DNA of 64,000 nt from Chrysomallon squamiferum (Eukaryota; Animalia; Mollusca), in the NCBI GenBank assembly GCA_012295275.1, contig CM022675.1, positions 6,820,001 to 6,884,000 of the forward strand, written 5' to 3'. The position numbers were made by a program, and so were the translations under genes. Shown here piece by piece: positions 1-64,000 of this stretch. The number at the start of each line of letters is the position of its first letter. Position 1 is the stretch's first letter. The notes beneath the pieces are model-generated. The model was not told where the DNA came from. It saw nothing but the letters and a program-made list of their open reading frames with translations, and made no database searches.

Positions 1-33
<33 letters not shown>

Positions 34-373
34 GAGACAAGGAAGGAGTGAGAGACAAAAAAGAGAAAGATGGGAGAGAGAGAGAGATAACAATAAAGGA
101 AACAAAGACAAAACAAGAAAGACAGAACTGGTGAGAGAAAGAGTGAGAGAGACACAAAAAAAGAAGGAAACTTTGAACTGGATGAAAGAGAGAAATAGAG
201 AAATAGAGAAAGAGCGAAATGGAGAGATAGAGAAACATTTTCACAGAGAGAAAGTAATGATTTAAGATCCATGTTTATCAATTTAGACATAAAGTACTCA
301 TACATATGCAACTTCAAAACCACACATTTATACTTATCAAAACTATAAAATCTACCAGGACACTTATTTATTA

Positions 374-421
<48 letters not shown>

Positions 422-500
422 TCTCTCCAGACCCACTCAAACATATCACCTACATCTACTTATTAACACTGTGACATAAACCTAGATATCTATTATTAAA

Positions 501-534
<34 letters not shown>

Positions 535-1422
535 CTCGTCTCCAAAACCCACTACAGCATACCACCTACATATATACCTATTAAATCAGCAAGGCAAACT
601 TGTGTCCCCTATTATTTGATCTGTGTGGTAGTCATAATGAACTGTTTTGTTAAGGTGAGGGCAAGATAAGCTTCAATACCATTGTTTGATAATGTATGTT
701 TGTTGAGCTTTTTCTTACTGCTTGCAACACTTCAGTCAATGTTTATCGATTGCTTTCATTTTTCTGTGTTTGACCTATGTACACTTTCAACTCCAAGTTC
801 TTTGTGTTAAAGCACACCTACCAAAACATTCGGACAAAACTTTTGTTATTAATTTTGTGTAAACTGCCATGTAGAGATGTTTGTTCCTCATAGATATCAT
901 TTTATTATTTATTTATTTCATTTATGTGTTGTTATTAATATTATTTTTTTTTTCATCTGTTTAAAGAAGCACCTTTAGCAGTGCTTTTCTGGCTAGAAGT
1001 TTTGGTCAAATTTCATGTTTGTTTGTTTGTTTGTTTGTTTGTTTATTTAAGTGCACATATATACTAAACAATTTGAAACAAAATGTTTTTAAATTAAAAT
1101 GTATGAACTGTTGTTTTGTTCTGTTTTTGTCTTTTTTAAAATTATTTGTTTAACTTACTTATTTATTTATTATTTATTTATGTTTGTTTTTTTGTTTATT
1201 TATTTGTTTATTTGTTTATTTGTTTGTTTAATTATTTGTTTGTTTATTTGTTTATTTATGTGTTTGTTTGTTTGTTTGTTTGTTTGTTTATATATTCTAA
1301 GGTGGTTGTAACAAAAGCCTAAATTCACTTTGTATGCATCCAAGGAACTGCTCTGTTGCCAAATTTAAACAAAACATTTTTGATAATAAAGTAAAATAAT
1401 AATATAATAATGATGATGATGA

Positions 1423-1474
<52 letters not shown>

Positions 1475-1567
1475 TTTTTTTTTTTTATTTTATAATTTTG
1501 GTTTTATTATTATTATTTTTTTTTTTTTTTGGCATTTCTTCATGGCAGATACTTGCTTTTGAAGCAC

Positions 1568-1598
<31 letters not shown>

Positions 1599-1939
1599 AA
1601 TTTTCTTGACAGCCAAATAACTAAGTTGTCTTGGTCCAACCAAATACCAAGGGTCAAACAATCACATTGTAATACCTATTGATTTTTTATCGATCTCATT
1701 ATTTCACCTGTATTGGGTGATAATTTCATACCTGTGTTCAGGTGAATCTGACATTTTTGTGAAAATCAATGGCTGATGCTTTCAGACTGTCTAAGACACA
1801 AAGACTTTGTTTATTTATAACTTGATAAAAGTTAATATCTTCTTTGAGTAATATGGAATGTGTGGAGTTTTTTTTTTTTTTGAATTTCTTCATATATAAA
1901 AAAAATAACGTAAAAAACAAAATATTTCATTTATTTAAA

Positions 1940-1982
<43 letters not shown>

Positions 1983-2460
1983 TATAATCTGATTAATTTT
2001 TCAAATATCTATAAATAAAATTTAATAAATTTATCTACTTAAATACTATTCATAAGAATGTCAGTCATTATTTGTTTTGAAATTAATTTGAATATAAATT
2101 GAAATAAAATCCTCATCAACTAAAATCTACTGACAGGTGAAATGAAGCTTTTGCTTTTAGTATTTTGTATTAAGATTTAAAAAAAATAAATAAAATAATA
2201 AAATAATAAAAAAAAGTGTTTTTCCTGGTGATAGACTTATTTCTATAAATCAGTTATACTGTTTTTATCATACTTTGGCTTCTGTAAAACTTTTAGGGTT
2301 TATCATTGGTGATAATGTAGTTTATTTGTTGTTATTACTGTTATTATTGTTGATGTTATTTGTTTTAGTTATTATTATTGATGTTGTTGTTGTTGTTATT
2401 TTATTAATTTGTTTTAATTATTATTTATATTATTATTATTAGCCCTTGTTTCTTTATTTA

Positions 2461-2491
<31 letters not shown>

Positions 2492-2776
2492 TTTATTTTC
2501 ATTCTTGTTATAATTATTCTTATTATTAAAAAAATTCAAATTAATACCACGATAAGCAATAATGTTTTGTATTATCCATGTTTTTTCTATTTCAAATATT
2601 TCACTGTTTATCATAAAATAACCTTTTAATTTTTGATTTTACATTTTATTTTATTTTTTTATTATTATTTATTCATTCATCGATTCTTTAATTTTATTTT
2701 TTTATTATTTTTTTTTGTCTGTTTGTAAGGCTATTGATTTCAACATTTATTTATTTGTTTATTATATTTACTTACT

Positions 2777-2811
<35 letters not shown>

Positions 2812-3005
2812 TTAAAGTTTATCTCACTTAACAACACACTAATATTGCTTATAAACTGGATACTTATCATCATTTACATACATTAAAAAAAAAAAAAAAA
2901 AATTTAATTTTTTTATTTTATTGTCTTTTCAGATGAAAGACGACTCACTCGGTAATTAAAATGGTGAATTACTTTGACCTGGGTTAAGTCTTCGCCACTC
3001 AAACA

Positions 3006-29467
<26,462 letters not shown>

Positions 29468-30047
29468 TGATAAAATGAAGAAGATTTTGAAATGAAGAAT
29501 GTGAAAGATATTTTTATTTTAATTATTTTTTTAATTTATTATTATTATTATTATTTTTTTTTTTTTATTTCATTTATTTATTAGTTATTTAAAAAACTAA
29601 ACTTTTCTGAACAAAAAAATTTAAAATTAAAAATTAACTTGAAAAAAGAAACAAAAACAAAATACAAGAATATAGCTCACAACTACAAATGATATTTGGA
29701 TCTGTGTCTCTGTACAGTGTTTTTAAAAATTTGTTTTTATTTACTTATTTGTTTATTTTTAAAACAAATGAGATTTTAATTTAATATTTTCTCAGAAATT
29801 GACCAGTGATGTTATTTACAGCTCTGAAAATGTAAATCATGAATGGTTTAACTGTATCTTCATTGCATTTTGTAAAAATTAAAAAATCATGATTTGACCA
29901 CAAACATCAGATTATTAATTCTCATTAAAAACTATGAATTTGTAATGTTTCTTTTTTTAAAATTTTTAGTTTTATGTTGGGTTTTTTTGTTTGTTTTTGA
30001 TTTTAATTTTATTTTTAAAATTTTTAAATGATTTAAATTTATTGTTA

Positions 30048-30100
<53 letters not shown>

Positions 30101-30150
30101 TTTGTTTTGATTATTATTAATTTTATTATTATAAATTTGTATTATTATTA

Positions 30151-30212
<62 letters not shown>

Positions 30213-31284
30213 ATTATACAATATCTGTGATATTATCATAATATAGTCAATCATTGCTTTTAATATTAAACCCAAAGCTTTGAAAAAACATTTTGGATCA
30301 TGTTGAAAAAAAAACAAATTCATTTTAATTTGTCGTATTTTTTTAATAGTATTTGTGTTTCTAATAATTTCTGCACCTTTTTACTTACATAAATACTTAA
30401 TTACTGTAATACCATTTAATAATTTCAAGTATTTATTCCTAATGTTATTCTTGAAAGTTACGACATTTTTTTTTATTGTAAATAAAATTTTAATTATCTG
30501 TTTTTATTTCTTGTAAATCTGTACAATAAATAAAAACAAATATATGTTTTTGACTCTGTTAATGCTGCCTAAACCTACACTGAATTGTAAACCTGTATGC
30601 AGAAAAGATAATATATTTATAAAAAAATATATATAATAAAAAAATGGAAGGTACATTTTTTGGAATGTTTTTGGTAGTAACTGAAATAATGTGATACCAA
30701 ATAATAAAATTTTCATGTGACCCAAAGCAATTTTTTAAACATTTGAAAACTAAGTATTTCCAAAATACATTACCATTGACAAATTTTAAAATCTTATGTA
30801 TTATACTGTATTGAAAGAACATATCAGAATTTCCTAACTTTATTCATATTTGAAACCTAAGTGGTTTAAAAATACATACCATTGAATAATTTTCAAATCT
30901 TACATATTATGCTATATTGAAAAAACATATAAAATGAAGCAGTTTTGAAATATTTGAAGCCTCAGAACTTGCAAAATGCTTTACCACTGAAAATTAATTC
31001 AAATCTTAAATATTATATTATATTAAAAGAAAACATCAGCTGAAGTAATTGCAAACCTCAGCATTTCCAAAATGTCATAAAGTGACTTGTCTCTTGCATG
31101 CAGGTTTTTAATTAATATTCATAATTAATATTCCGAATTTAGGCACATTCGTTTTGGCTTTACATTCAGCAATGTATGTATGAATGAAATGAACTATCAT
31201 GTATTGTGATTTTGAATTAACAAATGACATTTTATTTGCTAGATTTATTTATAATTGATAAAATTGGTTAATATACGTCTTATC

Positions 31285-31351
<67 letters not shown>

Positions 31352-31467
31352 GCATGTATCAAAAATATATGCATTTGTTAGAGTATGTGATAAGATAACA
31401 AAATGTTTCTTTATAAAGTTTTAGAAAAATGGTATTTTACAGATACATTGATTTTTTATTTTAATAT

Positions 31468-31502
<35 letters not shown>

Positions 31503-33703
31503 CTTACTTACTCTCTTATTTAAACTGTCTCAAAATATCATTCCATCCATTCCTATCAATTTCCTTTGTTATTAAATCTTCGATATTCAAGAGTTAATTG
31601 TTTTTTTAAAAATACTGTAAATTGTTTTAACTAATTCTTTTAAGTACCCTTGCTGAGGATTGTAAGAACAATTGATACCTAGTTGCTATATTAAAAGAGT
31701 AACTTAGATGGAACATTCCTGTATAATTACTAATGGTAGACATATCTTCTTTTTTTTTTTTTTTTTTTCAAATAATATTTCTTTTATCACCTTAAAAGAT
31801 AATTTGCTGCCAAGAGAAAAGAGTAACATATGTGATAGTCTCTATAAGAAAAAAAATGAGATCTTGCTGCTAATTAAAAAAAACAAAAAACAGCCACATA
31901 ATTGGTTTGTAGTTTGTTGCTGTTAAAAAGATATAATATTTAATATTTCAGTGCTGTATTAATGTATATTCTATATTTAGAAAATCAAAATGTTATATTT
32001 TTATTTTAACACTGATTTTAGATTTTGTCCTATATTTTAAAACTGTTAATGTTTTCCTCTGAATACTCATGAAAGAACACAACACTCTTTTTAGATAATC
32101 AAAAATACACACACACATACATATGTACATACATATATATTTTATTCATACATACATACATATATACATATATATTTTTGTTTTCATATAAACATATACA
32201 TAAACAAACACACACTTACATACATATACAAATAGACAAATCACATAATATCTTAACAAGTTAAATATACTTTCAATATATTAAATGCATACAAACATAT
32301 AAACCATTTATAGATTGTATAATGTTTTTTTTTTTTTTTTTTTTTACAAATCTTTAAACTGACATCCTTTCCATAACAAAAACCATTAATTGATTCATTC
32401 CTAATTTGGATTTAATTTATTTTAGATCAGACTCAGTTTCAGAAAGTTTTTGTATGAGGTGAAGAATAAGCATGATAATTAGAAGAAAAAAATTATATTA
32501 GCTATATATATATTATTGTGTGTGTGTGTGTATCAGTATGTGTGTCTGTTAGTACATCAGTGTGTCTGTATATCTCCAAAATGTAACCAAGTGTACTGCT
32601 GAAATTTATGAGCATTTATGTTGTATATATTTGTTATTTTTGTTATATAACATTGTATTAGTGTTATACTTGTTAATATTAGTCTGGCTGTTATGTAATA
32701 TTGGTGATATGTATTAATTAACACAGTATTAATTAATTTTTATATTTCTCATTCCGTCCAGAAGGTTTAAAATTTTTCTTGCTTCTTTTTGTTTCTTTTT
32801 TATTTTGTTTTTATTTTTTTTACTTTTTTTTTTTTTTTTCATTTTAATTTTTTTTTTTTTTTTTTTTTTTTTGTATGTAATTTGACTTTTTTTTAATTAT
32901 TATTTCTTTACAAAATTTTTTTTTATTTTCTGTTTTTTCTTCACAAATAAATATATTTAATACTTACTGAAATTATTATTATTATTATTATTTTATTATT
33001 ATTATTATTACTGTTACATTTTACTATTATCATAATCATCATTATTATGATTATTATTATATTTTATCATTATTTTATTATTATAACTATGATAATATAA
33101 TTATTATAATTATTGTTATTTTTCTTTTTACAACAAAAATTCATTTAAACTTATTAGATCTACAAAAACCCTTTTATAATTCAGTTTGTTTTGTTATACA
33201 TAATTCTATTTTATGATATTCATGGATGTATTTTAAAACATGTATATATGTAACATATAAATATATATATATATATATATTAACATTGATAGTATTTGTA
33301 CATTAAATAAAAACAAACATTATTATGTCACTTGTATGGATAATTATTACTATTTTTATTATTACAATACAGCATAAAATTTCAAGCTATTAGAATTTTT
33401 AAATTTTAATGTAGATAAAAGAAAAATGTATAAATTTTCTTATGGATTACAACAATATTTTGATTAAAAAAAAGTGGACATGAATTTCTTTTTTCTTTCT
33501 TTTATTTATTTATTTTTTGTTTTGTTTTGTTGTTGTTTTGTTTATTTGTCTTGATATCATGTCTGGGTCACCTTAAAGAAAATAAATGTGTAACAGAACA
33601 CCATATATAAATCAGTATAACTTTGGATAACAGCATTGTAAAAAGTTTAAAAAGTTTGATTATTTATTTCAAAAATTAAATCAATTATGGATAAAACAAA
33701 ACA

Positions 33704-33736
<33 letters not shown>

Positions 33737-35194
33737 CTAGTTGTACTTAATAAGAGTCATAAAAAAAAAAGTTTGATGTAAATTAAATAAAATGAATTTC
33801 TGAAAGATGTGTGTGGTTTTGGCTCTATTTATATCTCAATAACATGCGAATAATAATGCAACAAAATCCCTTAAAACAATGACCAGGGTATTTTGGGACT
33901 TTATATATATTTTATTTTACAATTTTTTTTTATCTTAATAATCAAAACTAAATCAAAGTAATGATATTGTTTTTATTCAGAAAATTGTATGTGTGAGAGA
34001 GAGAAATTTAGTTAAATAAAATGTAGCTCATAAATTATTACTTTGTTTTATGTGTTTTACATATAAAACATATATATATATATATATATATGACTATGTT
34101 ATGTAGATTTTGCTGTCATTAATAATTTATTTAAACAAATATGTGAAAACAAATGTTTTTCAAATGTTAAAGACTAAACAGTTTTCACTATTTATACATT
34201 TAATCTTAACATGAGTTAGTTTCCATGACTTGCTAATAATACTAAATAAGACTAAACAAAATATTTAAATATTTTCCCATGATAAATTTGTGTGTGTGTG
34301 TGTGTGCGTGCATGTGTGTTTGTGAGGAGGTGATTGCCAACCCGTTTTATTATCTATTTTTCTTTTCGGTTATTTCACTCGATTTTATAAATGGATTTCT
34401 TTTATTAATTAAATTATTTTTTCTTTGATACAAAATTCATGAAAAGTTAATATTAAATCAGAAATGACATTTAACTTAATTATTTGAGTAATTTTTAATT
34501 TATTATTATTATTTTGTTTTAATTATATTTATTTAAATATGTTTACTATTTAAAATTATTATTATTAATATTATGATAATTATTATTATTTTTTCCATTT
34601 TTTTATTTCAGTATATAAAATAAGCACATGTAGATATACATCCTATTTTTAAATTCTTGTGCATTTGTCAATATTAAATATATATATATACCTATTTTTT
34701 ATTTGTTTTAATTTTCATACATTAATGTTAACATGTCAGAGTAGATCATGACACACTCACACACATACACACAAACACACAACTGCACACACACTGACAC
34801 ACACACACATATGTACATATGTACAGACACAGGCATAAAAGGAGCACATTTACATTGAAAAATCAAACACTAAACAGAGATCCATTTTCATCTACCCCCA
34901 AATCAGCACCACCCACAAAACCTCCTCCCTAGCCCAGTGACTAAATTTACTAACATTTTGTAGCTAATTTATTTAGTTCATTCATTTATGGCGATTTATT
35001 TCTATTATTATTCAAAATTTTATTTATTACTCTGTAATATATTTATCTTCTAGTTTGACTTGAATATATTTTGATTTGTATTTATTATTATTCTACTTGT
35101 TGGAATGGATGTTCATGGTAATATGGTTGTTCAGAATAAAGCAGATGTAATTAAATTCTTCATTCTTGTTGTTTTTTTCTTGAAAATAATCTTT

Positions 35195-35600
35195 CACAAC
35201 CAACACCATAAAAGTTTTGAATTTTGAAAATAGAATCTTTTCTACCCAACAGCATAGAAGTTTATTTTTGAAAACAGAATTTTTATACCCAACCCAAAAC
35301 AAGTTTGTCTTTGAAAACAGAATCTTTCTACCCAACACCACAGAAGTTTGTTTTTGAAAATGGAATCTTTATATCGAACACCAAAGAATTTTGTCTTTGA
35401 AAACAGAATCTTTCTACCCAACATCATAGAAGTTTGTTTTTGAAAATGTAATCTTTAAACCAAACATCTGATCATAGAAAGTTTGTTTTTGAAAACAGAA
35501 TCTTTATACCCAAACCAAAGAAGTTTGTTTTTGAAATCTGAGAGAATCTTAGAGATGGTTGTATTTTGGAAGTAGAATCCTTTCTACCCAACACCATAGA
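35195..35600. repeat. Intergenic ~37-38 bp minisatellite (aagtttgtttttgaaaacagaatctttctacccaac)
   Basis: About 10 copies; explains ORFs 35093-35341 and 35242-35427. Confidence 0.85.
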
Positions 35601-36489
35601 AAAAAAAAGAAGAAACATAAATTGAACAATATCTTAAAATGACAGGCAATAATAAAAAAATAAACAATAATAAAATAAATAAATAATAACAATAATAATA
35701 ATAATAATAAGAATAAGATTCTCTGCATGCATCTGTTTATATTTATAAAACCTTTGTGTACTTGCCATTATATTGATAATAAATAACTAAATACAGGATA
35801 TGGTTGGACAAATGGTTTTCTCAAAAAAAAAGAGAATTCCCTTTAATTATTTCTGTACTTGTCCACCTTTTACAATAAAGATTTGTTTTAATAGTTATTA
35901 TTATTTTATACTGATTAAACTTCCAGTTTTTTAACATTTGTCCTTGTTTAATATTTCAGTCTGCAAATAATATGGCAAAATCAGCTTGGTTTAAAAAAAA
36001 AAAAAATCTTCTTATGGTGTATAATATTTAGATTTATATTGAAAAAATAAAACAGTGTACTTAATGTTACTTATTATTATTATTTTTATTTTTATTACTT
36101 TTTTTTTTTACACGTAAGCGCTATGTTAAAAGAACAGTAGTTTGCATAAGTTGATTAAACTAGGTCAGATAGTGTATGTACCTCAGTGCGTTAGTGCATG
36201 TGTGCGTGTGTCTGTTTGTCGTTAAACATTTGATAAATCAGTCGTACAAAAGTGAACTGAACTACGATTAGCCACATGCGCGCTAAGTAGGATTATGCTT
36301 TAGCGACAATAATCCGATGGAAAATTAAATCATTTTTAAGAGTAAATAGTTATATCTAATCTGCTCGCATAATGGTTGTGGTTGAAACCTTAGCAGATAT
36401 TAACACGAAGGAATTCATGTAAATAATATTTAGAGACTGATGCTCTGTACAGAAGGGCGAAATTATAAGTTCAGTAACAAAACCAGGAA

Positions 36490-36520
36490 ATAAGGGTAAC
36501 TTCCGTCAAAATAAACATGG
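36490..36520 (+). promoter_or_regulatory. SNX4 proximal promoter / translation start region (ETS-like ACTTCCG; CpG-enriched patch about 36110-36900)
   Basis: aacttccgtcaaaataaacATGG; local excess of CpG relative to the flanks. Confidence 0.45.
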
Positions 36521-36624
36521 AGGGTGATACAGAATCTAGTCCACCCTCAGCCGATGTAGAAAATAACCAGAACGAAATTATAAACGACACAAACAAGAAA
36601 CAAAAACCAACGACAAACACACAC
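36517..36624 (+). CDS. SNX4: SNX4 exon 1
   Basis: aaacATGG start context; MEGDTESSPPSAD...; donor CAC|gtaatt (phase 0). Confidence 0.65.
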
Positions 36625-37026
36625 GTAATTAGTAATAGTTTACATTTTTCGTAATATTTAAGTTCTGTATCATTGACGCCAAAATCGATCTAGCGAAATT
36701 TGCATAATTTTATGTTTTGACGTTTATGACTTTTAAATCACGGATTACTAATTTACTGATAACAAGCTAGCTTCATATTTATATTAAATTAAAATTTTAA
36801 GGAAACGGTGCTTTCAGAAATGTACTGATAATAAATACACAGTTTGCGTCATCTGAATTAAAAACGGCAGTAATTAAATTGATATATTGATCAGGAAATG
36901 TTGCTACTTAATATTAATTTAAGTAAAATAGTAATGTATATAAATACAAAAAAATAGAGTTACAATTCCCAGCCTTGCCTTTATGTTATTAAAATTCTTA
37001 CAACTAAATTATCCCAGTCTTTAGCA

Positions 37027-37083
<57 letters not shown>

Positions 37084-40000
37084 TTTTGACAACTCTTCTA
37101 CAATGGATGGACATTACAGTTTCAGAACCAGAGAAAAGGACAAACACATCCATGAAGATGCAGGACACATTTATTGTATATCTTGTAGAAACCAGGTATT
37201 ATATGATTTATTTATTTATTTTTGGGAAGAAATACATTTTCATTCTTTTTATTATTATTATTTTTTTTTTTTTTTAATAAAGATATATTCTGATTTTCAA
37301 AACACATACATAAAACAATTAAAATAAATGTAAGAAGTATAAATTCGAAGGTTTTCTCTCTTTTTTTTTGAATTTTTCCCACCAAGAGTGACAGATGAAA
37401 ACATGAAGGGATATGGAGAAAGAACAACATCGCTATGGCGACGGTATAGCGAGTTTGAACTTCTGAGAAACTATTTGGATATCATGTATCCAGCCATTGT
37501 TATTCCTCCACTACCTGAGAAGAAGGTGACTTTTTAACTACACTTTATTTATTCATTTCTTTTTCTTTTTCTTTTTTTTCTCATTATTAATGAAAAAGAA
37601 TAAATAAATAAAGTATGTTTGAATTATTATTTATAAATATCTGTTTTTGATTATTTTATATTTATTAGTCTATTATTGTGTTTTTAAATTTACTCAAGAA
37701 TATAAACAAAATGTTTTAATTAATTTTTGAATTTTTGTATTTTTATTTATTTATTAATTTTTTTATAATTATTTTTAAATTATTATTTTTGTTATTGTTA
37801 TTTTCATCATTATCATTGTTATCATCATCTACATTATTATTATTATTATCATTATTCTTATTTTCATTATTATTGTTATCATCATCATCATCATTACTAT
37901 TATCATTATTATTCTTATTATTGTCATCATCACTGTCATCATTATTGTTATAAATGTTGTTTATATTTTTTTCGTAGGCAAGTTACACATGGCTGAACTC
38001 TCCAACTGATAAGTTAGACCCAGAGTTTGTGGAAAGAAGAAGAAATGCTTTGGAGGTTTTTGAATCATTTATTTATCAGTACTTAGAAATAGCTTAATGC
38101 ATTTAGTAAACTTCTTACACGATTACAGATAATTCATTTATTTGTATTTACAAAAATAGCTTAATACAGTTAGTAAACAACTTACATCATTACAGATAAT
38201 TTATTTATTTGTATTTACAAAAATAGCTTAATACAGTTAGTAAACAACTTACATCATTACAGATAATTTATTTATTTGTATTTACCAAATAGCTTAATAC
38301 AGTTAGTAAACAACTTACTTGATTACAGATAATTTATTTATTTGTATTTACCAAATAGCTTAATACATTTAGTAAATAACTTGAATCATTACAGATAGTT
38401 CAAGCATTCACTTAGTAGTACAAACAAACAGTCACATAAAAATATCATACTTCCATGTTACTATTTTATGTGACCCATCACATCAAAACAAGTCTTAAGT
38501 CACAAGACCAAGTATTCAGCATTAGACAACACAAGAACATTAATGAAGAGGACACAACATTTTTTTTATTTTTTTATTTGTTAAAAATGGGTTTATATGT
38601 ACCTTATCTCTTTGAATGAGTGACACAGTTAATGGATATATTAATCCTAAGGAATCCTATATTCACTCATAACAAAGTATGGCAATAAAACAATACTGTT
38701 ACAAAATATCAGATCACCACAATTTTACCTCATTATGACTACAGTCATGATGTTGTCATTCATATTATACATGGTTGAGTGATAACAGTTGTTTATAAAA
38801 GATGGAAGAAACTTTATACCAGTGACATTATGACATCATAACATTGAGATATTTTTAAATGTCACTCTTTTTTTTTTATTATACTTTATTAGTAGTTAAG
38901 CTTGGACAGCACAAAATAGACAAAAACATAATGTGGAAGAATGTGAGATGTAATTTAGACTATTTCTTCTTATCTCTCTACTGTTACACTTTAAATATAT
39001 ATCAGTGATATCATTTACTATCACCAGGGTATATATCAGTTTGTGGACAGTCTTTATCTGCTTGTTTTTAACTGGTTCACTGCTACATTATCTATGCTAT
39101 AGTGCAGGCCAAATGTACACAAAGGCATTTTCCATGATAACTCTTAATGTTTGAAGTTCAAGGAACCTGTAACCAGCCAACCCAGGAAAACAGTGTCAGA
39201 TAATAAATTTCTTTTTAAATTTTTTTTCAGATTTTTCTATTACGAGTGGCAGCACATCCTGTTATTTGTAATGATAAAATATTTATGGGATTTTTACAGC
39301 AGGTAATAAAAAATGTTTCTGTCTGTCTGTCTGTCTGTCCATCTCTCTGTATTTTTTTTTTTTTGTAACTGTGTAAATTTCAGTTTATCAGTTTATTTAT
39401 TTGATGTTTATCATTCTGTTTGTCCTGCTGCTTACTGTTTTGTTGATTATTAATCTGTTAATTTATGTGTTTGATTGTCAGTGTATATATTTATTTTTAT
39501 ACTTCCTTCTTTGTCATTTTTTCTTTAAAAATAAAACTATTTATTTTATTTTTTTCTATGATTTGTATAGTTTTTGTAATATTCTTGTTACTAGTGATTA
39601 ATAGAAGAATATTTTTAAATGTATATTTTATTGTGTTCTTAAAAATGAGCACTAATGTGTATTTTGATTTCTCTTTGAAGTATATTAACAGAAAAATCAT
39701 AGTTTTCTTTAAAAACACATTTGATGAAATTATATTGAACTAGATATTCACATTAATTTTGACAAAAACATCCATTTTGAAATATCTTCAGTGAATGCTG
39801 AATTGTTGTTAAATATCTTTTTCTAAAAAAATTGATCCATTAATAAAAAATACATTTTAAAAAAGTATAAAAAATATATATAAATTATTATTTCTTTTGT
39901 TGCAGGAGAATTCATGGAAAGATTTGGTTTATGCTACAGATTTTCAGAGTAAAGTAAGTTTTGCATTTATATTTTACATATATTTTTATTGTTTTAACAA

Positions 40001-40421
40001 AATCTAAAAAGGTATTTAATTTTACATAATTTTTTTAAGCTAAGTGATATCTAGAATAGTTTTGTTGAGATAATTTAGTTTTATTTATTTTATTATTTTA
40101 AAACACTGTTAAGAAATGTTTATGTTTGATTTTCAGGCTGACTCCAGGCTAAAAGCTCTCAATGCATCATTCAGACTGAAGAAACCAGACAGGTCAGTGT
40201 GTCCAGATTGACTGGACTGTCCACTTTCTCTCTAGAATGACCAGACTGTACACTTTCTAGACTTTCTGTTCTTTGTTTTCCATTTAAGACTAGAAGGACT
40301 TTCTCTAGAATGACCAGACTGTACACTTTCATTTCACCATTGTTTTCCATTTAAGACTAGATCACATTCTTTTTCACATTCTTTTTCTTTAGCTGTATCA
40401 TATTCCTATCACCAGCTGATA

Positions 40422-40478
<57 letters not shown>

Positions 40479-41133
40479 TGTCTCTCTATCTCTTCCCCTC
40501 TCATAAAATAAAGATAACATCAATCTTTACATATTATTTAATGTTGTTTTACAACTTACAGTATTTTTATCAAAGAGATTAGTAAAGATTTGAATGTGGA
40601 CTTATTATTCATTTATTATATATTTTTTAATTTCTTTTCAGAAGGTTTGAAGAAATAAAGAATTACAGTAATGAACTAGAGAACAATATTTCCAACATTT
40701 TGAAAATTAGGGCTGTGAGTTATTTATATCTGTTGTTGTTGTTGTTGTTAAAACAGTATTACTGTTATTATTGTTGTTATTGTTATTACTGTTGTCTTTA
40801 TTATTATCATTATTGCTACTAATAATTTTATTGATATTATTACTATTATTGTTGTTATTACAATTATTATTAGTAGTAAGAGTAGAAGCAGTAGTAGTAA
40901 GGCTATTGTTATTACAACATGACTACTGCTGCTGCTGCTGCTACTACTACTACTACTATTATTATTACTGTTACTATTATTGTTATTGTTATTATTATTA
41001 TTATTACTATTAATATTATTATTATTGTTATTATTACTATTACTATTACTATTATTACTATTACTATTATTATTATTATTACTATCACTATTACTATTAT
41101 TACTATTATTATTATTATTACTATTACTATTAC

Positions 41134-41181
<48 letters not shown>

Positions 41182-44100
41182 CATTATTATTATTATCATT
41201 ATTTCAGAAAATCTGTGATAGGCAGTATGGTATACACAAGGTACATGCAAACTATGCGAGAGTGTTTGGAGAGTGGAGTACTATAGAAAAAGACATGGCT
41301 GAAGCCCTACAAAGCACTGGACACTACATGGATGTGTGAGTCTTTCATGTTTTGGATGCTACAGTATTACAGAAATAATTTGGCTTACGAAAAGCTTTGC
41401 AAATCCTGCCAATTTATTTATGAGAAAAATCATGAGTTGCTTCCCTTTGAAATTATTAATATTATTATTACTGTTGTTATTGTTTGGTGTTTTTTTTATA
41501 TATATATATATATCAGATAAAGTGTTATCAATAAATGCTATATCAGAAGAAGAATTATTGTTCATATTATTTATTATTATTGTTATTGTTATTGTTATTA
41601 TCTTTATTATATTATTATTATTCTTCATTATATGATTATTATTATAACTACTGCTACTGCTACTACCATCATTATTATTAATATTACTACTAATACTAAC
41701 ATTATTATTATCGTCATTATTACCATTATTATCTTTAGCATCATCATCATCATCATCATCATCATTATTATTATCATCATCATCCTTATTATCTTCGTCA
41801 TCATTACCATCACCATCATCGTCATCATCATCATTATTATTATTACAGATATGCATCATCAATAGATGCTATACTGGAGGAGACAGAACAGTATGCTGAT
41901 CAGTTGAAGGAGTATTTGGCGTTTGGCGAGTCGCTGAGGTCGGTGTGCAGGAAGTACGAGTGTCTACAGTATGACTTGGAGAAAGCAGAAGACAGCCTCT
42001 CATACAAAGCTTCACAGCGAGACATGATTGTAAGTGTCGTCCATATTTTATTTGAAGTATAATTTTTTAACGTTTTTTTATATAAAATGTGTTGTCAAAA
42101 TTTTATTTGATGTATAATTTTTTAACGTTTTTTTACTTAAAATGTGTTGTCGAAATTTTATTTGAAGTATAATTTTTTAATGTATTTTATATAAAATGGA
42201 AGTTTTGTTTTAAAATATAATTGTTTTTGTTTTTACGTATTTTATATAAAATACAAATTTTGTAATGATTTCATTTCAAATATGATTTATTTATGTTTAT
42301 TTTATATAAAATGTAAGTTTTCTTATCCAGTTTGTTTTAAAATATTATTTTCTTTTATGTATTTCATAAAATATAAATTTGTTAATAGTTTTATTTCAAA
42401 TATAATTTTATTTACGTTTTTTAATATAAAATATAAGTTTTCTTACCCAGTTTGTTTTAAAATATAAGTTTTGTTATTCTGATTTTATTTGAAATATAAT
42501 TTTGTTCTTCATTTATGTTTATTTTAAATAAGTTTAATTAAAATACGAGCTTTGTTCCTCAAATTTTGTTTGAAATATAAATTTTGTTATTAAACTTTGA
42601 TTTAAAATATAAATTTTGTTACTCAAATTTTAATAAAATAAATGTTTATTTTATTCAGTTTTTATTTATATAAAAGATTTTTAATACACATTTTATCGAA
42701 AATACTAGTTTTGTTGCTCAGTTTTTATTTAAAATTATGTTTGGAATATAAATTTTGTATACCAGACTTATTTGAAAATACAGAAAATATAATTTTATCA
42801 GTCAGATATTATTTTAAAATGTTATTCAGATGTTACCCAATTTTTACTTAAAATACAAGTTTTTTGAATTTTATTAAAATATTTTTAAATATAAGTTTTG
42901 TTTACTCAAATTCTATTTAATATTTAAATTTTTATTTTATTATTCAAATAACTTGAGTACATATAATAATTTCTTTTTATTTTGTTCTTTTTTTTCTTTA
43001 ATGTGTCTTTGCTAGCAGCAAGGAAAATCTCCTGGCAGTTTTTCTATCAGTGGAATGAAAAGTAAAATATTTGGAAACGACACACCTGAACAGCGAGAAC
43101 AGAAACTGAAACAACTGGAGGAGCAGATCAAGCAAGCAGAGGTAGACCTGAAGCAAACAAACGAAGAAACCGCGTAAGTGATACACAGAAAATTTATTTG
43201 TTGATCAACAAGGAAATGGGGGTTTGTATTTGTTGTTATTTTGTTAATAAGTGAAGAAATGGGGTTTATATTTGTTAATAAGTGAAGAAATGGGGTTTAT
43301 ATTTGTTAATAAGTAAAGAAATGAGGTTTATATTTGTTAATAAGTAAAGAAATGAGGTTTATATTTGTTAATAAGTAAAGAAATGAAGTTTATATTTGTT
43401 AATAAGTGAAGAAATGGGGTTTATATTTGTTTATATTTTGTTAATAAGTAAAGAAATGAAGTTTATAGTTGTTAATAAGTAAAGAAATGAGGTTTATATT
43501 TGTTATTATTTTGTTACTAAGTGAAGAAATGAGGTTTATATTTGTTATTATTTTGTTAATAAGTGAAGAAATGAGGTTTATATTTGTTAATACATTATTA
43601 ATAAGTGAAGAAATGGGGTTTATATTTGTTAATAAGTAAAGAAATGGGGTTTGTATTTGTTATTATTTTGTTAATATGTGATGAAATGAATTTTGTATTT
43701 GTTATTATTTTGTTAATAAGTGAAGAAATGAGGTTTATATTTGTTAATATTTTGTTAATAACTGAAGAAATGAGGTTTATATTTGTTAATATTTTGTTAA
43801 TAAGTGAAGAAATGAGGTTTATATTTGTTAATATTTTGTTAATAAGTGAAGTAATGAATTTTATATTTGTTATTATTTTGTTATTATTTTGTTAATAAGT
43901 GATAAAAAGAAGTTTATATCGTTAGCTTATCAAGCATAGAATATATTTTTATTTTGTAACTTTTGGTTAATCACTGGTACAACTAAAATAATCAGAGAAA
44001 TGGTTCTTATCTTTGATTAAGAAGTAAGTAATTGGTTTAAAAACTAAAATAAAAAACAGGCTGAGGCAGTATTGAAATAAATGAACAAAGAAAGAGCATA

Positions 44101-45211
44101 TTTTGTCACCTTTGGTTAAATAACAAAAAAATTTGGTTTTAAGATAAAAATGAAGTTGTTTGGTACAGTGTAAAATTGTTTTTTGATTTTTTTTTTTTTT
44201 TTTATATTTTATTAATCTGTATTTTAATCTATATATAATTTTTTTTTTATTTAGCAAATTTGTAGAAGCTGCTCTGAGAGACATAGAAAGATTCAAAAGG
44301 CAGAAAGCAAAAGATTTAAAAGAAATTTTTACTAATTTTGCAATTATGCAGATAAAGGAATGCAAGAAGGTTTGTTTTATATTAGACTTTAATAATAATT
44401 TATGTCATATATAACTCATTAAGCTTTGTTCTGGGTTGTGCACTCACTCATAAAGGCTGTCAAATTTTAGCTCTGATGTAAGATGTAATTACCAGGAATT
44501 CTTATACTGATGGGTCCAGAGGATTGTATGAGTTAGATCTGAAGACAAAAAATAAACTGAAAGAGAAAATCTAAAACAAATTTCTGTTATAAGTAATAAC
44601 TTTGTAGTAGAACAGATGTAATTATATTTTAACTTGATTCCAAAAAAATTAACTAATTTACAGGGCATTGATAAAAAAATATAAAAAAAAATCTGTGTTT
44701 ATAATAACTTTGTACTAGAATACATGTAGATATATATATATATATTAAATTGATTCTAAAAATCTTGACTCTAATATAACATGTAATTACTGGGAATTCC
44801 TATACTGAGTGGTGCAAAGGATTGTATGAGTTAGCTCTGAAAATTGAAAATATGAAGAACCTTTGTTATAGCCAATAACTTTGTACCAGAATAGATGTAG
44901 TTATATATTAACTTGTTGCTAAAAAATCCTAGTTCTAATTTACAGGTATTGCTAAGAAAATATAAAAAAAAAAGTCTGTAATAAAATATATTTTTGTAGT
45001 TGAATAGATGTAATTATATATTAAGTTGTTGCTAAAAAATCTTAACTCTAATTTACAGGGCATTGATAAGAAAATATAAAAATTTAAGTAATACTTTTGT
45101 ACTAGAATAGATATATTTATATATTCACTTGTTTCTAAAAAAAAATTTAACTCTAATTTACAGGGAATTGCTATATGGACGAGTGCAAAAGATTGTATCA
45201 GCAAGATTTGA
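36517..45211 (+). CDS. SNX4: Sorting nexin-4, PX-BAR (spliced, 13 exons, about 436 aa)
   Basis: Join 36517-36624,37089-37195,37387-37525,37978-38055,39231-39302,39906-39953,40137-40192,40642-40714,41208-41335,41849-42029,43016-43173,44255-44369,45164-45211 gives 1311 nt in frame. Motifs SLWRRYSEFELLRNYL, PPLPEK, ADSRLKALNASFR and C-terminal GIAIWTSAKDCISKI resemble SNX4. The exon-2 acceptor is uncertain. Confidence 0.9.
37089..37195 (+). CDS. SNX4: SNX4 exon 2 (PX start)
   Basis: TTLLQWMDITVSEPEKRT...YLVETR; donor AG|gtatt; no canonical AG at the expected 5' boundary. Confidence 0.75.
37387..37525 (+). CDS. SNX4: SNX4 exon 3 (PX: SLWRRYSEF...PPLPEKK)
   Basis: ccaag|A ... AAG|gtgac. Confidence 0.92.
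37978..38055 (+). CDS. SNX4: SNX4 exon 4
   Basis: cgtag|GCA; ASYTWLNSPTDKLDPEFVERRRNALE; donor gtttt. Confidence 0.88.
38085..38400. repeat. ~67 bp tandem repeat (aaatagcttaatacagttagtaaacaacttacatcattacagataatttatttatttgtattta) x5
   Basis: Near-identical copies directly after SNX4 exon 4. Confidence 0.85.
39231..39302 (+). CDS. SNX4: SNX4 exon 5
   Basis: ttcag|ATT; IFLLRVAAHPVICNDKIFMGFLQQ; donor gtaat. Confidence 0.88.
39906..39953 (+). CDS. SNX4: SNX4 exon 6
   Basis: tgcag|GAG; ENSWKDLVYATDFQSK; donor gtaagt. Confidence 0.85.
40137..40192 (+). CDS. SNX4: SNX4 exon 7
   Basis: ttcag|GCT; ADSRLKALNASFRLKKPD; donor gtcagt. Confidence 0.88.
40642..40714 (+). CDS. SNX4: SNX4 exon 8
   Basis: ttcag|A; RFEEIKNYSNELENNISNILKIRA; donor gtgagt. 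Confidence 0.88.
40730..41200. repeat. Long (TTA/CTA/TTG)n trinucleotide microsatellite tract in SNX4 intron 8
   Basis: Simple repeat; source of the poly-I, poly-L and poly-T ORFs. Confidence 0.9.
41208..41335 (+). CDS. SNX4: SNX4 exon 9
   Basis: ttcag|AAA; KICDRQYGIHKVHANYARVFGEWSTIEKDMAEALQSTGHYMD; donor gtgagt. Confidence 0.9.
41849..42029 (+). CDS. SNX4: SNX4 exon 10
   Basis: tacag|A; YASSIDAILEETEQYADQLKEYL...QYDLEKAED...; donor gtaagt. Confidence 0.9.
43016..43173 (+). CDS. SNX4: SNX4 exon 11
   Basis: TAGCAG tandem acceptor; FSISGMKSKIFGNDTPEQREQKLK...; donor gtaagt. Confidence 0.88.
43210..43920. repeat. Minisatellite (ttgttaataagtgaagaaatgaggtttatat) about 18 copies
   Basis: Direct recurrence; explains ORF 43605-43895. 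Confidence 0.9.
44255..44369 (+). CDS. SNX4: SNX4 exon 12
   Basis: tttag|C; KFVEAALRDIERFKRQKAKDLKEIFTNFAIMQIKECKK; donor gtttg. Confidence 0.88.
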
Positions 45212-45235
45212 AGATAGAAAATAAACTGAAATTTA
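44470..45235 (+). repeat. Degenerate tandem duplication of the SNX4 last intron/exon junction (about 120-170 bp units)
   Basis: ctaatttacaggg(c/a)attg recurs at about 44653, 44935 (variant), 45048 and 45153. Exon-body look-alikes lie at about 44487-44560 and 44785-44845. Confidence 0.8.
45164..45211 (+). CDS. SNX4: SNX4 terminal coding exon (GIAIWTSAKDCISKI*)
   Basis: tttacag|GGA; phase 0; resembles the SNX4 C-terminus GIxxWTxAKxC. Confidence 0.85.
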   Translation, partial: GIAIWTSAKDCISKI

Positions 45236-48070
45236 TTTACAGAATATGAAGAATTCACGAAGAAAACAAAAATATTAAATATTTAGAGAACAAAAGATTT
45301 AGCTTCTCTCAAGTCATTCCTGTCACAGTGGCTTGGATTGTGTTCATTCAGGCATGAAATTCCTCAATTCCTTTGTTTCGTTTACTTCTCTGTAGACTTT
45401 AAAGTATACCTATTGTGATGCAGATTTAGTCTCGATAATTTTTTGTTTTTTAAATCTTACGAATGACTATTTTTATTTTTTATTGAAAAAGTGTAGTTGT
45501 GGAGCTGAAAACTTACTGCATAAATACATTTTTATGTTTGCAAGTGATATTTTTAATTTTTATTTTTTATTTTTATTTTTACTTTTTTTACTTTTTTTTT
45601 TTGAAATTCACGTTGTGAAGTGAAGATGTATTCTATACACATTAGTAATGGCAATATTGTTTATTTACAATTTAGATCAGTTTTTGCTGACAATAAACTG
45701 TGGTAATGTTATGACAAGAGATTCATTATGGACTAGCAGTATTATGAATTACAGAGATATGGTAAAAAAAAAAAAAGTAATAATAATAACCAGAAAATAA
45801 TACTAATAATGAAGAAAACAGAATATAATAAATATAGTTAACAGCTTAACCTCTGATAAAGGGTTATGAATTTCCTATAAGAGTCATTTATGTATTTCTT
45901 CATTTCTTTTTTTCGTTTTCCTTTATTTCTTTCTTTCTTTATTTATTACTTTCTCTGTACAGTGACAGAAAGTACACAGAACAATAACATAAAATATAAA
46001 ACTTCACAAAATATAAGACATCAGAAGTATAAAACCAGTGTATTGTATTTTTCTGCCACACTTAATTCTTAGCAAAGATTGGGTTGAGGAATAATAACAG
46101 TTAACTTGGAATTTAATAGAACGTATTTACAGAGATACGATTGCACCCTATCAGGCATATTTTTAACAAAAAAAACCTTTAAAAATGACCCCAATCAGTT
46201 TTCTCAGTATATTTTGTAAAATGATTAGTTGCTGAATTCCATAGGATCACTGTAATAAAAAAAAAAACCTTGACAGATTAGGTGGAATATACAAAATATA
46301 TTCAAGATGCTAATGCCCAGATGTATTCTCTATGCTAATGCCATATATACTTTGTCTCGTATACCTCATTTATTGATTTAAAAAAATGATTTGTAAATTG
46401 AAAAAAAATGTTTATAGCATGTAAAAAGAATATAAAAATATTAGCATGTTTATACCACTTGTTGTTTTCAAGCACAGGCAATATCTTTGCAAGCCAAAGG
46501 GATTTTGCCATTAGTGTTGCCATAGAGTGAGATTAGTGATTTTCATTGGTTGCTGAGATTGTTGTATTAACCAATCACATTGTTTGTTTCTGAATTCGTT
46601 TTGTTAGAGGTACTGGCATTGGTTTAATTTATTGACCATCATTTATGTGATAAATACTATTTATATTTTGAAATGTACTGGATTATTTTATAAGAAATCA
46701 TTTTATGAAGGTTAATGTTAAACATAAATTTTGAATTTTACACAATACACATTAACAAGAAAAATACTACTAGATAAGATAAAAATATTACCTAAATGGT
46801 TTTTAATAAATTAAGAATCAATTGTGAATAAAAGATAAAATTTTCTATAAGAAATGAAATATATATATATGTTATTATCATATTTTACTATTAGAATAGT
46901 CTCATAAATTAATTTATTAAAGTTGTAAGTTTGAAGTATAAATTATTTTTACACTGTACTTCTATTCATATACCACAAAATCATTTCAGTGTTAACACAG
47001 TTATTATCATTATTATTATTTATTTGTTTTTTTATTTCTTTAAAAAACCATCTGCCTCTGATTTTTGTTACAATTTTGTGATTTTTATTGTCTTCTTACT
47101 ATTATTTTTACATTTTGTAAAAAAATAATAATAAAATAAATAAATAAATAAATAATAATTATTATTATTATTATAATGCCAACCAAATACATTTATTTTT
47201 TGAATATATTATTTATTTATTTATTTTACATTTTAACTAAATAAACCATTGTTATGATTCTAGTCCATTCTAGCTGCATTCTAAGAAGTCTGGAGGAAAT
47301 CTGGATTCTTGGTTGCAAAGTTGCAATAGGGAAAGACAAATTAATAGTAATAAAATAAGAGAAAATATTGTATATGCATATGAATAGTTTATCTAAATTA
47401 CAGTGTAATGTATTTCTTTTTCTTTTTTTTTTATTATTATTATTACTATTTTTTTTTATTATTATTATTATTATTTATAACAAAAACAAATTTTTAAATT
47501 TGGCTGAATCAGTTTAATAAATAAAGTTGAAAATTTTCTTGAATAATTTGCATCAGTACATTAGTGTAATTTATAGATATCAGAGAATAATTTTCATCAC
47601 ATTAATTATGATATAAACGGTGTGAATTTGTGTGTGAGTGAGTGGGTGTGTGTATAAAAACATATTAATTTATTGCTATGGAATATAGGGATAAGACAAA
47701 TAATTTTGTTTGGAAATTCAGAAATTGTAATTTAATGACTATAATACATTACATAAACAAAGTGCAATATTTTCTATATGTTAATGTTTAAAATGAATAC
47801 TTTATGTATTATTATTATTAGCTTGGCAGTTTATTATACATGTATTTTTTTTTTCTGTGTAGAATGAGAGGGTGGGCAATCATAATTACTTGACAAACAG
47901 ACTGTGGGTCTAAGTAATTAAGACTTTTATTTAGCTCTGAAATTCACTGACAAATGATGCACTGCAAACTAATAAACTGCTTTATAAGCTGAGTCAGACT
48001 AAATTTTCAAAGTTACTGTTTTTGTTAATATCATTTAATTAACTAATATTTTTTTGATTGATTGATTACC

Positions 48071-48106
<36 letters not shown>

Positions 48107-48211
48107 TTATTAATATTAGTGTTATTGTCATTGAAAACAACCTCATCTGTTAAAAAAGTAATGAAAACAAAAGCAGTTATAAGATTGTTTATTATATATT
48201 TTGTATTTATT

Positions 48212-48264
<53 letters not shown>

Positions 48265-49272
48265 TAAATGAAAGAAAACAGAAATATTTAAGTCTTTTAG
48301 AATCAATTTGTAATAGATGATCAATCACTGATACGAAAAAATAAATAATTCACTGTTAGGGTAGTTTCATAAAATCTTCATCAATCTGCAATCATGAGGT
48401 AAAAAATTCATTATTATCGTGGGACCAGTATACTGTGTTGAATGTTGTGAAAAAATAATAAATATTTAATATGTGTCAATAAATATTATGTACCATATGA
48501 ATTTTGTTTTTGTTGTTATTAACCATTTTGTGAAACTGAAAAGTGCAATGAGACCTAAAACAAAATGGAAGCAGACTTAATCGTTATGTCCCTCACAAAA
48601 TGTGTTTTACAAATTAATAAATGCTGTAAAATTCCAAATATATAATAAGAAGTGATCTTTGGTTACTGTCGAATTTGAATCCATCATTATTTTAAATAAC
48701 TTTTTAATTTATTTAATTTATTGGCAATTTTGATATTCTATGTTGAATGTTTGAAAAAAAAAAAAACGCGGTTTATTTCTTTTTCACAAGAACTGTTTCT
48801 GTTGAAAACCTAACCTAAATTTTGTTCATTTACCGCGTTTATACAGTTAATACACCACACTTTTGTTATCTTTTGTGGGAACGTAATTTCAACGGCAATG
48901 CCCCCGACCAAAAAAAAAAAAACAAACAACAACAACATGGGAACGTAATATTGCCATTTTTAAGTTTTTTAAATTAACAGAGTTACTTCCCTTCATCTAA
49001 CTAGCCATCAGCTGTTAGAATTAAGTTCAGTCAGGTCATTTGTTTCGTTATTCATTATTAGATTTTATTGTTAACAGAACGAAATAATCATCATGAAAGT
49101 AATCATAACAAAACTGTCCCATAAAGCCTTCCAGTTAATTAGTAGCTATAAAGTTGTATACAAACGTAATAATATAAAAAGCCAATCAGAACACTATTTT
49201 AATACATAACATAAAACAAAGAGTAGAGCTTTTTTGTTTTATCCATTATCATTAGTATATTGTTATTATTGC

Positions 49273-49319
<47 letters not shown>

Positions 49320-49741
49320 TGTCATCACCATCATCACCATCATCATCATCATTATTACTACTGTTACTACTATTACTGCTACAACTACCATTATTATTGT
49401 TATTGTTCTTGTTGTTTGAAAAAGTAATGTTTATTCACATCATTTGTTTTTCACAGTAAAAGAATCAATCTTAAGTCTGTTACAAGAATGTCTGCAGTCA
49501 CTTATCCACTTTACCTACAAATTTTAACAGCTTAGGTCTGATGGAAATTTACCGTGAACATCAAAACGGTTTCCGAGAATAAATTAACGTCTACAAGTGG
49601 TAAAAGTGAATTGTTTTTGAACGGTTACATGTATCTTTTTAGAAAGATTCTTTAAGTTTTCTGCTCGAAGTTTAGAGGTAGCCCCACGCCCGGTTTATCA
49701 AAGAACTCTGAATTTGTGAAAACTGACCACATTCTCTCTCA

Positions 49742-49794
<53 letters not shown>

Positions 49795-50630
49795 CTAATT
49801 TCATTTGAAGCTTAGAAACTCTTTAAGATATACATAAACGTCTAGATGAAAGTTTTCATGACTTATTCAAGATAATTCAGAATCGTATTTTAACTACAAA
49901 ATTTCAGTCCAGTTGTTATGCGTTTCGATGTTATCTATTTTTATGTGCGTTTGTAACACTGCATATGTGTATGCTGTGTGTGTGTGTGTGTGCGTGCGTG
50001 CGTTTGTGTTCGAGTACGTTTCTAAGACTGCGACGCCCTAGATCAACTGTTATTGAAATAAAATTTCTGCCCTGTAAATATATATATTTAAATATCCGTT
50101 ACCTACTAAATTCTTTCTTTTTTTCTTTATATTTATTTATTTATTTTTGTCAGAAATATTATAAAAGCTAATTTCATGATAAAAAATATAACTATTTACG
50201 AAGACTAGTAGCGACATGTGTTCAAACTTAGGGCATGTCAATACGCTCTTGAAAACATTTTTTTTTTCTTTTTCTTTTTTCCGTTTTTTCCTCTTTTTTT
50301 TTAAGCGCACTTGACAATTCCTTCCAGTCGATAGTCTTGTTTAGAAATATGTAGAATTCCTTTACAATGCTGGGTCACTGCATAATTACGGTTAGATTTC
50401 TTTTCGGCAATTTCCTTACACATGCAACTTTGGTCTCCTCCCCCTTAACCCAAATATTTATAGTTTTAAAAATCTTGAGAATCTTGCGTAGTTCACCACG
50501 TCTTTGCAGCGAAATTAAAAATTATGGTAATGGAATATCGTTTTGCACAAATAGCCAAAATATTTTTGGTGTTTGTTTTGGGTGCAATATTCTCATTGAA
50601 ATGTTAATATGGAATATTTAGAAAAAAAAA

Positions 50631-50700
<70 letters not shown>

Positions 50701-50908
50701 TTGTTTCTTTTTCTTTTTCTTTTGTCTATTCTTTGTCGACCCTCTTGTACACTCTCTTACTATCTCTATCCTAATCATTACCGATCATGTAGAACTTAAT
50801 ACGGACTTGTGTATATATGTGCCATTTTAAGTAAATATTATATAATAATTTAAGCATTTATTTTGGTCTTACACTTATTCTGTTCTTCCGATCTTTCATT
50901 TAACTTTT

Positions 50909-50986
<78 letters not shown>

Positions 50987-52081
50987 GAATACATATTCAA
51001 ATACACTGTATACACAATCAAATGTAATTAATTATCAAGTAGGACTCGACTGGTTGTTAGTTATATTTAATTTTCTATGAAACAAAAATAACATTGCGTA
51101 GAGTAACAAAAATAAATAAAATGTCACTGACTGAATTCCAGCTCTTTAAATATAATCGGTGAGTACCTGATAAATAAAATAAAATAAAATAAAATAAAAT
51201 AAAATAAAATAAAATACTATATTATAAAATAATATGAAATAAAATGTATTTATTTATTTATTTATTTATTATTTTACCAAAAGGCAATTGCAGTTTTCTT
51301 TCTTTATCATTATTTCAAAAAAAAAAAATTTTTGATATCGGAATGGGTGTGTGTATGAGTGCATCGGAGGTATTCGTAAAATTATCGAATTTTACCGTCT
51401 ACTGAATTGTCGTCTGCTGCAACAAAAGTGCACGTCTGCTACCCGTAACGACCTTGGCTCCGTGACGTCTGATCTAAATTGATTTTACGTAAATCTAATT
51501 TTACGCACTTGCAGAAATAGCACGCTTCAGTAAAAGTTAAATAAAAGACTTAATTCATTTATTGTCGCTTGTAATATTATTCAACTGATAACCCTAATGT
51601 TCGATAACCCTAACAAACGTTAGCATACTGGTTCAAAAGACATTCACACTGTTTAAAAACATACTATCGCTTTTTTCGAAAAGAAAAATAAATACTTTAA
51701 ATATGTCAGAAACGTTCTAAATTGTTTCAGAGTGTATTTCAAGTTTGCCCCGTCTACGGTGTTATAAATCACGGTGGATCGTTTGGGTGTCCTGCAACGA
51801 TTCCAAAAAGTCTGGGAAAACTCGAGGAAACTGATTCCTATTGGAACCAGCTGTCTTTATCTACGGAGTGCCGTTTGTGTCATACATACTAGGATAATGT
51901 AGCAATGTTATAAAGTGAATTAGTGACATGGTTATATGCTTTGTTAGTAGTCGCAGTTTGCTAGTGTGATGTTTTTAACAAATAATAATAATAATCATAA
52001 AATAAATAAGAAAGAAAGAATCAAACAAACAAACAACAACAACAATAAATACTTATTTATGACAAAGTATATAATGATAAT

Positions 52082-52129
<48 letters not shown>

Positions 52130-52233
52130 CAATTATATGATGATAATGATGATGAATAATTTCGTACCATATACATCATTGCAGTTGTTTATACAGCAAC
52201 CAATGTTGGTGTGATTCCTCGTTTTTTATTATT

Positions 52234-52313
<80 letters not shown>

Positions 52314-54348
52314 ACTTATCATGTAACATAAAAGTGCACATGCACTCACGTACCATAAAGGTTGCACTTGCACATACGCGCATTCACAATGTCTAGAATA
52401 TCAAAGACACGGAAATCACATAATCGTGTCTAAATGCCAAAAGACATAGTTTTAATCTAAAAACACAAGAAATGCATTCGAAATGAGTTATTTTGGAAAT
52501 ATATGTGACAAGTCCTAATGAAATTCATCAGCTTAAATGTGTTGCCTATTATTGCATGGTGTTTTTCGACTAAAACAAAACTAATACGTTATGCTCGATA
52601 ACAACTTCGCAATGTCAGAATTGTAAAAATAAAAAGGAATTTCCGATCCAGAAAAAAAAGGTGCTGTTTTTTTCTTTCTTTTTTCTCTTCATTTTTTAAA
52701 ATATATTTATTTCCTTTTTATTATATATATATTTTTAAATTTCCTTATTAGTCAACTTTCATCTCTCCTTTTTTCTTTCTCTCGCTCAGAATCTGTTTAT
52801 CCATTCCTGTGTTTCTGTTTTTCTTTCCTATTTTCTTTCTCAATGTTTTATTTGGTTTCATTCACTCACTCATATTGTTTTTCTCTTTCATTCATTCTGT
52901 CCTTCACTCTGTCTACCTTTCATTCTACACACACACACACATATATATATATAGATATAGATAGATTTGCCTGTCAGTCCTGTTCCTTTATCTGTCTTTT
53001 TCTTTCTTTGTCTGTCGTTCTTTTTCCTTTCCCAAAATAATAAGACAATTTGTAAACAAAAAACAGATTCTTTGTCCATTTTCAAATCTATATCAATAAA
53101 TGATATTTTCTATTCATATTTAAAAAAAAATAATATTAACATTACAGAATCATAAAGATATTGTTCTGTGTTGTAAGAAAACCAATTATTTAATTCATTG
53201 TTTGTTATTCGTAATTAGAAACTAAATTACATTACACTGTCATAAAGATAAGGCTATTAAAAGAGACTAAAACGCGAGATATTTAATTCAGTGTTAATTA
53301 TTGTTAATTATAATCTACGCTCTACAAAAATAAAATAAAATAGTTAAAAAAAACTGCCCGCTCAGCGTATTTTTTGATGGTCATTTGCACAGCTGAGATA
53401 GCAGAAGACATGTTTTTTTTTTTTTTTTTTTTTAAATCTTTTTATAGAAAATGTAAACAAAACCATGAACTCTAGCAAGAGAGTGGAACATCAGACCCGG
53501 GGAGGTTTGTTTATGACCTTTGGGGTCAGCACGATACGCTGCTTTGATGGCTTGCAGACGTAACCTACATCTAGAATTTTCCCGATTAGCGTTGAAGTCA
53601 AAACCAAACGATAAAGTAAAATTTGCCAAAAAAAAAAGAACCCCAAAATATAAACAACCACGGTTAGACAGACATTGCTTATTTTTGCATTACTATTTAT
53701 ACATGTGAGTAGTTTAATGGAAAATAATAATAATAATAAATTTGCTTTGCAAAAAAAAAAAAAAAAAAAAAAGGGACACACCAAAATAAAAATAATAAAA
53801 ATAATAATAAAAACACGTACTGATAGAAGTAAACTAAAACAAACGAAAATAAGTAAATAAACGCTATTGTGCTTATCATTATTATTACTTTGAATTTGCA
53901 TTTATAACTGATCGATCATCTTAAAAAAAACAAAAAACAAAAACACAACAACAACAAACAAACAAACTCAACTGACAGTAATAAAAGCAAACAGTAAACT
54001 TGACAGTAGTAGTAGTAGTTATGGCAATACTAGAAACAGTTATCGTATTCGTAATAATATTGTTTAAGCCCAGAAATAGAGAAAATTATTTATTTAAACA
54101 AACTATGTTTGTTTGTTATTTGTTTATTTATTTTTATTATCGCGATATCTCACAATATTTATTATTTATTAGTTATCAATAAATAAATAAATAATGATGA
54201 TGATGACAATGATGATGAGTATTATTATCACTATTATTATTACAGAAACGCAGAGTAATGGACGGTTAGACAGATAAAAATAGAGATATAAGATAACTAA
54301 TATAAATAGAAACATAGACAAAAAGATAATAAGAAAATAAATTAATGA

Positions 54349-54392
<44 letters not shown>

Positions 54393-54865
54393 ACATAAAG
54401 AATGAAAAAAATCGACACCTGAACAAAAACACATGCAGTCAGTCACTTAAGAAGAAGATAACGACACAATATCGCGATATGCATGTTACTTAATTTAATT
54501 ACACTGTTGGGTCTAATGAGCCGTGTAACTACTTGTTCTTAAACGAAACAGAAGAAAAAAAAAATAAGAAGCTAAAAAAGAAGAAGTAGAAGAAGAAGAC
54601 AATGAAGACTCAGGAGAGGAGAAGATAATGGAAATTTCAAAAAAAAAAAAAAAAAAAAAATGAATAAGAAGAAGAATAAGAAGAAGAAATAGTAAGAAGA
54701 AGAAGAAGAAGAAGAAAATAAGACATCAAAGGGACAAAAGATTAAGAAACTGAGTAAGACGTTTTAGACAGAAACAATGAAAAGTTAATAGCCAAACTGA
54801 AGATATTATATTAACAGTATTTATAGAGAAAAAACTACAAGAACATTAATGACAGTGAAGAATAT

Positions 54866-54896
<31 letters not shown>

Positions 54897-55393
54897 AAGA
54901 AAAGAAGAAGTAATAATAAAATATATTTCTGAAAGGAAATAAAGTAAGAAAGAAAGAAAACGGAGAAAGAATTAATGCAAACGGAAAATAGATAGAATAG
55001 CAGAAAGAAAGAAAGAATAAAGAAAACAAAGAAGAAAGAATTAGTAGTGAAATTAAAAGAACAATTAATAACATATATAATATGTAATTTTAATAATAAT
55101 AATAATTTTAATAATAATAATTATAATTATAATAACAGCAATAAACATGCACTTATATGCACGAAGTTAACAAAGTCAACGACACTTCAGACAATCAACA
55201 TTTCAAAAAAGATAAAACTCGCCAAGCTTTCTCATGAAGCCGAACTGAAATAACAAGAAAAAAAAAAAAAAAAAAAAAAAAAAGAATTAAAATTAAAAAC
55301 ACCACGATTGATCAGATTTCATCTGCATTTCATAAACAACTTGGAAAATATCAGGCTAGAGAAGGAAAATAAGCAACGGCTCCAGGACAACAG

Positions 55394-55449
55394 CAAAGGT
55401 CAGCAAGAAAGGCGCTGATTGGCTCGGTGTTCACGCATGCCATATAAAA
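55394..55449 (+). promoter_or_regulatory. Core promoter of gene 3: inverted CCAAT (ctgattggct 55415-55424) + TATA (tataaaa 55443-55449); nuclear-receptor-like caaaggtca at 55394
   Basis: Motifs are seen directly, about 290 nt upstream of the signal-peptide ATG. Confidence 0.6.
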
Positions 55450-55738
55450 TGGTAAGAGTCGTCTGCTTGGTATAGGCAGCTGTGTCCACAGCTAAGCCGT
55501 ATCCTAGAAGAATTATTTCTTGGGAAACCTGTGTTACGCATATTAGCGGAAGCACGGTCAATCCCAGGACGGTGAAGCCTGTATTTTTGGCTTCAAAAAA
55601 TCTCTAGTAGAACTTTTTTTTTCTGAAAAAAAAAAAAACAACAACTACAAAACTTTCTTTATTTTTTTTTTTATTTTTTTTTCTTGATTTTTGGATGTTG
55701 TGATAAGACGTTTGTTTGTACATTAGGACCAAATCAAA

Positions 55739-55799
55739 ATGTGGAAGGAGGCGACATTTGCCTTCTTGGTGTTGTGTGTGGTTGCAGTGCGTTCTCAGG
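55739..55799 (+). CDS. Gene 3 exon 1: signal peptide MWKEATFAFLVLCVVAVRSQ
   Basis: caaaATG; hydrophobic core with a small-residue cleavage region; donor G|gtaagt (phase 1). Confidence 0.8.
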
Positions 55800-57152
55800 G
55801 TAAGTCGACATTTTCTGTTATATTTTGCTTTGCTTTTATATTTTTACGATCATCGTGAAAAAAAAAAAAGCATGCACTTGACTAAACTAAATGACACTGC
55901 TTCGTAACGTAATGCTGAACGCTTGTCTTTTTCAAACGAAGAAAAGTAATATATCTCTTCACTGGTTTTCATTGACAGTATATGCATTTATTTAACAGCA
56001 GAAATTAGAAAACTAAAATTAAAGTGTTAAATAATAATAATTTGCGCAAATCATACTATTTTTGCGATACTGTTGTCGTCTTCTACAGTCAGAAAGCTTG
56101 TTTTTGTCAGGAAATTATCATGGAAATGTCTGTCACTTAAGCCCCGCCTCCTAATTATGATGTATGTCAAAGGAATTTGGTATCCGCCCTCAGGTCAACA
56201 CCCACCCAGGCAACGCCTATTCCTGAATATTGCCATCTTGCATTTTTTGGTAGAACAATGGGTTTTACTGTGTGCTGTACCAATAGAACCTGAAAACAAT
56301 GAATTTTCTCAAAATTACCACCGGGTTAATGTTAAGATAATAGAACTGATGAAATCTGTATTTTGGAAGAATAGTATACCCAAGACAAGATAATTTTAAA
56401 AAAAATAAGCACTTTGTTTAATTGATTCGTTGAAATATATTTTATCAGTTCTTATTATGAAATTGTTGTTGTTGTTGTTGATGATGTTCTTCTTCTTGTA
56501 GTCTTTTTTGTTGCTGCATATATAAATATACATTTAGACACACACACACACACACATATATCTTTTTCTCCTTCTTTCCGAATCTCTCTCTCTCTCTCTT
56601 TTTTCAGTCTGTTTCTTTCTTTGTTACTCTTTGTTCACACACACACACTCACACACACACACACACACAAACACACAACCAAAAAAAATGCATTCACTAG
56701 CACACTGTACTTAATTTATAAAAATTAGCAATTAACTCTTTGTCAAATTTTTATTTTATATATTTGTTGTTGTTGTTGTCGTTGCTGTTGCTGCTGTTAT
56801 TATGTCTTTATTATTATTATTTTGATTTATTACTATCTTTTTTGTTAATAATAACATAAAATAAAGTGAGACTGAAAGGATGTAATGGTCACTGCAAATT
56901 AACAAATACATTTTCAACTTTAGCAAGTTGATGTCATAGATCCCTGTGAAGAAAATCGTAATAATGTTGCAATCTATTAAGCAGAATCGATAAATAGTTA
57001 AAACTATAATTTTTATTTTTTATATATATTTTTTAAACTGCAATAAAATATAACGATAGAACTTACTAGAAACTTACTTGCATTCTCATAAATAAATGAA
57101 CATTTATTTTTAATTTAGTTAAATGATTATAATTATCATCGTCATCATCATG

Positions 57153-57227
<75 letters not shown>

Positions 57228-58582
57228 TAAAGTTTGAAACATTAATTGTCAGAAGATTCTCTCAAAATATCTTTTTTACGGAAACAAGCGTACCCAGTAA
57301 ATAAACTACTCGTACAGAATTTTCAGAATGAGATATCCATATCTTCTGTTTTCGATATCTTTTGGAACGTTTAGTTATCAACTGCTGCCTCTTCGAAACT
57401 GAAAATAAATCGAAGGCAGTGAATTAATTATATTTCAGGCACAGAATTTAAAAAGAAATTATATTTATTTAAGTATCTTGCCGATATTAGACATTTCATA
57501 GAGTTTTAAAATCACAGCACTGTTCCATTTTGCAACACTGGAAACTAACATTAATCTTATTTCTTAGACATGGAACTGTTTCTAATTCTGTCTGTACATA
57601 CACAGTAATGCCCAAAATACCTTCTGGGCATATATAGATTAGGCATAAGGACAACCTCTAGATAAAAAAAAAAAAAAAAAAAAAAAGAAGAAGAACGTTA
57701 TTTTCATCTCGTATGCGCAGTGCCATGTTTCCCTTTTGGCGCGGTGACTTCTAACATTGTTTTACATATCTCGCTGCGAATCCAAACATTTGTATCGTCT
57801 GCATCAACATAACTGATATCAGAAGAGCGCTCGTCTGCTCAACAGGTGCGCAGTGGAGAAAAATCAAACAGATATGTCCGCTGTATGAACCTTCAAGGTT
57901 AAAATAACAAGAATGCTCTTGTCAGATCATTAATTTCGTTGTAGATGTCCGAAAAAAATTAAATAATAACAAACAAAGCAAGAGTTGCGGCCCTTCCTTT
58001 CCTTTGTTTCGTACGTTATCCAAGGTTTATGAAAATAAACAAACTTTTTTTTTTACTTTATATATGTTTAGGTTTAAATATGGTGGTATGAACAAAAATA
58101 TGCAACGAGTATGATATTAAGTGGTTTCGTTAATTTTACATTTTCTTAAAACTTTATGAATTCCAAATAATGAAGAATATTGTTCATAATTACGCTGGGA
58201 TTACTTTTTACTTTGATATACTTTTTGACATCTTCAAAAAACAACAACAATATCAAAAATATTTATAAAAATAATCAAATTAAAAGAAAAACAAAATACA
58301 TAAGTACAGTTTATTCTAGCTAAAATAAAATAACTGTTTAATTTTTTTTCTTTCTTTTTTTCTTTTAATTTTAAAATTAATATATATTTTTATATGCAGA
58401 AAAGAGTGGTAATAAATATTAAAATATTCGTGTCCCTTATGCCAACTTTATATATATATATATATATATATAACAATATTGGCTATTTATCAGAAATATA
58501 TCTGTAAATCAAATAAAGGATTTGTATATAGTCAGTTTTTATTTCTGTCTCTCTCTATATATATCTTTTTCTCCTTTCCGAA

Positions 58583-58640
<58 letters not shown>

Positions 58641-59060
58641 ACTTTCACACACACACACACACATGCTCTTTTTCACTTTTTTCAGTTTTTCTTCGTTGCT
58701 GTTTGTTTTCTCTCACTTCTTTGTCTCTTCCTGTCTCTTTCGCTTCCTGTCTGTATTTCCCCCGAGTCTCTTTGAACTTTTGCAGTGCATATTTTATATT
58801 TCTTCTACATTATCCTGTTTTTATTACATTTATTTACCCCTATTCATAATAAAATTCTCACTCTTCAAAATAAATACGTTTCACTGCAGCTGCAGTATCT
58901 GCCTCATTAACTCTGACTGCAAGCAGAGAAAACAAACAAATATTTCCGACATTTATAACAATCGTCTGTTTGGCAGATGTTAACGAAAAATGCAAAAATT
59001 TAATATCAATAGAAATCGAGACTGGGGCATAGAGAAACTCGAAAAATATTGAAATAAGAG

Positions 59061-59137
<77 letters not shown>

Positions 59138-61011
59138 AAAAAAAAAAAATGTAAGTTAGCTGTACCTATTTCTCTATCACTATATAATGTTGTTTAAAAA
59201 TGCTCTGGCTATTCTTAAAAATTTTCATTTAAAACTTTTCAGATGAGGAAAGTGAATGTTTTGATGCCCAGCTCAAACCAGTACCCGAGGGAAGACGATG
59301 GATACCGGATGCTAATGACCCTTGCTATATCTGTCGATGTATGAACAAAAAAGCCGTCTGTAAACAAAGGAAATGTCCCCCATTGGCCAAGTGCAAAAAC
59401 GGCGCGGAAGCCATCCAACCAGAGGGCGAGTGTTGTCCAAAATGTCCAGGTACGTCATATGTTGTCTATGACGTTAGTTCATAAGACAACGTAAACTGCT
59501 AGCAACTAATACTGACGTCAGAGCATATTATCGAAAAATTATATAAAAAAAAAAAAAAAGTATATACAAATACCGTATACATCTTTTATTATTATTAATA
59601 ATTTAATTACACTTCTCCTATGTCACGTAATAAACGTTACATACATTGTTTTAATTTATATCCTAAATGGACTAAGATTACGTAATCACATCCAAACCAC
59701 GTGACTGTCTATACATTTACTGTGTAATACGATGTGCATTACTCCTGTAAAATATTATCCAAATATATGCTTCTAGTTTTTCAAATAAAAACAATAATGA
59801 CAAGAAAATTTAAAGTCAAATTAAAACACACTCATGCATAACGTAACAAAAATAATAAAATAAAATAAAGTTTGCAAAGTCATCTTTATAAAAATAATAA
59901 AATAAAATAAAGTTTGCAAAGTTAATTATCGACACAGGAACGTTCAAAATGTGTAAAACATATTTTTGACATGTCTGGAGTTAACGCCCTTCCTCATACG
60001 TCCAGCATTCCAAGATATGTACAATAATACTTCAGTGAATGGGGACAAATGTTTTTCACATTAGGGTCACCGTTAGAAATTTTACGTCTTAAAGGATTTT
60101 CACTCTTTTAGCACATACAGATGTGGCCTATATTAGAAATACTTCATGGCTCTCTGTCATTTCAGCATTCTACGTATAACGTGGTGTATATCTAACATTT
60201 TACAGAAAATAATATGAAAGCCGAAAGGTTACATTAACCCAGATCTTGTACATTTCTCATAAATATGTATTCCATATCTGAACCACAATGAAAGAAAGAG
60301 ATGTTTTGGGGTCGTGTTTTTTTTTTTTTTTGGGGGGGGAGGTTTGCGACGCATTCAAAACATTTTCAATCTTTTGTTAATTTATTATGGACTAAGCTAA
60401 AAAGGATAAATTAAATAGAACCTGGTTTATCAAAACGAATTAACTTTTTTCCGAAATTGTTAATTAACCGATTATTTGCTAAAGCATTTAAATAAGTCAT
60501 AAGCCAAAGCAACTCTTTTTAATTAACTTATTAAAGACAACTTATCCTTTTAATGAACAAAAACACATCCATAAGATAGACAGATAATGAAGTGATGATA
60601 ATTTGATGAAATCAGCGCAGCCAGTGAAATGCATTAAAATAAAAATGTGAAATGTATATATGTATTTATTTATTTATTTATTTTTAACTGCACGTCAATA
60701 CATAAAGGATGTTCTAAAAATGTATTCTTGTTCTTGGTCTAATATAGTTTTATTAAAATGAAAAATAGGAAGAGAATAAATTAAAATATCAACCATTGTA
60801 TTTCTGTAATTATTATTATTATTATTATTATTATTATAACAATGATTATGTTTTTATTTTTCAGATGAACGTGACGTAAGTAAAATAAACCTGCATGTGA
60901 TAGAATTATAAAGTAGCGTAATTCACGGTATAATCTAGAATAATCCACCTTGCAACATGACGTAAGCATTATAACCGTGTAGATTTTGCTGTTTTGATGC
61001 TCTGTATATTT

Positions 61012-61072
<61 letters not shown>

Positions 61073-62855
61073 AAAAAATTCAAAACATTTATTTTTTTTT
61101 TATTTTATACAACATAGCTGAGCAGCTTTGATATCCAGTCCAATTCGCAAAACTTTTATTATTCAGTATACCGATTTCGGCAGCAACCGTTCATTTCCGG
61201 GAGCTTTTATTATTGTTCTTCCTCTTTATTAGCAAAAACTTGTCTCTGCCTATATATTTATTTTGGCAGTTTGTGTATACTATCACAGAGATGGATGGCT
61301 AACAAATACTAACTCAGACTGGTTTATAAATACTTACATTTAATGCTTTGTGATTAATTCCACTTGATGATGATGATGTTTTGGTTATGACGCCAATATT
61401 GGGTATAAAGATGATGATAGAGACTATATATACATGTATATTTATTTAATGATAGTTATACGATAATCGTTATCATAATGATGATAATGATGACAGCTGA
61501 TGATTATTCTGTTCACTGTTTAACCAGTGATATTTAAGTACCTGTTTCAAAATGAAGAATAATTTTAACATAGTTGGTGTGCTTCCAAGAAAAAAGCTAA
61601 GCACGCCAGTCCAAAAGGTTACATTCTCATCAAAACGCCTAACCATTAATAAAACAAACTCAGAAGAGCCCAGTATATAATAATATAAATAAATTTAATA
61701 ATAATAATAATAATAATAATTCGGTGCCATAATTAGTAAAACGTTATTGTTTTGCTTTATAGAAAAAAGCCCGAAGAAAGGTAAGAATTTCGTTTCTTAT
61801 GCAAATTAGTTTTTTAACCTTAGACTTCGCTTTTGAACCAAACAAGTTCAGAAGAAAACATTAATTCATAAATTTGATTTATAATAATAACAACAGTAAT
61901 CAATATCATTTTGAAACTGAAACCTGAAAGGCTTAAAATCTAAAATTTAATGAAGTGCAAACAAGAAGAAAAAAAATCTGATATAAAAAAGAATTATAGG
62001 ATTTTATATTTAAAAAAAAAAAAGGGAATAAAATTTTAATTAAAATATATATATACACACACACATAATTAATACTTTGTAGAATCCAAATATTTTAGAT
62101 TGTTTATGATAATTATTTTATTTCATGAATCTGCTATGATTAATTTAAAAAGTAAAGATACATAAGCATTTCATATTTATAAAAGAAAAAATTAAAATTC
62201 TTTCTCTGTCTTTTAGGTTGTCAGAAAGGTAAGCCCTGAAATTTTAAAACTGAAATTAAACAAATATCAATATTATGAATCTTGTTTTCTAAAAACAATA
62301 ATAATAATAATAAATAAGTTCAGAGTTTATCTTGTAATCTTCTGGAAAACAAATAAAAAATAAAATATTTTGTAACAATTAAAAAAAAAAGAAGTTATAT
62401 TAAAAGCAATTCTTAAATTGATCCAGTCACAGTAGACTTTTTCGTTTACTGATAAATATTTAATTTTTATCTCTGTTTTAGCCTCCTGTCAGAAAGGTAA
62501 GAAGTGTAATTTACAAGATTAAAAGCAAAAAACATAAAATCTGCTGAAAAAAAAAGAAAAAAAAGAAGTAAATAAATAAATAAATATATATATATAAATC
62601 ATTCAATCAATCAATGAAATAAATAAATGATTTACATTTTTAAATTAGGAAATTAAAAATAAAAAAGCAAATAAAAGTTAAGTTTGCTAATTAAAAAAAA
62701 AAAATATATATATATATATATAATTAAAAGCAATTCTTAAATTGATTTAGTTTACTGATAAATATTTTATTTTTATCTGTGTTTTAGACTCCTGTCAGAA
62801 AGGTGAGCAGTGATATTTTACATTAAAAGCAAAAAAATATAAAATTTGCTGAAAA

Positions 62856-62902
<47 letters not shown>

Positions 62903-63731
62903 AAATATTAATCAATAAATAAATAATATTTGAAAATAAATAAAGAAGATAAGGCATGATGAAAAAAAAAAAAAAACTGTATATATAAATATAAAATTTA
63001 AAAAAAAAAAAACTTAATACAAAATGAAATATATCATTTGAAATCTCTCTTTATTTTATAAAAATACTATTCAATCACAATAAACTTTTTACTGATGAAT
63101 ATTTTATTTTTATCTCCGTTTTAGCCTCCTGTTAGAAAGGTGAGCTGTAATATTTTACAACATTAAGAGCAAAATTATAAAATTTGCTAAATAAAAAAAT
63201 AAATATTTCAAAATAAATAAATAAAATAATGCAGAATGAAATATAAATTTGTATATATATATCAATATAAAAAAAATAATAATAATAATAAATTAATACA
63301 AAATATATTATAAATTGTTGCATTCGTCTTTTATTTTAAAAAAAAAATGCTAATCAAAATTTAAAAAACAAAGATCTTTTTATAATTTCTTTTCTTAATT
63401 CCTCTTTCTTTTAGTTTTCTGGAAAAATGGTAAGTTTCTAAGTTTTATAAAGAAAATAAAGAGCATTTTTGTTTTTCAAAAACTGTTAAAAGGTAGTAAA
63501 TAAAAAGGCATAATAAAATTTACAAAAATGAATGATAATAATAATAATAATAATAACAATAATAACAGAGTGGCTGAAATTCATTAGCTAAATGTTCTTG
63601 TTAAAATTATTAATTACTTAGTTAATTATCTAATTAATTACTGTTGAACTGAGTATTTATCAACTAAACATTTTATTCAGAATATATTATTTTTATTTTT
63701 ATTTTTTATGCTTTAGACTTCTGGCAAAATG
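55739..63731 (+). CDS. Secreted VWC-domain protein, probably a fibrillar (clade A) procollagen alpha-chain N-terminus; 3'-incomplete
   Basis: Join 55739-55799,59243-59449,60865-60875,61763-61780,62217-62228,62482-62496,62788-62802,63125-63139,63415-63429,63717-63731 stays open. It encodes signal peptide + VWC + basic microexon-encoded linker. Collagen identity is inferred from exon architecture only. Confidence 0.7.
59243..59449 (+). CDS. Gene 3 exon 2: von Willebrand factor type C (chordin-like CR) domain, 207 nt, phase 1-1
   Basis: EESECFDAQLKPVPEGRRWIPDANDPCYICRCMNKKAVCKQRKCPPLAKCKNGAEAIQPEGECCPKCP has 10 Cys with the W, CxxCxC and CCPxC signatures. Boundaries ttttcag| and |gtacgt. Confidence 0.92.
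60421..60618. mobile_element. Possible MITE remnant with imperfect terminal inverted repeats
   Basis: Left end cctggtttatcaaa; right end tttgatgaaatcagc; a related ccggtttatcaaa occurs at about 49690. Confidence 0.3.
60865..60875 (+). CDS. Gene 3 microexon 1 (11 nt, phase 1->0, (D)ERD)
   Basis: tttttcag|ATGAACGTGAC|gtaagt; supplies the phase change that the downstream exons need. Confidence 0.75.
61763..61780 (+). CDS. Gene 3 microexon 2 (18 nt, KKARRK)
   Basis: ttttgctttatag|AAAAAAGCCCGAAGAAAG|gtaaga. Confidence 0.75.
62217..62228 (+). CDS. Gene 3 microexon 3 (12 nt, VVRK)
   Basis: ctgtcttttag|GTTGTCAGAAAG|gtaagc. Confidence 0.75.
62482..62496 (+). CDS. Gene 3 microexon 4 (15 nt, PPVRK)
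   Basis: ctctgttttag|CCTCCTGTCAGAAAG|gtaaga. Confidence 0.78.
62788..62802 (+). CDS. Gene 3 microexon 5 (15 nt, TPVRK)
   Basis: ctgtgttttag|ACTCCTGTCAGAAAG|gtgagc. Confidence 0.78.
63125..63139 (+). CDS. Gene 3 microexon 6 (15 nt, PPVRK)
   Basis: ctccgttttag|CCTCCTGTTAGAAAG|gtgagc. GTC->GTT is synonymous in phase 0 but would create TAG in phase 1. Confidence 0.78.
63415..63429 (+). CDS. Gene 3 microexon 7 (15 nt, FSGKM)
   Basis: ctttcttttag|TTTTCTGGAAAAATG|gtaagt. Confidence 0.75.
63717..63731 (+). CDS. Gene 3 microexon 8 (15 nt, TSGKM)
   Basis: tatgctttag|ACTTCTGGCAAAATG|gtaagc; GGA/GGC synonymous difference from microexon 7. Confidence 0.75.
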
Positions 63732-64000
63732 GTAAGCATTTATATTTTTAAAACTGTAGGAATAATTTGATGTAAATTTCTTTAAAAGAAAACGTTAAAC
63801 ATTTAAAGCAATAAATTCTTTAGAAATATAATTAGAATTTAAAAATTAAAATAAATAAATAAATAAATAAATTTTCAAATATTAAACAATAAATTCCTTA
63901 GAAAGCATCAACTTACTATATAAAAAGAAGTTTATTAGTTGTTTTTTTTCTTTCTCCCATAAATTTGTTTATAAACAAAATTTTTATAAATATTGTTATC

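What the first reader, a model, noticed from the sequence alone, without database searches (positions are those of the whole stretch)
60865..63731. Array of at least 8 frame-compatible microexons (11-18 nt) encoding a basic, modular linker in a secreted VWC protein
Seen in sequence: after the VWC exon there are eight tiny segments, each bounded by a polypyrimidine tract + AG and a strong GTRAG donor. Sizes are 11, 18, 12, 15, 15, 15, 15 and 15 nt, and the later introns are about 250-440 nt. The first shifts phase 1 to 0; the other seven are multiples of 3 in phase 0. They read DERD-KKARRK-VVRK-PPVRK-TPVRK-PPVRK-FSGKM-TSGKM, and the array may continue past the window end. Differences between sister exons include synonymous ones (GTC/GTT, GGA/GGC), which suggests coding constraint. 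None appears in the ORF track. Inference: any subset of the seven symmetric exons can be skipped without frameshift (up to 2^7 combinations). This would tune the length, positive charge and number of basic (RK/RR/KK) sites between the VWC domain and the rest of the protein. It resembles schistosome micro-exon genes but sits in an extracellular matrix-type gene.
Basis: partly seen in the sequence, partly recalled or inferred. Interest (0 to 1): 0.92.

Follow-up and report, generated by a model that had tools for sequence, protein, structure and literature searches.

The report
Skipped basic microexons in snail gene
A snail gene for a secreted protein, likely a fibre-forming collagen, carries a run of seven tiny exons for a strongly positively charged spacer that the available RNA skips, so they are likely an optional insert used only in some tissues, a design known from vertebrate and sea-urchin collagens but here built from 12-18-base pieces.

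Summary
All eight segments are in the sequence, far beyond chance (8 observed; shuffle mean 0.1). RNA contigs from 4 of 4 runs (one study) join a signal-peptide exon, the 207-nt VWC exon and the 11-nt microexon, then go to an exon outside the window. The seven frame-preserving microexons are skipped. The first is therefore real. The other seven are not constitutive, and their inclusion was never seen. They still look maintained: splice cores are invariant in 6 of 6 units, while the flanks of the older units have drifted to background. Three units are recent exon-plus-intron duplications. The host is a gastropod. The gene is likely an A-clade fibrillar collagen: one VWC in a 69-codon exon, then about 4.6 kb more contig. 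No triple helix was seen, and the best structural match is Crossveinless-2. Best reading: an optional, tissue-restricted basic spacer (15 of 35 residues K/R), working like the collagen XI variable region. Free 2^7 combination, furin sites and kinship to schistosome micro-exon genes are unsupported. New variant of a known kind; interest 0.45.

The parts
55418..55449 (+). Promoter-like motifs: inverted CCAAT box (55418) and TATA box (55443)
   Evidence: Sequence; function untested
55739..55799 (+). Coding part of exon 1: 20-residue hydrophobic signal-peptide-like leader, ends in phase 1
   Evidence: its last 30 letters are joined to the VWC exon in 4 of 4 RNA runs
59243..59449 (+). Exon 2, 207 nt, phase 1-1, one VWC domain with 10 cysteines
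   Evidence: Pfam PF00093 E 2.1e-10; covered by RNA contigs in 4 of 4 runs with 0-1 differences
60865..60875 (+). Microexon 1, 11 nt, phase 1 to 0 (DERD); included
   Evidence: First 11 letters behind the VWC exon in 4 of 4 RNA runs, one synonymous difference; single match in the window
61763..61780 (+). Candidate microexon 2, 18 nt (KKARRK); skipped in the RNA seen
   Evidence: Splice signals; not in the contigs
62217..62228 (+). Candidate microexon 3, 12 nt (VVRK); skipped in the RNA seen
   Evidence: 10 of 12 letters shared with microexon 4 while flanks are at background
62482..62496 (+). Candidate microexon 4, 15 nt (PPVRK); recent duplicate unit
62788..62802 (+). Candidate microexon 5, 15 nt (TPVRK); recent duplicate unit
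63125..63139 (+). Candidate microexon 6, 15 nt (PPVRK); recent duplicate unit
63415..63429 (+). Candidate microexon 7, 15 nt (FSGKM)
   Evidence: 12 of 15 letters shared with microexon 8, flanks unrelated
63717..63731 (+). Candidate microexon 8, 15 nt (TSGKM); the array may go on past 64000
   Evidence: unit spacing is 265-337 nt, so a next unit would fall at or beyond the window end
62440..63240 (+). About 306-nt exon-plus-intron unit, tandemly duplicated (units 4-6)
   Evidence: TRF period 306, 1.9 copies at 62440-63011, 78% matches; third copy in family D4; flank z-scores 3.6-8.1

Best explanation
The seven symmetric segments are likely optional (cassette) microexons of a secreted VWC protein that is likely an A-clade fibrillar collagen: the RNA at hand skips all seven, and they would be switched on only in some tissue or stage, adding up to 35 residues (15 of them K/R, none acidic) behind the VWC domain. 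Shown: the signal exon, the VWC exon and the 11-nt exon are spliced together; the 11-nt exon turns phase 1 into phase 0; the all-skipped form exists; units 4-6 arose by copying exon plus intron. Inferred: (1) the splice sites are under selection, so the exons are still used somewhere; (2) the gene is a collagen, so the insert sits in the N-propeptide between VWC and the minor helix; (3) the basic insert binds anions (sulfated glycans, acidic matrix proteins or mineral ions) or holds the VWC domain away from the fibril, as proposed for the basic exon 6B form of collagen XI; (4) the exons are included mostly as a block or in a few patterns, not in 128 free combinations.
For: RNA: 4 of 4 runs show exon 1, VWC exon, 11-nt exon, then another exon. 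Maintenance: 10 of 10 splice-core positions are invariant in units 3-8, against 8 of 51 flank positions (Fisher p 5e-7, which treats positions as independent and uses ungapped flanks). Six units follow each other at 265-337 nt with no dead unit between them. Flanks of units 2, 3, 7 and 8 are at background (z under 2.5), yet exons 7/8 share 12 of 15 letters and exons 3/4 share 10 of 12. All seven lengths are multiples of 3, though only 3-4 are independent. For collagen: a single VWC right behind the leader, as in A-clade chains (PMC2852846; PMC8887668); the exon is 69 codons, and COL2A1 exon 2 encodes 69 residues (PMC12627340); 4612 and 4626 letters lie behind the VWC exon in two contigs, room for about 1540 codons; small exons after the VWC exon in vertebrate A-clade genes (recalled, not checked). 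Precedents: sea-urchin 1alpha chain, whose common mRNA skips a module array behind the VWC; collagen XI basic exon 6B (PMC11800387).
Against: No transcript with any of the seven was seen. The RNA is one study and contigs only. No Gly-X-Y or C-propeptide sequence was seen. The best solved-structure matches of the VWC are Crossveinless-2 (E 1.9e-6) and chordin (E 0.028); collagen II scores only E 0.14. No close homologue was found, and the ESM Atlas hits are VWC2L-type clusters under 0.9. Codon changes among sisters are not biased to synonymous (2 against 3). The final K of five exons ends in AAG, which is also a favoured donor context (recalled), so part of the basic character may be a by-product of splicing. 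Strong splice sites on exons that are fully skipped need a silencing mechanism, which I have not identified. A long contig does not prove a single long transcript.
Confidence: 0.45

Rival explanations
1. The seven segments are silent leftovers: an old microexon was copied with its intron several times, and the copies are never or only noisily spliced in.
For: They are absent from all 4 RNA contigs. Units 4-6 are recent copies whose signals could persist without selection. There is no synonymous bias. This genome does make apparently idle copies of exon ends: four further copies lie in the kinase intron at 28186-28543. A weak look-alike of unit 2 lies near 61589.
Against: Units 2, 3, 7 and 8 kept exon, acceptor, donor and frame while their flanks drifted to background. 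No dead unit lies among six consecutive ones. The kinase-intron copies lack a pyrimidine tract, and one of four has lost its GT.
Confidence: 0.2
2. The exons are regulated as in the best explanation, but the gene is a non-collagen VWC protein (a Crossveinless-2/chordin/kielin-type BMP binder or a shell or matrix protein). The basic insert would then tune binding to heparan sulfate and so the range of the protein.
For: Best PDB matches are Crossveinless-2 and chordin. Atlas hits are VWC2L and chordin-like clusters, all under 0.9. A heparin-binding-type XBBXBX pattern (motif recalled) occurs in 69 of 112 possible peptides.
Against: The 10 residues behind the VWC in the RNA form hold no cysteine, whereas Crossveinless-2 and kielin have back-to-back VWCs (recalled). 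The exon layout and contig length fit a collagen. VWC similarity over 48 cysteine-rich residues is a poor guide to family.
Confidence: 0.2
3. The RNA comes from another allele, population or very recent paralogue that lacks the array. In the window's haplotype the exons are then constitutive or commonly included.
For: All 4 RNA runs differ from the window at one letter of the 11-nt exon, and 3 of 4 differ at one letter of the VWC exon. The array is a tandem repeat that could vary in copy number. DNA of the RNA donors was not examined.
Against: The VWC exon is 99.5-100% identical and the 30 letters of exon 1 shown are identical. The older units are too diverged from each other to be a fresh private insertion.
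Confidence: 0.1
4. Free combinatorial splicing, as in schistosome micro-exon genes, makes a large set of linker variants in the same tissue.
For: All seven are phase 0-0. Net charge of the linker could range from -1 to +14.
Against: In 3 of 4 runs the contig runs unbroken for 1.8-4.6 kb through the skip junction, and in the fourth for 82 letters, so one form prevails. Two exons give the same peptide.
Confidence: 0.05

Closest known systems
Sea-urchin fibrillar collagen 1alpha/2alpha N-propeptides with SURF modules (PMC2852846, passages read)
   Same: An invertebrate chain with a tandem module array between the VWC and the minor helix. For 1alpha the common mRNA skips the array, and a rare long form is suggested by ESTs and a long-exposure Northern blot.
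   Different: SURF modules are four-cysteine domains, and the short 1alpha form also drops the VWC. Here the units are 4-6 residue basic peptides and the VWC is kept. Collagen identity is unproven here.
Collagen alpha1(XI) variable region, exons 6A/6B/7/8 (PMC11800387, passages read)
   Same: A tissue-specific, alternatively spliced, highly basic segment behind the N-terminal globular domain, and an isoform without it. It is proposed to alter fibril growth and to gather mineral ions.
   Different: It is a B-clade chain with a TSPN domain. Its basic segment is one 51-residue exon, not an array of microexons, and it has an acidic alternative, which was not seen here.
COL2A1 IIA/IIB (PMC12627340; PMC12440608; passages read)
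   Same: Signal exon, then a 69-codon VWC exon; alternative splicing in the N-propeptide; the VWC is reported to bind BMP and TGF-beta.
   Different: There the VWC exon itself is optional. Here it is included and the linker exons are optional.
Schistosome micro-exon genes (PMC3166049, passages read)
   Same: Secreted product; exons of 6-36 nt; in-frame skipping is possible.
   Different: There more than 80% of the coding region is microexons. Here 116 nt of microexon lie beside 268 nt of ordinary exon in the window. The protein has a known domain, and no variant set was seen.
Crossveinless-2 VWC1 (PDB 3bk3, 2mbk)
   Same: Best sequence match of the VWC domain among solved structures (E 1.9e-6).
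   Different: No second VWC starts within 10 residues here. The rest of the protein is unseen.

Membership tests
A-clade fibrillar collagen | Signal peptide followed by one VWC module in the N-propeptide | tested here: met
   feature as defined in PMC2852846. The leader was judged by eye, not with a predictor.
A-clade fibrillar collagen | Minor triple helix and a major Gly-X-Y helix of about 1000 residues | not testable with these tools
   It lies beyond position 64000. No genome is held, and only 30 letters of loose end are shown.
A-clade fibrillar collagen | C-terminal COLFI propeptide | not testable with these tools
   Beyond the window
A-clade fibrillar collagen | Transcript long enough for about 1400 residues | tested here: met
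   4612 and 4626 letters behind the VWC exon in 2 of 4 contigs. Necessary, not sufficient.
A-clade fibrillar collagen | VWC closer to collagen VWCs than to those of BMP regulators | tested here: inconclusive
   Crossveinless-2 scores best; collagen II E 0.14. The library holds only vertebrate examples among the 5 hits, and no mollusc homologue was retrieved.
Schistosome micro-exon genes (MEG) | More than 80% of the coding region in 6-36 nt exons | tested here: not met
   116 of 384 coding nt in the window (30%). The exon sizes beyond the window are unknown.
Schistosome micro-exon genes (MEG) | Many splice variants from skipping of symmetric exons | tested here: inconclusive
   One form in 4 of 4 runs; contigs drop rare forms
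Collagen XI-type variable region | Highly basic segment behind the N-terminal domain, with an isoform that lacks it | tested here: inconclusive
   15 of 35 residues K/R and 0 acidic. The lacking form was seen; the including form was not.
Collagen XI-type variable region | TSPN N-terminal domain (B clade) | tested here: not met
   The domain is VWC. It may work like this region but is not a member.
Crossveinless-2/BMPER, kielin | Back-to-back VWC repeats (recalled) | tested here: inconclusive
   No cysteine in the 10 residues behind the first VWC; sequence further on is unseen.
Neural microexon programme (Srrm3/4, eMIC; motif recalled) | UGC motif just upstream of the acceptor | tested here: not met
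   Present in 2 of 8 acceptors

The most novel reading that the evidence does not exclude
A gastropod fibrillar collagen has a growing array of 4-6-residue basic microexons in its N-propeptide. Splicing uses it as a graded charge dial (net -1 to +14), so that one gene gives a plain collagen in soft tissue and a polycationic, anion- or mineral-binding collagen in a specialised tissue such as a mineralising or hard-part-anchoring one.
Probability: 0.15. Interest if true: 0.75.

Novelty: new variant of a known kind. Interest (0 to 1): 0.45.

Why it matters
Alternative N-propeptides are a known way to tune collagen fibril growth, growth-factor binding and mineralisation, but the known cases swap whole domains or one long charged exon. 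An array of tiny basic exons, still expanding by duplication and invisible to ORF-based annotation, would be a finer way to do this. It could be tested with one RT-PCR across tissues. If the exons prove silent, the locus instead shows well-kept splice sites that are ignored, which is a small puzzle for exon definition. My paper searches found no description of such an array in a mollusc collagen (open-access library only, listings read, supplements not examined). Unchecked notes from this scan suggest that microexon arrays recur in mollusc structural genes, which lowers the surprise.

Tried and rejected
No whole genome is held, so the exons past 64000 could not be read. Word-based homologue searches with the VWC exon found nothing (longer proteins; near lengths); this is weak evidence. 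The HMMER search of protein representatives could not be run, so no mollusc homologue of the VWC was obtained. The metagenome scan gave one locus, L001, which is bacterial DNA with a chance 31% match and was rejected. The ESM Atlas gave only generic VWC clusters under 0.9. Rfam found no match in 50000-64000. No stable stem-loop lies around the start codon (z -0.78), so there is no support for a vertebrate-type collagen 5' stem-loop. The bacterial promoter scan and the comparison with P0001 were uninformative. Furin-site tuning was rejected (0 of 112 peptides with R-x-x-R). The neural UGC signature was rejected (2 of 8). A second copy of the 11-nt exon in the window was rejected. A search for the phrase '207 bp' with COL2A1 found no paper; the 69-residue figure came. 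One paper on sponge and anemone collagens is not held. Contig depth was not used to rank expression. Lack of RNA cover over the introns is not counted as evidence.
Full report
Observation. A scan for pyrimidine tract, YAG, 3-30 nt and GTRAG finds all 8 in 60700-64000. The mean in 1000 dinucleotide shuffles is 0.106 and the maximum 2. The rest of the + strand has 2 such units and the - strand has 1. A stricter scan finds 7 of the 8 and nothing else in 64 kb on either strand. The cluster is not chance.

Host and gene. The window is AT-rich animal DNA. The neighbouring doublecortin-like kinase has molluscan best hits. In a 21-row tree it groups with Haliotis and one unnamed protein at 99/97 support, within gastropods (I chose 20 of the 120 listed hits, and no limpet or neomphaline was among them). 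Upstream of the VWC exon lies a first exon with a 20-residue hydrophobic leader (55739-55799), preceded by TATA and inverted CCAAT motifs. The 207-nt exon is one VWC domain.

RNA evidence. One search found five runs of one coded organism: four RNA runs from one study and one of unknown kind. I laid the four RNA runs on 59170-61010. Each gave one contig covering exactly the VWC exon. In all four, the letters before it are the end of exon 1. The letters behind it are the 11-nt microexon with one synonymous change, followed by 19 letters reading KPRQDT. Those 19 letters are not in the window at up to 3 mismatches, and the 11-nt exon has one copy in the window. So microexon 1 is a real exon, and the form in these contigs splices past all seven symmetric segments to an exon beyond 64000. 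The contigs continue for 4612, 82, 4626 and 1772 letters behind the VWC exon. Limits: one study, contigs only, which drop rare forms, and only 30 letters of loose end are shown. This shows the skipped form and cannot show that inclusion is absent. It does refute constitutive inclusion, and it argues against a mix of abundant variants in these samples.

Are the seven still under selection? Units 4-6 are recent copies of exon plus intron: period 306 nt with 78% matches and flank z-scores of 3.6-8.1. For all other pairs the flanks are at background (z under 2.5). Yet exons 7 and 8 share 12 of 15 letters, and exons 3 and 4 share 10 of 12. Across units 3-8, 10 of 10 splice-core positions are invariant against 8 of 51 flank positions. 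The Fisher p of 5e-7 overstates this, because the flanks were compared without gaps and the units were found by their splice sites. Less biased is that six units follow at 265-337 nt spacing with no dead unit between them. Against selection on the peptide: codon changes among sisters are 2 synonymous and 3 residue-changing. The window also holds apparently idle duplicates of an exon end in the kinase intron, which lack a pyrimidine tract and of which 1 of 4 lost its GT, and a weak look-alike of unit 2 near 61589. On balance I put the chance that the seven are used somewhere at about 0.75-0.8.

Which gene? A leader exon, then a single VWC in one phase 1-1 exon, is the A-clade collagen layout (PMC2852846 passages; PMC8887668 passages). 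COL2A1 exon 2 encodes 69 residues (PMC12627340 passages), the same codon count as this exon. A small exon that moves the frame to phase 0 after the VWC exon is how I recall vertebrate A-clade genes; I could not confirm this in print. About 4.6 kb of further contig would hold a collagen chain. Against this, no helix was seen; the VWC matches Crossveinless-2 (E 1.9e-6) and chordin (0.028) better than collagen II (0.14) among 5 hits; and no close homologue was found. I put collagen at about 0.65 and do not file the gene as a member.

How it likely works. By default the 11-nt exon joins the downstream exon and the linker is short and near neutral. In some tissue or stage the array would be included, adding up to 35 residues with 15 K/R and no acidic residue. 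The 128 subsets give 112 peptides of net charge -1 to +14. None has an R-x-x-R motif, 56 have KR or RR, and 69 have an XBBXBX pattern (motif recalled). The insert therefore looks like an anion-binding spacer more than a set of cleavage sites. The closest working model is the collagen XI variable region, where a basic exon is tissue-restricted and is proposed to change steric hindrance on the fibril and to gather mineral ions (PMC11800387 passages). The closest genomic model is the sea-urchin 1alpha gene, whose usual mRNA skips a module array behind the VWC. The VWC of collagen IIA is reported to bind BMP and TGF-beta (PMC12440608 passages), so a basic insert might also tether such a complex to heparan sulfate. 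All functional steps are inference. The neural UGC signature is at only 2 of 8 acceptors, so the regulator is unknown.

Comparison and novelty. This is not a schistosome-type micro-exon gene: those are over 80% microexon (PMC3166049 passages), against 116 of 384 coding nt here. Alternative N-propeptides are known; building one from duplicated 12-18-nt basic exons was not found in my searches (listings only, open-access library, no supplements read). I also read passages of PMC5120351 and PMC10381214, which added nothing decisive. Earlier notes of this scan hold nothing on this locus. They list other microexon arrays in octopus genes (unchecked), which suggests that the architecture recurs in molluscs.

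Verdict. A real and non-random array. One microexon is proven, seven are skipped in the only RNA seen but look maintained. It is probably an optional basic spacer in a probable collagen N-propeptide. New variant of a known kind; interest 0.45; confidence in the full best explanation 0.45.

Noticed in passing
window 28186-28750: The intron after a kinase exon holds tandem copies of that exon's last ~35 nt plus its donor, separated by microsatellites. Four were found by script with 1-7 differences, and a fifth is visible near 28715. They follow AG repeats, not a pyrimidine tract, and one has lost its GT.
   Followed up: partly
window 3066-29452: DCLK3-like doublecortin kinase gene on the + strand, six exon blocks, including a 1.6-kb exon. 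Ordinary.
   Followed up: yes
window 37343-44411: Exons of a PX-domain protein, probably a sorting nexin, on the + strand (PF00787 E 2e-9); subfamily not tested.
   Followed up: partly
window 61558-61620: Weak look-alike of candidate microexon 2 and its acceptor (70% over 40 nt), with a poor pyrimidine tract and no GTRAG donor; possibly a decayed copy.
   Followed up: partly
beyond window 64000 (loose end): The exon used in the RNA begins with a K-P-R-Q peptide whose 12th letter ends a CAG, so it may itself be another microexon of the same kind. Untested.
   Followed up: no
window 60869: All 4 RNA runs differ from the window at this synonymous position of the 11-nt exon: allele, population or paralogue difference.
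   Followed up: partly
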